From: an uncultured virus (IMG/VR IMGVR_UViG_3300005265_000018)
Lineage: Duplodnaviria > Heunggongvirae > Uroviricota > Caudoviricetes
Reading direction: 5' to 3' (one strand)
Virus record (IMG/VR): IMGVR_UViG_3300005265_000018
DNA length: 64,000 nucleotides
The notes under the pieces were generated by a model. It was given only the letters and a program-made list of their open reading frames with translations, was not told where the DNA came from and searched no databases. Of this stretch, positions 1-64,000 are shown piece after piece. Each line of letters begins with the position of its first letter. Position 1 is the stretch's first letter. The position numbers and the translations under genes were made by a program.

Positions 1-152
1 CAAAACGAATTTAATTATATAAGTCCCGCAGATTTAGAAAGTATAATGGAAAGTTTAGATGACGCAGATTATTTATCTAATAAAGGTAAAAAGTTTAGAT
101 ATGCCTTTTGGGAACTTTTTATTAAAAAAATTAAATAAAATTTATGAAAAAA
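1..152. repeat. Inverted repeat, copy 1 (partner at 5876-6027)
   Basis: Positions 1-152 match the reverse complement of 5876-6027 with one mismatch; the copy is cut by the window edge. Confidence 0.95.
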
Positions 153-2109
153 AGAGCGGAAATAAACACTAAAATTATTTTATTATTTTTGGAAAAGTTA
201 GAAAAGCTAACTAATAAAGTATGAAAGAAAAGAAAACAATAAAGGAGATAGCGAGAAAAGTTGAAGCCAAGTTTCAAATGGGTGGATTATCTGATGGTTT
301 ATATTTTGATTTTGCAAAAGAGGTTGCTCTATATTATAGTAGAGAACAATACCAAGCAGGAGCAGAGAGTGAAAGAAAAAGGATATTAAAGGCATTAAAG
401 TCAAGGGAAATTTCGCCTGGTGTAACGAATGGAAAATCTCAATTTACAGCCGAAGATGTTTATAATATTATCAACCAAAAAAACTAACTAAACTTATGAA
501 AAAAGAAAAAGAAAATATAATTAAATTCGAAGTAAATTCTCGTTTAGATAGAGATGGATTGGTGACGATTTTAACTAATAATGGATATAAGGTTTGGGTA
601 GAAAGAAAAGAGTGGGGATGGAGTGAAATATATTATGTTTATGTGGAAATTAAATAAAACTATGAAAAAAGAAAAGAAAATAAATAAAGAGATAGTTAAA
701 GAATTTATAGAAAAAGGGGCAGACCTTGAACACGACCGTTGGGCGAGATGGCAAAAGTATGTTCATTCTCTTTGTAAGAAAAATAAAGATGGGAGTTTAA
801 CGATTCCCAAAGAAAGGGTTGAGCGGTGGGAAAAAGAAATTGCTACACCTTATTCAGAATTAACAGAAGAGTTAAAAGAATACGATAGAAAAGAAACAAG
901 AAATTATATTCCGTTATTAGAAAAAGCTCTCTCCCAACAAAAAAAAGAAATAAAACAAGACCTCCAAACCGTTATTACTCTACTTGAAGGCACTACTGAC
1001 AGACAGAAAATAGCGAATTTTATTAAAGAATATTTATTAACTAAATAAACTTATGAAAAAAAAAGAAACCAAAAAAGTATTTTTATCAAATGGTGAAGAA
1101 GCAGAATTATTAACCCAATATCAGGACGGTAATATGACTGAATATGTGGTTAAGGTTGTTATCGGTGAAAATAATTATTTTGAAGGAGAAAATGAATTGG
1201 TCTATGAGAATAGAATTGTTTCAAGCGTATACGACAACTATGAAGATATACCAAAATTTTTAAGAAAAACAGAATTAGAGAATAAAGTTGAAGAACTCAA
1301 TAAAAACATTCAAGAATTAAACGAACAGAAGAGTAAAATAACCAAAGAGTTGAAATCAGTTTATAATCCTAAATATCCTATAGGAACTCCAATTTTTTAC
1401 ACTCAATGGGGAAGCGGAGTTGAAGAATTAGAAATTGTTAGAATAGAATTTACAGAACGGGAAGATGAAAGTTTTTATTATTATTATTGCAATAAAGAAT
1501 ATAGAAGTTTTGGGGATGTTGGTGATTATTATTTTCTTACAAAAGAAGAAGCGGAAAAAGCACGGCAAAAGTATATTCAGGAAGAAGAAGAGAAAGAGAA
1601 AAAACAAATTATAGAGAATTACAAAAAAGCAAAAGAAGAATATAAGAAAAATTCAATGCTAACCTCTTGGCAATGTTAGTGAGTGTAGCCAACCCCCAAA
1701 AGTGCTGTTAATTACCCAAAAAACTAAATAAACTTATGAATAATGAACCAACAACTATATTTAATTTTAGAGGACTTGAGCAAGGATGGATAGTTAAGGT
1801 TTTGGAGGGAAAGGGAACAGAAGAGAGTGTAATGCGGATAGTTTATTATGTTTATTCTAAAAATGGAAAGCCAATTGGTAAAATTGATTTAATACATCCG
1901 CAACAAAAATTTAATAACTAAATAAACCCATAAAAAAAATAAAACAATCAAATTTATCAAACAGTAAAGAATAAATGGTTTAGCGTGGGAAATCGTAGAT
2001 TTAATTATTTTTCCTAATCCTGTTAAAAAAGATATAGAAGATTTGAAAGATGGTTTAGTGCAAGTAATAGAGCAATTAAGACAACCAAATCAAATTTTTA
2101 AATAAAACT

Positions 2110-2523
2110 ATGAAGAAACAAAAGAAAATTAAATCAAGAATAGTTTTTCACGGAACACACAAAAAGGAAATTGCGGATAAAATAATGAAAGAAGGATTTG
2201 CAAAAGGGACATATTTTGCAAAACATCTTGAAGACGCTATTTGTTTCGGTGGAAAATATGTTTTTTATGTCGTTTTAGAAGTTTACAATAATAATTGGCA
2301 ATTTGTTTGTAAAAGGAAAATACCGCCAACAAGAATACGGCAGTTAGTCAATTTTGGTCCGAAAGAAATTTATTATAATGAAAAAGCGGGAAACAAATTT
2401 TTTCCAAAAAGCAAGAAAATTCCTTGTAGCAATTGCGGAACAGATATAAGCAATGTGAGATTGTCAATTTTAGGAAAACCAGTTATAGCGAGGTGTCCTA
2501 ACTGTGGAAAGAGATTTAATTAA
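2110..2523 (+). CDS. Putative ADP-ribosyltransferase-fold protein with C-terminal Zn ribbon
   Basis: VFHGT...IMKEGF..GTYFA (HGT plus GxYF, as in PARP/ART folds); CxxC...CxxC at the C-terminus. Confidence 0.45.
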   Translation: MKKQKKIKSRIVFHGTHKKEIADKIMKEGFAKGTYFAKHLEDAICFGGKYVFYVVLEVYNNNWQFVCKRKIPPTRIRQLVNFGPKEIYYNEKAGNKFFPKSKKIPCSNCGTDISNVRLSILGKPVIARCPNCGKRFN

Positions 2524-4215
2524 AAGTTAACTAAACCTATGAAAAAAGAAAAAGAAATAAATAGAAAGATAATAGATAACTTAATAAATTCTCCAATTAA
2601 AGATGTTCATTATGAGCATACATATTCTACTCAAAAATCAAAGCCCTTAACTTTAGCTGAATTAAAAAAGGTAGCAGATAAGATTACCGTTGGTTCAACT
2701 GGTAAAGGAAAGAAGAAAGGACTTTTTGAAAGATTTATGAATAAATTAGGATGGTATCGTTTAAGTGAATGGTATATTTTAGATAGTAGTAAATTTTATC
2801 CACCGTGGGGCCATTTGAATAAACAATCAACAATTAAACCAACCTAAATAACTAACTAAAGAAAAATGAAAATAGGGAAAATTGAAAGAAAATTAAACAA
2901 ATGGCAGTTTGAAATTGGACTTATCAGAGCGTGGGAATTTTTACCGAAAGCGTGGCGATTTAAACTTGCGATAGTAAAAATAACAAAATTTCCTAATGAA
3001 AATGAAATGCCAAAAAAAGAAAAGCATTACAAAGGAATTTTTTGGCAAAGTAGAACTATTTGGCATCCCTTAACTTTACTTAAAAGATTTTTGGATAAAT
3101 TAGGAGATTGACTTTATGTCCAAAAACTAACTAAAACTATGAAAAAACAAAAACTTAAAATGCCCAAAACATCAAAAGAACTTCAAAGTTTAATCATTTG
3201 GGCAAAATCAGAGATAGATGAGTATAAAAAATTCATTAAAATTTGTGAAAAAAATTAAGAAATTATGATAGAAGAAAAATTTAAAACACGATTTCCTAAA
3301 GATCAATATGCGGAATTTTATATTGGTAAAAACTTTGAGTATTTAATTGATTTTTTTAATCAAGCCATAAAGGCTGAAAGAAAACGGATAAGTAAAATAG
3401 TAGAAGATAGTTCTTTAGCTATTTATGAAGATGATTTATATCGGGTTCTTAAATTAATCAATAAAAAATGAATTGTTTATTGAAGATGGGCGGCGAGTAT
3501 TCTAATGGTTTTATTTATAGGATGATGGAAAATAATTAATACTCATTAAATTTATATGGCGATAACATTTTTTAATAATTGGAAGACTTTAAAGGAGTGG
3601 CACTTAATAGAGATAAGTTTTTCTGTGTGGACTGATAATATTGACGGCGTTAATCAGTTTGGAATACTATTGGCATTTTTTGGTTTTGGGGTGTGTATTG
3701 TTTTTAATATTTAAAAAATAAATTTATGAAAAAACCACAAACACAATTTGAACGTCATCAAGTAAAAGTTGAAGGATTAACTTTTGCCGATATAAATGAA
3801 TGTTATTATCTTGCAATAATGGATAGTGCGGATGATGACATAGCGAGAAAAGCAATGGCTAAATGGGAAAAAACAAAAGAAATTAATCCGAATTTTGTTT
3901 ATAAATTAAATTGGGAACACATAGACCCGATAGCAATAAGGCAAAATCTTGATTGTTGGATTGAAAGAAAAATGGAAATATTTCCGAATATAACCCCATT
4001 GAAAGTAAAAGAAATAATCAATAAAAAATAAATATGTTAGTAAGAATAATTGAAATATTAATTGTGATTACTATAGCAGGAATACTGTTGGCTATTGTGA
4101 TTGAAGCTCAAGCCATTATAATGACTGCTTCGGTTCAAGAAACTAAAGAAAATTGTTTAACAACCTGTTATCAAGAGTGTAGAAATTACTGTGATAATAA
4201 ATATGGAAAATAATT

Positions 4216-4575
4216 ATGAAAACAACCAAAAAACAATTTGAATTATTTAAAAAAGAGTGCCGGAAATGGATAGACAGGTTTGAATTAAATGGTTGGGAGA
4301 TAAATTTTACTCATCAATAATATAATAAAGATACTTACGCAAGTTGTTTTACGCAACTTAATGGCAGAGTGGCTACCATATACTTTACGGATGAGTGGAA
4401 TGATGAGATTAGAAAATTAACCCCTAATAATATCATCAAGAGAAGTGTTAAACACGAAATAATACATCTTTTATTGGCAAAACTATCGGATAATGGCGGG
4501 GCAAGGTATGTAATGATAGACGAAATGGATGAAGCTGAAGAAGAGCTGGTAAGAAAGCTTGAAAAACTTCTTTGA
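4216..4575 (+). pseudogene. HExxH metallopeptidase-like gene with an in-frame TAA at 4318-4320
   Basis: ATG at 4216 is in frame with ORF 4369-4575 (KHEIIH); one internal stop. Confidence 0.65.
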
Positions 4576-4628
4576 ATATTTAAGGGTAAAAATTACTATA
4601 GAAATATTTAAAGGAAAAATTAGTTAAT

Positions 4629-4674
4629 AAAAAAAATACCCCTAATTCATTTATTGTAAAAGAGGTATTTTTTT
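4629..4674. terminator. Probable bidirectional terminator between the convergent arrays
   Basis: A-run + ATACCCCT...AGAGGTAT + T-run at the strand convergence point; the loop is large. Confidence 0.55.
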
Positions 4675-4960
4675 ATACTTATTTATTTAACTGATCAGCA
4701 ATTTTTTTTGCATCCATAGCTATATTGGATGAATGAAATTTTTGTTTAGGTATATCAATTCCAACTTTTCTTAATCTATATTTATAGGAAGCGATTATTT
4801 GAGGAGTAACATTAAATTCTTTCCCCAATTTTTGGTTGGTTAAATGAGCATTTTTAATTAAATACTCCAGTTGGGCATTGTTGAGCAATCTTTTATATCT
4901 CATAATTTTATTTCCCCTAATTGTAATATTTGTTGTGGTAAAGTTCCCACGAGTTTTAAT

Positions 4961-5449
4961 TTAATTATTAATTATAAAAAATTCCACTTCTCTCCTACCC
5001 CACTTCATTGCCTCGTTTTTAAATTCTTTTGGTAATGCCCAATCAACATAAATAGTATTACCGCCGGAGTACCTGCTATTCATTCTATCTTCCACCACAC
5101 ACACCCCCAAGCCATTAAAGTTTAATTTCGTGCCGATAGAAAAATAATTAGAAGCACAAACATTAATCCCCCGTTTAATTAATTTACATAAATCCTTATT
5201 ACTCGCTCCAATACAAGGACTATCATCGGTTTGGGAGGGATCACCCACATTATACATAGAAACTAAAGCGGTATAGGTTTTTACCTTTGTTTTTGTTGTT
5301 ATTTTACGTTGTATGGTAATTTCTGGAGGTAAATGGGTAATATCACCTAAAAGGGCAAAAAAGCTCTGTATGGCCAAAAATGGCGTTCCTATGGCATAAA
5401 GAATAATGGACAAGCAAAGAATTTTTTTTATTTTCGTTTTTATTTTCAT
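4961..5449 (-). CDS. Membrane-anchored 3D/RlpA-like domain protein
   Basis: N-terminal TM segment; YN...QTDDSPCIGAS, CASN...GTK, VEDRM, VDW, AMKWGRR motifs. Confidence 0.7.
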   Translation of the reverse strand: MKIKTKIKKILCLSIILYAIGTPFLAIQSFFALLGDITHLPPEITIQRKITTKTKVKTYTALVSMYNVGDPSQTDDSPCIGASNKDLCKLIKRGINVCASNYFSIGTKLNFNGLGVCVVEDRMNSRYSGGNTIYVDWALPKEFKNEAMKWGRREVEFFIINN

Positions 5450-5461
5450 AAATTTATTTAT

Positions 5462-5884
5462 TTACTCTTTATCTTCTTTGGTGGAGGTGATAATATTATA
5501 AACATCTTCAGCAGTAAATTGAGATTTTCCATTCATTACACCAGGTGAAATTTCTTTTGATTTTAATGCTTCTAATATCCTTTCTTTCTCATCTTTTATT
5601 TTCTCCCGATAAGCTTCCCTTGCTTTCCAAGGGTTATGCAATGACAGCCAATTTACCCAATAAAGAAAACGGTCAATATCATCGTCGCTGTTTTTCCACT
5701 GTTCTGCCGTCCATTCTTTTCTTTTTAGGTCTTCAGAATACTCCGTTTCAGAATACTCTGTTTTTAATTCTAATCCACAATAAGGGCATACTAATTTTGT
5801 AGGTCTGGTTTCCATTATTTTACCACAACGAGGACAAATATAATCTCCTTTATTTGTTTTTTTGGTTTCCTTTTCTTTTTTCAT
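5462..5884 (-). CDS. Zn-ribbon hypothetical protein sharing its C-terminal module with ORF 221-487
   Basis: CPRC..CPYC; RILEALKSKEISPGVMNGKSQFTAEDVYNII. Confidence 0.7.
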   Translation of the reverse strand: MKKEKETKKTNKGDYICPRCGKIMETRPTKLVCPYCGLELKTEYSETEYSEDLKRKEWTAEQWKNSDDDIDRFLYWVNWLSLHNPWKAREAYREKIKDEKERILEALKSKEISPGVMNGKSQFTAEDVYNIITSTKEDKE

Positions 5885-6027
5885 AAATTTTATTTAATTT
5901 TTTTAATAAAAAGTTCCCAAAAAGCATATCTAAACTTTTTACCTTTATTAGATAAATAATCTGCGTCATCTAAACTTTCCATTATACTTTCTAAATCTGC
6001 GGGACTTATATAATTAAATTCGTTTTG
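5876..6027. repeat. Inverted repeat, copy 2 (partner at 1-152)
   Basis: Direct sequence comparison. Confidence 0.95.
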
Positions 6028-6496
6028 CCTAATAATTTTATTTAAAAATTAGATAAATTATATAACCAAACACTTAAGTTAATTCTTATTTTAGCCCCTA
6101 TGTTATATTGTTTAAATTTGGGATGTTTTCTAACTTCTGCTATTAAGTCTATATCATTTTTTATAAATTTATTCAGAGGACATAAAACCAAACACATCAA
6201 TATCAATTCCCGCATTATTAATTTCAAATAACCCCTCTATTTCTTTGTTAGATAATTTTTTTTTAAAATTTGTTCTTGCCCCATAATCATTTTTAATCAT
6301 TTTTTGTAGCCATATCTTAACATAGTCGGGTATTTCGTAATAATTTAAATGTATGGTTTTGAATTCCATAATTTTGTTTTACTTATTAATTTTTTTATTA
6401 GCGTATTTATAACCTTGCCAAATTAAAAATCCCGCATATTTGGCCCTGTAAAAATCACTTTTGAGAGAAAGGTTAATTTTTTCCATAATTTTATAT

Positions 6497-6874
6497 TTAT
6501 AAATAATTTTTACTTATATAATTTTTAATAGCTGGAGAGTGATAATCTAAATATTTTATATGGGTTTGATATTTCATATACATATCCGCCATTAATTCGT
6601 AAATTCCACCAGGTAATTTTCTATAATTATTCCAAAATTTTGACTCTTTGCATAGTTTTGCAAATTCAGAATCGTTATAAGTTAAGGCGTGGCCTATTTC
6701 GTGATAAACAGTTCGTCTAAAATTGTCTGTGTTTATGTTGATTATTATTTGTTTGGTTTCGTATAAAAAACAACCATTCATTTGCCTCCCGCAATAGGGG
6801 GTGGGGTTGGCGGTTAGCATAAAGACAAGCCCTAAACTGTAAAGATGTTGCAGTACCATATATTTTATATCCAT
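6497..6874 (-). CDS. HExxH zinc metallopeptidase-like protein
   Basis: TVYHEIGHAL and downstream ELMAD. Confidence 0.6.
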   Translation of the reverse strand: MDIKYMVLQHLYSLGLVFMLTANPTPYCGRQMNGCFLYETKQIIININTDNFRRTVYHEIGHALTYNDSEFAKLCKESKFWNNYRKLPGGIYELMADMYMKYQTHIKYLDYHSPAIKNYISKNYL

Positions 6875-8257
6875 TCATTTAAATATTCGCCGCAATCTTC
6901 ACAAAATATAGCAGTTTCATCTTCATTAATAAAATAATCTGCCAAATCACTATCCTCCTGCTCCATTAATTTATTCCAACCCTGTGGTATATTATAACGG
7001 CTTTTGCGAGTAATAATAATGTGTTTATGTTTACATTTTTTCATTTATTTAATTTAATAATTATGTAATTTCTATTTTATAAGCCCTTACATCGTCTTCT
7101 TTCGCATAAAATTCTCCATTAATTTCGTCAATTTTTTGCTTTTCATTTAGACTATGTTCGTTTAAATAATTAATGATAGCGGTTTTAGGATCAAAACTTA
7201 TACTAACTTTATACCACCCCCAAGCATTATCATCATTTAAAAATTCTACCATTGTTGCCTTAAATGAATTACCCACATAATTTTATGGTTAAAAATTAAA
7301 TATTTTCAAATCTTAAATCGTATAAAAAAGCATTAATATTTTGCCATAATATTTCCGTATCATTTATTTTTTCCAATTCTTCCATTTGTTGCAAACTTAA
7401 GTCATCAACAGTTCCAATAGGATTAACCGCACCCAATAACATTCTTTTTTCCTTTGTTGGCTCTTTTTCCCTATACCATTTTTTCAATAATTTTTTTTGT
7501 TTGATTGTTAAATTTCTCATATATTATTTTTTATATAATTTTAAAATATTTTGATCAAAATTCATGCACCAACTATTTAAATAATCAATTTCTTCCACTA
7601 ATTCTTTTTCCTGTTTAGTGCCAAAAGGATTATAGCCATATTTTTTTTTCAATTCTTTAATTTCTTTTTGGCCAAAATTTTCGTAAATTCCATTTTTCAA
7701 TGCTTTTTGTGCCATTTTATTTTTAAAATTTGTAAGTGTTAATGTAATTTTCATATCAATTTAGGGGTTATACTTTTATTAGCTTCATTTACTCTTTTTT
7801 TTGCTTCATCATAAAATAAATTAAAATTTATCATTGTCAGGCCGATCATCTGTTCTTTATTATAATTATATACTTTACCTCATTGACAAAACATATTAAT
7901 TTTAGCTTATTATTTTTTATAACTTCAAATTCTTTCATATATACAATAAAACATTAATTTTAAATCTTTTTCCCCCATATCCTGGTTGTGCATTCCACCT
8001 GGCAATAAGTCATCACTATCTATTAATTTAATTTCTAAATCATTATATAGTTTACCAACTTTGTCCTTAAATATAAAATTAGTATTAATTTTATCGCCAT
8101 AATCCCAGTGAGTAATAACAATAATTTTATTGTTTAGGTTATAACATTCTATCGGATGACTAAATTTATTCCAAGTACTTTTAGTTTGTGGATCGTTATT
8201 AATGAATATAAGTTTTGGTTCTTTGGCTTTATTCATAAATTAATCTTTTTAATTATA

Positions 8258-8286
8258 ATTATATACCTATTTTAAAAAAATGTCAA
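8258..8286 (-). promoter_or_regulatory. Consensus sigma70 promoter
   Basis: TTGACA-17 nt-TATAAT on the minus strand; identical to 12503-12531. Confidence 0.85.
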
Positions 8287-11049
8287 TAGTTAATCTTATT
8301 TAATTACTAATATTAAATAAAATAAATTATTTAATTTTTAATTTTTTTTAATTTAGCTCTTTTTAATTTATTACCAGTAATCGGAAAAATATCGCCAGTA
8401 GTAATGTTTTTAATATTATACCAATTTGACAAATTTATTTTAAAGGGCATGTTATAATCCTTGGTTGGTGTGGTTGGGCCATAATTTTTTATGATCTGTA
8501 TTTTGTGTCCAGTTTTTGACATTAAATAAATTTCGTTTTTTTTAAACATAGTTTAAGTAAATTTATTTAATTATTTATTTAGTTTCTACATTAATATTCA
8601 TTTCTTCTAATCGTGGCATAATCTCCCTATATTCTTCCATTGCTTTATCTTCGGCAAATTCCTCGTTTTCGGCCTCTACTTTTATATTATAACTAAAAAT
8701 TACATTATAAATTTTCATTTTATCTAATTTAATAATAAGATTGATTGTTTTTAATTTTATTGGCAATATTAAAAGCCTCTTTTTTAGTTAAGTTATTATG
8801 AGCGTATAAATTTTGTATTATTACAGAGTATTTATTTTTATTAAAAAAATCAGGATAAATTTCAATATTGTGTTTAGCGGTTAAAATTCCTATAATCATA
8901 TTATTTAATTTAATAATAAAATTTTATATTTTTATTTTTATTATTTTCCAGTCAAAATTTTCAATTGCCCGTTTAGCTTCCTTTATTTTTTCTTGTTTTA
9001 ATAATTTTTTTTCTATATCCATATTACAATCGTTTTCATGATAACTAATTAATTGCTCTATTGCCTCCTTAAGCGTTTTAAATTTTATCGGTCTATATCC
9101 GCCAAAAAATTTATTATCATCAAATTGTAAATCTTTTATTATATACATTTTATTCAATTTAATAATTAAAATATTATATATTTCATATTACTTTCGTATT
9201 CTATTAGACCAATAATATATTTATCTTTTTTCGTCAATTTTGATATTTTAGTATTATCAGGACAATTATAAACAGTATAATTTGTCTTAAAATCATGGGG
9301 CAAATAATTTTCAGTAAAACAACCACCGGCCAATTCACCCAATTTGTGCTTTTTTGCATAGGTTCGTGCTTTTAATTCTGCGGTAAATCTGTCATTGTTA
9401 AATACTTTTACTTTAATCACTCCAAAATATTCCTCTCCCTTAATCATTTTACTGCTCTTTAAATAAAGATAGTTGTAAAAAGTTTTTTTCATATAATTTT
9501 ATTTAATAATTATTTAATAATTTATTTTTGTTACTTCATCTTCAAACAGAAAAGATTGTTCACTCACTGATAATGTATATTTACCTTTTTCTATTCGTTT
9601 TATCGGATTAATAGTTTCTTCTGTTATTTTTTTGCCGTTTTTTTCATAGGCGTTAACCTCATAAACTTCTAAATTTACATAGTTGGTATTTTCCACCCCA
9701 AATTGTAAATAATCCCGTAATGGCTCCTTTTCAATTTTCTTTAACCCCTTTTTATCAGTAGTAATATTAATATTTTTAAAACCAGTGCCACCACCCCAGA
9801 AAGTAACGGTGTAAAATCCAATTAATTTATAAGTTAGCATAGTTTTATATTTAAAAATTAAATAAATTATTTATATTATGGAGGGATATTTATTTATTAC
9901 CCCTATTGTTGGCCATATTGTTTTATATTATAAATTATTCTTTTACATTAAAATCAAAATACACAAACATTTCCAACACCCCCTTAATCACATCAAAATC
10001 TTCTCCAACCATTTCTTTTTCAAACCCTTCAAACCATGGCAAAAATACATATAAAATACTTTCAATTTCACCATTATCATTTACTCCAACAATAAATTCA
10101 TCTCCAGGCCCGCCTGTGGATATCTGCAATTGATAAGTAATAATCCCTGTTTGAAAATTTTGGCTTTGCTTTTCAACGCTTAAAAATTCACTTTCATTAA
10201 AATATTGTCGCAACTTTTCTAAATCATTAAAATCATTATAGCCAGTCTCCGCCTCTATTTCCCTTTTAGTTTTTTTGTCCAATTCGCCCTTTTCATTAAA
10301 TTCATCTATTACCCTTTTATATAATCGGTATCTTTCCAATGTAGTTTTTAAATACCTTTCAAATTCTTTTTTATTTTTCTCTTTTTGGCTTGTAAGCATA
10401 AATTTATTATTTAATTATTAAAAAATATTTTTATTCCCATCCTATTTAATATTTATCTGTTTATAGCAATTTTATTAATTTAACAATAAAATGCTATTTT
10501 TAGCTAAAAAATGAAGCCACACAAGCCATTTTAAGCATTTTAAAGGTGTTACCATACCGCTAATTTAAATTAATTTTATCCCCGCCCATTAAATAACGAT
10601 CGGTAATGTTTCATTATACAAGTAAAACCGCAAGCAGTGCAACTAAACCACCATGTAAAATCTACAAAATATTTATAGCCTTGCCTTTGTCCGCATTTTG
10701 GACACAACATATAATTAAATTAATTTTGCCTTTCTAATTCTGCAATATTCACGCCATAACTCCCTTACCTCAAAATATTTGCCGCTATCTTTATTATAAA
10801 GCCTTAACCCCTCATTACTCATATTATAATTTGAAAAATTAATTAAATACCATTTATCATGTATTTTATCAAGCCTGTGCCTAATATTGTTTAGTGCCTG
10901 TATTTTAGCCGCCATAATAGGCAATTTTTCAATGTTTTTTAACTCCGTTTTGGTCATTTTATTATTTAATAATTAATTATCTCACTTTAGCCAGTAATAA
11001 ATACTTTAGTATAACTTGATTACTTATTAACTGGCTACTTGTTAGACAA

Positions 11050-11112
11050 CTAACCGCTAACTGATAAGACGGCAATTATTAAAGCCACTAAAAGAATAGT
11101 TAAAGCGTGCAT
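11050..11112 (-). CDS. 20-aa hydrophobic peptide MHALTILLVALIIAVLSVSG
   Basis: Manual translation; leader AAACAGCTAACTTAT-ATG resembles other genes; paralogue at 11208-11267. Confidence 0.55.
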   Translation of the reverse strand: MHALTILLVALIIAVLSVSG

Positions 11113-11207
11113 ATAAGTTAGCTGTTTAAATTTGTAACGTGGCGGTTAAAAGTTACGCCTTAGCCTGTAATAAATACTTTGGTATAACATGGTTACTTAT
11201 TAACCAG

Positions 11208-11267
11208 CTACTTGTCAGATAAGACGGCAACTAATAAAGCCACTAAAAAAATAGCTAAAACGTGCAT
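11208..11267 (-). CDS. 19-aa hydrophobic peptide MHVLAIFLVALLVAVLSDK
   Basis: Manual translation; mostly conservative differences from the 11050-11112 copy. Confidence 0.55.
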   Translation of the reverse strand: MHVLAIFLVALLVAVLSDK

Positions 11268-11420
11268 ATAAGTTAACTGTTTAAATTTGTAGCGTGGCGG
11301 TTCAAAGTTACGCCAGCTTAAATTTAAATTATAATTATACATTTTATTTATATAACGGGATGCTTGCCTATTGCTACAAGTGTTTAATCAAGAGCGGATA
11401 TTCCTTGACCCCCGTTATTT

Positions 11421-12110
11421 ATTAATTACGCTATAACCTGCTACCACTTACTCACCCTTGCAGGAGTAAGTGATAACAGGGCAAGGGTAATTAATTACTA
11501 AAAGACTTTTTCTAATTCCTTAATATAAGTCTCGCGAGTTTTAAAAAGATGCTTAAAACTAAAAAGCGGTGCAGGTGCGAAGCCAATCTCTTTATAACAT
11601 TTTATCCTAAACTCTTCAATAGTTTTGCAGTTTTTGGTGGTCATTTTTACCGCGTCAAAATTGCAAAATAACCACTTGTAACCCTCCTTGTCTTTTTTAT
11701 CCATTTTTAGGTTATCTATTCGTTTATAATAAGTCATAAATATCACTCCCTCTCTATTTATTAATTACGCTATAACCTGCTACCATTTACCCACCTTTAC
11801 AGGAGTAAGTGATAACAGGGCAAGGGCAACTAATTTTTTTCCAAATATCCGTATCGTAAAGTGATAAAATCCCCGAAAAGTCTTTCCATGTGTGCTAATA
11901 CATATTCAGGACTTGAGTAACCACTACTTTCTAAAAGCTGGATAGCCTCTTCTTCTGTAATTTCTTCTCTATAAATCATTAAATTGTCATTATTTTTTGG
12001 TGTGTAAAATAATCGCATATTTCTCACCCCCTAACTATTTATTAATTATACTATAACCTACTACCACTTGTCTATTTCTACAATGGTAAGTGATAGCAGG
12101 GCAAGGGCAA
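11421..12110 (-). repeat. Three 70-nt intergenic hairpin repeats (11421-11490, 11760-11829, 12041-12110)
   Basis: Minus strand CCTGYTATCACTTAC...AARTGGTAGYAGG stem with G-U pairs; each copy follows a stop codon. Confidence 0.9.
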
Positions 12111-12502
12111 CTATTTAATTTCTATTGTATTCTGTTCGCTCATTTTAATTTTGAGATAGTTAGCGATAATATCCACAACAGTTTGCCTCTGTCCACTTCT
12201 TGCTATTTCTTTATTATTTCTTTTTAAAATATACCAAAAATTATTGCCTCGTATTTGTTTAACGTCAATTTTATATATTATATTTTTCACCCCCTAACTA
12301 TTTATTGATTAATATTTTTTATCCTATTATATTGTGTCTAACGATAGCATAATTATTCAATTATTTTTCGCCTTGCTTAATTTAAGGGAGTTTAATCCAA
12401 AAATCAAGCAAGGCTATTTTATTTTTCCGTAAATATCACCTTAACCCCTGATGTTAATTATTCAATAGGTCTGTAGAGTGATATTTTTATGTTTCTACTC
12501 TA

Positions 12503-12531
12503 ATTATATACCTATTTTAAAAAAATGTCAA
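12503..12531 (-). promoter_or_regulatory. Consensus sigma70 promoter heading the early array
   Basis: TTGACA-17 nt-TATAAT with an AT-rich upstream element. Confidence 0.85.
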
Positions 12532-12711
12532 TGTTATTTTAATATATTAAATTAATGCTAATATTAAATAAAAATAAAAAAAGACAAAAATTAAAAAAAA
12601 TAAAAGCATATAAAGTTATCCACTTTTAAGGCTATATAGTTTTATTAAAATAGCATTAAAATGCCATAATTAGGCATAAATATATTATAATAGTTTTATT
12701 AATATTAAGGC

Positions 12712-12739
12712 ACTTCGCATAATAGTTATTATGCGAAAT
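12712..12739. other. Symmetric dif-like tyrosine-recombinase site
   Basis: ACTTCGCATAA-TAGTTA-TTATGCGAAAT, 11-6-11 architecture. Confidence 0.65.
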
Positions 12740-12910
12740 TAATTTACTACAAGGCATGAACAGGTAAAACAGGGTGATGTACCTGGTGAATGTAGTGGGT
12801 ATAAAAAGAAGATAAAAAGGGCTGTGGGTCAAAGGAGTAAAAGGAAGGGAGGGGGGGGTACTTTAAAACCCCCTTTATTTTTTGGACGCGTAATCCTTTT
12901 TGGGGCTACA

Positions 12911-13014
12911 TTTTTTGTCTACGCAACATCTAAGAATTTTTTGTCCACGCAACATCTAAGAATTTTTTGTCCACGCAACATCTAAGAATTTTTTGTCCAC
13001 GCAACATCTAAGAA
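12911..13014. repeat. 4 x 26-bp tandem repeat (iteron-like or packaging-site-like)
   Basis: TTTTTTGTCYACGCAACATCTAAGAA x4 with no spacers. Confidence 0.95.
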
Positions 13015-13112
13015 TTTTATGGGGGGGTAATCTTTTAGGGGAGGTAGTTTTTTTTAAGGGAGGTAATTCCTAAAAATAAAAAAAATTGAAAATAAAAAAA
13101 AGAGGATTATTT

Positions 13113-13559
13113 CTAATCCCCTTTATAATGTATTCCCCTATAACAACTAAGGCAGAGCGTTTGTAAATTGTCAATATCATTTTTATCTCCATTTTTATAA
13201 TAAACTTCTAAACTATGTCCCGTTTTGGGAGAATTGCCGCATAGAACACATTTAAAATTATCTCTTTTTAATACTTGCATTCGTATTTTGGGAGACAAAA
13301 TATGTTTTTTCTCCCTATAATAAATCATTCTACCCCTTTTAATAGCATTTATTTTTCTATCTTTGTAATTACGGAGAATTCCCTGTTTTTTAATCTTATC
13401 GGTTAGATGCTTTGATGAAACCGTAATATTGTATTTTTTCTGGAGATATTCGGAAATTTCATTACCTGACATGCCATCCTGATATAAATCAAAAATATTT
13501 TGCCAATTAATTTCCGCTTTAACGCAAGCATTGTAAAATTTGTATCTCTTGTCTTCCAT
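13113..13559 (-). CDS. HTH plus degenerate HNH domain protein
   Basis: VLKRDNFKCVLCG...LEVYYKNG...NLQTLCLSCYRGIH; the expected His residues appear as Tyr. Confidence 0.75.
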   Translation of the reverse strand: MEDKRYKFYNACVKAEINWQNIFDLYQDGMSGNEISEYLQKKYNITVSSKHLTDKIKKQGILRNYKDRKINAIKRGRMIYYREKKHILSPKIRMQVLKRDNFKCVLCGNSPKTGHSLEVYYKNGDKNDIDNLQTLCLSCYRGIHYKGD

Positions 13560-13593
13560 ATGGTTAAATTAATTATTAAAGGGCTATAATCCA

Positions 13594-13622
13594 AGTATAT
13601 CATATATAAATAATTTTGTCAA
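13594..13622 (-). promoter_or_regulatory. sigma70-type promoter for the HNH gene
   Basis: TTGACA-17 nt-TATACT. Confidence 0.7.
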
Positions 13623-13849
13623 TATTAATAATGTTTTTTAATAACATCTTTTGGAGGTTAAAAAAAATACCGCCATATGAGCGTTTATACCAATAAATGG
13701 CGTTTATGCTCGTTATGGCGGTATAGTGGAAAATTTTTGTCTTCTACCGTTAAAGTGGTAAGGGGTATTTTTTAAAGATAGCTTGACACACGGATTTTTA
13801 AAATAGACACTTTTAATATATTGCATTTTTTTATTGTTGTCAAGTAAAG

Positions 13850-13887
13850 TTATCCACATTGCCAATTAATTAAAATTGTGGTAAAAT
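13850..13887 (+). promoter_or_regulatory. DnaA box abutting a sigma70 promoter
   Basis: TTATCCACA directly followed by TTGCCA-17 nt-TAAAAT. Confidence 0.6.
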
Positions 13888-13972
13888 AAAGATATGAAAT
13901 CCTTAAAGCGAAAACAAAGAACCAAATATAAGCGTAAGCATAATAAACTAAGGATTAAGAATATAAAAAAAT

Positions 13973-14497
13973 ATGCAGCCGCCAATGCGACAAGGTAGTT
14001 CTGATGATTTTCAGACTCCACCCGAAGCGTTAATTCCCCTTTATCCGTATTTAAAAAGGGATTGGGTAATATGGGAATGTGCATGTGGTCGGGGTAATTT
14101 ATCCAACGCATTAAAGGATGAAGGATACAATGTAATTGCCACTGATATTTTGTATGGATATAAAGATTTTATTACCTGGAAGCCCGATGAATTTGATTGT
14201 ATAATTACCAATCCTCCCTTTAAATATAAGCAGGAATTTTTAGAAAGGGTGTATTCGTTGAGGAAGCCGTTTGCCCTTTTATTGCCATTAACCGCACTTG
14301 AAACCGCAAAAAGACAAAATCTTTTCAAGGAATATGGTGTGGAAATAATATTTTTTGATAAAAGAATTAATTTTGAAACTCCAAGTGGTAATGGTAGTGG
14401 ATCATGGTTTGCCACCGCTTGGTTTACTAATTGGTTTAATATTGGCAGGCAGATGACATTTAAAAAGTTTTATGATAAACAGGAGAAATTGATATAA
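13973..14497 (+). CDS. Small N6-adenine DNA methyltransferase-like protein
   Basis: DDFQTP, WECACGRG (SAM binding), IITNPPF. Confidence 0.8.
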   Translation: MQPPMRQGSSDDFQTPPEALIPLYPYLKRDWVIWECACGRGNLSNALKDEGYNVIATDILYGYKDFITWKPDEFDCIITNPPFKYKQEFLERVYSLRKPFALLLPLTALETAKRQNLFKEYGVEIIFFDKRINFETPSGNGSGSWFATAWFTNWFNIGRQMTFKKFYDKQEKLI

Positions 14498-14515
14498 AAA
14501 TTTTAAATTTCTAAA

Positions 14516-15151
14516 ATGAAAATACTTAATTTATATGCAGGAATTGGGGGCAACAGAAAATTGTGGGGAGATGACCACGAAATAACAGCAGTAGAATGGG
14601 ATAAGAATATAGCTAAAATTTATAGTGATTTTTTTCCCAAAGATAAAATGGTTATTGAAGATGCCCATGAATATCTTTTAAGGCATTTTAAGGAATTTGA
14701 TTTTATTTGGAGTAGCCCGCCTTGCCCAACACATTCAAGGACAAATACTTTTCTACACGCACAAGGGGTGATTAGGTATCCAGATATGAATTTATGGCAA
14801 GAGATAGTATTTTTAAAAAAATGGTTTAAGGGAAAATGGATAGTAGAAAATGTTATAAGCTATTATCCTCCATTATGGCCGCCGCAATTATTAGATAGAC
14901 ATTATATTTGGGCAAATTTTTTATGTGGCGAATTTAGAATAACAAGGGATTTCAATATAGCAAATGCCAGAGCAACTACAAGAAGACCAAGTAAGGATAA
15001 CTATTCAGCGTTAGAAAAGTATCATGGATTTAAACTTGATAAAAAAATAAAAAATAGATTGTTGTTGTTAAGAAATTGTGTAGCCCCCGAATTGGGTAGG
15101 TATATTTTAGATTGTGCTTTGGGTAAAAATAAACAAAAACCTCTTTTATGA
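14516..15151 (+). CDS. C5-cytosine DNA methyltransferase-like protein (short phage type)
   Basis: LNLYAGIGG, WSSPPCPTHS, VENV, RNCV motifs. Confidence 0.8.
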   Translation: MKILNLYAGIGGNRKLWGDDHEITAVEWDKNIAKIYSDFFPKDKMVIEDAHEYLLRHFKEFDFIWSSPPCPTHSRTNTFLHAQGVIRYPDMNLWQEIVFLKKWFKGKWIVENVISYYPPLWPPQLLDRHYIWANFLCGEFRITRDFNIANARATTRRPSKDNYSALEKYHGFKLDKKIKNRLLLLRNCVAPELGRYILDCALGKNKQKPLL

Positions 15152-16149
15152 AAACCACCAATCCTAAAATGAAAATAGATAAATTTATTAATAAAGTAAT
15201 TCAGGGCGATGCTCTTTCTGTTTTAAAAACTTTTCCTAATAATTCAATTGATATGGCAATGACTTCACCGCCTTATTGGACACAAAGATTTTATGGGGGC
15301 ATAGATGGTGAAGTTGGGCTTGAAAATACGCCAGAGGAATATATTGAAAAATTATTATTAATATTTAAAGAACTTAAAAGGGTGTTAAAAAAAATGGGAA
15401 CATTTTGGTTGAATATAGATGACGTATATTATGGTAGTGGTCATGGGAGAGCAGATGATTTGAGTGGTAGTAAACGGGGAACAATTAAGGGAATGCCTGA
15501 TAAAAATGTAAGAAGTTTTTTTAGCCAACAAAGAAATTTACCGCACCCATATTTAAAGAAAAAAGATTTATGTTTAATCCCTTTTCGGTTAATAGACAAA
15601 TTACAAAGGGATGGCTGGTATATTAGGGCATGTAATATTTGGCATAAGCCTAATGCGATGCCCGAAAATGTAGTTGATAGAACATCTAGTGATTATGAAT
15701 TTTTATTTTTATTAACCAAATCAAATAAATATTATTTTGACTATAAGGCAATTAGAGAGAAGTATACCAAACCAATGAATAGATGGGGTGGTGATAAATT
15801 AAAGGTAAGAGGAAAAAGTAATTGGGATAAAGGAGTTGGACAAAAAACTTATAGAGATAGAAATATGCGTCCGAATGAAGATGGTAGAAATTGTCGGGCA
15901 GTGTGGTCAATTAATACAAAACCTTCTATTGGTAATCATGTAGCAAAATTTCCAGAAGCATTGTGTATAAGGCCAATTGTGGCAGGTTGCCCTAGAAATG
16001 GAATAGTCTTAGATCCATTTATTGGCTCAGGTACAACCGCTAAGGTGGCAATGGAATTAGGTAGAAATTATATTGGGATTGAGCTGAACCCCAAATATAT
16101 AAAAGAAATTGCCAATCAACGCATAGCTCAAAAAACTTTAATGATATGA
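15148..16149 (+). CDS. N4-cytosine/N6-adenine DNA methyltransferase (beta class)
   Basis: TSPPY near the N-terminus; LDPFIGSGTT near the C-terminus. Confidence 0.9.
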   Translation: MKTTNPKMKIDKFINKVIQGDALSVLKTFPNNSIDMAMTSPPYWTQRFYGGIDGEVGLENTPEEYIEKLLLIFKELKRVLKKMGTFWLNIDDVYYGSGHGRADDLSGSKRGTIKGMPDKNVRSFFSQQRNLPHPYLKKKDLCLIPFRLIDKLQRDGWYIRACNIWHKPNAMPENVVDRTSSDYEFLFLLTKSNKYYFDYKAIREKYTKPMNRWGGDKLKVRGKSNWDKGVGQKTYRDRNMRPNEDGRNCRAVWSINTKPSIGNHVAKFPEALCIRPIVAGCPRNGIVLDPFIGSGTTAKVAMELGRNYIGIELNPKYIKEIANQRIAQKTLMI

Positions 16150-16538
16150 AGGGAAAATTTTATAAAAAAGACAATAAAATAATTATTGAAATTCCTTTTT
16201 ATAGTAAAAGGACAGATCCTTATACGCCAGATGAAGATGTTGGTGAATATCCAACCTTAATAGGTATAATAGTTAACAAGGATGGTTGCAATGAAGAATA
16301 TGGCCTTGCTTATACCATTGATATGAGTTATAAAGGAAAGCCCGACCAATGGACATCTATTAATTTTTATTTCGATGGTGAGAAAGAGGAATTTAAGAAG
16401 TTGTGTAAAAAATTAGGTATAGAAATTTTTGAATACCCCGCATGTGCTTATTGCCATAAATCCATATTTGGGACATTTACTGTTGGAGATAAGGGCAGTA
16501 TGTGCTGGGAATGTGCACAAAAATATGAGACCAAATAA
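16146..16538 (+). CDS. Hypothetical protein with C-terminal CxxC pairs
   Basis: ATGA overlap with the upstream gene. Confidence 0.65.
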   Translation: MKGKFYKKDNKIIIEIPFYSKRTDPYTPDEDVGEYPTLIGIIVNKDGCNEEYGLAYTIDMSYKGKPDQWTSINFYFDGEKEEFKKLCKKLGIEIFEYPACAYCHKSIFGTFTVGDKGSMCWECAQKYETK

Positions 16539-16815
16539 AAAAATATTTTTTAATAATTTGGCTATAGAAATGGGTACTCCTAGAATAGAAGATGCTGAAC
16601 ATGCTTATTACGCCCTATTGCGTGTATTGGTAAGAACCGCCAAAAATGAAGGGATTTGTAATGTTCCCGACTTTGGTTCATTTAAAGTAATTAAAACAAG
16701 GCGGCGAAGAAATGTGTCTGGATTAAAATATTGCCAAAAAGATATTTCTATAACAACTAATGCAATTTTAAAATTTACCCCATTAGGAAAATTAAAAAAG
16801 CATATAAACAGCTAA
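16525..16815 (+). CDS. HU/IHF-like DNA-binding protein
   Basis: VPDFGSFKV..RRRR...LKFTPLGKLKKHIN; ATG at 16525 preferred. Confidence 0.7.
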   Translation: MRPNKKIFFNNLAIEMGTPRIEDAEHAYYALLRVLVRTAKNEGICNVPDFGSFKVIKTRRRRNVSGLKYCQKDISITTNAILKFTPLGKLKKHINS

Positions 16816-17002
16816 CTTATGGTATAATAAACATAGTAAGTTAAATCTATGCTTAAATGGAAGGGTATATTAAAAAATATTGCCATTATTATTCACTATT
16901 TGATTGTGGGATTGGGTTATTTCTTTTTTGCTATGATGGTTTATTGGTTCATTACTTTATCTAGAGTATTTAATGGGGCAGTTAAATTTGTTCAGTAATT
17001 AT

Positions 17003-17313
17003 ATGAAAATTTTAACAGTTTGTCAAAGAGGAAACTGTAGAAGTGCTGCATTGGCATATATTTTTAAGGATAGAAAAAAATGAGTGATGTTATTGCTATG
17101 GGAACAGATACTACAACAAAAAGGGCTTGGAATATGATGGGAAACTGGGCAGATAAGATTCATGTTGTTGCTGAAGAAAAAATAAAAAATAGAGTCCCAA
17201 AAAAATTTAAAGATAAAATTATTTGGTTGGATATAGGAAGAGACAGGTGGTCTAATATGCGAGATAGAGAATTATTATCAATATTAGAAGGTGAATTAAA
17301 AAAATGTATTTAA
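17003..17313 (+). pseudogene. Low-molecular-weight protein-tyrosine-phosphatase-like gene frameshifted at an A7 run
   Basis: MKILTVCQRGNCRS (CX5RS P-loop) from 17003; one extra A at 17074-17080 would fuse it to ORF 17080-17313. Confidence 0.65.
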
Positions 17314-17606
17314 AAACAAAGGAAAAATTAAAACCGATAATTTTGTGTGTTGATTTGGGTAAAAATACTACCTGTAAATGGTGCGGTCAGCGTTATTGTA
17401 GTTGTGAAAGAAGGTTAAAAAAAATTAAAGAAAAATAGCAGTGTTGGTGGGTTATTATTTTGTACTTGTAATAACTATTTAGCATTGGGTCCTACTATTT
17501 ACCAACATATACTTTATACGGAGTAGAGCGTAGAATAATTTAGTGGACTGATAGACAGTTTAATAATTTAATTATAGTATTTATATTAATATAATTAATA
17601 TCCAAT

Positions 17607-17637
17607 AAAGCAGATTAATAGTCTGCTTTTTTGTTTT
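17607..17637 (+). terminator. Intrinsic terminator
   Basis: AAAGCAGATT-AAT-AGTCTGCTTT followed by a T-run. Confidence 0.75.
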
Positions 17638-17749
17638 AATAAAGTAACTAATGCAACTTTTGATATAATTAATAATAGAAAATATTTTTTTAAAGAAATG
17701 TCAAGTTTTTAATTTTTTTTATTAACTTTTTAATTAAATTGATAAAAAT

Positions 17750-18109
17750 ATGGCACAAAATAACTCAAAACAACCAATTAGTGATCAGGAAGAGAATAAA
17801 AATTATAACAATGAACTAAAAACTGGATTAGCAATGGTTCAAGCCAAGGATTTATCATTCAATACCAGAAAATTGTTCCATATGATGGAGACATTGGGTG
17901 TAAACTTGAATGATTTACAGTCGATTAATCAATTTTTACAAAAACTAGATACAATTGATCCAGATTTAAGAGAATTATTTGAGGTGTCATTTAATAATTT
18001 AATTAATGACGGGGATGTTAATCCACAAGCCCCCGCAAAAGAAACTCCCAATGAAAACGAGGGGTTAATGGGTAGGGATTTATCCCAAGAGCAATTAATG
18101 CCACGTTAA
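17750..18109 (+). CDS. Hypothetical protein, first gene of the packaging operon
   Basis: ORF downstream of a late-promoter-like motif at 17655-17669. Confidence 0.7.
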   Translation: MAQNNSKQPISDQEENKNYNNELKTGLAMVQAKDLSFNTRKLFHMMETLGVNLNDLQSINQFLQKLDTIDPDLRELFEVSFNNLINDGDVNPQAPAKETPNENEGLMGRDLSQEQLMPR

Positions 18110-18110
18110 A

Positions 18111-18743
18111 ATGAAACAATTTCCCAAAGAATATGAAAATGTTTTTAAAAGCAAAAGATCGTTAAAATGTTGTAGATTTGATTTGCTTGGTAATGATATG
18201 GGTATAGATACTGAGGAATATATCCATTTATTACAGTCTGAATTTGCAAGTTTCGAAAAAGCGATATTTGATCATTTGGTTAAAGTAGTGTGGCTAGTAA
18301 GGCGATTTTGTTATCGTGGCAAAAATCGAAGTAAGCCACGTGGCAATGGATGGGTTATAGAACGGGCATATGGTGTTTTTATGCGTAATTTTGTTGGTTT
18401 TAATCATACCCTTTTAACTGCAAATTTTTTAGCTGTTATCGCTTCTTATTTTGAGGAATTTTTTCCCGATTTTCATGCCAGAAACCCCTTTGAAGAAAAA
18501 ATGGAATTTCCTTTTCACCATATTAGTTTTGGACACCTGGTTATGGTTTATCAAATGCCTGAACGTATAGAATTATTACAACATGCGGAAAAAATGAGGA
18601 TGGATTTTGGTGATTTTGTGGAATATGTTATTAATTATGTCTCTTGTTTTAATGAACGTGAGAAAAGGGATATTTACGTATTAAATTTTAATTATTATTT
18701 AGGAGGAGTACCCTATGTTAGATATAGAGACAAAAAAATTTAA
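18111..18743 (+). CDS. Hypothetical protein
   Basis: 210-aa ORF in the operon. Confidence 0.7.
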   Translation: MKQFPKEYENVFKSKRSLKCCRFDLLGNDMGIDTEEYIHLLQSEFASFEKAIFDHLVKVVWLVRRFCYRGKNRSKPRGNGWVIERAYGVFMRNFVGFNHTLLTANFLAVIASYFEEFFPDFHARNPFEEKMEFPFHHISFGHLVMVYQMPERIELLQHAEKMRMDFGDFVEYVINYVSCFNEREKRDIYVLNFNYYLGGVPYVRYRDKKI

Positions 18744-19266
18744 ACCAGTTGTTTTTATAAAGGGTCAATATAATTACCATAGGCAAAATACCTTTCAACA
18801 AGGTTTATTGCTTAAGGCATTACAGGTAACCACCGATCCGCAGGAATTAAGGAAAATGGCAGGATTAAAAACTGTGGCTGAAGTTTATCGTACTTTAGAT
18901 AAATTATCCCTTCGTAAAGAATACCATGAGGCATTGGCGAGGCAGGGTATTAGCTTTGATATGATTATAAGCGGCATTAGAGATGTTTGTGATAAGGCAG
19001 ATAATACATCTAAGGGATTAAGTGTTAAATTAAAGGGATTACAAACCCTACTTAGATCCTTGGGCGTTGATGAATACAAGGAAAATATTGAGGGGACTGG
19101 CAAAAGTTGGGAAGATATGTTGGTGGAATTAGCCGATAAGAAAGATGATGATCCCAAACAGTTAAATCAGCCGATTGAGTATGAAGTGAAAGTACCAGAT
19201 GTACCAATGGATGCGATAAAAAAAATGGAAGAAGAAGAGGAATCATCCAGTGGATTATATGGATAA
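18715..19266 (+). CDS. Probable terminase small subunit
   Basis: Size, helical/HTH-like content and position directly before terL. Confidence 0.5.
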   Translation: MLDIETKKFKPVVFIKGQYNYHRQNTFQQGLLLKALQVTTDPQELRKMAGLKTVAEVYRTLDKLSLRKEYHEALARQGISFDMIISGIRDVCDKADNTSKGLSVKLKGLQTLLRSLGVDEYKENIEGTGKSWEDMLVELADKKDDDPKQLNQPIEYEVKVPDVPMDAIKKMEEEEESSSGLYG

Positions 19267-19272
19267 TTAATT

Positions 19273-20730
19273 ATGAACAATATTGATGTTACAAAATTAA
19301 AAGACCACAAATTTTATCTCGAACATTTTTGTAAAATAAAAACAAAGAAGGGCGGTCTACATCCCTTTATCTTAAATGAATCACAGAAAGACCTTTTTAA
19401 TACATTAAATAAGTATAATCGGATTATAATTTTAAAATGTCGCCAGTTAGGATTTTCTACAGGGGTGGCGGGATATTTTTATGTAGATACAATTACTACA
19501 CCGGGTATTACCACTGCTTTGGTTGGGTATAATGCCGAAATGGTAACAGAATTATTTGATAAAATTAAAACTTTTTATAAAACAACACCCACACAGATGC
19601 GTCCAGAAATTCAGTATGACACTAAGACACAGATTAGTTTTCCAAGGATGCACTCCAAAATAATGGTGCTTCCGTGTACCAAAGATGTGGGGCGTGGATA
19701 TACATTACATCGAGTGCTTTTAACCGAACTTTCAAGTTGGGATGATGCGGAAACTAAATTCATGGGATTGCTTGAGTCCATACCAGAAAGTGGAAAATTA
19801 GTGATTGAATCAACGCCTCGTGGGATGGGTAACCTTTATCACCGTTTATGGGCTACAAAGAATAATGATTATAAGAAAAAGCGATACGACTGGTGGTGGG
19901 GATACACCAAGGAACAAATGGATAAGAAGCGAAAAGAAATTGGTGAATTAGCTTTTGCACAGGAATATGGGAATGATTTTTTAGCCTCTGGTCGTTCAGT
20001 ATTTGATAGAGGAACCATTAAAATGCACCGCCGAAATATTTTAAAAGTAGGAGATGAGAATAGGGAATTAGTAATTGATGATTATATATCCCCCAAACAA
20101 ACAGTAAGGGAAGATGGGCATTGGATTATTTATCGGGATGTTCATCTCGATGGTATATATGTGATAGGCTCGGATGTTTCAGAGGGCGTGGAAGGTGGTG
20201 ATTATTCAGCGGCGATTATTTGGGATAGGAGAACAGGCGAAGAAGTTGCCCTTTTTCATGGACTATTGCCACCAGACGAACTCGCTAAAGAGCTTAACCG
20301 AATGGGAAGGTTGTATAATAACGCTTTAATGGTGGTGGAAATTAATAATCAGGGAATTTTAACAGTTACCAAATTAAGGGACATGGCATACCCAACCCCT
20401 TATTTTAGACCAGCCAAATTTGAAACAATGGGAACATCGTTATCTGATCGGTTGGGATGGAAAACAAACAGAGCCACTAGACCGATTCTGATTGGTGATT
20501 TTTATGAAGCCCTAAGACAAAATGCCCTAATTATTCATAGTGAAATTTTAATTAATGAAATGTCTACTTTTACTTATGACGAGAATGGTAATATGATTTC
20601 GGAAAAAGGAATGCACGATGATTGTTTGTTTGCAGCGGGAATTGGATTTCAGGGGTTTAAAGTTATTAGCCCCAATGAATTAACTCAAATAGATTATAAA
20701 AAATATTTGCCCAAATCGTTTTCTTATTAA
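19273..20730 (+). CDS. terL: Terminase large subunit
   Basis: LKCRQLGFST Walker A, LLTE Walker B, ESTP motif, GSDVSEG and HDD nuclease motifs. Confidence 0.95.
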   Translation: MNNIDVTKLKDHKFYLEHFCKIKTKKGGLHPFILNESQKDLFNTLNKYNRIIILKCRQLGFSTGVAGYFYVDTITTPGITTALVGYNAEMVTELFDKIKTFYKTTPTQMRPEIQYDTKTQISFPRMHSKIMVLPCTKDVGRGYTLHRVLLTELSSWDDAETKFMGLLESIPESGKLVIESTPRGMGNLYHRLWATKNNDYKKKRYDWWWGYTKEQMDKKRKEIGELAFAQEYGNDFLASGRSVFDRGTIKMHRRNILKVGDENRELVIDDYISPKQTVREDGHWIIYRDVHLDGIYVIGSDVSEGVEGGDYSAAIIWDRRTGEEVALFHGLLPPDELAKELNRMGRLYNNALMVVEINNQGILTVTKLRDMAYPTPYFRPAKFETMGTSLSDRLGWKTNRATRPILIGDFYEALRQNALIIHSEILINEMSTFTYDENGNMISEKGMHDDCLFAAGIGFQGFKVISPNELTQIDYKKYLPKSFSY

Positions 20731-20799
20731 AAAATATAAAAATATATTTTATTCGTAAATTATATTTTTAAAAAACAATAATTAGTAATTAAAAATAAT

Positions 20800-22851
20800 A
20801 TGTCAGAGTTAACAGAGATTTATGTGCCATCGAATTATTCCAAGGAGGAACAGGAAATGATGCAATTATTTATATTACAGAGGGATGACGCTAAATTGTA
20901 TTTTACACAAATTATTAAACCTCGCCTAGATAGGGCTTATAAGCTCTATATTGCCGATACCACCGATAGAGCTAAGGAAATTAAACAATGGCAGTCAAAC
21001 ATAGTAGTGCCATATATTCATTCAGTAATAGAAACCCTAAAGCCACGCATCTTGGACGCAAGACCAGATTTTACAGTACAAGGTAGAACAAAAGAAGATC
21101 AAGGGAAATCTAAAAAAATACAACAATTATCTGATTATACATGGGAAATAGCGGGGTGCGACAGAACATCTGAATTAGTGACTAGCTCTGCTCTGATATA
21201 TGGGATGGGCTATCTACAGGCATATTGGAAAAAAGACAAGCGACAACAGCAATTTTTAAGCACCAAAGATTTAACCACCAAAAAATATAAATGGAATAAG
21301 AAAAATAAAATATTCTATGACGCCCCCTACGCGGAATGGGTAGACAATTATACTTTGTGGTATGATTGGCATAATCAGGATGCCGTTAATAAGCAATATT
21401 GGTTTAAACGCTTGTTGCTACCCGATGACGTGATTAGAAGGAAATATTCTTATGTAGATAAAAAGAGGTTAGAAATAGCTTTAGCATCTACCGATAAAGA
21501 TATTACTGATTATGGGGCTATTAGACAGCAAGTAAAATTAGCACATGAAAAAATTACCAAAGGGTCTGATTATTTAGTTAGTGGTCCGAATATATTTGGC
21601 ACTCAACAAGATACTCAGACAAAGACTAAATTAAATGAGGTTTTTGAATGGGTTCGTCCATATGATGACAGGGTAGCGATAATAATTAATACAGTGCCAG
21701 TTTTAAAGGGTGGCTCTATGCCATTTCCCTACGATTTTAAAGAAACACCGTTTATTGGTATTCCTTATTTACAATTGCCAGGTGAATATGAGGGATATGG
21801 GTTGCCATTGATTTTGGAAAATCCACAAATTATGCTTAATTCCATTAAGAATCAGCGGATTGATGCTATGACTTTAAACATTCATAAAATGTGGATAGTT
21901 AATCCATTAGCCAATGTTAATAAAGAAGATTTAGTGGTTAGACCATTTGGAATTATTTATTCCATTGATCCAAGCGGGGTTAAAGAAGTATCTACCTCTG
22001 ACATCAAACCCAGTGCTTATAAAGAAGAAGAATTATTAAAGGGTGATATGCGGTATTCTTCTGGGGTAGATGATTTTTCTATGGGGGTTGGTTCATCGGG
22101 CAGACAAAGTGCTACAGAGGTTAGGCATTTACGGGAATCAACATTAGAAAGGGTAAGATTGTTTGTTAATCATTTGGGGGATGGTTATGCCCAATTATTG
22201 CGATATTGGATTTCTATGTGGAGACAGTTTTTAACAAAGAAATTAGGAATTCGCATTACAGGCGAAGATGGTGAGACCGAATTTCCCTTTATTGAACCAG
22301 ATGATTTAAAAGGTGAATATGATTTTAAAGCTACAGTTATACCCGCTATTGCTGGACAAAATGACGTTAAACGCAAACAAGATATGGACTTATACCAGTT
22401 ATTGGTTGGTTTGCCATTTATTGATCCAGAAAAATTAACCGCTAAAATGTTACATGATTGGAGTTGGAATATAAAGTCTATTAAAAAAGAAGAAGAACCA
22501 GGGCAAATGCCAATAGAAGTAATGGGAGGGGAAATGTTATCATCACCAGAACGTTCGGGTAGAGTGTCTGATAATATAGCGAAAGAAGTGATGGACTTAC
22601 TGGGTAGTAACAACCAATCATTTACTGGACAAGGAGCAAAAAAGTCATTATTTGCCGAAATGGGAGCCCCTGTTAATTTATTAAAAACACAGGGCATGAT
22701 ACCTCCCACACCAATGGGGGTTAAACCAACTACTAATCCAAGGGGATTAAACAGGAAGATGGGTGGTAAAGTGTCAACCAATATTCCATTACGAGAAACA
22801 GCTAATCCCGAAGGTTCATTAATGAACAGAGTAAATGATATAAATAAATAA
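20800..22851 (+). CDS. Portal protein
   Basis: 683 aa after terL; YGMGY, PF...GYGL, SATEV motifs typical of P22-like portals. Confidence 0.85.
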   Translation: MSELTEIYVPSNYSKEEQEMMQLFILQRDDAKLYFTQIIKPRLDRAYKLYIADTTDRAKEIKQWQSNIVVPYIHSVIETLKPRILDARPDFTVQGRTKEDQGKSKKIQQLSDYTWEIAGCDRTSELVTSSALIYGMGYLQAYWKKDKRQQQFLSTKDLTTKKYKWNKKNKIFYDAPYAEWVDNYTLWYDWHNQDAVNKQYWFKRLLLPDDVIRRKYSYVDKKRLEIALASTDKDITDYGAIRQQVKLAHEKITKGSDYLVSGPNIFGTQQDTQTKTKLNEVFEWVRPYDDRVAIIINTVPVLKGGSMPFPYDFKETPFIGIPYLQLPGEYEGYGLPLILENPQIMLNSIKNQRIDAMTLNIHKMWIVNPLANVNKEDLVVRPFGIIYSIDPSGVKEVSTSDIKPSAYKEEELLKGDMRYSSGVDDFSMGVGSSGRQSATEVRHLRESTLERVRLFVNHLGDGYAQLLRYWISMWRQFLTKKLGIRITGEDGETEFPFIEPDDLKGEYDFKATVIPAIAGQNDVKRKQDMDLYQLLVGLPFIDPEKLTAKMLHDWSWNIKSIKKEEEPGQMPIEVMGGEMLSSPERSGRVSDNIAKEVMDLLGSNNQSFTGQGAKKSLFAEMGAPVNLLKTQGMIPPTPMGVKPTTNPRGLNRKMGGKVSTNIPLRETANPEGSLMNRVNDINK

Positions 22852-22898
22852 TTTATAAAAAATGATGGAGATATTTTAATTATTAAATAATAAATTTT

Positions 22899-23255
22899 AT
22901 GCCAGACAAAAAAACCAAACAGGGAATATTGAAAAAAATATTGTCCGACTATATTAAAACTATTAAGGGAGCAAAGGAAGCGGCAAAAAATTACGCTTCT
23001 ACAGGCAAGACTTATGTTAAGTTAATTGGAATTAAAGGTTCAACATTGGGTGGACAACGAACAAAATTAGTAGATAAAATGATGAAAAAATATTATCCAC
23101 CTTATACTGTTGTTCAGGGAGGTACAAAAACGCATAAAAAAAGATGGAATGAAGCATATGACTTAGTTAAACAGGGAAAAATGAAGCAAGCCAGAGAATA
23201 TTTGCAGAAATTAAAAGAACAATTTAAAAAAAATAATCCTAATTATCATGGTTAA
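22899..23255 (+). CDS. Basic hypothetical protein
   Basis: ORF in the head module. Confidence 0.65.
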   Translation: MPDKKTKQGILKKILSDYIKTIKGAKEAAKNYASTGKTYVKLIGIKGSTLGGQRTKLVDKMMKKYYPPYTVVQGGTKTHKKRWNEAYDLVKQGKMKQAREYLQKLKEQFKKNNPNYHG

Positions 23256-23276
23256 TAATAATTAAATAAAATATTT

Positions 23277-23588
23277 ATGAATGATAAAAAAAGGTTTATT
23301 ACCGCCGACCAAATGAATGAAAAAGAGATGTGGTCTTTATTGATTGAGTTATCAGGCACAATGTTTTGGGAGGCGATTAAAAGATTTCGTAATATTAGGC
23401 AGATAGTGGCAGAAAGTGCTTTGTGTGCAATTGATCCTTTTAAGAATCCAACATTAATGGCACGAAATCAGGGAATAAGAATTGGTTTGGCAGAATTAGA
23501 AATACAAGTAGAAGCAGAAAAGGAGAAGAGAGAAAGGGTTGCCAGAGAAGAGGAAGAAAGAAATAAAGCAAACATACAAAGTAACTAA
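23277..23588 (+). CDS. Hypothetical head-module protein
   Basis: Between portal and scaffold; ARNQGIRIGL. Confidence 0.65.
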   Translation: MNDKKRFITADQMNEKEMWSLLIELSGTMFWEAIKRFRNIRQIVAESALCAIDPFKNPTLMARNQGIRIGLAELEIQVEAEKEKRERVAREEEERNKANIQSN

Positions 23589-23627
23589 TGTAACTTTTGT
23601 TATAATGTAAATAGATAATAAAAATAT

Positions 23628-23792
23628 ATGGTCGAGAAAAAATGGATACAAAAAGCGATTCAGAAGCCTGGCAGTTTAACTGCTCAGGCGAAAAGAGCGG
23701 GTATGTCTATTAGTGAATTTTGTAGTCAGAAAAATTTAAGTACAAAAACTAAAAAAAGGTGTGCATTAGCGAGAACTTTAAGGAAATTTTAA
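23628..23792 (+). CDS. Small basic phage protein MVEKKWIQKAIQKPGSL...CALARTLRKF (54 aa, not in the ORF track)
   Basis: Manual translation; follows the promoter motif at 23592-23606. Confidence 0.75.
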   Translation: MVEKKWIQKAIQKPGSLTAQAKRAGMSISEFCSQKNLSTKTKKRCALARTLRKF

Positions 23793-23847
23793 AAATAAAT
23801 TTTTGTCCTATGGTCGGTAAAACGCCCTATGGCCGAGAAAAAAAAGT

Positions 23848-24192
23848 ATGCAAATTAAAAACAATCGTGGTTCAAGTGAACCACAGAATGCTTTAAGTAT
23901 GTTGGAGTGTTCTGTTGATTCTAATTTGGGGATTAATTTTCTCCAAACCAATAGTATTGAAATGTCAGATTACACTACTACTACAAATATGACTTGTTGG
24001 AAGTATTGGCAGGATTACTATTATCCCTGGATAGTTAGGGAAAGTTATCCTGTTTATATTCAAGAAAAGAGTTTGGATAGGGGTAGGCACGCATACGAAA
24101 TAATTAAAATTTTAAAAGACAAAAAATTAATAGAAATAAAAACAGTAAAACAATTTTGTGAGATTATGGATGAATTAATTAAGATATTATAA
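23848..24192 (+). CDS. Hypothetical protein
   Basis: ORF track. Confidence 0.6.
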   Translation: MQIKNNRGSSEPQNALSMLECSVDSNLGINFLQTNSIEMSDYTTTTNMTCWKYWQDYYYPWIVRESYPVYIQEKSLDRGRHAYEIIKILKDKKLIEIKTVKQFCEIMDELIKIL

Positions 24193-24196
24193 AAAG

Positions 24197-24382
24197 ATGC
24201 CTGCTGTCTCAAAATCCCAATTTAAATTAATGCAAGGAATTTGCAACGGAATTTATCCCGATGGTTATCGGGGAATTTCCAAGAAAGTTGCCTGTGAATT
24301 TATTTCTGGTCAAAGTTCGAAGGGGTTGCCAGAACATAAAAGACAGGTTTTAAAAAGGGTGATTAATCGAGTTAAAAAATAA
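24197..24382 (+). CDS. Small basic phage protein (MPAVSKSQ type)
   Basis: ORF track; N-terminus typical of small head-region proteins. Confidence 0.65.
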   Translation: MPAVSKSQFKLMQGICNGIYPDGYRGISKKVACEFISGQSSKGLPEHKRQVLKRVINRVKK

Positions 24383-24600
24383 ATGGGTAATCATAAAAAG
24401 GGCAAAAAGAAAGGTGGTAAAAAAACAGGTATGAAGGGAAGGGATTTAAGAAGAAAGCGACAATTATATGATAAATGAATTAATCCATATTCGAGGTATT
24501 AAAGATACTGCTCATAGTCAGGCCGAAAAAAGATTAAAGGTAGATATGTTTCGTATTTGCAAAAAAAAGAAGAAAATTTTAAAAAATAAAATTATTAATT

Positions 24601-25131
24601 ATGTTAGGCAAGGTGCCGATTAAAATTATGCCAAAAACCAATAAGCCACTTTCTAATAAAATATTATTAGAAAAAAAGAAAAAAAGACAGGCATTATTAT
24701 CCACCTTACGTTCATGGGTAGACAGAATGATGCAACGCCCAGACATGGCCAGTCGGTTAAGACGGAGATCGTTATTGACCAAACCAACGCCAAGACCGAT
24801 TAAACCAACCCCACCGCCAATCAGACCAACTCCAACGCCAAGACCGATTAAACCAACCCCACCGCCAATCAGACCAACTCCAACGCCAAGACCGATTAAA
24901 CCAACCCCACCGCCAATGCCAGTAAAAATACCAAAAGAACCCATACAGCGGAGCAGATATTCGTCTTCCCCGATACGAACGAAACCAGTTACACAGCCAA
25001 ACAGGAATATAGGACAATATATTCCATCACACCCATTAGAATCAGCAGTAAAGCAGGGGAAATTAATTAGGACAGCCGTAAGGAATAAAAGGCAACAACT
25101 TCGGAACAAACTAAAAGGAAGATTAATATAA
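24601..25131 (+). CDS. Basic Pro-rich protein with ~3 x 16-aa (48-bp) repeats
   Basis: PTPRPIKPTPPPIRPT repeats at ~24784-24918. Confidence 0.7.
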   Translation: MLGKVPIKIMPKTNKPLSNKILLEKKKKRQALLSTLRSWVDRMMQRPDMASRLRRRSLLTKPTPRPIKPTPPPIRPTPTPRPIKPTPPPIRPTPTPRPIKPTPPPMPVKIPKEPIQRSRYSSSPIRTKPVTQPNRNIGQYIPSHPLESAVKQGKLIRTAVRNKRQQLRNKLKGRLI

Positions 25132-25353
25132 ATTTATATATAAACTATGAAGGTAGATTTAAAAAATCGTCCTACTGAGGCGAAAAAAATTTCTGAGATT
25201 ATTTCACAGAAGTTAAAAGAAAAAAATCAAGACGGGGTCAAGGAGGGCGTTAGTCTTGAGAAATTGGCCAAAGATTTGGCCAAGCGAAAAGTCGCACAAG
25301 ATAATGAAGAATAGCTTTAGGATCTTAAAATTATTATTAATTAACTATGAAGT

Positions 25354-26223
25354 ATGTCTGAGAACAAAAAAAATCCAGAGTCCACCAATGATCAGGTGGG
25401 TAGCTCAGGAAAATATGTTGATCCTGAACGGGTTAATTTAGCCAATACAGGGGAGTCAACAAAATCAACTCAAGCAGACGGAACGGGTGGTGCCGACACA
25501 AAAGACACCCAAACTGTTGGAGAAACAGTTCCTAAGTCGCAGTATGATGAATTGGAGAAAAAACTTGGTGAACAGGGCGTTGAGCTCGGTGAAGCCAGGA
25601 AGTATAAAGATTTTTTCGAGGAAGTTGCACCATTGATGGAAAAGCTGGATGCTGATCCTAAATTGGTGGAAGCTATCGTTGATGGAAAAATCAATTCCGA
25701 ATTAGTCAAATCTGTGATAGAAGGAGAGGTATCCAATGAGGATGCCAAAAAAGTTACTGAAGCTCACAAAGAAGTGAAAAAAGACTTGGGTGATAAGAAA
25801 TACGAGAAAACTTCGCCAGAGGAAATTGAGAAATTGGTTTCCGAGAAAGTGGCGAAGGGAGTCGGTGAAGTCGAAAAAAAATTCAGCCAAGAATTAGATG
25901 AAGATCGTCGAATCAGAGAGTATGAAAGTGATATTAATTCTTTTATTAGTCGTACTCCTGATTTTGCTGATTTTGCTGATGATATTCAGAAATATGTGGA
26001 CACTCATCCCGAAATAACTGATATTGAAGCTGCCTATGATGCCGTTAAGGGCAAAAGAATAATAGAAAGTGCCAAACAAGAAGAAGAGGAGGGGATAAAA
26101 GAAAAAGAAAAGGATTTGGCAACTAATATCGGTGGTGGTGAATCGCACAGTGCGGGTCCAATGAAGGATGAGAATTTAGCAGATCAGCTGATTGGTGGAT
26201 CTTCTAACCCTAATATTTTTTAG
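25354..26223 (+). CDS. Probable capsid scaffolding protein
   Basis: Acidic, coiled-coil, YDELEKKLGEQG motif; directly upstream of the capsid gene. Confidence 0.75.
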   Translation: MSENKKNPESTNDQVGSSGKYVDPERVNLANTGESTKSTQADGTGGADTKDTQTVGETVPKSQYDELEKKLGEQGVELGEARKYKDFFEEVAPLMEKLDADPKLVEAIVDGKINSELVKSVIEGEVSNEDAKKVTEAHKEVKKDLGDKKYEKTSPEEIEKLVSEKVAKGVGEVEKKFSQELDEDRRIREYESDINSFISRTPDFADFADDIQKYVDTHPEITDIEAAYDAVKGKRIIESAKQEEEEGIKEKEKDLATNIGGGESHSAGPMKDENLADQLIGGSSNPNIF

Positions 26224-26284
26224 TAACTTTAAATGCAGGCTTAGTGACGAACATTAAAAATTAATTGTACTTAGAAAAAGTTAT

Positions 26285-29200
26285 ATGAGTTATCCGTATA
26301 TTGTAATGCGGATATAAAATCTAGCTATGTGCGGGGAAGTGTTGTTAGGTTAATAGTAGGATACCACATGGAGAAATTTTGTGGCGTACCCTAAAAATCT
26401 ATTAAATAGACATTATCCGCAGGCAAAACAATGATAATAAAAGGAAAACGCACTAAGGGAGTTCATTTAAGGAAAAACTTTCATTTATCTGATATTCAGA
26501 AGCAATTATGTTATGGCACTTTATTAGGAGATGCTAGTTTAAATTGGCGATCCAATGGACAATGTAGACTCAAGGTGGGTCATTGCGAAAAACAACAGGA
26601 TTATCTGGAATGGAAAAGGAATTTATTAATGCCATTTATATTACAGAGCGAACCAACTATTGATTTACTTTCAGAAAGTAATTTTAGTAAAAATGGCAGT
26701 AAATTTTATATTTATAACACTATAGCCCATCAAGATTTTACAGATATGGCAGGATTGTTTTATAGAAAAGTGAGTGGTAAAAGAATTCGTTATATTACCA
26801 TGAAAACATTAAAATTACTTAATCCATTCGCTATTTTGATTTGGTATTTGGATGATGGAATATTGACCAAAGATAAGGAAATGAGAATTTATAGTAATGC
26901 TTATAGTTTATCTCACCATAAGGCAATTAAGATATGGTTTTGGCAACAATATCGTATTGAAACTAAAATAGTCCCAACACGCCATGGTGAAAAAATTTAT
27001 TACTTTTTGCGATTTAGTGTTAATAACTCTAAGAACTTGCAAGAATTATTTAATCCTTATATTGACAGTCTTCCAGAATGTATAAAATATAAATTGTTAG
27101 CCTCAACGACCATACGCAAGACACCAATATGGTGATGAGCTGGTCTGATCCCCTTAGAGATATGGGGTGCTAAACAGAGATGTTTGGTAGGTAAAACATA
27201 AATAATTACACAGAGCCTTAATTGAGTAGGACTCGCTTGTGGTAACACAGGGCAATGAAATTCCTCAAATTGCTGGAAACACCTTATAGCCTTAAATTAC
27301 AAAATAATAGTATCCATTGGGTATTGTTAAATGTGAAAATATTTAAGGATTGGTCAATCAGCATGCAAGCCCGTAAGGGAAGCATCAGAGACTAGACGGG
27401 GGAACTCCTAATAGGAGTATGGTATAGTCCGATCTCTATGGAGACATAGAGTTAACATATAATGACTCACGATAGAGGGGCAGTAGCATCTGCCGCTCGT
27501 GATACTGCTGTATCAACAGCAGAAGGCCGTCTTAAATTGGATGTGGTCGACAAGATTTTTCTCTTGGAGCCTAGATTGATTGGGCCCATTTATAGCAATA
27601 TAGATAAAAAAGGGAAAATATGTTAATACGGAAGCAAATTATAAATATTTAGCTATATGCTGGAAACTCCTTTTAAATAATTCATTACCTAAGTGTAAAA
27701 ATATGGATTTAGGGACAATCAGCAGGCAAGATTGTACATTAAACAAAGAATTAGCTTATTTGTTTGGGGTATATTTATCAGATGGATCTATTGTTAATAC
27801 AAATTTTGATTTACAAGTTTGTGATAAAGATTTCGCTGAATTTACCCTTAGTTGTTTTAAAAAAATAATTCCCACTACTCGTGCATATCTACGAGAAAGA
27901 AATGATAATTTGGAATGGAATAAAAATATTAGATATATTATTAGGGTTGGTATGGGGAATTATGCTAATTTTTTTAAACAACAGACAAATAATAAACATC
28001 ATTTACCATTGTGTATATGGGATGCCAATAATGGTTTAAAGAAGTGGTTTATAGCTGGAATTATGGATGGAGATGGATGGATTAGTAAAACAAAAAGAAA
28101 ATCTCCACCATCTCAAATAGGAAAATTCCAATACCGTATTGGTATTGGTGGCGTAGAAGATGGGTGGATATATGAATTCAGAAAATTATTGGCCGAATTT
28201 AGAGTAAAATGTAATAAGGTAGAAAGGGTTGTTACTAAAAATGGTAGGTGGTTTTGTCGGTTTAGTATTAACCCAAAATCATTTTTTGATGCAAAATTAT
28301 TTTTCACTATAAAAAGAAAACAAGAGAGATGTACAATAGCCTCAGAGACTGCACGCTAGACATCCCACTGGGATGAAGATACAGTCCGATCTTTATGGAA
28401 ACATAAAGTTAACACAAAGAATCAACATCCATTGGTAACTCTTCTAACCAATGTCGGGAAAACCTTTGATGGTAAAAGCTGGAAGGGGTCTTCTATTTTA
28501 AAGGCTGCTACTGGCAATCCCGAATTTAAATGGTTTAATCTTAGGACCATATAAAATTTGGCTATATGCTGGAACGAACTTGTTAAATCATAATTACTAC
28601 TAAGTGAAAATATTATGAGTAGAGTCGATCAGCAGGTAACCTCACATCAACTCGCATGGTTGGCGGGAATATGGGATGGAGAAGGAACATTCACTATTTC
28701 TTTTTTACAGAAAGGAAAAGGTAAGTTTTTTCTTTCATCTCAAATTACGCTAACAAATTCTTGTCCATTAATGATCAATGAAATTTCTAAAATTATTGAT
28801 TATTATAAAATAGGGGCACATTTATGGCTTGAAAATCTTCGAACAAAAAAACATAAACAGTGCTATCATTTAACTATTAGAAAACAAGAATGTATAAAAA
28901 AATTTATAGAGTTGGTGTTACCTTATTTAATTACTAAAAAATCTCGTGCAGAAATACTTTATAGATTTGTTTGTAAGAGAATGAAGTATAAAAGAAAAGT
29001 TATACAAGGCTCTAATGGACAACTTAAGGGCGTAAAACCCCAAAGTTATTCAGACGAAGAAATGAGTTTATACGAGCAAATAAAGAAATTAAATTCAAAG
29101 GGTTATAAAGAGGGAACCTCAACGACTGTACGCCAAACACCCAAAAGGGGCGATGATACAGTCTAATCTGCATGGAGACATGCAGCTAATACAAATGTGA

Positions 29201-31392
29201 AGATTTTTATGGCGGTCGTTATGCGAAAGTGAGTGGGACTTACGCTGCAGCAGGTGCTGTAACTATTACTGTTACGGGTGCTGGCAGTTCTTCAGCTTAT
29301 ATTTTCACCAAAGGTGACATTATCATTAATGCTCGAACAGGTGAACGTATGGAGGTAGCTACTATTGCGTCTACAACTACAATTACGATTGCGGCAGGTG
29401 GACGTTCTATAGGTGCTACAGCTGCGGCTGCTGGTGCTGACGGAGATGGACTCTATATCGTTGGTAATGCTTCGGAGGAAAATGCTAGTGCGAGGAATAT
29501 TAATACTACTCGCTCTTCAGCAGAATCCAATTACACTTTAATTAAAATTTGGGTGTAACAAAATTTAGCTATATGCGGGAAACTGTCGCTAGGTTAACAG
29601 TAGGATAATAAGATTTAACATCTTATCGAACCCTAAAAATCTGTTAAATAGACACAATCTGCAGGAAAGATAATTTATGTATATTAAAAAATGCGATATT
29701 TGCGGGAAGGAATTTGTTGTAAATCGCTATAATACCAATGTTTGTTCTAATGAATGTCGAATTATTAATAGGAATAAAAAATTAAAAATTAGAAGAGAAA
29801 AGAAAAGAATATATTACGTTAAATATTGTAAAAAATGTGGTAAAGAATTTGTTACTTATTGGTCTAGAAAAATTTTTTGTTCCAATAGTTGCAAATGTGG
29901 ATATTGGGATAAATTAAGAGCCGATAAAAAACCGAGAAAAACTAATAAACGATATTCAATTGCTAACGAGTTAAGAACACAATCTTTTACCCCCAAACAA
30001 TTATCCATAATATTGGGTACATTATTAGGGAATGGGTGCTTAATAAAATCTAGTAAAACAGGGGAAAGTAATCTATATAGACTTTCATGGACACATGGAG
30101 CTGTGCAAAAAGAATATATTGAATGGAAAAATCAAGAAATGAAACCTTTTACTACCAATGGATTAATAAGATATAAAAGAAAGAATAATAATGGATTTGG
30201 AAGAAAAGATAATAAAGAAGAAATAACATATCATTTGGTAACCATTGGACACAATGATTTAGCTAGGCTGAGGGGCATATTATACAGGGGAAAGAAAAAA
30301 TTTGTTACTAGAAGGTATTTGAACATGCTAGATGAATTAAGTTTGGCAGTATGGTATATGGATGATGGAAGTTATAGTAAAAAGAATAAAGCAATGATAT
30401 TACATACGCTTGGAATGAATATGTCAGAACATAAAGCAATGCAAAAATGGTTTTGGCAGAGGTGGCACATAGAATGTATTATTAGCAATATAAAAAAAGA
30501 ATATAACAATGGTATTAAGCGATACAATTATTTAAGGTTTAGGGTGAGTGAAACTAAAAAATTTCATAATTTAGTAGCTCCATATATTATTCCTTCTATG
30601 CAATATAAATTAAATCCTCAACGACTAATACGCTAAAATATCTAATTTTTAGATATAAGATAGAGTCTCCTCTTACTAGAGATAGTAAGGCCATTAAAGG
30701 CAATAACTAATTAAAGTTATAAGATTTGACAAATTTTTCGTACTACGGTAGGTGCATCTCGCACTGAGATGAAGTCAGACCTTTATGGCCCAAAAGATAT
30801 GGTATATCAAAGGGCTAAAAAGGGTACTGTACATGCCTTAGACATCGAAAGAGCATTTTGGTGGGGCGAAAAAGGTTCTACCACTGGTACTAATGGACAT
30901 CCAAAGAAATATACTGGCGGTGTTTTAGAGTTTATTGAGGCAGGTAAAGCCTATGTTCAGGATCAGGACGGTCCTATAACTGCTCCTGATTTTAACACTT
31001 TCTTAAGAGAAGGATTCACCTATGGATCAACAACCAAAGTGTTGTTTGCGGGGGGCATTATAATTGAAGCTCTCAACGAAATAGCTCGCGGTCAATTACA
31101 AACTAAAGTTGGATCCACTACTTATGGTGTAAAAATCAATGAGTGGATTACTCCTTTTGGTGTGGTTAATATTGTCCACAATCCGCTATTCGTTGAAGAT
31201 TATGCTGGTTATGGCTTCCTATTAGACATGAGTTCTTTCCGTTATCGTTATCTAAATGATAGTGATACTCACTTAAATACGAACATTCAATCTCCCGACG
31301 TTGATGGTCAGATTGATGAGTATTTAACTGAATGCGGTCTTGAGAGAAAGCAGGCGGCAAATTGTGCCTTAATTAAAGGCGTAACAGGCTAA
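26285..31392 (+). CDS. Major capsid protein, spliced: join(26285-26297, 27205-27218, 27465-27572, 28420-28535, 29198-29537, 30730-31392), 417 aa
   Basis: Exons join into one open frame (MSYPYYTEPTHDRG...FLLEPNQHPL...EFKWFEDFY...SNYTQIFRT...LIKGVTG); every junction has P1 U-G and P10 pairing; follows the scaffold gene. Confidence 0.88.
26298..27204 (+). mobile_element. Group I intron 1 of the capsid gene (terminal nucleotide apparently A)
   Basis: P1 TATCCGT/GCGGATA; P10 TGTAAT/ATTACA; P7 GACCA/TGGTC; P9 hairpins. Confidence 0.85.
26431..27135 (+). CDS. Intron-encoded LAGLIDADG homing endonuclease (two motifs)
   Basis: YGTLLGDASL and IWYLDDG. Confidence 0.9.
   Translation: MIIKGKRTKGVHLRKNFHLSDIQKQLCYGTLLGDASLNWRSNGQCRLKVGHCEKQQDYLEWKRNLLMPFILQSEPTIDLLSESNFSKNGSKFYIYNTIAHQDFTDMAGLFYRKVSGKRIRYITMKTLKLLNPFAILIWYLDDGILTKDKEMRIYSNAYSLSHHKAIKIWFWQQYRIETKIVPTRHGEKIYYFLRFSVNNSKNLQELFNPYIDSLPECIKYKLLASTTIRKTPIW
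27219..27464 (+). mobile_element. Group I intron 2 of the capsid gene (ORF-less, 246 nt)
   Basis: TTGCTGGAAA, AATCAGCA, TCAGAGACTA and TATAGTCC core elements; P10 TGAGT/ACTCA; omega-G at 27464. Confidence 0.9.
27573..28419 (+). mobile_element. Group I intron 3 of the capsid gene
   Basis: P1 GCCT/GGGC; P10 TTGATT/AATCAA; P7 GACTG/CAGTC; omega-G at 28419. Confidence 0.9.
27703..28359 (+). CDS. Intron-encoded LAGLIDADG homing endonuclease
   Basis: LAYLFGVYLSDG and FIAGIMDGDG. Confidence 0.9.
   Translation: MDLGTISRQDCTLNKELAYLFGVYLSDGSIVNTNFDLQVCDKDFAEFTLSCFKKIIPTTRAYLRERNDNLEWNKNIRYIIRVGMGNYANFFKQQTNNKHHLPLCIWDANNGLKKWFIAGIMDGDGWISKTKRKSPPSQIGKFQYRIGIGGVEDGWIYEFRKLLAEFRVKCNKVERVVTKNGRWFCRFSINPKSFFDAKLFFTIKRKQERCTIASETAR
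28536..29197 (+). mobile_element. Group I intron 4 of the capsid gene
   Basis: P1 ATGGTT/GACCAT; P7 GACTG/CAGTC; P9 CTGCATG-GAGA-CATGCAG; omega-G at 29197. Confidence 0.88.
28615..29166 (+). CDS. Intron-encoded single-motif LAGLIDADG endonuclease
   Basis: LAWLAGIWDGEG; LPYLITKK. Confidence 0.9.
   Translation: MSRVDQQVTSHQLAWLAGIWDGEGTFTISFLQKGKGKFFLSSQITLTNSCPLMINEISKIIDYYKIGAHLWLENLRTKKHKQCYHLTIRKQECIKKFIELVLPYLITKKSRAEILYRFVCKRMKYKRKVIQGSNGQLKGVKPQSYSDEEMSLYEQIKKLNSKGYKEGTSTTVRQTPKRGDDTV
29538..30729 (+). mobile_element. Group I intron 5 of the capsid gene (terminal nucleotide apparently A)
   Basis: P1 TTACACT/GGTGTAA; P10 AAAATTTG/CAAATTTT; core closely similar to intron 1. Confidence 0.85.
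29677..30636 (+). CDS. Intron-encoded LAGLIDADG protein with N-terminal Zn-ribbon repeats; first motif has Asn in place of Asp
   Basis: CxxCGKEF x2; LGTLLGNG; WYMDDG. Confidence 0.85.
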   Translation: MYIKKCDICGKEFVVNRYNTNVCSNECRIINRNKKLKIRREKKRIYYVKYCKKCGKEFVTYWSRKIFCSNSCKCGYWDKLRADKKPRKTNKRYSIANELRTQSFTPKQLSIILGTLLGNGCLIKSSKTGESNLYRLSWTHGAVQKEYIEWKNQEMKPFTTNGLIRYKRKNNNGFGRKDNKEEITYHLVTIGHNDLARLRGILYRGKKKFVTRRYLNMLDELSLAVWYMDDGSYSKKNKAMILHTLGMNMSEHKAMQKWFWQRWHIECIISNIKKEYNNGIKRYNYLRFRVSETKKFHNLVAPYIIPSMQYKLNPQRLIR

Positions 31393-31529
31393 AAATTAAA
31401 ATAAAATAAATCACTGAAATAGATTTCCTACGGAGCGGTGGGAAGAAAAATCACCGCTCCATATGGATTTATTCCATATCCCGACCAGGGCACGGGTAAT
31501 TGCCCGTAGTTAATTCTTAAAGAAAAAAA

Positions 31530-32261
31530 ATGGGATCATTAAACGCAGTACAAGTTAGACAAGGTCTAGCTCAAGGCGTATCTGATGTTGTCGTGGATGA
31601 TACTCCAGTTGCTATTAGAATGAAGTATAAAGGTACTGGAACAGTGACTAGTGTTGTGGTAGACACTGACCAGGACATTACTTTAACTACTTCTGATGGT
31701 GGTACTGAAGAGTTTCTACTTGCGACTTATACTACAATGGGAGCATTAGTTGATGCCATCAACGGTAGTGCTTATTGGGAAGCTAAACTTCTTGATGCCA
31801 AGCGTGATGACAAAACTACTGGTTCTCCATTTGTAAATAATGCAGGAGTAACAATTTCTACCGATGGTTATTATGATGCCTTAATCGATACCTCTGAAGC
31901 AGTAGATGCCGACGATAATCATGTTTATACTATTCGAGTAACTTATGATAGGGGTGTTGGTGTTGAGAAACCATCAGGTTCACATCGGGTAAGATTACAA
32001 GAAATTATTTATAACGTTGACATTGGTGCTACCTTAGCTAAGGGTTTTAGAATTTATGAGTGGGATGCAAGTGCTAAAACGGAAGTTTTACGCTATCAAG
32101 TAGCTGCTGTGGATGCTACTAAAACTACTATAAATTTTGCCAATGGTAAGGGTAGTTTAGATGCTGGTTTTGGTAATGATTTGATTGTTCGCGTTTTAAA
32201 CGCCAACTCCATTACTGACCAAGCAGATAATTACCTAAACGTTACTTATCTCCGAGAATAA
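31530..32261 (+). CDS. Probable capsid decoration or minor structural protein
   Basis: Beta-rich T/D/V composition; directly after the capsid gene. Confidence 0.5.
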   Translation: MGSLNAVQVRQGLAQGVSDVVVDDTPVAIRMKYKGTGTVTSVVVDTDQDITLTTSDGGTEEFLLATYTTMGALVDAINGSAYWEAKLLDAKRDDKTTGSPFVNNAGVTISTDGYYDALIDTSEAVDADDNHVYTIRVTYDRGVGVEKPSGSHRVRLQEIIYNVDIGATLAKGFRIYEWDASAKTEVLRYQVAAVDATKTTINFANGKGSLDAGFGNDLIVRVLNANSITDQADNYLNVTYLRE

Positions 32262-32321
32262 ACCAATTGTGGGGAGGGGGCAGTCTTCTCCCCCATTGGG
32301 AAATAATAAACTAAATTAATT

Positions 32322-32918
32322 ATGAAGTATATGCGTTTTTATTCAAAATACAAACATTATCGTTTGGTCTTAAAGCCAAGTATTCCCGCAAATCGTTTTA
32401 CTGGCGAACCAATGAAGCCAGGTTTATTTGTTTTATTTCAAGATGGTGTGGCGGATGTGAATGATGAGGAGACCATTAAACTCCTTAAAAATCATGCACG
32501 ATATGGGCAAGGAAATGATTTTATTAGTGAGGAGCATGAGGGGAGCAAAGATCCATATGCTGATTCTCGCATCGATAGAGAGCCAATCCATGCAATAACA
32601 GAAATGAAATATGGTACACCTGGTGCAGTTATAAATCCTCGTCCTGCTGTTACTTTTTCTCCCGAACAGAAAAAAATTATAATGGAAATGGCTAAAGCAA
32701 TGGCTAAAGAAATTGTAGAAAAAGAGTTAGCGACTACTCCAAAAGAGGAGGCTGTTAAAACTGAGACAAATACTTCTAATGAAGTGGTTAAAGCTAAAGT
32801 GGGAAGGCCGAAAAAGGAAACGGAAAACAACAAGAGGGTAGGAAATTCAAAAAAGGAAACGGAAAATAACAAGATTGAAGACCAGACCGATAAAAATCTC
32901 GAAAAAGACAAAGAGTAA
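32322..32918 (+). CDS. Hypothetical protein
   Basis: ORF track; charged C-terminus. Confidence 0.7.
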   Translation: MKYMRFYSKYKHYRLVLKPSIPANRFTGEPMKPGLFVLFQDGVADVNDEETIKLLKNHARYGQGNDFISEEHEGSKDPYADSRIDREPIHAITEMKYGTPGAVINPRPAVTFSPEQKKIIMEMAKAMAKEIVEKELATTPKEEAVKTETNTSNEVVKAKVGRPKKETENNKRVGNSKKETENNKIEDQTDKNLEKDKE

Positions 32919-33011
32919 TTTTTGAGGTTTATAAGAAATCTGATTGGAACTGCCTATGATGCGAGTTTGACCATAAGGAAAAGGGCTGGCTAATAGGCGG
33001 GATTAAATATT

Positions 33012-34124
33012 ATGCATGTTACACAAATCAGTGATTATAAACATTGGTTATACGATCCAACTCTTTATGGTTTAGATGATGATATATTTAAGAATATTAG
33101 TGGTGTTACAGAGTGTATAAACGGTAAAATTCGTGTTAGGGCTTCGGTTGATGGCACAAGTGGACGAACAAATACTACTACTTTAATAATGATGGGGCGA
33201 ATAATTCTGAATATGACCATTGAAGATGCTCCAGCCGCTGGTCATTCAAAGGTATTTGGTTTGTATTCTCGTGCTTATGGAAATCATAATGCTGCTTATT
33301 TTTTCATTTCTGGAAAAAATTTTTATGTCAGAACATACGATGATAAAGACCCAGCCACAGTAGAGCAGACAACAGTACTATGGAATACTGATTGGAATGT
33401 AGGTAATCCATCTATCCAGTTTGAAATTAGATGGACAATTGATAAGATAGAATTTTATATTGATGGAGTAAGAAAAGCCACCCACACAAACCACATCCCT
33501 AAACAAGTATTATTGCCATTATATTTTTCTAATGGTGATAGGGATAATATTATGTGGGTGAATTGGATAAGGGTTGAGGGGGCAAGAAAGATGTATTTTG
33601 CCAAACCACTGCATTATTCATCTTCTACTTCTACCTCTAGTTCTACCTCTAGCTCTACATCCTCTAGTACTAGTTCTTCCACCTCTAGTTCTACCACATT
33701 TACTAGTAGTACTAGTAGCTCCACGTCTAGTTCTACTTCTTCCAGTACCTCTAGCTCAACCAGTTCTAGTACTAGCTCTACTTCCTCTAGTACCTCCAGT
33801 TCCACTTCCTCCAGTACTTCTAGCTCAACTTCTTCCAGCACTTCCAGTTCTACATCTTCCAGCACTTCCAGTTCTACATCTTCCAGCACTACTTCCAGTA
33901 CTTCTACCTCTACTTCATCCAGTACTTCCAGTTCAACTTCTACTAGCACTTCCAGTTCTACATCTTCCAGTACTTCCAGTTCTACATCTTCTAGTACTTC
34001 CACTACTTCTGTTTCCACTAGTTCTTCCTCTAGCACATCTAGTTCCACATCTTCTAGTACTTCTAGCTCAACATCTTCCAGCACAAGCTCTAGTACGAGT
34101 AGTTCTACATCTTTACTAGGTTAA
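33012..34124 (+). CDS. ConA/GH16-like beta-sandwich protein with a C-terminal (SSTS)n tract
   Basis: FEIRWTIDKIEFYIDG motif; ~165-residue Ser/Thr tail. Confidence 0.7.
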   Translation: MHVTQISDYKHWLYDPTLYGLDDDIFKNISGVTECINGKIRVRASVDGTSGRTNTTTLIMMGRIILNMTIEDAPAAGHSKVFGLYSRAYGNHNAAYFFISGKNFYVRTYDDKDPATVEQTTVLWNTDWNVGNPSIQFEIRWTIDKIEFYIDGVRKATHTNHIPKQVLLPLYFSNGDRDNIMWVNWIRVEGARKMYFAKPLHYSSSTSTSSSTSSSTSSSTSSSTSSSTTFTSSTSSSTSSSTSSSTSSSTSSSTSSTSSSTSSSTSSSTSSSTSSSTSSSTSSSTSSSTSSSTTSSTSTSTSSSTSSSTSTSTSSSTSSSTSSSTSSSTSTTSVSTSSSSSTSSSTSSSTSSSTSSSTSSSTSSSTSLLG

Positions 34125-34169
34125 AAATAATGTGGGGGGGGTATTTCCCCCTCCCCATTGGGATAGTTA

Positions 34170-34464
34170 TATGGTAAATAATAATGGTGAAAAAATTAAA
34201 AAAGTATTATTCAATGAAATTACTTTTTTTCTATCAATAATAGCAGTAGTGATTGGAGTAGTATTGTCTGTTACTGGGACAGATGCCGAATTAAGAAGTG
34301 ATATATCTTTAATAAACCAGAATATTGAGACGATAAAAGGTAATGACTTAGTCCATTTATCACAACGAATAGACAGTATTTCTAATGTCAATAATGAACA
34401 AAATGTTCGCTTAAGAAATATAGAAAATAATATAACCAAAATATTAACAATTTTGGAAAATTGA
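34170..34464 (+). CDS. TM plus coiled-coil protein (holin-like)
   Basis: One TM segment then a coiled coil; overlaps the peptidase start. Confidence 0.5.
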
Positions 34465-35504
34465 TTATGTTTAAACCATTTAAGCGTAAAAATTTTGGTT
34501 TAGGGGCAATTCCAGATCCCATTGATTTAAGGGATCGTTCTTACGATTCAATTGCAATGGCAGGAGAACCAGTTGATTGGAATGCTGGTTATGACATTGA
34601 AGAAGAATTAGATTTTGAGTTGCCGTTTAAAAATCAGGGTAGTAGTTCTTCGTGTGTTGGAAATGCATGGTCTTATTATATTGGCATATTAAATACTATT
34701 GAAGAGGGAGTGTATAAAGAGGTTTCAGCCAAATCCATTTATAGTCAAATATTTTTACCAGGAGGTGGGGCATATATACGTGATGGTGGTAAATTGGCGG
34801 TTAATTGGGGTGCAATGTTTGAAACAATAGTTTCTTCTTATGATAATGGTAAGCCCCCCAAGGAGGCATTTATGCGTGATTTGACATGGAAAACACATGA
34901 AATTGAAAAATTAGCTAAAATTTTACAAGCCAAAGAATATCGGGTAATTAATCACGTAACAATGGATACTGTTGCACAAGCCATTAGGGATAACCATTGT
35001 GTGGTTGGTGGAGTTTATATCGGAAATAGTGGAACATGGCGAACGGCTGAACCAAAACCATCTACAAGAGAGGGTGGACATTGTTTATTGTTGGGGAAAT
35101 ATGGGATAGATGAAATGGGAAAATTTATTTCAACACCCAATTCTTGGAATAATTTAAAATTAAAAGATAAGTTGCACCCTGATGGTTGGCAGAAATTAAG
35201 GGAAGATTATTTTAACAATACTTTTAGTTTCAATCCGTGGCTTTTACGAGATAAACCCAATCAAGACCCTGACACCAATTATAATGATCCAGAAGTGATT
35301 AAAATATTGGATGAAAATGAGAAGGCATGTATAATAGAGGGAGAAGGCAGTGGAAGGAAAGGAATTTTAATTAATGGGAAATTAAGGGAAATTACAGAAG
35401 GTCGTGAAGCTGCAGCATGTCTTTATAGTATGGTTAATAATGGTATGGGAGTTACAGTAAGTACAGATTTATTTAATAAATTACCGAAGGATGATATATT
35501 TTAA
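34461..35504 (+). CDS. Papain-family (C1) cysteine peptidase
   Basis: NQGSSSSCVG (Gln, Cys), GGHCL (His), PNSW (Asn). Confidence 0.85.
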   Translation: MIMFKPFKRKNFGLGAIPDPIDLRDRSYDSIAMAGEPVDWNAGYDIEEELDFELPFKNQGSSSSCVGNAWSYYIGILNTIEEGVYKEVSAKSIYSQIFLPGGGAYIRDGGKLAVNWGAMFETIVSSYDNGKPPKEAFMRDLTWKTHEIEKLAKILQAKEYRVINHVTMDTVAQAIRDNHCVVGGVYIGNSGTWRTAEPKPSTREGGHCLLLGKYGIDEMGKFISTPNSWNNLKLKDKLHPDGWQKLREDYFNNTFSFNPWLLRDKPNQDPDTNYNDPEVIKILDENEKACIIEGEGSGRKGILINGKLREITEGREAAACLYSMVNNGMGVTVSTDLFNKLPKDDIF

Positions 35505-35518
35505 TTAATTAAAATAAG

Positions 35519-35556
35519 TTATCCACATTGTAAATTTATCAAAATAGTGCTATAAT
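35519..35556 (+). promoter_or_regulatory. DnaA box abutting a sigma70 promoter
   Basis: TTATCCACA followed by TTGTAA-17 nt-TATAAT with an extended TG. Confidence 0.6.
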
Positions 35557-35588
35557 TAAAAGTAGTTTTAATTAATAAACCAAATTCT

Positions 35589-35771
35589 ATGAACATCATT
35601 GAATTAGCAATTGCGATTTTAGCTGGTATTTGTCTTATTGGTATTATTGTTTTAGCTGCCCTAAACATTGCTATACCCGTAGTTTTAACAACTGTGGGTA
35701 GTGCATTGGTAGGTTGGTTAATAGGCAAGAAAAATGAGCAGATTGTCGGCTTATTTAAACAAAAAAAATAG
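35589..35771 (+). CDS. Small two-TM protein (holin-like)
   Basis: Two hydrophobic segments and a basic C-terminus. Confidence 0.55.
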   Translation: MNIIELAIAILAGICLIGIIVLAALNIAIPVVLTTVGSALVGWLIGKKNEQIVGLFKQKK

Positions 35772-35929
35772 AATCAATCATATTTGTAAATAGTTTTAAG
35801 AAAAGGGGAGGTTTTATATGATTGTCCTCCCCATGGGGGTTTTATTTAAAATACTATGAAAATGAATAAATTTATATATAGATTGTTAATTAATGAAGAA
35901 GTTTTCTTTTGGAAACTTTTTTTGTTTTT

Positions 35930-37387
35930 ATGGAATTAAATGAAATTATCCAAAAAGCCAAAGACTTGGGCAGTTATTTTATTACCATTACCACAAGGGA
36001 TAAAACTAAAACAGAAAATGATCTTAATCATTATGTGTTTCAGCACGAATTTGATAGAGATAATATAATTCCCAGTCTTGATGCCTCAATTCTATCAATG
36101 GGAATTAAGCCAGAGAAACCAGTAGATGTGATTATGCCAGAACCACATAAGGATGAAGGGAGGAGGCTGAAAATTTTAATAGTAAGTCACTTTAACCGAA
36201 TGCCTTTTAGCTATAGTCCTGCAAGGGCAGTTAGAAATCAGATTAAAATGTTAAAGGAACATGGACATGAGGTGACATTTTTAATATATGAGGGCTCGTC
36301 ATTAACTAATAAAGATTTGGGTTGTACTGTAAAGCCTATTATTCCTAAATTTAAAAGGGAAAAGAATGTAATAAATGAAGAGGGGAAAAGAAAAATTATA
36401 GATGTAATAAGGGAGGAATTGACTGGTAGTTATGATTGTGCCATAACCCATGATTTTTTTCTCCGCGATACAGTTACATTTTCTGAAGCAATAAGGGAAT
36501 GTGGTGTAGATATTCCCTGGCTTCATTTTGCCAGAAGTGGGATAGGGCATGAAATGGATTTTTCCATGAAAAATGCTAGATTTGTTTATCTTAATAAGTC
36601 TGATGTTGGTCATTTTGCTAAAGCGATTAAAGTTCGACCAGAACAGTGTCGGACAGTTTTTAACGAAAAAGAACCTGCTTTTATGTTTAATTGGCATCCA
36701 ATTACACAAATGATTGTGAAAAAATTTCAGTTATGGGAAAAAGACATAATTCAAACATATCCAATGTGTAGTACCAGGTTTGATGCCAAGGGGTTGGATT
36801 CGGTAATTAAAGTATTTGTGGAATTAAAGAGATTGGGGAATAAGGTTTGTTTGATAGTACCAAATGCTAATGGTAGGCGAAGGGTGGATGATTTAAGAAG
36901 AAAACAGGAATTTGCTAAAGAAATGGGATTAAATGAAGATGAATTTATTTTTACTAGTTTATTGCATAGCAATGAATATAATACAGAATCGGAAGTGCCA
37001 AATCAGGTTTGTGCTGAATTAATGCAGATTAGTAATTTATTTATATTTCCCACCATTGCTGAGGTTGGTCCAAATGTTTTATTGGAAGCTAGTATGGCGA
37101 AGAACCTCGTGGTGATTAATGAAGATTTGCCATTATTAAAGGATTTTTGTGATCAGAATTCTGTTTTGTCATATCCTTTTACCAGTAGCCGTAACATGCA
37201 TTATAAAGAAAGAGACGCTGAGTCATTGGCAAGATTGGCAAGAAAAATACAAGGAGAATTGCGTTCAAATAAAATAGATAAACAGTTTCGATTGGTTTGG
37301 CGTAAACACAATGCCACTACAATTTATCATATGTTAATGTCAGTTATTTATGAATTAATAGAAGATTTTAAGAATGGAAAACTATGA
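35930..37387 (+). CDS. GT-B (GT4-like) glycosyltransferase
   Basis: LKILIVSH, GHEVTFL, KGLD, FIFPTIAEVGPNVLLEAS (EX7E). Confidence 0.85.
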   Translation: MELNEIIQKAKDLGSYFITITTRDKTKTENDLNHYVFQHEFDRDNIIPSLDASILSMGIKPEKPVDVIMPEPHKDEGRRLKILIVSHFNRMPFSYSPARAVRNQIKMLKEHGHEVTFLIYEGSSLTNKDLGCTVKPIIPKFKREKNVINEEGKRKIIDVIREELTGSYDCAITHDFFLRDTVTFSEAIRECGVDIPWLHFARSGIGHEMDFSMKNARFVYLNKSDVGHFAKAIKVRPEQCRTVFNEKEPAFMFNWHPITQMIVKKFQLWEKDIIQTYPMCSTRFDAKGLDSVIKVFVELKRLGNKVCLIVPNANGRRRVDDLRRKQEFAKEMGLNEDEFIFTSLLHSNEYNTESEVPNQVCAELMQISNLFIFPTIAEVGPNVLLEASMAKNLVVINEDLPLLKDFCDQNSVLSYPFTSSRNMHYKERDAESLARLARKIQGELRSNKIDKQFRLVWRKHNATTIYHMLMSVIYELIEDFKNGKL

Positions 37388-37688
37388 ATAACCCAACTAA
37401 AAAAATTAAACTACCAAAAAAATATTGGCAGAAGGGTAAAAGTAAGTTTCTTTATTATCGTAATGAATTATGGCATAAACCAGATCTAGATGTTAATGGT
37501 TCATGGAAAACAGAGGAGAAAGAAAGAATGGATGCTAATAAAAAAAGAAGAGAAGAGCTTAAAATTAATCAACCCAAATATCCAGATAGTTATTATAAAG
37601 ATTGTTATATTAATTCTCCCGAATACCAAAGACATTATAAGGAAAGTATCCAAAGGGGTATTATTCGGGTTATGAGTAAATAAAAAAT

Positions 37689-39050
37689 ATGAAACCATTA
37701 CCAAAACTACGACCAGTGCCAATTATTCTAACCACTTATAATCGTTTGCATTTTCTTAAAAAAACAGTAGAAGAAATTCGTAAACGGACACGTTGGCCAT
37801 ATTATCTCTTTGTGGTGTCAAACCATTGTACTGATGGCACTAAGGAATATTTAAAACATGCTAAAGTGGTAGGTGATATTTTTGATTATTTATATTTAGA
37901 TGAAAATCTAGGACAATCAAAATCTTTAAATGAGGGTTTTTTTTATATGGAGAGTTGGCAGGAAAGACGACCAATGTCAGATGAATTTGTGGTTACTAAT
38001 GAAGATATAATTCCACCCGATTTAAAACCATGTTGGTTGGAGCGATTACTACATACTTTTCATAAATTTGAACCAGATGGTTATGGGGCGTTGGCAATGA
38101 GAATTCAAAGGACATCCAGGGTTGATATTGATGAGGAAAGAGATATAATTGACGGTCATAAAAGTTGTCCTTCGGTTTATACCATTGCCCGTAGGAATGA
38201 TGTTAGACGGCTTGGTGGCGAGCCTTATGGATTTTTACGTCATTGGAATTCACATGTGCGAGCAGATAAATACAAGATGATTTTAAAAAAGAAATTTGGT
38301 TTTTGTACTCATTTATATGCCGACCATATTGGGTTTGCTGTTCACAACAAAGGCTTTAATGTTAAAAATATTGAAGAAGTATTAACTTATTCTGGTCCAG
38401 AAAAAATGAAATTATATCAAGAAAAACCTTATCCCGATATTGATCCAAGAACCAATATTCCCATTAACATAAATCATGGTGTTGATAAACCCGAACACGA
38501 AAAACGTCTTAAATATTGGGGGCAATATACTGATTATAATATTAGGGATATCAAACAAGAAGACCTGCAAAATCCAAATAAAGTTTTTCGTCAAGTTAGA
38601 AAAATAGAACATGCGGAATTAAGAAAATATATTAAGGGTAATATTATCTTGGATCTAGGTTGTGCCAATAAAAAAATAACAGAGGATGCGACAGGGGTAG
38701 ATGTCTACCCATTTTCCAATGTCGATGTAGTCGCTAGGGCAGACGATTTATGGTGGTTGAAAGATGGTGAAGTTGATACTGTACTTTCTAGTCATTTACT
38801 TGAACACTTTGTTGATACTAAAAAGGTTTTAGCCGAATGGTCAAGGGTATTAAAGTCTGGGGGAATTTTAGCTTTTGTTGTACCTAACGGTGAATATAGT
38901 AAAACCATCTTAGACCCCGCCCACAAGGTAGCCTTAACTATATCGATTTTAAGGAGAATTGTTACCCAGATATTACATCATAAATTAATTAAATTGAAAG
39001 CCATTAAAACAAATAAACCTAGTATTATTTGTGTGAGTGAAAAAAAATAA
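37689..39050 (+). CDS. GT2 glycosyltransferase fused to a class I SAM methyltransferase
   Basis: ILTTYNR..CTDGT..NED; C-terminal LDLGC, SHLLEH, RVLKSGG. Confidence 0.85.
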   Translation: MKPLPKLRPVPIILTTYNRLHFLKKTVEEIRKRTRWPYYLFVVSNHCTDGTKEYLKHAKVVGDIFDYLYLDENLGQSKSLNEGFFYMESWQERRPMSDEFVVTNEDIIPPDLKPCWLERLLHTFHKFEPDGYGALAMRIQRTSRVDIDEERDIIDGHKSCPSVYTIARRNDVRRLGGEPYGFLRHWNSHVRADKYKMILKKKFGFCTHLYADHIGFAVHNKGFNVKNIEEVLTYSGPEKMKLYQEKPYPDIDPRTNIPININHGVDKPEHEKRLKYWGQYTDYNIRDIKQEDLQNPNKVFRQVRKIEHAELRKYIKGNIILDLGCANKKITEDATGVDVYPFSNVDVVARADDLWWLKDGEVDTVLSSHLLEHFVDTKKVLAEWSRVLKSGGILAFVVPNGEYSKTILDPAHKVALTISILRRIVTQILHHKLIKLKAIKTNKPSIICVSEKK

Positions 39051-39066
39051 AATCAATTTTAATTAT

Positions 39067-39813
39067 ATGAAACCCATTGACATAATAATGCCCACATGTA
39101 ATCGATTGGCAATTACAAGGGTTACAATTGACGAATTGCACAAAAGGATTAAAACCCCCTTTCGTTTAATAATTGTAGACGATGCGTCAACAGATGGAAC
39201 TCAAGAATATCTACATCAAATGAAAAAGGAAGGTAAGGTAGATGTTTTGAGGATAATAGAAAATTCCAATATTTGTCAAGCATATAATGAAGGACTAAAG
39301 TTTGTGGAATCGGAGTATTTTGTGACTTCGCAAGATGATATTACTGTACCAGATTTAAAGCCATGTATTATTCAACAATTAATTGATTTAATGGAAAGAT
39401 ATCCAGACCATGGGGGGATTGGTTTAAGAATTCAACGTATTCCCAATTTAATGATTAGCAAGGGGAATAAAGACTTAATTCCCTCAAGAAAAACATTAAG
39501 TGCCTATTTCCGTATTAGTAGAAAAAGTGATATGGAAAAATTAGGCGAAAATCCATTTGGTAATCGGCAGTGGGATGACATGGCCTTTGTTAGCCAGGTT
39601 AGAGGTAAATTAGGCATGAAATGTAGTTGGACAAGAAATTTGTGGGCAGATCATTCAAGGGGATTTTGTCGAGATCGTGGATATTTAGTAAAACCAAGAA
39701 AGTGGGGGACAGGTATACATGCACGAAAACATCAGGACTGGATTAATAAACCATATCCCAAAATTAATCCCAAAACTTGCGAGCCCTTGCCGAATCAAAA
39801 AATCTACAAATAA
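39067..39813 (+). CDS. GT2 glycosyltransferase, paralogous to the upstream GT domain
   Basis: IIMPTCNR, IVDDASTDGT, QDD; shared PDLKPC and RIQR motifs. Confidence 0.85.
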   Translation: MKPIDIIMPTCNRLAITRVTIDELHKRIKTPFRLIIVDDASTDGTQEYLHQMKKEGKVDVLRIIENSNICQAYNEGLKFVESEYFVTSQDDITVPDLKPCIIQQLIDLMERYPDHGGIGLRIQRIPNLMISKGNKDLIPSRKTLSAYFRISRKSDMEKLGENPFGNRQWDDMAFVSQVRGKLGMKCSWTRNLWADHSRGFCRDRGYLVKPRKWGTGIHARKHQDWINKPYPKINPKTCEPLPNQKIYK

Positions 39814-39912
39814 TAAATATGTTAAAATATAGGCCATCCAAAACAAAATTTTATAATAGATGGATAATAAAAAATGTATTATCAACATAAGAATTATTAT
39901 AAATGTTAATTT

Positions 39913-40422
39913 ATGATACATCCACAATTGGTAGAAGAAAAAAAGAAGTATAAAGAAACAGCTCCATGGGGGTTGATTATGTACGAAATAGTAATTAATA
40001 CCAAACCCGATTTAATATTAGAAATTGGCACTAGAAATGGCTTTAGTACCCGTATTTTTTTGTCGGCATTGGATTGTAATAAGAAGGGAATTTTACATAG
40101 TGTTGACAAGAAGGATTGTGTTCAACGAGCTAATGTTCCAGACAATTTAAAAAAATATTGGCAATTTCATCAAGCTAATTCTCTTGTTTTTTACAAGCAG
40201 TGGCAAAAAGAAATAGATATTTTATTAATAGATGGAGACCATCGTTATACAATGGCCAAGTCTGATTTTTTGAATTATGAAAAATTTGTTAAACCTGGCG
40301 GTTGGATTTTTATGCACGACACTGTTCAATGGGAGGGAGTTAAAAAATTTTGGCCAGAAATAAAATATCCTAAAGTAAATTTTGACTGGGGAGATGGCAT
40401 GGGTTTAATTAGAAAAATATAA
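39913..40422 (+). CDS. SAM-dependent O-methyltransferase (Methyltransf_24-like)
   Basis: LEIGTRNGFST, IDGDHRY, VKPGGWIFMHD. Confidence 0.85.
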   Translation: MIHPQLVEEKKKYKETAPWGLIMYEIVINTKPDLILEIGTRNGFSTRIFLSALDCNKKGILHSVDKKDCVQRANVPDNLKKYWQFHQANSLVFYKQWQKEIDILLIDGDHRYTMAKSDFLNYEKFVKPGGWIFMHDTVQWEGVKKFWPEIKYPKVNFDWGDGMGLIRKI

Positions 40423-40567
40423 GCAAATATCAAAAAAAATTTTTTAAAGATTATTGGTTTGTTAAAAGATAGAAATTTCAGGGAAGTTCTAGCATCTAAT
40501 TTAATTTTATTAAGGGGCGATTGAAGTATATATTTTATATGTACTCGCTGTTCTAGATATAAATAAA

Positions 40568-41689
40568 ATGTCATTGGAAAAAAAAATACAAGCTATTAAA
40601 AAGGGAAGTTATGCCGGCAGTTCTACTAAGAATGGTAAAATGTATCATGAATTACCCTTTGGCAACCTAACTCAACTTTCCCATCATCGTGGCAACACAA
40701 AAGAAAGAATAAAAAGAATAGTGAAGGGGGTTGATGTTATTGATAAAACAGTTTTGGACTTGGGGTGCAATGTTGGTGGAATTTCTATTGGTATGGCTAT
40801 GGCAGGGGCAAGAAAGGTGGTGGGAATTGATTACGATGATCAAAGTTTAAATGTGGCTAAAACCGTCCTAGAATTATTGCGTTATACTGGGGTGGTAGAA
40901 TATCGTAATTTAGATATAAACCTCACCACGGTGGCAAATTTGCCCAAATTTGACGTAATCCTGTGGCTTTCCCAATGGATGTGGGCAATAAAACAGCATG
41001 GAATGGAATATGCTAAAGAATTGCTTTTTGAGGTTTCTAAAAAATGTGATGTTTTAGTTTTTGAAAGTGCAGCCGATGATGGCAAGGGCAGAATAAAGGG
41101 GGCTACCCAGGATGATATTCAACGATGGTTGGAGGAAAATATTGTTCATGAAATTATTAGACGAGAACCAAGAATTAAGGGGTGGATGTCTCGTGATTTA
41201 TTTTTTTGTTTTAAACCAGTGTCAGTAATAGAGGGTAGAAAGAGAGCAAGAACATCTTGTATTTTACGCAATACCAAAAACACAGTTAGAAAAATATATA
41301 AAAAAGATTTTCTATGGATGCAGGAGAGGGAGATTAAAGCATATACAAGATTGAAATCTTATGCATGGTTTCCCAACATTATAAATAGTGGTGATGGATG
41401 GATTGAAATGCCATATTTGGGCAGGCATAGAAGGATTGATTATAAGCAATATAAGGGGCAAGCCAAATCCATAATTTCTGCTTTAAAAAAGTCTCATATT
41501 CGACACCGTGATATTAAGCATGCCAATTTTTTACGACTAGGAAATAAAATTTCATTGGTAGATTTCGGTTGGTGTTTATTTGATGGAGAAGACAAAAAAA
41601 ATATTCCTTCCAATCCATCGTTACTTGATGAGCAAGATGTCGGAAATGACGAAGAAAGAATTAAAAAAATATTTGGTCTAGAAAATTAA
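40568..41689 (+). CDS. Methyltransferase-kinase fusion (WbdD-like architecture)
   Basis: VLDLGCNVGG in the N-terminal domain; HRDIKHANF and LVDFGW kinase motifs. Confidence 0.8.
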   Translation: MSLEKKIQAIKKGSYAGSSTKNGKMYHELPFGNLTQLSHHRGNTKERIKRIVKGVDVIDKTVLDLGCNVGGISIGMAMAGARKVVGIDYDDQSLNVAKTVLELLRYTGVVEYRNLDINLTTVANLPKFDVILWLSQWMWAIKQHGMEYAKELLFEVSKKCDVLVFESAADDGKGRIKGATQDDIQRWLEENIVHEIIRREPRIKGWMSRDLFFCFKPVSVIEGRKRARTSCILRNTKNTVRKIYKKDFLWMQEREIKAYTRLKSYAWFPNIINSGDGWIEMPYLGRHRRIDYKQYKGQAKSIISALKKSHIRHRDIKHANFLRLGNKISLVDFGWCLFDGEDKKNIPSNPSLLDEQDVGNDEERIKKIFGLEN

Positions 41690-41690
41690 T

Positions 41691-42296
41691 ATGACAAACA
41701 AAAAATATCAAATAATTTATGCCGATCCGCCTTGGGATTATGGTAATTGGTCATCAATTAAAGATGAAAAACTTGCGAGGAAATGCGGAAGAATGACGTA
41801 TCCAACAATGAAATTAGAAGATATTTGTGCTTTACCAGTAAATGAAATAGCGGATAAAGATTGTATTTTATTTATGTGGGCAGTAATGGCAAATCTAGAA
41901 AAAGCATTTGAGGTTATTAAGTCTTGGGGATTTATTTATAAATGTTGTGCATTTGTTTGGGTTAAAACTACCTCTAAGGGTATTTATTCTGGGCTTGGTA
42001 ATTGGACACTTGGTAATGCTGAACTATGTTTATTGGCAACACACAAAACCTTTCCTAAAAGAAAAAAACCAGTTAAACAGATAGTAATGTCTCCTAAAAG
42101 TAAACATAGTAAAAAACCAGACGAAGTAAGAAGAAGAATTGTAGAACTTGTTGGAGATTTACCTCGTATAGAATTATTTGCCCGTAAAGAAAATACATTA
42201 TTCGATGAATTTAAGGGATGGGATGTAATTGGAAATGATATTGATGGAAAAGATATTGGGGAAACCCTTAAAAATATGATTCGCCACCAACAATAG
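41691..42296 (+). CDS. MT-A70 family adenine methyltransferase
   Basis: IYADPPW, LFMW, HSKKP, RIELFAR. Confidence 0.9.
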   Translation: MTNKKYQIIYADPPWDYGNWSSIKDEKLARKCGRMTYPTMKLEDICALPVNEIADKDCILFMWAVMANLEKAFEVIKSWGFIYKCCAFVWVKTTSKGIYSGLGNWTLGNAELCLLATHKTFPKRKKPVKQIVMSPKSKHSKKPDEVRRRIVELVGDLPRIELFARKENTLFDEFKGWDVIGNDIDGKDIGETLKNMIRHQQ

Positions 42297-42365
42297 GATA
42301 ATTTATTGTAAGAAATGTTATATTAAAAGATGTTGGGGTAACAAAATAAGAAATGATATTAAATT

Positions 42366-43013
42366 ATGAAAATTATAATTATTACCGCTGCATGGAGAGC
42401 GAAAAATTTACCGAAAGTAATAGAAGCAATTAATAATCAAATTTATCAGAAATGGCATCACATAATAATCAATGACGGCAATCCTGAAGTGGAAGAGTTT
42501 TTTAAAAGGAATAATTATTTTAAGGATGATAAAAGACGATTGGCAATTTCTTTTTGGCAAAGAACTCATTGGTTTGGTTGTTATGTCCGTAATACGGGAA
42601 TAATGCTTGCCCATGCTTTTCCTAAGAAAAAGAAAGGGGATGAACGGGGGGTAGTTTTTTTCGATGATGATAATATGTGGTATCCCAACTATTTATCCAC
42701 CTTTGTGGAAATGCACGAAAAGCGACCAAATGCCACATTATTGGGCGTGGACATGGAAACAAGGAGTAAAAAAAATCCTAATTACGTAAGCACTCGCCCC
42801 TGCATTATTTCTTCTAATTTATGTGATTTAGGCGGGTTCTTATATAAATTGGAATTATTTGATAAGTATGGTTATTTTATGGCTCGTCCAGAAAAAAAGA
42901 TTACTTTTGATATAGAACTGATATTAAAAATGGCGGAAGGAGAGGGTGAAGATAAAATATATATTAAACATATACCTACTTGGATTTTTTATTATAAAGA
43001 GTATAAAGGATAA
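42366..43013 (+). CDS. GT2 glycosyltransferase
   Basis: IINDG, RNTG, FFDDDN. Confidence 0.8.
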   Translation: MKIIIITAAWRAKNLPKVIEAINNQIYQKWHHIIINDGNPEVEEFFKRNNYFKDDKRRLAISFWQRTHWFGCYVRNTGIMLAHAFPKKKKGDERGVVFFDDDNMWYPNYLSTFVEMHEKRPNATLLGVDMETRSKKNPNYVSTRPCIISSNLCDLGGFLYKLELFDKYGYFMARPEKKITFDIELILKMAEGEGEDKIYIKHIPTWIFYYKEYKG

Positions 43014-43433
43014 TATGCGACATAGAATGGGAATAGCTGGAATGACGGGACTTGGAAATCCCTTACCAGTTATTCTACAAAATAATACTACTAAGAAAAT
43101 TGAGGGTAAATTAAAAAAATTTGTCGATGAAGCTATTAATTTATATTTTAAAAGATGGGATGGTTGTGACTATTCGATTAATGATGAGGAAATATTATTG
43201 GGAGTTGAACCTGCTTATCAATATGATTATTTAAGACTTATTGCTCTTAAAAAGGACAAAAAAAATTCTTATATTAAAAATGGTAGAGCGTGGGGAGATT
43301 GGGGGAGTGAAATTACATTAACGACAAAATTTTATAGCGATTATAAGAATAAATGTAAATTTATTAAATTTATTGATAAGTGGCATAGTGTCTTATATGC
43401 GTAATTTTTTATTATAAAGAGTATAAAGGATAA
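42984..43433 (+). mobile_element. Single-gene insertion (ORF ~43015-43404) bounded by exact 30-bp direct repeats
   Basis: ATTTTTTATTATAAAGAGTATAAAGGATAA at 42984-43013 and 43404-43433. Confidence 0.7.
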
Positions 43434-43744
43434 AATTTATGAATTTAGAAAAATTTCTTAAAACAAGGGATGAGTTAAATGGCAATATCTGTTATACAGT
43501 AAGTTGTAATGATTGCGGATTAGGTGATTTCGATGGTGGCGACTGGAGGGATGTTGAAAACTGGAAATGTCCAAGATGTGGCAGTAAGAATATTGATTTT
43601 TGTGGATGTGAAGTTTAAATTAAAATATAAACAATAATATGATTATTAATGAAGAAAAACTTGGCATTAGTATGTTAAAAATAATAGTAATTTTAATATT
43701 AATAAATTTAATTGTGTGGGGAGTATTATATATAATATAAAGTA

Positions 43745-44575
43745 ATGCGTAATTTTTTAACAGACAAAAAAATAATTGGAGCAATGTTAGTGTCTCGCAG
43801 TGGTGATATTCTTCATTATTCTATTCCAGAATTGCTTAAATGGACAGATTGGATTTTAATCATGTTTGATAATGAAGATAAAAAAACCAGGCAAATCGTA
43901 AAAAAATATCAAAAACAATATCAAGGCAGAATAAGAATTGCTGATAGTGGTTTTCCTAGAATTGCACCAGAAAAAGAAGGTCAGCCTAGCGAATTTTTTA
44001 TACGTTTCAATAGATTGCAGGGTCCTATTAGGGAGTCATTACTTAAAAAAATACAGAATTATATGCGAAAAGGAGAAAAAATAGATATAGTGATATGGTT
44101 GGATGATGATGAAATACTTTTGAATTACGCCACTGAGTTCCTACAATTTTTAATTAATAGGGATGATAAAAAGGCATTAATTATGAGAACTATTACAGTT
44201 TTTGGGGACATGCGAACAATTATGAAAAACGAAAGATCTTCTCATTTGCGGATATTTAAACCTTCCCTTGACCAGTATATCGTACCTTATCGTGGTTTAT
44301 GCCATATTTGGCCCATAACCAAATCAGAGAAGCAAATGTTTCGTTATGGTTATGTCCATTTGGCAACATTAACGCAGGAAAAAAGAGAGTGGCGATTTAA
44401 GAATTGGCGGTTTAATCGTGGTAATAATAATTTAGAATTATATAATAAGTTGCCGTTATGGAAACTTGATAAAGATGCCATTGAATTATCGCCAGAAGAA
44501 TGTCTTTCTGTATTTAAGCGTTTGCCAGATTTAACCATTGGTCAATATTTAAAAGAACATAATTTAGAATTTTAA
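43745..44575 (+). CDS. GT-A fold glycosyltransferase
   Basis: IWLDDDE motif and late YVHL; cluster context. Confidence 0.7.
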   Translation: MRNFLTDKKIIGAMLVSRSGDILHYSIPELLKWTDWILIMFDNEDKKTRQIVKKYQKQYQGRIRIADSGFPRIAPEKEGQPSEFFIRFNRLQGPIRESLLKKIQNYMRKGEKIDIVIWLDDDEILLNYATEFLQFLINRDDKKALIMRTITVFGDMRTIMKNERSSHLRIFKPSLDQYIVPYRGLCHIWPITKSEKQMFRYGYVHLATLTQEKREWRFKNWRFNRGNNNLELYNKLPLWKLDKDAIELSPEECLSVFKRLPDLTIGQYLKEHNLEF

Positions 44576-44580
44576 AATTT

Positions 44581-45105
44581 ATGAATGATTTAACTATTTT
44601 ATTATCAACAGAAATAAAAAGAGCCATGAGACCTTATTGTTTATTGCTTTATACGCTAGTATTTGAGGGCAATATGGAAAATGTATTGGAAATTGGCGTT
44701 AGGTGGGGGCAAAGCACGCAAGTGATATTAGCAACAATGAAAGAAAAGGGAGGGGGATTATTAACATCCATTGATATTAAAAAAAGAGGAAAAAATTTTT
44801 CCGAAGATTTATTTCCTTATTGGCGATTTGTGGTTGGTGATTCTCGTTTTAACAAAACATATCAACAAGTAGCGGATAAAAAATATGATTTACTTTTAAT
44901 TGATGGCAGCCATATCTATGGCGATGTTAAGAGCGATTGGCAAATGTATTCTCCCCTAGTTAAAAAGGGTGGTTATGTTTTATTCCATGATGTTGTTAAT
45001 AATAATTGTGGAGTACCTCAATTTTGGGAAGAAATAAATATAGGACACAAACATACCATTACCTTACCATTCAATAAAGCGGGGATGGGGATAGTTGAAA
45101 TGTAG
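44581..45105 (+). CDS. SAM-dependent O-methyltransferase (Methyltransf_24-like)
   Basis: LEIGVRWGQST, IDGSH, VKKGGYVLFHD. Confidence 0.85.
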   Translation: MNDLTILLSTEIKRAMRPYCLLLYTLVFEGNMENVLEIGVRWGQSTQVILATMKEKGGGLLTSIDIKKRGKNFSEDLFPYWRFVVGDSRFNKTYQQVADKKYDLLLIDGSHIYGDVKSDWQMYSPLVKKGGYVLFHDVVNNNCGVPQFWEEINIGHKHTITLPFNKAGMGIVEM

Positions 45106-45312
45106 AAATATTAAAGATGGTTAACTTATGGTATAATATAAATAAGAATAGTTTTGTTCTTTTTACATAAAAGGAGATTAAAATGAGCTGGATATATACA
45201 GGATTATTTATTGTAGGATTAATCGGATTAATAATTTTATCAGTTTTGGTTAGGGGGTGATAAAATGGAAGAATTTGGTTGGATTGACAAACAAACAAAG
45301 GAGGCGATTAAA

Positions 45313-45642
45313 ATGAAAGTTATTGCAATAGATATGGATTTAACACTTACCAACGAAGAGTGTTGGACAGAGCAAGAGTGTCTGGAGGCAACGCCAAACC
45401 AAAAAGTAATTGACAAGATTAGGGATATTTGTATGACTCATTATATTGTAATTTCAACTGCCAGAAGGGTTGAATTGGCTGCGACCACAATAAAATGGCT
45501 CTATAAATACGATGTGCCTTTTAATGCGATTGACTTTAGAAAAACAGCGGCAGATTTATATGTTGACGATAAGGCGATTACTCCAGAAGAATTTTTAAAA
45601 ACAGATTTTACCAAAGGACTGTATGGCAGGGAATATCCATAA
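45313..45642 (+). CDS. HAD-superfamily phosphatase (capsule-biosynthesis type)
   Basis: IAIDMDLTL, STAR, K..ADLYVDDKA; SD-led ATG at 45313. Confidence 0.8.
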   Translation: MKVIAIDMDLTLTNEECWTEQECLEATPNQKVIDKIRDICMTHYIVISTARRVELAATTIKWLYKYDVPFNAIDFRKTAADLYVDDKAITPEEFLKTDFTKGLYGREYP

Positions 45643-45657
45643 AGGAGGTGATGTCAG

Positions 45658-47414
45658 ATGAGATATCAAGCAGAAGAAATAAAAAGAAAGAAGTCGGATA
45701 AGAAAAAATCCAAACCCATTAAAGAATTTATAGACAAAAATCTGGGTATGGATAAGATTAGGGGCAGACCTATTCGCCTTAACAAACAAAGGCTAATTCC
45801 CAATAATGATAATTATGCGGAATTGATATTGTTTGGTGATGTTCACTTGGGTTATCCTACATCCAATATCAAAAAGGCAAAAAAGACGTTGGAATACGCT
45901 CTTGATAATAAGGCGTATATAATCGCTATGGGAGATATGATGGAATCGGGTTTGACCAATAGTATTGGCAATAGTGTTTATAGGCAGAAGCTCAATCCAC
46001 AGAAACAAATGGAGGCCATAATAGAAATGTTAAAGACCGTAGCGAAAGAGGGGTTGTTAATTGGATACCACGAGGGAAATCATGAGCAAAGAATAACAAA
46101 TTCTACAGGTATAGATATATCCAAAATTATAGCCCGTATTCTAAATATTCCTTATTTGGGATATGCTTGTTGGAGTATATTGTCTGTTGACGGTATTCGG
46201 TATTCGGTATATAGCCAGCACGGGGTATCTGGTGCTTGTGTAGATGGGCACCTAATCGGGTAAACTGCTGGAACACCTTTAGAGCTCATAACACCACAAC
46301 GTAATTGGAAACGATAAGCGTGATGGTTTGAAAAGTTATGGGATTAGGCAATCAGCATCCAAGCTCCTTAAATGGAGAAGGTTCAGAGACTACACGCCCG
46401 ACTATTGTATATTATATTTAGTGTGATATAATAAAAGCATACTAAATAACATAATAAATATGGCTATAAAGTGTAAGTGGTGCAACAAAGAATTTACCCC
46501 AAGAAGTAATATAGGTGGTAAGCAGAAATTTTGTTCTAAAAATTGTAGAGAGGAATACCATAGTTTTATGGATAAAAGAAGTCCACTCTATAATGAAAAA
46601 AGAACAAGGGATATTGTTTTATCTAATCCAAACTTATATGTTAAATGTCAAATTTGTGGGAAATTAGCCAGAAGGAAATTATCAAAGCATGTAAAAACAT
46701 ATCACAAAATGTCTTGGCAGGAATATAAAGATAGATTTCCAGACGCCGAAGATGAGTGTAAAGAAGTAAAAGATTATTCCTATGAGTATGTTAAAAGAAA
46801 GGGAATAGTAACTAAAAGAGACGATATTTTGATTAGTTGGGAGGGAATTAAAAGAAGAAAAATGAAAAAAGTTGGCAATAAATGTGAATTGTGTGGGTTT
46901 AATAAATACAAAGAATCATTAACCGCTCATCATATAATCCCGAAAGAGTATGGCGGAAAAGACGAATACAATAATTGTATAATCGTTTGTGAGAATTGTC
47001 ATAGGCATATACATCGTTTGATATTTGATTTGGTTAAAACTAAAAAATATACAATAGAAGATATAGTCCAAACTTGTGCGAGAGCACAAGAAGTAGGCAG
47101 TAAAAGTCTACGATAATAAAATGCGTTTCAAACACACCAAGTTAAAGGCTATTATGGACCAAGCGGCGTGGATAAATTCGGATATTTTGGCAATGGGTCA
47201 CGTGCACGCGATGTCGGCTGAGCCGATACTGAAACAAAGATTTGACCGTTCCATTAACAAGGTTGTTGAAGAAAAACAGATAGTAGTTTTGACGGGAGCA
47301 TATCTGGAATGGGATAACAGTTACGCTCAAATGAAAGGTTATCCAATCGTTAAAATAGGTTCGCCAAAACTTAAATTGGTAGCCAGTGAAAAAGATATTC
47401 ATATTCGTCTTTAA
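45658..47414 (+). CDS. Calcineurin-like metallophosphoesterase, spliced: join(45658-46236, 47124-47414), 289 aa
   Basis: GDVH, GD, GNHE, HG | GHVH motifs; the junction HGVSGA|RFKHTKL aligns with paralogue HGSSGSKHPHTKL. Confidence 0.88.
46237..47123 (+). mobile_element. Group I intron with an HNH endonuclease ORF
   Basis: P1 GGTGCT/GGCACC; CTGCTGGAA, AATCAGCA, TCAGAGACTA and AAGATATAGTCC; omega-G at 47123. Confidence 0.9.
46460..47116 (+). CDS. Intron-encoded HNH homing endonuclease with Zn fingers
   Basis: CELCG...AHHIIP...GG...N...CENCHRHIH. Confidence 0.9.
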   Translation: MAIKCKWCNKEFTPRSNIGGKQKFCSKNCREEYHSFMDKRSPLYNEKRTRDIVLSNPNLYVKCQICGKLARRKLSKHVKTYHKMSWQEYKDRFPDAEDECKEVKDYSYEYVKRKGIVTKRDDILISWEGIKRRKMKKVGNKCELCGFNKYKESLTAHHIIPKEYGGKDEYNNCIIVCENCHRHIHRLIFDLVKTKKYTIEDIVQTCARAQEVGSKSLR

Positions 47415-47434
47415 GGCGGCAAATCTTATTAAAA

Positions 47435-47462
47435 GGGGGTTGGCTCGCTAACCCCCACTTTT
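47435..47462 (+). terminator. Intrinsic terminator
   Basis: GGGGGTTGG-CTCG-CTAACCCCC then ACTTTT. Confidence 0.65.
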
Positions 47463-47482
47463 CAAAAATTATTAATTTATAT

Positions 47483-47938
47483 ATGGAAAAAAATTTTCAT
47501 TATACCAATGAAGAAATGGTAAAAGATTTAATCGCCATGACACCAATAAGGGGTAGCGTATTAGATGCTGGTAGTGGTAAGAATAAAGTTTGGTATAAAA
47601 ATTTAAAAGGCGAAAAATATGAATGTGAAATAGAAGATGGTTGTGATTTTTTTAAATGGAATAAAAAAGTTGATTGGACTATAGGAAATCCACCCTTTCA
47701 TATTGGCTGGAAATTTACCGAAAAGGCGAGTAAAATATCAAAGAAGGGAATTGCGTTTTTGGGAAATATAAATTTTTTTAATCAATTTACACCTTTAAGA
47801 TTGGAGAAAATGAAAGACAGTGGGTTTGAATTACAAAAAATACATATAGTTGGAGATAAGAGATGGTTTGGTAGATATTACTATCTTATATTTGAAAAGA
47901 AAAGGGGAATACTTACATGGGCACGTAAAAATTATTAA
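47483..47938 (+). CDS. Small N6-adenine DNA methyltransferase-like protein
   Basis: VLDAGSG, IGNPPF. Confidence 0.75.
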   Translation: MEKNFHYTNEEMVKDLIAMTPIRGSVLDAGSGKNKVWYKNLKGEKYECEIEDGCDFFKWNKKVDWTIGNPPFHIGWKFTEKASKISKKGIAFLGNINFFNQFTPLRLEKMKDSGFELQKIHIVGDKRWFGRYYYLIFEKKRGILTWARKNY

Positions 47939-48367
47939 TTTATATAATTTTATGAAACATCAAATCGCAAAATTTAAAATGAATTTTTGGTTATGGTTTG
48001 TAAAAAAACTGCCCAAAAAATTAATTTATTTTGCCGCTATTCATTTAGGGGTAAAAACAACAACTGGAAAATATAGAAAAACAATTGTTCCAGAATTAAC
48101 TTTAATGAATGCCATAAAGAGATTTGGGCAAGATAATAATATTTAATAATAGCACATTTAAAATGGGAGGATTGAAATGAAAAATTGCAAGTCGTGTTTT
48201 TGGTATCGTAAAGGATTTAAAAGGGGGAATTTAATCCAGGTAGATGTTTGTCTGGAACGAAAAAAAATAATAACCGATTTACGGGGTTGCCACAAATGGC
48301 AAGCCGTCCAGATAGGAATGGCTGACAAAAAACTATTAACCCAAACTTTAACACAGGAGGAAATAAA

Positions 48368-49114
48368 ATGAAACGGATAATGGCAGGACCGCTAACTTTA
48401 ATGTTAGTAATGGTATTTTTTGCGGCTGGGTGTAATTTTTATAATGCATTTTCCAGCCAGAATTTGAAAAAGGCAATGAGAGGGGTGGTAATAATTAACA
48501 CTGTTGGACAAACAGACCAGGGAGTTAGGGAACGCAGGGCAATTGGATTTGGTATTGGTAATAATCAGATAATCGGATTAACTCACGCGGTTAGAATACC
48601 TTCTATAATAAAACGAAGAACTCCGTTTGGTTATGTGGCAATGCCCATTAAAGTATTGTCGCAGGGACATTTTATCAACAAACAGAAATTGGAATATGTT
48701 GGCGATAAAGATGATATAGTTTTATTAAGGGGTAAAATACAAGGGTTTCCTTTTCCGCTTGGCAATAGTTCTTTATTAAATCCTGGCGACAAGATATTTC
48801 TTGTTGGATTTCCTTATGCAAGGTTAATTTGCCTAAAGACGGGCGTAATATCGGCAATGCATTATTTTGATAGCGGGATATTTAGTAAGGATAATATTGT
48901 TATAAACGCAATGGTAAATCCAGGCGATAGCGGAGCTCCCGTTCTGGCTAACCAGAACGGATTGAAAATAATAGGCATACAAGCGGGCAAACTTGGCAAT
49001 GACGGCGTAGGAGTTATTTATCCGATTAACAGAGTAAAAAAAATAATTATAGCCCTGGGAGGAAGCTATGAAAGCCAAGACAATCCTAATACGGAGATGT
49101 ATCAAGTGCAATAA
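48368..49114 (+). CDS. Trypsin-like serine protease with a lipoprotein-type signal
   Basis: FAAGC lipobox-like motif; THAV, DIVLL, NPGDSGAP. Confidence 0.8.
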   Translation: MKRIMAGPLTLMLVMVFFAAGCNFYNAFSSQNLKKAMRGVVIINTVGQTDQGVRERRAIGFGIGNNQIIGLTHAVRIPSIIKRRTPFGYVAMPIKVLSQGHFINKQKLEYVGDKDDIVLLRGKIQGFPFPLGNSSLLNPGDKIFLVGFPYARLICLKTGVISAMHYFDSGIFSKDNIVINAMVNPGDSGAPVLANQNGLKIIGIQAGKLGNDGVGVIYPINRVKKIIIALGGSYESQDNPNTEMYQVQ

Positions 49115-49584
49115 GATATTTAGTTGCACCAAGGAGTGGCGGAAGGACAAAAACCGAAAGCGGAAAACTTATGAATGTGGAATATGTCCCGAATATCAGG
49201 ATGACTGTTATATTAAAAGGGCGGAACGGCTACAGAGATTGATTGGAAAACCCTTGCCAAAAAATATGGCAAAAAAAATCAGCGGAGGTATTTGTCCTTC
49301 CTGTTGGCAAAAACGCCAGCGAAGTAAAAGGAGATGAGTTTTGCTCAACTCATCTCCTTCTTTTTAAAAATTAATAGTTTTAATATGATAATAAAGAAAC
49401 CTAAAAATAAAAAAGAACTTTTAACTCTACGCACAATTTTAAAGAAAATTAATATTTGGGAGGGTAGAAAATTAAAGTGGACAAATGCTGACGAATTAAG
49501 ATGGCGAGAGTTTGTTGGTAATATGGCAGAAATAGAAATTGAAAGTGCTTGTGATAAATAATGATTAATTTTTAAACAACATGG

Positions 49585-50255
49585 ATGAAATTAAACGTCA
49601 AAAGACTTCGGGTTAAGAAGGGAAAAAAATATACTGAAGTTTTATTTTTTGGTGATTGGCATTATGGTCATCCCACTGCGGTATCAGATAAGGCAATTGC
49701 CAATTTAAAATATTGTCTAGATAATGATGTTTATGTAATAACAATGGGTGATCTAGTAGAATGTTCTATAAAGTCAAGTATTGGCAATGTTTATGAACAA
49801 TTGCATGATCCACAGAATCAAATGGATTATATTAGGGAAATTTTAAGACCATTAGCTGAAAGAGGTTTAATTCTTAATATGTACAATGGCAATCATGAAT
49901 ATCGGATAGAAAAAGAAACATCTTTAAAAATTACTCAAAATATAGCAAGGGAATTAAAAGTGCCTTATGGGGGATATGCTGGCTGGAATTTGTTAAGAGT
50001 GGGAAACCAAAATTATAAAGTTTATGGTACTCACGGCTCTAGCGGTTCCAAGCATCCTCACACCAAACTAAAAGCAGCTATAGATGTTTCTTTGCAAATG
50101 GAAGCGGAACACGTAAACGTTATGTAGTTATAACAGGGCACTATTTATCTTATGAGGGCAGTTATGCAGAAATGAAAGGTTATCCGCCATCTAAAATCGG
50201 ATCACCAAAGGTAAAATTTTTTAGTGATAAATATGATATACATGTAAGTATATAA
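49585..50255 (+). pseudogene. Second metallophosphoesterase with an internal deletion and frameshift near 50110
   Basis: GDWH, GD, GNHE and HG intact; the C-terminus (RKRYVVITGHYLSYEGSYAEMKGYPPSKIGSP...DIHVSI) continues in another frame; the ~30 aa holding GHxH are missing. Confidence 0.8.
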
Positions 50256-50258
50256 AAT

Positions 50259-50786
50259 ATGGGAAACATTATTGGGTTTGTCGGCAAAATGCGGGTGGGC
50301 AAAACCACAGCAGCCGAATATTTAATTAAACAAGGATATAAATCTATTAATTTTAAAGATTCATTAATAGAGGAGATTGTGGAAAGATTTCCCGAATTGT
50401 TAAAATTAGTCGCTAAAGAAAATAATTGCAGTGTTAATGAATTGTTTAAAATAAAACCACCTATTATCAGGTGTTTATTGCAAAATTTTGGCACTGATGT
50501 CAGGAGAAAGGATTATGAAGATTATTGGGTTAATAAATGGCTCAACAAAGCGGTAAGAATAAAAAATATAGTTATAGATGATGTTCGTTTTTTAAATGAA
50601 GCTCATGCTGTTAGGCTTTATAATGGAATTATAATTAAAATTGAACGGGGAGGATATATGGGTGATGGTCATAAATCAGAGACTGAAATGGATAAAATTA
50701 GGGCTGATTATGTGATAAAAAACGATAGTAGTAAACAAGATTTAATTAATAAAATAAAAAATCTACCGATATTTAACAAATACTAA
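50259..50786 (+). CDS. Deoxynucleoside monophosphate kinase
   Basis: GKMRVGKTT P-loop, LLQNFGTDVRR, IDDVRFLNE, HKSE. Confidence 0.9.
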   Translation: MGNIIGFVGKMRVGKTTAAEYLIKQGYKSINFKDSLIEEIVERFPELLKLVAKENNCSVNELFKIKPPIIRCLLQNFGTDVRRKDYEDYWVNKWLNKAVRIKNIVIDDVRFLNEAHAVRLYNGIIIKIERGGYMGDGHKSETEMDKIRADYVIKNDSSKQDLINKIKNLPIFNKY

Positions 50787-50795
50787 AACATAATT

Positions 50796-51887
50796 ATGCA
50801 ATTAACCTATGAAGCAAAATTATATCCTAACAAAAAACAGGAACAAATTTTATTTGATATATTTTATAATGCCCGCAAACTTTATAATGAAATGCTTGAA
50901 ATTAAAATAAATGCTTATAAAAAAGAAAATAAAATTATTTCAAGATTTGATTTACAAAAACAATTTAAGACAAAATATAAAACACTCCCCGCTTCTTGCA
51001 AACAAATGATGGCATATCGTGTGAATGTGGCTTATAATAAATTTTTTAACAAATTGGGAAAATTTCCCCGTTTTAAATCAGCCAATAGATTTAGAAGTAT
51101 AGAATTACGGCAGTATCAAATTGATTATCAAATAAAAGATAAAAAATTAAAACTTTGGAAACAAATTGGCAGTATTAAAATGAAAGGATTTAGAAAAACG
51201 GATAATTATAAAATGGGCAGAATAGTAAAACGAGCAAGCGGTTGGTATTTTCAATATGTAACAGAAATAAAAGAAAAAAAACCTATCAAAAAAATTAAAA
51301 CTGCTATTGGAATTGATGTCGGATTAAAATCTTTTCTTGTTGATAGCGAAAATAATCAAGTTAAACCGCCAAAGTATTTTAGAAAATCGCAATATAAACT
51401 ACGATTACAGCAACGGAAGTCTAGTAAAGCGATTAAATATAGTAATCGTAAAAAAAAGAAAATAAAACTTTTAGCCAAAACATATGAGCATATAGCGAAT
51501 CAGAGAAGAAATTTTTTACATAAATTGTCCAAAAAGTATGTTGATAAATATGACATAATAGTAGTTGAAAAATTAAATATATTAGGAATGTTAAAAAATC
51601 ATCATCTTGCGAAATCTATTTCAGATGCAAGTTGGAATATATTTACAAATATGTTGTCTTACAAGCTGAAACTGCTTGAGAAACATCTTATACAAGTCCC
51701 CCCACATTACACCTCACAAAGGTGTAATCAATGCGGGAAAATAGTGCCAAAATCCCTATCTGCTAGAACCCACATTTGTCCTGAATGTGGATTTATAGCA
51801 AATCGTGATTATAATGCGGCACTGAATATTTTATCAATCGGTCAGGAATTGACCATCGGCGAGAATAGGACAAAGTCCGTTTTATGA
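50796..51887 (+). CDS. tnpB: TnpB RNA-guided nuclease (IS200/IS605 family)
   Basis: GIDVG, VVEKL, TSQRCNQCG, CPECG, RDYNAALNI; RuvC D-E-D intact. Confidence 0.95.
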   Translation: MQLTYEAKLYPNKKQEQILFDIFYNARKLYNEMLEIKINAYKKENKIISRFDLQKQFKTKYKTLPASCKQMMAYRVNVAYNKFFNKLGKFPRFKSANRFRSIELRQYQIDYQIKDKKLKLWKQIGSIKMKGFRKTDNYKMGRIVKRASGWYFQYVTEIKEKKPIKKIKTAIGIDVGLKSFLVDSENNQVKPPKYFRKSQYKLRLQQRKSSKAIKYSNRKKKKIKLLAKTYEHIANQRRNFLHKLSKKYVDKYDIIVVEKLNILGMLKNHHLAKSISDASWNIFTNMLSYKLKLLEKHLIQVPPHYTSQRCNQCGKIVPKSLSARTHICPECGFIANRDYNAALNILSIGQELTIGENRTKSVL

Positions 51888-51923
51888 CCCGAGAAGCCAC
51901 TGATTTAGTCGGTGGTAGTTCAC
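51835..51923 (+). ncRNA. TnpB right end / omega-RNA scaffold (5' boundary approximate)
   Basis: GAAGCCACTGATTTAGTCGGTGGTAGTTCAC hairpin ending in TCAC. Confidence 0.7.
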
Positions 51924-51963
51924 TAAAGTTAAAGAGATAATTAATTAATTAAAAAAAAATTTT

Positions 51964-52156
51964 ATGACTGATGATAAAAAATCATTGGAGAACAATAAAA
52001 ATAGAGAGGAAAACAAAAAAGAGAGTACGCCACAACGAACCCGTTGTGAAGTGTACTCTCGCTGACTGTGTGGTAGGATTTTTAAGGCCAGTTTCCAGCT
52101 GGAACGATGCTAAACAAAGTGAATATGTGTCGAGGAAAACTTTTAAAGTAGAATAA
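51964..52156 (+). pseudogene. Stand-alone NrdD-type glycyl-radical domain disrupted by a 7-nt insertion
   Basis: ...QRTRCEVYSR [TGACTGT] VVGFLRPVSSWNDAKQSEYVSRKTF. Confidence 0.75.
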
Positions 52157-52220
52157 AAAAACTCAAAACATTATGAAGAAATAAATTATCATTAAATAGA
52201 TAATTTTTAAATGTAATTAT

Positions 52221-52270
52221 GAAGGTAAAATTCACCCCAATAAATGGGGAATTTTACCTTTTTTTATTTT
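52221..52270 (+). terminator. Intrinsic terminator
   Basis: AAGGTAAAATTC..CCCA/TGGG..GAATTTTACCTT followed by a T-run. Confidence 0.65.
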
Positions 52271-52400
52271 TAAAAATTATGATTGAACTGAAATACAAAA
52301 GAAATCTAAACTCAAAGCATTTTGATTTGCAGAATGGTAAATTTGTTATGGAAGCTCACGCAGGGCATATCCATTATGATAACAAATAAAGAATAATTAT

Positions 52401-55019
52401 ATGCCAAGTAAGGATTATATTGAAAATTTAAGAAAATCTGATAATTTTGAAACAAAAGGCGATTTATCAAAGACATATGTTGCGGCTGATAAAAACATAA
52501 AAATTACTAAAAAGGACAAGATTTTATTGGATATGAAATTATTAACCGCTTATACTGTAATGGTTCCCGCGGGGAAAGAAGTCAAGGTAGCTGAATTTTT
52601 ATTAAAAGATTGGAATGAAAGAAATACTATTTTTGATATTTTAAATTTTTATAACACCAAGAATGAATATAAAAAAGAAACCAAAAATTTTGTTTTAAAA
52701 TATGCCGATGAAACAAAAACAGCAAAAAGATATATAGAGGATGAGGAGGGTATGCCTACGGATAAATTTGTTTATGAAGAAATTACAGATTGGGATAAGG
52801 CTAAAAAATTTATCAATTTATCTGAATTGCCCTTTAAAAATATTCCTATTGGATTATATGTTGATACTACTTTTGGGGAAAAAATAGAATGGACAATGTC
52901 TGTTAATGAATTTTTGATTTATGAATGGGCAACTTATGATGTTACACAAATAGATACTGCCGCTTATGGGCATACTAAGGCAGGGTATGATACTGCCTTT
53001 TTATTGGATTCTACTCATATTGTTGTAGTCTATAGGGATAGTGATAGTGATGGAAGAATAAGTATTTTTTCCGTTGATGGAAGTTATAATATTACGGAAG
53101 TGACAGAAGATTATGAATATGATACTTCAATGGGAGACCAAAATTCTGCTTGTAAAATTGATGATACTCATTTTGTTGTAGCATATCGGGGTGGGAGTGG
53201 TGATGATACATTAATAAAAACTTTTTCTGTTGATGGAAGTTATAATATTACCCAAGAAGATAGTTATAATTTATGGAGTTATGGCTATGATTGTTCAATT
53301 GCTATGTTGGATTCTACTCATTTTGTTGTAGCGTGGAGAAGTTATTCTCCTGATAGTAGTAGTGTGGCTACATTCTCCATAGATGGTAATTATGATATAA
53401 CCAAAGAAGACAGTTTAAAACACGACACTAGTTATGGAGTTCATCATTCTTTGGTTATGATAGATTCTACCCATTTTGCTTTAGCTTATATGGGAGCCAG
53501 TTATTATGGATATTTAAAAACCTTTTCTGTTGATGGAAATTATGATATTACTCAAGAAGATAGCTATACCTTTGATACTAGTCGGGGATATTATAATTCT
53601 TTGGTTAAAATAGACTCCACTCATTTTATTCTTGCTTATACCGATATAGATAGTAAAGGTTATATAAAAACATTTTCCATAGATGGTAATTATGATATTA
53701 CTGAATTACACGAACTAGAGCACGAAAGTGCCAATGCTTCTCATTTTAGTTTGGTTAAAGTAAATGATACTACTTTTATGTTGGCATATCGGGGAGCAGA
53801 TTACGATGGCTATATTAAAGTTTTTACCATAAATGGAAGTTATGAAATTACTCAGGAAAGTGTTTTGGAACACGAAACTGATTATTATTTAGGACGTGTT
53901 CAGGCTTTATGCCAAATAGACACTACTCATTACTTTTTAGCGTATGTTGATGATAGTCTTAATAAAACGGGAAGAGCTAAAACATTTAGTATAGAATTGG
54001 CGGGAGGAACAACAACTTCAACCAGTAGTTCTACTTCTTCGTCTACATCTTCTAGTACTAGTTCCACATCATCTTCTACTTCTTCATCTACATCTTCCTC
54101 TACTAGTTCTTCCACCTCCTCTAGTACTAGTTCTACCTCCAGCTCTACCTCTAGTTCTACCTCCTCTAGCACTAGTTCCTCTACTTCTAGTACTAGCTCT
54201 TCTACTTCTTCTAGTACCTCCAGCTCTACCTCTAGTTCTACCTCCTCTAGCACTAGTTCCTCTACTTCTTCCAGCACTAGTAGTTCTACATCCAGTTCCA
54301 CATCGTCTTCTACTTCTTCCAGTACTTCGTCCTCTACCAGTTCCACTTCTTCTTCCACATCTTCCTCTACTTCCAGTTCAACTTCTTCTAGTACTTCTAG
54401 CTCCACCTCTTCTTCTACTTCCAGTTCAACTTCTTCCAGTACTTCTTCTTCCACCAGTAGTACTAGTTCTTCCACTTCTTCCAGTACTTCCAGTTCCACT
54501 TCTTCCAGTACTTCCAGTTCCACATCTTCCAGTACTTCTTCTTCAACCTCTTCCAGCACCTCCAGCTCTACCAGTTCTTCCACCTCTAGCACTACAACAC
54601 TTTTAGTTGGTGGTTTATATACAAGAGGTGATTATAATGCCCTACCTGGAGATGACACTGATTTAGAAACTGCATTTAATGGACATGATTATGATTATGT
54701 GGCAGCAGATGATGCCGATACAGTAGAGCAATGTGCCACGGAGGAACATTCTATTTTTCAATTTAAAAACCAAAATTCAAATAACACAGATAATATAACC
54801 CTTTATTGGAAGGGGCAAACAGATCTTGCCCCGATTTCATCAACTGTTTATTTGCAAATTTATAACAGAAATACAACTACTTGGGAGACTGTTGATTCTG
54901 ACAATACAACGGCGGCAGATACAGATTTCGTTTTGACTAATGTAATTTCAGTTGATGTTAGCGATTACTATGATGGAAGTAATTGGGTATCGGCTAGGGT
55001 TTATCAAGAGATGACATAA
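52401..55019 (+). CDS. Large putative virion protein: N-domain, 7-repeat beta-propeller, ~195-residue (SSTS)n tract, C-terminal beta domain
   Basis: Seven ~49-aa repeats containing IDSTHF...KTFSIDG.Y.IT. Confidence 0.75.
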   Translation: MPSKDYIENLRKSDNFETKGDLSKTYVAADKNIKITKKDKILLDMKLLTAYTVMVPAGKEVKVAEFLLKDWNERNTIFDILNFYNTKNEYKKETKNFVLKYADETKTAKRYIEDEEGMPTDKFVYEEITDWDKAKKFINLSELPFKNIPIGLYVDTTFGEKIEWTMSVNEFLIYEWATYDVTQIDTAAYGHTKAGYDTAFLLDSTHIVVVYRDSDSDGRISIFSVDGSYNITEVTEDYEYDTSMGDQNSACKIDDTHFVVAYRGGSGDDTLIKTFSVDGSYNITQEDSYNLWSYGYDCSIAMLDSTHFVVAWRSYSPDSSSVATFSIDGNYDITKEDSLKHDTSYGVHHSLVMIDSTHFALAYMGASYYGYLKTFSVDGNYDITQEDSYTFDTSRGYYNSLVKIDSTHFILAYTDIDSKGYIKTFSIDGNYDITELHELEHESANASHFSLVKVNDTTFMLAYRGADYDGYIKVFTINGSYEITQESVLEHETDYYLGRVQALCQIDTTHYFLAYVDDSLNKTGRAKTFSIELAGGTTTSTSSSTSSSTSSSTSSTSSSTSSSTSSSTSSSTSSSTSSTSSSTSSSTSSSTSSSTSSTSSSTSSSTSSSTSSSTSSSTSSSTSSSTSSSTSSSTSSSTSSSTSSSTSSTSSSTSSSTSSSTSSSTSSSTSSSTSSSTSSSTSSSTSSTSSSTSSSTSSSTSSSTSSSTSSSTSSSTSSSTSSSTSSSTSSTTTLLVGGLYTRGDYNALPGDDTDLETAFNGHDYDYVAADDADTVEQCATEEHSIFQFKNQNSNNTDNITLYWKGQTDLAPISSTVYLQIYNRNTTTWETVDSDNTTAADTDFVLTNVISVDVSDYYDGSNWVSARVYQEMT

Positions 55020-55023
55020 ATTT

Positions 55024-58000
55024 ATGCCAGTAAATATTCCGACAAATTTACCAGAAGAAATAACTGACAAATATCTAATAAAAGATAACACTTTTTTTAA
55101 TACCATAAATGATAATGATAGCGAAAGATTTATTTGTGAAGTTGGTGATAGTAAACAACCTGATAATTTTTTTCCACAAGTGAAACTTTTGAAATGGGTA
55201 GAAAAAGATGGAATTACGAATGAATGTAATGCTTCTTTCAGGTTAATTGATGGTGGTTCAGATACTCCTAAAGTTGAGACTGAAAAGAATAAAATTAAGT
55301 TCATTAAAAATAAATTAGAGGCACATTTTTATAATACTAAAATTGGTGAAAAAAAAGAAACAGATGCCTACGAATTTGAAGTTATTTTAAAGGAAAAACC
55401 TGCTACGAATAAAATTCAAATGAGTATTGAAACGAAAGGATTAAAATATTACTATCAACCGCCGATGACAGAGGAAAAACTGGAAGAAGGACAGACAGCG
55501 GACGAGACGCATATTTATGACAAAGACGGCAATGTAATAGCAGAAAGACCCGAAAATGTAGTCGGCTCTTATGCTGTTTATCACGAAAGCAAAGCGGGTG
55601 ATTATTCCAAAATGGGCGGTAAAAACTATATGGCTGGGAAAGCGTTTCATATTTACCGCCCGAAAATAATAGACAATGCTGAAAAAGAAGTTTGGGGAAA
55701 ACTAAATATAGATGAGAAAAACGGAATTCTAACAGTTGAAATCCCACAAGAATTTTTAGATAACGCTGTTTATCCTGTGATAGTTGACCCGACTTTTGGG
55801 TATTATAATAATGGAACGCCAGGAGAAAGTAGTTCCATAAATGATTGTAATGAATATGGCAGTAAATATCAAATATCTGAAAATGGGACTATTGATAGTA
55901 TTTCTGTTTATATTAAAACTGCGAGTGGTAATGCTAAAAATGCAATCTGGAAAGATTCTGATGAAAATTTAATTAGTAGTGCGTCTGTTGCAGCATCTGC
56001 GGATGCTTGGGCTACCGTAACTATAAGTGGAAATCCTGAATTAACAAGTGGACAAGATTATTGGTTAGGAAATACAGTTGATACAGATACAATGACAAGG
56101 GTTTACGATTCTGGTGATGTTGGACAAGGTTGGTATGCAAGAGAAGGTGTAAAAATCGGAGATACTTACGCTAATTCTCCAACAGATTCACGATGTCCGA
56201 AACCTGTTGATTGGGATAAAGATTGTGTATCAGTAGACAGAAAATACTCTATCTACTGCACCTATACAGCAGGGGGAACGACAACTTCATCTTCATCGTC
56301 TACAAGCTCTAGTACATCTAGTTCTACTTCTTCTAGCACTAGTAGTTCTACCTCCAGTTCAACATCTTCTTCTACTTCCAGTTCTACCTCTTCCAGTACT
56401 TCTTCTTCCACCAGTAGTACTAGTTCTTCCACTTCTAGCTCTACATCATCTTCTACTTCTTCTAGTACCTCGTCTTCTACTAGTTCCACTTCTTCTTCCA
56501 CTTCTTCTTCCACATCTTCCAGTACTAGCAGTTCTACTTCTTCTAGCACTAGTTCCACATCTTCCTCAACTTCCAGTTCCACTTCTTCCAGTATTTCCAG
56601 TTCTACGAGCTCATCCACTTCTTCCAGTACTAGTTCATCTACTAGTTCATCAACTTCCACCACAACATTACCCAGTTGTGGAGAAGGAGTTCCGTGGAGT
56701 GTCTACAAGGCATGTGTTTCTCATTGGAAAATGAATGATAATGCTGCCAATACCAATGTTGACGATAGTAAAGGGAGTAATAATGGAACATTTATAGATG
56801 TCGATGGCAATCCAAATACAAATACCCATCACGTTGCGGGCAAAGTAGGAACAGGGGCATTAGATTTTAGCGGTGGCTATGAAACGGGAAATTATCCTTA
56901 TATAGATTGTGGTAATGGTTCAGATCTTAATCTTACCACTGGTTTGTCGGTAGAATGTTGGATAAATCCAGATACTTCGCAGGAAGATGCTAATAATAGG
57001 GGAATAGCGGGAAAAGTTGAAAGCTATGATGCAAGTAGTAATTGGAGTTGGCAAATAAGATATGGTTCTCCCGATAGCAATCAGTTAGGATTTCAAGCAA
57101 ATGATGATGGCGGTGGTAGTGTGTGGGTAACGGCAAAACAGAACTTAAATAATGGGACGTGGTATCACATAGTTGTTACTTTTGATGGAACTAATTTAAA
57201 ATTTTATCTTAATAAAAATAATACAGATAGTGATGTATTAGTAGGGAACATAACAAGTAATTTGAATAAATTATTAATAGGAAATGAGGGTTGGAATAAT
57301 TGTTTTGATGGTCAAATTGATAATTTCAGAATATATAACAGAGCTTTAACCCAAGCGGAAATAAATGCACTATATAATAATGGTGATGGAATAGAAGATT
57401 TATCTGGTTGTTATATAAAAAATATAACTGGATGTTTAAAAACAAATCAATGGCAAGCAACATTTGCTCCAGCTTCAACCACATCTTCATCTTCCAGTAC
57501 TTCCAGTTCTACATCTAGTTCTACTTCTTCTAGTACTTCCAGTTCTACCTCCTCCAGCACTAGCTCTTCCACTTCTTCTACCTCTAGTTCTACCAGTTCT
57601 AGCACTAGTTCTACGTCTTCTAGCACTAGCTCTTCTACTTCTTCCAGTACTTCCAGTTCTACGTCCTCCAGCACTAGCTCTTCTACTTCCTCTAGTACTA
57701 GTTCTACTTCTAGCTCTACTTCTTCTTCTACTTCTTCCAGTACTTCTAGTTCCACCTCTTCTGGCACCAGTTCTTCAACCTCATCTAGCACCAGTTCCTC
57801 CACTTCTTCCAGCACTAGCTCTTCTACCAGTAGTTCTACTTCTTCCAGTACTTCCAGTTCTACCTCTTCCAGCACCAGTTCTTCCACTTCTTCTAGTACT
57901 AGTTCTTCCACCTCTTCTAGCACCAGTTCCTCCACTTCTTCCAGCACTAGCTCTTCTACCTCTTCCAGTACTTCCAGTTCCACATCCTCTAGTACCAGTT

Positions 58001-58335
58001 CATCCACCAGTTCTACTTCTAGCTCAACCTCATCTAGTACCAGTTCCTCTACCTCTTCCAGCACTAGCTCTTCTACCAGTAGTTCTACTTCTTCCAGTAC
58101 TTCCAGTTCTACCTCCTCCAGCACCAGTTCTTCCACTTCTTCCAGTACTTCTAGCTCTACCTCCTCCAGCACCAGCTCTTCTACGTCCAGCTCAACTAGT
58201 TCCTCTACTTCCAGTTCGACCTCTTCCAGTACTAGCAGCTCTACCTCAACCATACTCTTTACAGTAGAAGATTGGACACCAAAAGGTATTTCAGATGCCT
58301 TAGATGCTTATGGCGATTTAAGCGATGTTTTATAA
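55024..58335 (+). CDS. Large putative virion protein with a LamG/ConA domain between two (SSTS)n tracts
   Basis: HWKMND, SVECWINP, WYHIVVTFDG, FDGQIDNFRIYNRALT. Confidence 0.8.
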   Translation: MPVNIPTNLPEEITDKYLIKDNTFFNTINDNDSERFICEVGDSKQPDNFFPQVKLLKWVEKDGITNECNASFRLIDGGSDTPKVETEKNKIKFIKNKLEAHFYNTKIGEKKETDAYEFEVILKEKPATNKIQMSIETKGLKYYYQPPMTEEKLEEGQTADETHIYDKDGNVIAERPENVVGSYAVYHESKAGDYSKMGGKNYMAGKAFHIYRPKIIDNAEKEVWGKLNIDEKNGILTVEIPQEFLDNAVYPVIVDPTFGYYNNGTPGESSSINDCNEYGSKYQISENGTIDSISVYIKTASGNAKNAIWKDSDENLISSASVAASADAWATVTISGNPELTSGQDYWLGNTVDTDTMTRVYDSGDVGQGWYAREGVKIGDTYANSPTDSRCPKPVDWDKDCVSVDRKYSIYCTYTAGGTTTSSSSSTSSSTSSSTSSSTSSSTSSSTSSSTSSSTSSSTSSSTSSTSSSTSSSTSSSTSSSTSSSTSSTSSSTSSSTSSSTSSSTSSSTSSTSSSTSSSTSSSISSSTSSSTSSSTSSSTSSSTSTTTLPSCGEGVPWSVYKACVSHWKMNDNAANTNVDDSKGSNNGTFIDVDGNPNTNTHHVAGKVGTGALDFSGGYETGNYPYIDCGNGSDLNLTTGLSVECWINPDTSQEDANNRGIAGKVESYDASSNWSWQIRYGSPDSNQLGFQANDDGGGSVWVTAKQNLNNGTWYHIVVTFDGTNLKFYLNKNNTDSDVLVGNITSNLNKLLIGNEGWNNCFDGQIDNFRIYNRALTQAEINALYNNGDGIEDLSGCYIKNITGCLKTNQWQATFAPASTTSSSSSTSSSTSSSTSSSTSSSTSSSTSSSTSSTSSSTSSSTSSTSSSTSSSTSSSTSSSTSSSTSSSTSSSTSSTSSSTSSSTSSSTSSSTSSGTSSSTSSSTSSSTSSSTSSSTSSSTSSSTSSSTSSSTSSSTSSSTSSSTSSSTSSSTSSSTSSSTSSSTSSSTSSSTSSSTSSTSSSTSSSTSSSTSSSTSSSTSSSTSSSTSSSTSSSTSSSTSSSTSSSTSSSTSSSTSSSTSSSTSSSTSSSTSSSTSTILFTVEDWTPKGISDALDAYGDLSDVL

Positions 58336-58360
58336 ATATATTAAATAATTTTTCAAAAAT

Positions 58361-60961
58361 ATGGCAGTATACGACATTACCCAAATTGATAGCCTAGAAC
58401 ATGACACAGGTAATCCAAGTGTATTAGCTTATGCCGCTGGTTCTACGGTTAAAATTGACGATACCCATTTTATGGTTGCCTTTACGGGCAATGGCGATGT
58501 TGGCTATATTAAAACTTTTTCTGTTGATAGTAATTATAGTAATATTACCCAAATAGACAGTTTTGGTTATGATGCTAGCCAGGGGCAATATAATTCATTG
58601 GTTCAAATCGATGCTACTCATTATATTTTGGCTTATAAGGGGGCAGATGGCGATGGCTATATTAAAACTTTTTCCATTGATGGTTCTTATAATATTACCT
58701 ATCTTCATGGTTTAGAGCACCAGACGGGCACAGTAAAAACTAATTCTTTAGTTAAAATTGATAGTACCCACTTTATGTTAACTTTTGCTGATTCTGATGG
58801 TGGCTATATTAAAACTTTTTCCATTGACGGTTCTTATAATATTACCCAAATAGACAGTTTAAAACATACTACCACAGATGGAGCTTATGGTTCATTAGTC
58901 CAGATCGATGCTACTCATTATATTTTAGCACATAGAGGGGCAAATGATGATGGCTATATTAAAACTTTTTCCATCGATGATTCTTATAATATTACCCAAA
59001 TAAATAGTTTAGAACATGACACCAACCAAGGAGAAACTAATTCATTGGCTAAAATTGACGATACTCACTTTATATTAGCTTATGATGGCACAGATGGCGA
59101 TGGCTATATTAAAACTTTTTCCATTGATGGTTCTTATAATATTACCCAAATAGATAGCTTGGAACATGACACTACACGTGGGTATTATAATTCATTAGTT
59201 AAAGCTAGTGATACCATTTTTGTTTTAGCTTATCAGGGTCCAGACGGTGATGGCTATATTAAAACCTTTTCCATTGATGGTTCTTATAATATTACCCAAG
59301 AAAGTACACTTGAACATGATACAGATTATAGTATTTGGCCATCTTTAATTGAAATTAACACTGGTTATTTTGTTTTAAATTACATAAGTAGTGATTCTGA
59401 TAGTTATGTTAAAACTTTTTCAGTAGAATTGGGTGAAACTTATAATCCCGCTAATCAGTGGATATGTAATGGTTGGTCACGTATATTTCTCAATGATGTT
59501 GATGATAGGGTATCTCTTCGATTTACCGCTCAAAATTCTAAAACAGTTGAATATATTTATTGGTTTGTGTCGGGTGCCATGGGTACACCCCCCACATATC
59601 GTATTGGCCTACAAGCAGATAACGGGAGTGGATACCCCAATGGTTCTTGGCTAACGTCAGGAACAGAATCTCCCACATATATGGAGTGGTGGAAAACATC
59701 TGTACCTAATTATACTATTACTGCTGGTAATATTTATCATATAGTTGTTCAATATGAATCTGGTACTATAGATTATTCTAATTATATTGAAATGCGAGCA
59801 CTTATTCTCGCTAATTATTATTTAATTCCCTATAATCAAACAACAGACGCTAGTCAAAATGTGCTTTTTAACACATCATCACCACCATCATGGTATACCT
59901 TAAATAGAGCACCTATATACGGTCTAGGGTTTACAGACCATAGTGTGGAGGGACAACCATATGTTAGTATTGCTCATAATGGAATTTATGACAAATATCA
60001 GAAAGCACAAAAACATACAGTTTCTTCTAATATAGTAATCAGTAAAATTGGTTTTTATATAAAAAAAAATAATACCAATATACCTGCGGGTGACTTATTA
60101 TATGAAATAAAAGATTTGGCGGGTGGTGGCACTTTACGTAGTGGTACGCTCGTAACAGCTAATAGTGTTACTATCAATTTTGTATGGTATGATGTTGCCA
60201 TTGTTCCCAATTTACAATTATATAATGGGCATACTTATCGTTTTATCATAAAATCACCCAGTTCTACATCTAGTTGTTATTATTATCCTGTGGCACCATA
60301 TAGTAATATATATAGTGCTGCTTGTGCGATTGGATACCAAGGAAAAAATAGTCATTATCAATATAGTACTAGTTCGGGATGCTCTTGGATAAGTAAAACA
60401 AATAAAGATATTGTTTTCCGAATGACACAAGACACAGAAGCATCAACTAGTACTACTAGTTCAACATCTTCTAGTACCTCCAGTTCTACTTCTACTAGCA
60501 CTTCCAGCTCTACATCTTCCAGTACTAGTTCTACATCTTCGAGCACTTCTTCCTCCACCTTTTCCAGCACATCATCTTCTACTTCATCCAGTACAACCAT
60601 AACTTATAGTTCTACTTCTTCTAGCACTTCTTCTTCCACTTCTTCCAGTACTAGTTCTTCTACTTCCAGTACTAGCTCTTCCACCTCCTCTAGTACCTCT
60701 AGTTCCACCTCCTCCAGTACTTCCAGCTCAACTTCATCCAGTACCAGCTCTTCTACCACTAGTTCTACGTCTTCCAGTACATCTAGTTCCACATCTTCCA
60801 GCACCAGCTCATCTACCAGTAGCTCCACTTCTTCCAGCACCAGCTCATCTACCTCTAGCTCCACCTCAAGTTCCACTAGTTCAATGACAATAACCTACCT
60901 ATATAGCACAGTTCCCGCTCGTGGTTCACTCGATTTAATGGGTAAATACGGTATTAGATGA
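58361..60961 (+). CDS. Large putative virion protein: 7-repeat beta-propeller, two beta domains, C-terminal (SSTS)n tract
   Basis: Same propeller repeat as in 52401-55019. Confidence 0.75.
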   Translation: MAVYDITQIDSLEHDTGNPSVLAYAAGSTVKIDDTHFMVAFTGNGDVGYIKTFSVDSNYSNITQIDSFGYDASQGQYNSLVQIDATHYILAYKGADGDGYIKTFSIDGSYNITYLHGLEHQTGTVKTNSLVKIDSTHFMLTFADSDGGYIKTFSIDGSYNITQIDSLKHTTTDGAYGSLVQIDATHYILAHRGANDDGYIKTFSIDDSYNITQINSLEHDTNQGETNSLAKIDDTHFILAYDGTDGDGYIKTFSIDGSYNITQIDSLEHDTTRGYYNSLVKASDTIFVLAYQGPDGDGYIKTFSIDGSYNITQESTLEHDTDYSIWPSLIEINTGYFVLNYISSDSDSYVKTFSVELGETYNPANQWICNGWSRIFLNDVDDRVSLRFTAQNSKTVEYIYWFVSGAMGTPPTYRIGLQADNGSGYPNGSWLTSGTESPTYMEWWKTSVPNYTITAGNIYHIVVQYESGTIDYSNYIEMRALILANYYLIPYNQTTDASQNVLFNTSSPPSWYTLNRAPIYGLGFTDHSVEGQPYVSIAHNGIYDKYQKAQKHTVSSNIVISKIGFYIKKNNTNIPAGDLLYEIKDLAGGGTLRSGTLVTANSVTINFVWYDVAIVPNLQLYNGHTYRFIIKSPSSTSSCYYYPVAPYSNIYSAACAIGYQGKNSHYQYSTSSGCSWISKTNKDIVFRMTQDTEASTSTTSSTSSSTSSSTSTSTSSSTSSSTSSTSSSTSSSTFSSTSSSTSSSTTITYSSTSSSTSSSTSSSTSSSTSSTSSSTSSSTSSSTSSSTSSSTSSSTSSSTTSSTSSSTSSSTSSSTSSSTSSSTSSSTSSSTSSSTSSSTSSMTITYLYSTVPARGSLDLMGKYGIR

Positions 60962-61063
60962 GGAACTTATGTTATAATATAAATAGGAAATTCAATATAT
61001 TTTTTAATAAATTAATATATTTTATCAATAAACAATCATTGTTTCTGGTAAAATCATAAACAT

Positions 61064-62170
61064 ATCATTACAATCAAGGCTGATCATCGCCAGTTAACCA
61101 AAAACGCTAAATATTCTTATTTATCAACAAATTACCTATCAGACCAAGCTAATTTAGTAATTATTAATAGTGATGGTTTTGCTGTTAATGATTATATTCT
61201 GATAGGGGAATTTGGGTCAGAAACAACAGAAATTATTAAAGTAAACGCAGTAACACCCGCCACCCATACATTAGGCTTAGATTCCAATACCAGGTTTTCC
61301 CATGCTGAAAGTACTAAAGTCACTATTTTGAAATATAATCAGGTTAGATTTTATCATACTACCACTCCTGTTTTTTCAGCTGGAACTCCATTGGGCACAG
61401 AGGATATTCAACCAGACAATCTCAGTACTATGTACTATGATGACACCAATACCACTGGTTTTGGTTGGTTTGTTTATTTAAACCATACCACTGCCCACGC
61501 AAGTCAAAATTCTAATGCTATTCCTTACGCTGGTTTTGCTGAAAATTCAGTTAAAAAGATATTAGATAAATTTTTTAGCTTATTAAACAACAAGGAGGCA
61601 AAATTAATTAGTATTGATGATGCCTTTAGTTGGTTGAATGAAGCATATAGCATTGCTGTTAATGAGTTAAACTTGGTTAATATAGAATACAAGGCAGATG
61701 ATGGTTATGACCTAGTTACTGAAGAAGGATTAGCTGAATATAGTCTACCAGATGATTTTAGCCAGATGTTGTCGGTCTATGACAGCGACAATGATGTGGA
61801 AGTGGAACATATTGATTTATCGGATATATCTGATTGGAATTCCAATTCGGGCAATACTAGAAAATATTATTTAAGGGGCGGGTATCTTGGGTTTTCTCCA
61901 GTACCAACAGGGGCAGTGAATTATCAAATTCAATATTTAACAAAAGCAGGAACACTAACTTCATATTACCAAAATGTGGAAATGCCTGATGATAATTACC
62001 ATTTCTTGAAAGATTATATGATATTTAGAGCATATCAAAAATTAAATAGAAGTAATGCCAAAGATTCTCTTAAATTATTTAATGATGGCATATCTAGAAT
62101 GAAAATTACTTCCATAAAACAGAATGCCAATCAAGATTCGTTTGACATTTCCGATAAAGCGAATATATAA
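61064..62170 (+). CDS. Probable head-tail adaptor; frame open from 61052, likely start ATC at 61064
   Basis: WLNEAY, EYSLPDDF, GFSPVP motifs; frame extends 88 codons upstream of the track start. Confidence 0.6.
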   Translation: MITIKADHRQLTKNAKYSYLSTNYLSDQANLVIINSDGFAVNDYILIGEFGSETTEIIKVNAVTPATHTLGLDSNTRFSHAESTKVTILKYNQVRFYHTTTPVFSAGTPLGTEDIQPDNLSTMYYDDTNTTGFGWFVYLNHTTAHASQNSNAIPYAGFAENSVKKILDKFFSLLNNKEAKLISIDDAFSWLNEAYSIAVNELNLVNIEYKADDGYDLVTEEGLAEYSLPDDFSQMLSVYDSDNDVEVEHIDLSDISDWNSNSGNTRKYYLRGGYLGFSPVPTGAVNYQIQYLTKAGTLTSYYQNVEMPDDNYHFLKDYMIFRAYQKLNRSNAKDSLKLFNDGISRMKITSIKQNANQDSFDISDKANI

Positions 62171-62181
62171 CCTTAAACTAA

Positions 62182-63978
62182 ATGACTACTAAAATAGAAA
62201 AAATGAGCCGTATCCCGATTCCATACTTTGAGGGGGTTAATACTCTTGTCGGTTCTAATATTGCTAAGAAGGAAGAATTTGAATATGTTGCCAATGCTAG
62301 ATCAAAAACTATTGGCACAATTGAAAAAAGGGAGGGGACACGCCGATTAGGCAATATAATTACTGCTACTGGTAATTATGGTTTATTCTTTTTTGAAAAT
62401 AATAATGGTGTTAATACTGGATTTTTTAGAATTTCTACTGTAGCTGCTGTTACGACTATTTATTATTTAAAGACAGATGCTACATGGACACCCCTAACCG
62501 CTGAAGGAACTAATTTGTCAGCAGCCCAATTTTCTTCCACAATTGCCGAGGGGTGCTGCTTTTTAGTAAATAACACTGATGCTAATAGATATATTGAATC
62601 TGATGGCTCTACCGTTGTTACTTCAGCTGTTGCTACAGGACATCTTTATGGCAGCCCGAAAGCCAATAAAATTAATTATTATAAAGATAGATTGTATTTA
62701 GGCGATTATACTGCTACGACCCGATATAAAAATGGGATAATGATGAGTTCTAAACCACTAGGTATTGTGGCATTAGTTGATGGTGACCATGCTAATATAG
62801 CGGCTGATAGTGAAATAAAAGTTACTGATTTAAAATATATTCATAGTACTGATACATTGGATGTATACCGTGGCGGTACCAAAATAGCCGATATAACCAT
62901 AGATGCAAAAAATGCAGATGCCAATACTATTACTATTAATACAGTTACTATGGCATTTGGTACAGATTTTAAATCGGCAGATGAAATTTGGGTTGATGGA
63001 ACATATACTGGAGCAAAAAAGCTAAGATGGGCAGACAATCCCTCAAGTGGTATTGATGTTCAGGTTTACGATACACTCAAATTAACGGGAGGGCAAAATG
63101 ACAGAATTACAATGATGACTAATATTAATGATGTGATGGTTATTGGAAATAAATCCAGTCTTTCTGTATGGAATGATTATAATTTACGAAATATTGATAT
63201 TGGGGTCGGTTGTGTTTCTGACAGGGGATATGATAAGGCGTTTGGTAAATTATATTTCGTGGATTATACAGGACTATATAGTTTTAGCGGAGAGGGATTA
63301 CCCAAATTGGAATCAGCCAAAATACAAAAATATTTCGATGGAGCAACCAAGGCGGGATTAGAGGCATCGGCGGTAGGAAAGCAGGGTATGAGTATATTTG
63401 TAGCCATTGGCGATGTTACCCTTTATAAAGCAGATGGATCCATTGATAGGGAGTTAGATGATGTAGTTCTAGAATTAAATTTACGTCAGAATAATTGGTT
63501 TGTCCATACAGGACTTAAAGTTGAACAATTCGCTACTTACAATAAAAGTTCTATTGTTGACAGGCTGGAATTTGCTAGCTCTGAATCTAATTATCCCATA
63601 TTTGAATTGTTCAATGGATTTGTAGATGATGACGTAAGTAATCCTAGGGAAATTCTAATGGAAGTAGTCACGCCCCCCATTACTTTAAATAAAAATTTTG
63701 AAAATTTTTCTTACCCAACACGAATTATTGTGGAAACAGAAAGAGGTAGTAATCTTAAATGTTTTATTGCACTGGACAATGGTGATCCCTACGAAATAAA
63801 GGGAGATATTAAAAAGGGTTGTACTATCTTAAAAGTAACAAAACGAAATGATGATACCAGCGAACCGCCAAGGTGTAAACAAATTAAATTGTTTTTAAAA
63901 GATTATAGTACTCAATTATGTAAAATTTCCAGAATAGCGATAGAAGCCCTTATTACCAATGAAGAGGAATTACCCTAA
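62182..63978 (+). CDS. Probable tail nozzle / stabilisation protein (P22 gp10 or T7 gp12-like)
   Basis: FEGVNT, IEKREG, YKDRLY, GVGCVS motifs; follows the adaptor. Confidence 0.6.
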   Translation: MTTKIEKMSRIPIPYFEGVNTLVGSNIAKKEEFEYVANARSKTIGTIEKREGTRRLGNIITATGNYGLFFFENNNGVNTGFFRISTVAAVTTIYYLKTDATWTPLTAEGTNLSAAQFSSTIAEGCCFLVNNTDANRYIESDGSTVVTSAVATGHLYGSPKANKINYYKDRLYLGDYTATTRYKNGIMMSSKPLGIVALVDGDHANIAADSEIKVTDLKYIHSTDTLDVYRGGTKIADITIDAKNADANTITINTVTMAFGTDFKSADEIWVDGTYTGAKKLRWADNPSSGIDVQVYDTLKLTGGQNDRITMMTNINDVMVIGNKSSLSVWNDYNLRNIDIGVGCVSDRGYDKAFGKLYFVDYTGLYSFSGEGLPKLESAKIQKYFDGATKAGLEASAVGKQGMSIFVAIGDVTLYKADGSIDRELDDVVLELNLRQNNWFVHTGLKVEQFATYNKSSIVDRLEFASSESNYPIFELFNGFVDDDVSNPREILMEVVTPPITLNKNFENFSYPTRIIVETERGSNLKCFIALDNGDPYEIKGDIKKGCTILKVTKRNDDTSEPPRCKQIKLFLKDYSTQLCKISRIAIEALITNEEELP

Positions 63979-64000
63979 TTAACAAATTAAATTACTATGG

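Follow-up and report, generated by a model that had tools for sequence, protein, structure and literature searches.

The capsid gene and its introns

The window, which is the whole 64,000-nucleotide stretch of viral DNA analysed here, contains an SU10-type major capsid gene at positions 26285–31392 of the plus strand. The gene is interrupted by five group I introns (Table 1). Joining the six exons generates a 1254-nt frame that encodes 417 amino acids and contains no internal stop codons. The spliced product is 73.6% identical to the homologue P0005 over 416 residues with no gaps, and the intronless homologues P0005, P0001, and P0004 (417–418 residues) align with it without gaps and are colinear over the full length. 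The SU10-type assignment is supported by the domain PF17236 in exon 6 (133.4 bits, 1.5e-38). The intact 417-residue frame suggests that the capsid gene is spliced.

Four of the introns in the window end in G, as the first-pass annotation stated. They are introns 2, 3, and 4 of the capsid gene and a sixth intron identified by motif search and reading. Rfam scans evaluated by E-value in the segments 14.5–22.5, 44–52, and 56–64 kb of the window provided no further group I match.

Table 1. Exons, introns, and intron elements of the capsid gene, and the sixth intron of the window
Feature	Position	Strand	Description
Exon 1	26285..26297	+	ATG and 10 nt; MSYP and first base of next codon; P0005 begins MSYPYHNEPTHD
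Intron 1	26298..27204	+	Group I, 907 nt, final base A27204; P1/P10 and core pairs
Intron 1 internal guide sequence	26302..26314	+	UGUAAU (P10 strand) and GCGGAUA (P1 strand)
Intron 1 LAGLIDADG homing endonuclease ORF	26431..27135	+	234 aa; PF03161, 1.7e-22
Intron 1 P7	27108..27145	+	GACCA (27108–27112) / UGGUC (27141–27145); P3′ and P8 between
Exon 2	27205..27218	+	14 nt, AUUACACAGAGCCU, ..YYTEP; homology and P10
Intron 2	27219..27464	+	Group I without ORF, terminal G27464; Rfam RF00028, 72.2 bits (27209–27451)
Exon 3	27465..27572	+	Homology, intact spliced frame
Intron 3	27573..28419	+	LAGLIDADG ORF 27703–28359; terminal G28419
Exon 4	28420..28535	+	Homology, intact spliced frame
Intron 4	28536..29197	+	LAGLIDADG ORF 28615–29166; terminal G29197
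Exon 5	29198..29537	+	Ends ..AAU UAC ACU (NYT)
Intron 5	29538..30729	+	Group I, 1192 nt, final base A30729; alternative register 29537–30728 ends in G
Intron 5 internal guide sequence	29544..29558	+	AAAAUUUG (P10 strand) and GGUGUAA (P1 strand)
Intron 5 LAGLIDADG endonuclease ORF	29677..30636	+	319 aa, Cys-rich N-terminal extension; PF03161, 3.4e-27
Intron 5 P7	30623..30667	+	GACUA (30623–30627) / GAGUC (30663–30667)
Exon 6	30730..31392	+	QIFRTT... through stop; SU10-type capsid domain PF17236
Sixth intron	near 46238–47124		End ...AAAAUG; found by motif and reading

Splice sites of introns 1 and 5

The first-pass annotation proposed that introns 1 and 5 end in A, and the assignment is borne out by protein homology together with the pairing of P1 and P10. 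The P1 helix of intron 1 is formed by UAUCCGU (26291–26297) and GCGGAUA (26308–26314), with the U·G pair 26297/26308 at the cleavage site. The P10 helix contains six base pairs between AUUACA (27205–27210) and UGUAAU (26302–26307), the guide strand of which directly abuts P1. With P10 and P1 adjoining in this way, the intron ends at A27204. It had been noted that the nearest upstream Gs lead to stop codons, and this holds for every in-frame choice within 120 nt upstream of the junction. The only Gs that keep the frame open are located within exon 2, and their use would cost conserved residues of the YYTE stretch.

The P1 helix of intron 5 is formed by UUACACU (29531–29537) and GGUGUAA (29552–29558), with U·G at the cleavage site. 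An eight-base-pair P10 between 30730–30737 and 29544–29551 places the terminal base at A30729. The P10 helices of both introns are the unique maxima within −60 to +15 nt. Intron 5 has an alternative, in which the 5′ splice site follows C29536, the terminal base is G30728, and the protein is unchanged. The first-pass annotation noted that the use of G30728 breaks the frame or loses the U·G pair; its protein-preserving use puts C at position −1 and the wobble is lost.

Intron cores and endonucleases

Introns 1 and 5 contain a P1 with a U·G wobble at the splice site and a group I core made up of P3, P4, P6, P7, and P8, in which P3 and P7 form the pseudoknot. The four helices that were cross-checked (P3, P4, P6, and P7) are retained with compensatory changes in a hand alignment of eight members of the lineage described below. 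The G-binding pair of P7 is G27108–C27145 in intron 1 and G30623–C30667 in intron 5, and in both introns the flanking pair is A–U with a bulged C. Only the 3′ half of intron 1 (27009–27167) was matched by Rfam, with a score of 26.4 bits (E 0.0013) relative to the gathering threshold of 50 bits, and intron 5 had no Rfam match at E up to 10. The P6-loop ORFs of 700–960 nt split the model, and given these scores the fold of the two introns rests on the hand alignment. The terminal bases A27204 and A30729 deviate from omega-G, which is a near-universal but not strictly defining feature of group I introns.

The ORF of intron 1 is located in the P6 loop and extends into P6′, P7, P3′, and P8. The LAGLIDADG domain PF03161 was identified in the proteins of introns 1 and 5 with scores of 80.6 and 95.9 bits, respectively, versus a curated cut-off of 25. 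The two endonucleases share 34% sequence identity. Introns 1 and 5 are probably intact members of a single group I intron lineage, each with a homing endonuclease gene.

Distribution of the terminal base in the intron lineage

The core shared by introns 1 and 5 and the two J8/7–P7 strings reported for them are present in the sequence as described. The lineage is characterized by the absence of P2, a P5 extension (..GUAGGAUA..CCCUAAAAAU..), and a LAGLIDADG gene within the P6 loop. Nine distinct introns with the same P5 extension, from different viral and metagenome contigs, occupy capsid site 1 (YP|YY) or 5 (NYT|QIF). Among the matches listed, A is the final base of six of these introns and G that of the remaining three. 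At site 1, A terminates intron 1, L089, and L154, and G terminates L003 and L133; at site 5, A terminates intron 5, L014, and L247, and G terminates L015. The non-G terminal bases are all A (6/6), with no C or U. The ten other capsid-gene introns that were read all end in G. L247 and L248, which are identical over 7543 nt, were counted once, and the counts exclude the gaps in the capsid of G001 (residues 53–56 and 77–82) and the site-4 intron of L154. The A:G ratio comes from a small sample, and the nine introns are related, so the six terminal As are not six independent events. The tabulation of homologues was the refutation test set in advance, and close homologues are not all G-ending. This supports the idea of a lineage of omega-A introns.

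The A-ending members (six of the nine) are located in intact capsid frames. All six have a P10 of 5–8 bp contiguous with P1 at the site inferred from homology, and in five of them this P10 is the single longest, whereas in L014 it is tied with one other position. No G-ending junction retains the conserved residues in intron 1, L089, and L247, and reading of L014 led to the same result. L154 can also be read in a register ending in G, in which PNYTEP takes the place of PYYTEP.

Core identities among the seven introns compared are 51–68%, except for the pair L003/L154 (84%), and the endonucleases of intron 5 and L014 are 60.5% identical. The low identities of the cores and endonucleases indicate that the terminal A outlasted a long divergence. 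A-ending introns occur on both sides of the core tree, and the minimum number of changes is two. Compensatory changes were found in P7 (GACCA/UGGUC, GACUG/CAGUC, and GACUA/UAGUC) and in P6 (AGGC/GCCU, AGGA/UCCU, AGGU/ACCU, AGAU/AUCU, and AGAA/UUCU). Three relatives have their endonuclease gene in antisense orientation relative to the intron. Taken together, the comparisons indicate that the terminal A, a rare but documented kind of exception, persists across a whole intron lineage.

The yield of the searches depended on the query. Exact-motif scans of viral contigs with the two reported core strings resulted in chance matches or none, and a gapped core pattern matched only the contig of L003. 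The intron 5 endonuclease as a lone query retrieved no relative; L014 and L015 were found by an alignment-based search. A broad P3–P4 pattern applied to metagenomes identified at least 118 loci, 80 of them with full flanks, which were mostly introns of the rRNA or organelle type; four loci in capsid genes were among the matches listed. The site-1 guide-sequence pattern identified at least 120 loci in genome contigs, and none among the matches listed had an adjoining intron core.

Proposed splicing mechanism

The best explanation, which we consider likely, is an intron lineage with omega-A that follows the usual two-step splicing route of group I introns and combines a strong P10 with a weak constraint on omega. 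The ordinary pathway is the most likely one for introns 1 and 5. In the first step, exogenous G would dock at the unchanged G–C pair of P7. The strong P10 (6 and 8 bp) abutting P1 would then be what mainly holds the 3′ splice site during the second step, and the terminal A would be a poorer fit to the G site than G. The identity of omega would then be weakly constrained, or A mildly favoured, resulting in the alternation of A and G at the same insertion sites. We infer that exon ligation occurs at the A27204 and A30729 junctions, and fast enough, since the capsid gene is essential and A persists across diverged phages. We speculate more tentatively that the terminal A is an ancestral, selected state in the phage lineage rather than a tolerated defect, although this reading is the less probable one.

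For intron 5 only, the use of the 5′ splice site after C29536, with a C–G pair closing P1 and the canonical terminal G30728, is improbable. The register is in frame and would give an mRNA with ..UAC AC|A CAA.. at the junction, encoding the same NYTQIF, and C at position −1 was reported in convincing group I introns of bacterial tRNA genes (bioRxiv 10.1101/2020.01.27.920355). However, the register sacrifices the U·G wobble and places A30729 opposite G29552, so that P10 is not contiguous with P1. Furthermore, the A-ending site-5 introns L014 and L247 could not use such a register, because the base preceding their terminal A is also A; L014 and intron 5 are 84% and 78% identical at the RNA level. 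Regardless of the register of intron 5, intron 1 and L089 indicate that the lineage tolerates a terminal A.

It is similarly doubtful that, along the lines suggested in the first-pass annotation, the second step requires either a helper protein (for example a host factor, or the intron's LAGLIDADG enzyme acting as a maturase) or a nucleotide-binding site that has changed. Organellar LAGLIDADG maturases are described in a review (PMC3984707), and introns 1 and 5 both encode intact LAGLIDADG proteins, but the endonuclease genes of the A-ending L089 and L247 are antisense and thus untranslatable from the precursor. Neither the G-binding pair nor its neighbours are altered, and they show no co-variation with omega. 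The altered second-step chemistry suggested in the first-pass annotation is therefore unsupported, with the G-binding G–C pair and the flanking pair of P7 kept in all eight introns tabulated. The proposed tie between omega-A and deviations in P7/J8-7 failed as well, since the variants do not track omega: GAUAGAGUC accompanies G in L003 but A in intron 5, L154, and L014, the canonical GAUAUAGUC accompanies A in L247 but G in L133 and L015, and AUGAGC is found in intron 1 and L089. Two further candidates were rejected: a link between omega-A and the 262–312 pair or the bulged base, and a changed G-binding pair (A–U), which is absent from the tabulated introns.

Nearly all group I introns have a terminal G, and mutating this base impairs exon ligation in model introns; in the Tetrahymena intron, the change of the terminal G to A strongly impairs exon ligation. 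The terminal As could thus be inactivating mutations, in which case splicing would be incomplete and the capsid gene of this contig dead or dying. We consider this very unlikely, because A is present in diverged relatives with compensated cores: five more distinct contigs carry it at sites 1 and 5, and core identity is only 51–68% among the seven introns compared. Moreover, the exon frames, both endonuclease ORFs, and the core helices are all intact, and no second copy of the capsid gene was found within the window. Errors of sequencing or assembly are conceivable in that the short-read contigs of the source sample are broken at the repeated intron cores and cover neither 27204 nor 30729. They can nevertheless be dismissed almost entirely, because A occupies the homologous position in independent assemblies of other samples (L089, L154, L247/L248, and L014) and it is improbable that two such errors would strike exactly the homologous terminal positions within one gene.

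Comparison with known introns and implications

Group I introns are handled as though their terminal G never varied, and the first-pass annotation cited the 23S intron of Coxiella as a rare omega-A exception. The citation is right but incomplete, since the hexacoral ND5-717 intron is a second documented case. The Coxiella burnetii 23S rRNA intron Cbu.L1917, a group I intron from a bacterium, reportedly lacks the terminal G, like introns 1 and 5, and is reported to end in A. It is described as located just upstream of a 34-bp exon followed by a second intron, which parallels the position of the 14-nt exon 2 between introns 1 and 2, but it interrupts an rRNA gene in a bacterial chromosome. The phage group I introns of T4 (td, nrdB, and sunY) and Twort (orf142) end in G, unlike two of the five introns of the capsid gene described here. 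These ordinary phage introns resemble the window introns in their self-splicing architecture, in the guide pairing through P1 and P10, in having an endonuclease ORF within a peripheral loop, and in the occurrence of several introns per gene (for review, see PMC3984707).

The ND5-717 intron is described as ending in A, with perfectly ligated exons in vivo (PMC8146996, PMC6545197). As in the lineage studied here, A is reported to be kept across the ND5-717 introns of sea anemones and mushroom corals. ND5-717 is, however, described as organellar, obligatory, and vertically inherited, with genes in P8 and no homing endonuclease, whereas the window introns are phage-borne, of a mobile type, carry LAGLIDADG genes, occupy two capsid sites, and are related to introns that end in G at those sites.

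If the terminal A is selected, an A-ending intron would resist hydrolysis at the 3′ splice site and full-length circularization, as proposed for ND5-717 (PMC8146996), and the precursors of an essential, highly expressed capsid mRNA would all be channelled to ligation by an unusually strong P10. On the same reading, the lineage would represent a ribozyme with naturally relaxed omega specificity, in which A and G are freely swappable, and the natural A/G pairs (L154/L003 and intron 5/L014/L015) would enable the dissection of one nucleoside site that serves both steps.

Conserved end nucleotides serve as a rule in mapping programs and in at least one recent database, for instance through a requirement for U at −1 (PMC11835236) or a score for G at omega (bioRxiv 10.1101/2020.01.27.920355). 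Rules based on G would mis-map or discard such A-ending introns. The lineage provides close A/G pairs that share an insertion site, within a mobile lineage in an essential phage gene. It may serve as natural material for studying how far ligation depends on omega-G when P10 is strong, whether omega-A protects against hydrolysis at the 3′ splice site, and how a phage tolerates five introns in its capsid gene.

Organization of the capsid gene

The SU10-type major capsid gene of the window is interrupted by five group I introns (I1–I5), and its exons were placed with the guidance of full-length intronless homologues. Splicing of the six exons in silico produces 1254 nucleotides encoding 417 residues with zero internal stops. 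The product aligns without gaps to the intronless homologues P0005 (73.6% identity over 416 residues), P0001 and P0004. With the exon 6 protein as query, 701 longer proteins were retrieved at E ≤ 0.001; the top ones are about 418 residues long and up to 78% identical. LAGLIDADG reading frames occupy four of the five introns, the exception being I2, which is the sole capsid intron above the Rfam threshold (72.2 bits). Rfam matches to the 3' halves of I1, I3 and I4 were sub-threshold, and the scan of I5 gave no match. The G+C content of the window is about 33%, and only one public run contains the sequence, a metagenome of marine sediment from which the window may derive.

Features of the capsid region and the sixth intron
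Feature	Position	Strand	Remarks
Putative scaffold gene	25354-26223		no Pfam match
SU10-type major capsid gene	26285-31392	+	exon 6 matches PF17236, 133 bits
Intron I1	26298-27204	+	group I, in capsid gene
Intron I2	27219-27464	+	group I, in capsid gene
Intron I3	27573-28419	+	group I, in capsid gene
Intron I4	28536-29197	+	group I, in capsid gene
Intron I5	29538-30729	+	group I, in capsid gene
Sixth group I intron	~46238-47124 (approximate)	+	another gene, product reads like metallophosphoesterase (..GYHEGNHE..)

Exon 2 (27205-27218) is only 14 nucleotides long and is shared out between its neighbours: its first six bases form P10 of I1, and its last four P1 of I2 (GCCU/GGGC). Exon skipping might occur here. 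The exon recalls the one of 34 bp that Raghavan et al. (2007) reportedly described as separating the two 23S introns of Coxiella. I2 closes with AUG (27462-27464), in frame with exon 3; on an unspliced transcript, translation might in principle begin there and yield the capsid protein minus its first nine residues. Proline-rich repeat units (..PTPRPIKPTPPPIRPTPT.. three times) are encoded by a plus-strand reading frame (24601-25131) that shortly precedes the putative scaffold gene. The reading frame of the sixth intron, with cysteine pairs and an HNH-like motif, lies between P7 and the J8/7 strand; Rfam at E ≤ 0.1 did not detect this intron.

Introns 1 and 5 end in adenosine

The 5' exon end of I1, UAUCCGU, pairs with GCGGAUA to form P1, in which a U.G pair marks the cleavage site. 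UGUAAU, the six bases directly 5' of this guide segment, pairs as P10 with AUUACA of exon 2. P1 and P10 abut, and therefore the last intron base is A27204. P10 exceeds 3 bp at this junction alone among positions scanned from -60 to +15 nucleotides. We combined all 5' splice sites between -6 and +6 with all Gs between -120 nucleotides and the end of exon 2. No upstream G was usable, since each in-frame choice contained a stop codon, as the first-pass annotation had noted for the nearest Gs; the small number of open combinations have their G within exon 2 and remove conserved residues of the YYTE stretch. The resulting N-terminus, MSYPYYTEPTHD, agrees with P0005 (MSYPYHNEPTHD) and with another intronless homologue, P0006 (..YPYYTEPTHD).

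In I5, UUACACU pairs with GGUGUAA, again with a U.G pair. An 8-bp P10, formed by AAAAUUUG adjoining the guide segment and CAAAUUUU of exon 6, adjoins P1 and thus places the last base at A30729. Only one alternative preserves the protein, with the 5' splice site after C29536 and terminal G30728. This register loses the wobble pair, the cost already noted for G30728, and leaves A30729 opposite G29552. The other four introns of the window end in G, as stated before: I2 (G27464), I3, I4 and the sixth intron (..AAUAAAAUG).

A lineage with terminal A as the majority state

The exact core strings reported for I1 and I5 did not occur elsewhere in scans of other sequences. Relatives were collected from IMG/VR and metagenomes using the two aligned endonucleases, guide-sequence patterns, P3-P4 patterns and the capsid protein. 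Nine distinct introns share one architecture: P2 is missing, P5 is extended (..GUAGG(A/C)UA..CCCU.AAAAU..), the P6 loop houses an endonuclease gene, and P9 is followed by a long tail. Each of them occupies either site 1 (YP/YYTEP) or site 5 (N[YF]T/QIF) of a capsid gene.

3' junctions of the nine lineage introns (slash, splice site; L-numbers, loci from other viruses or metagenomes)
Site	Intron	3' junction	Terminal base
1	I1 (window)	..AUAAAUA/AUUACA	A
1	L089	..AUAAUCA/AUUACA	A
1	L154	..AUUUGUA/AUUACA	A
1	L003	..CACAAUG/AUUACA	G
1	L133	..CAAAAUG/AUUACA	G
5	I5 (window)	..GAUUUGA/CAAAUU	A
5	L014	..AUUAGAA/CAAAUA	A
5	L247 (identical to L248)	..AUUGUAA/CAGAUU	A
5	L015	..CAGAAUG/CAAAUU	G

Six of the nine end in A (3/5 at site 1, 3/4 at site 5), which bears out the proposed lineage of introns ending in A; every non-G end is A. 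Enumeration for L089 and L247, and reading of the sequence for L014, yielded no G-ending junction that preserves conserved residues; L154 has an alternative junction giving PNYTEP. The penultimate base of L014 and L247 is also A, and therefore the C(-1)/G register of I5 is absent in both. L014 is the closest relative of I5 (RNA identity 114/135 and 94/121; endonucleases 60.5% identical). All ten other capsid-gene introns that we read end in G (I2-I4, one each in G001, G002 and L144, two each in L184 and L247); these counts exclude another two G001 gaps and an L154 intron.

The A-ending site-5 introns share AAGAUU 2-4 nucleotides before the terminal A (AAGAUUUGA, AAGAUUAGAA, AAGAUUGUAA; window 30717-30729, L014 2250-2263, L247 1790-1803), and G-ending L015 carries ACAGAAUG in its place. 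Both insertion sites contain AUUACAC, directly after the intron at site 1 (UAU UAC ACA; window 26295-26297 and 27205-27212, spliced UAUUACACA) and just before it at site 5 (AAU UAC ACU; 29530-29537). The P10 strand of I1, UGUAAU, resembles the P1 strand of I5, GGUGUAA. These likenesses may indicate how one lineage reached both sites.

Several contigs have intron-rich capsid genes of this family, with at least four interruptions in G001 (loci L118, L120 and L121), three in L247, and two each in L184 and L154. The sites are few: after residues 4/5, 9, 39, 45, 53, about 84, 197, 220 and 235. The P3-J3/4-P4 string of the capsid introns, AAAAUYUWRCYAURUGCKGGRAA, recurs in numerous introns of 23S rRNA genes (around GUAACUAUAAC..CCUAAGGUA) and of cox1-like genes (metagenome loci L122-L239), and the capsid introns thus belong to a widespread type.

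Conserved cores and the origin of the terminal A

Core identity among seven lineage introns is 51-68%, except for L003/L154 (84%). Despite this divergence, P3, P4, P6 and P7 are maintained through compensatory changes. Every one of the eight tabulated introns, A- or G-ending alike, has the guanosine-binding pair (G of GACNN, C of NNGUC) together with the pair that flanks it. A quick core tree places A-ending introns on both sides of G-ending ones, with at least two changes; an ancestral A appears at least as likely as G.

The first-pass annotation tied the terminal A to unusual J8/7-P7 strings and to altered second-step chemistry. The tie to the strings did not hold across the nine introns. 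AUGAGC with NNGUC characterizes the A-ending I1 and L089; GAUAGAGUC accompanies A in I5, L154 and L014 and G in L003; canonical GAUAUAGUC accompanies A in L247 and G in L133 and L015. No feature of the G-binding site co-varies with the terminal base, and therefore we see no basis for altered chemistry. Protein assistance in splicing is possible. The homologous LAGLIDADG genes are in sense orientation in six lineage introns (I1, I5, L003, L154, L133, L014) and antisense in three (L089/L004, L247, L015); the antisense frame of L247 (302 residues) is 30% identical to the I5 enzyme. Private inactivating mutations do not account for the divergent cores with kept helices, intact endonuclease and capsid frames, and A in relatives. 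Sequencing error does not explain the distribution of A across relatives; the Logan contigs of the one run that contains the sequence reach neither 27204 nor 30729.

Proposed splicing mechanism and significance

These sequences are best read as undergoing ordinary group I splicing, in which exogenous G would first attack 3' of the U in the U.G pair. The freed exon, still bound in P1, would then attack the phosphate 3' of the terminal A; that phosphate would be held in place mainly by the P10 of 5-8 bp that abuts P1. Changing the terminal G of model introns to A harms ligation. Natural group I introns that lack the terminal G are nevertheless documented. The A-ending ND5-717 of hexacorals gives perfectly ligated exons in vivo (PMC6545197, PMC8146996), and the Coxiella 23S L1917 intron reportedly lacks the canonical terminal G. 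We speculate that the protective idea proposed for ND5-717, in which a terminal A resists 3'-splice-site hydrolysis and full-length circularisation (PMC8146996), would suit an essential, highly expressed capsid gene.

Among the listed literature matches on phage capsid-gene introns of group I, titles and abstract openings mention no terminal A. The A-ending capsid introns are further members of a known rare kind, and what they add is limited yet genuine: phage capsid genes host a mobile intron lineage in which most members end in A, a single insertion site occurs with A-ending and with G-ending introns, and one gene combines two A-ending introns with three G-ending ones.
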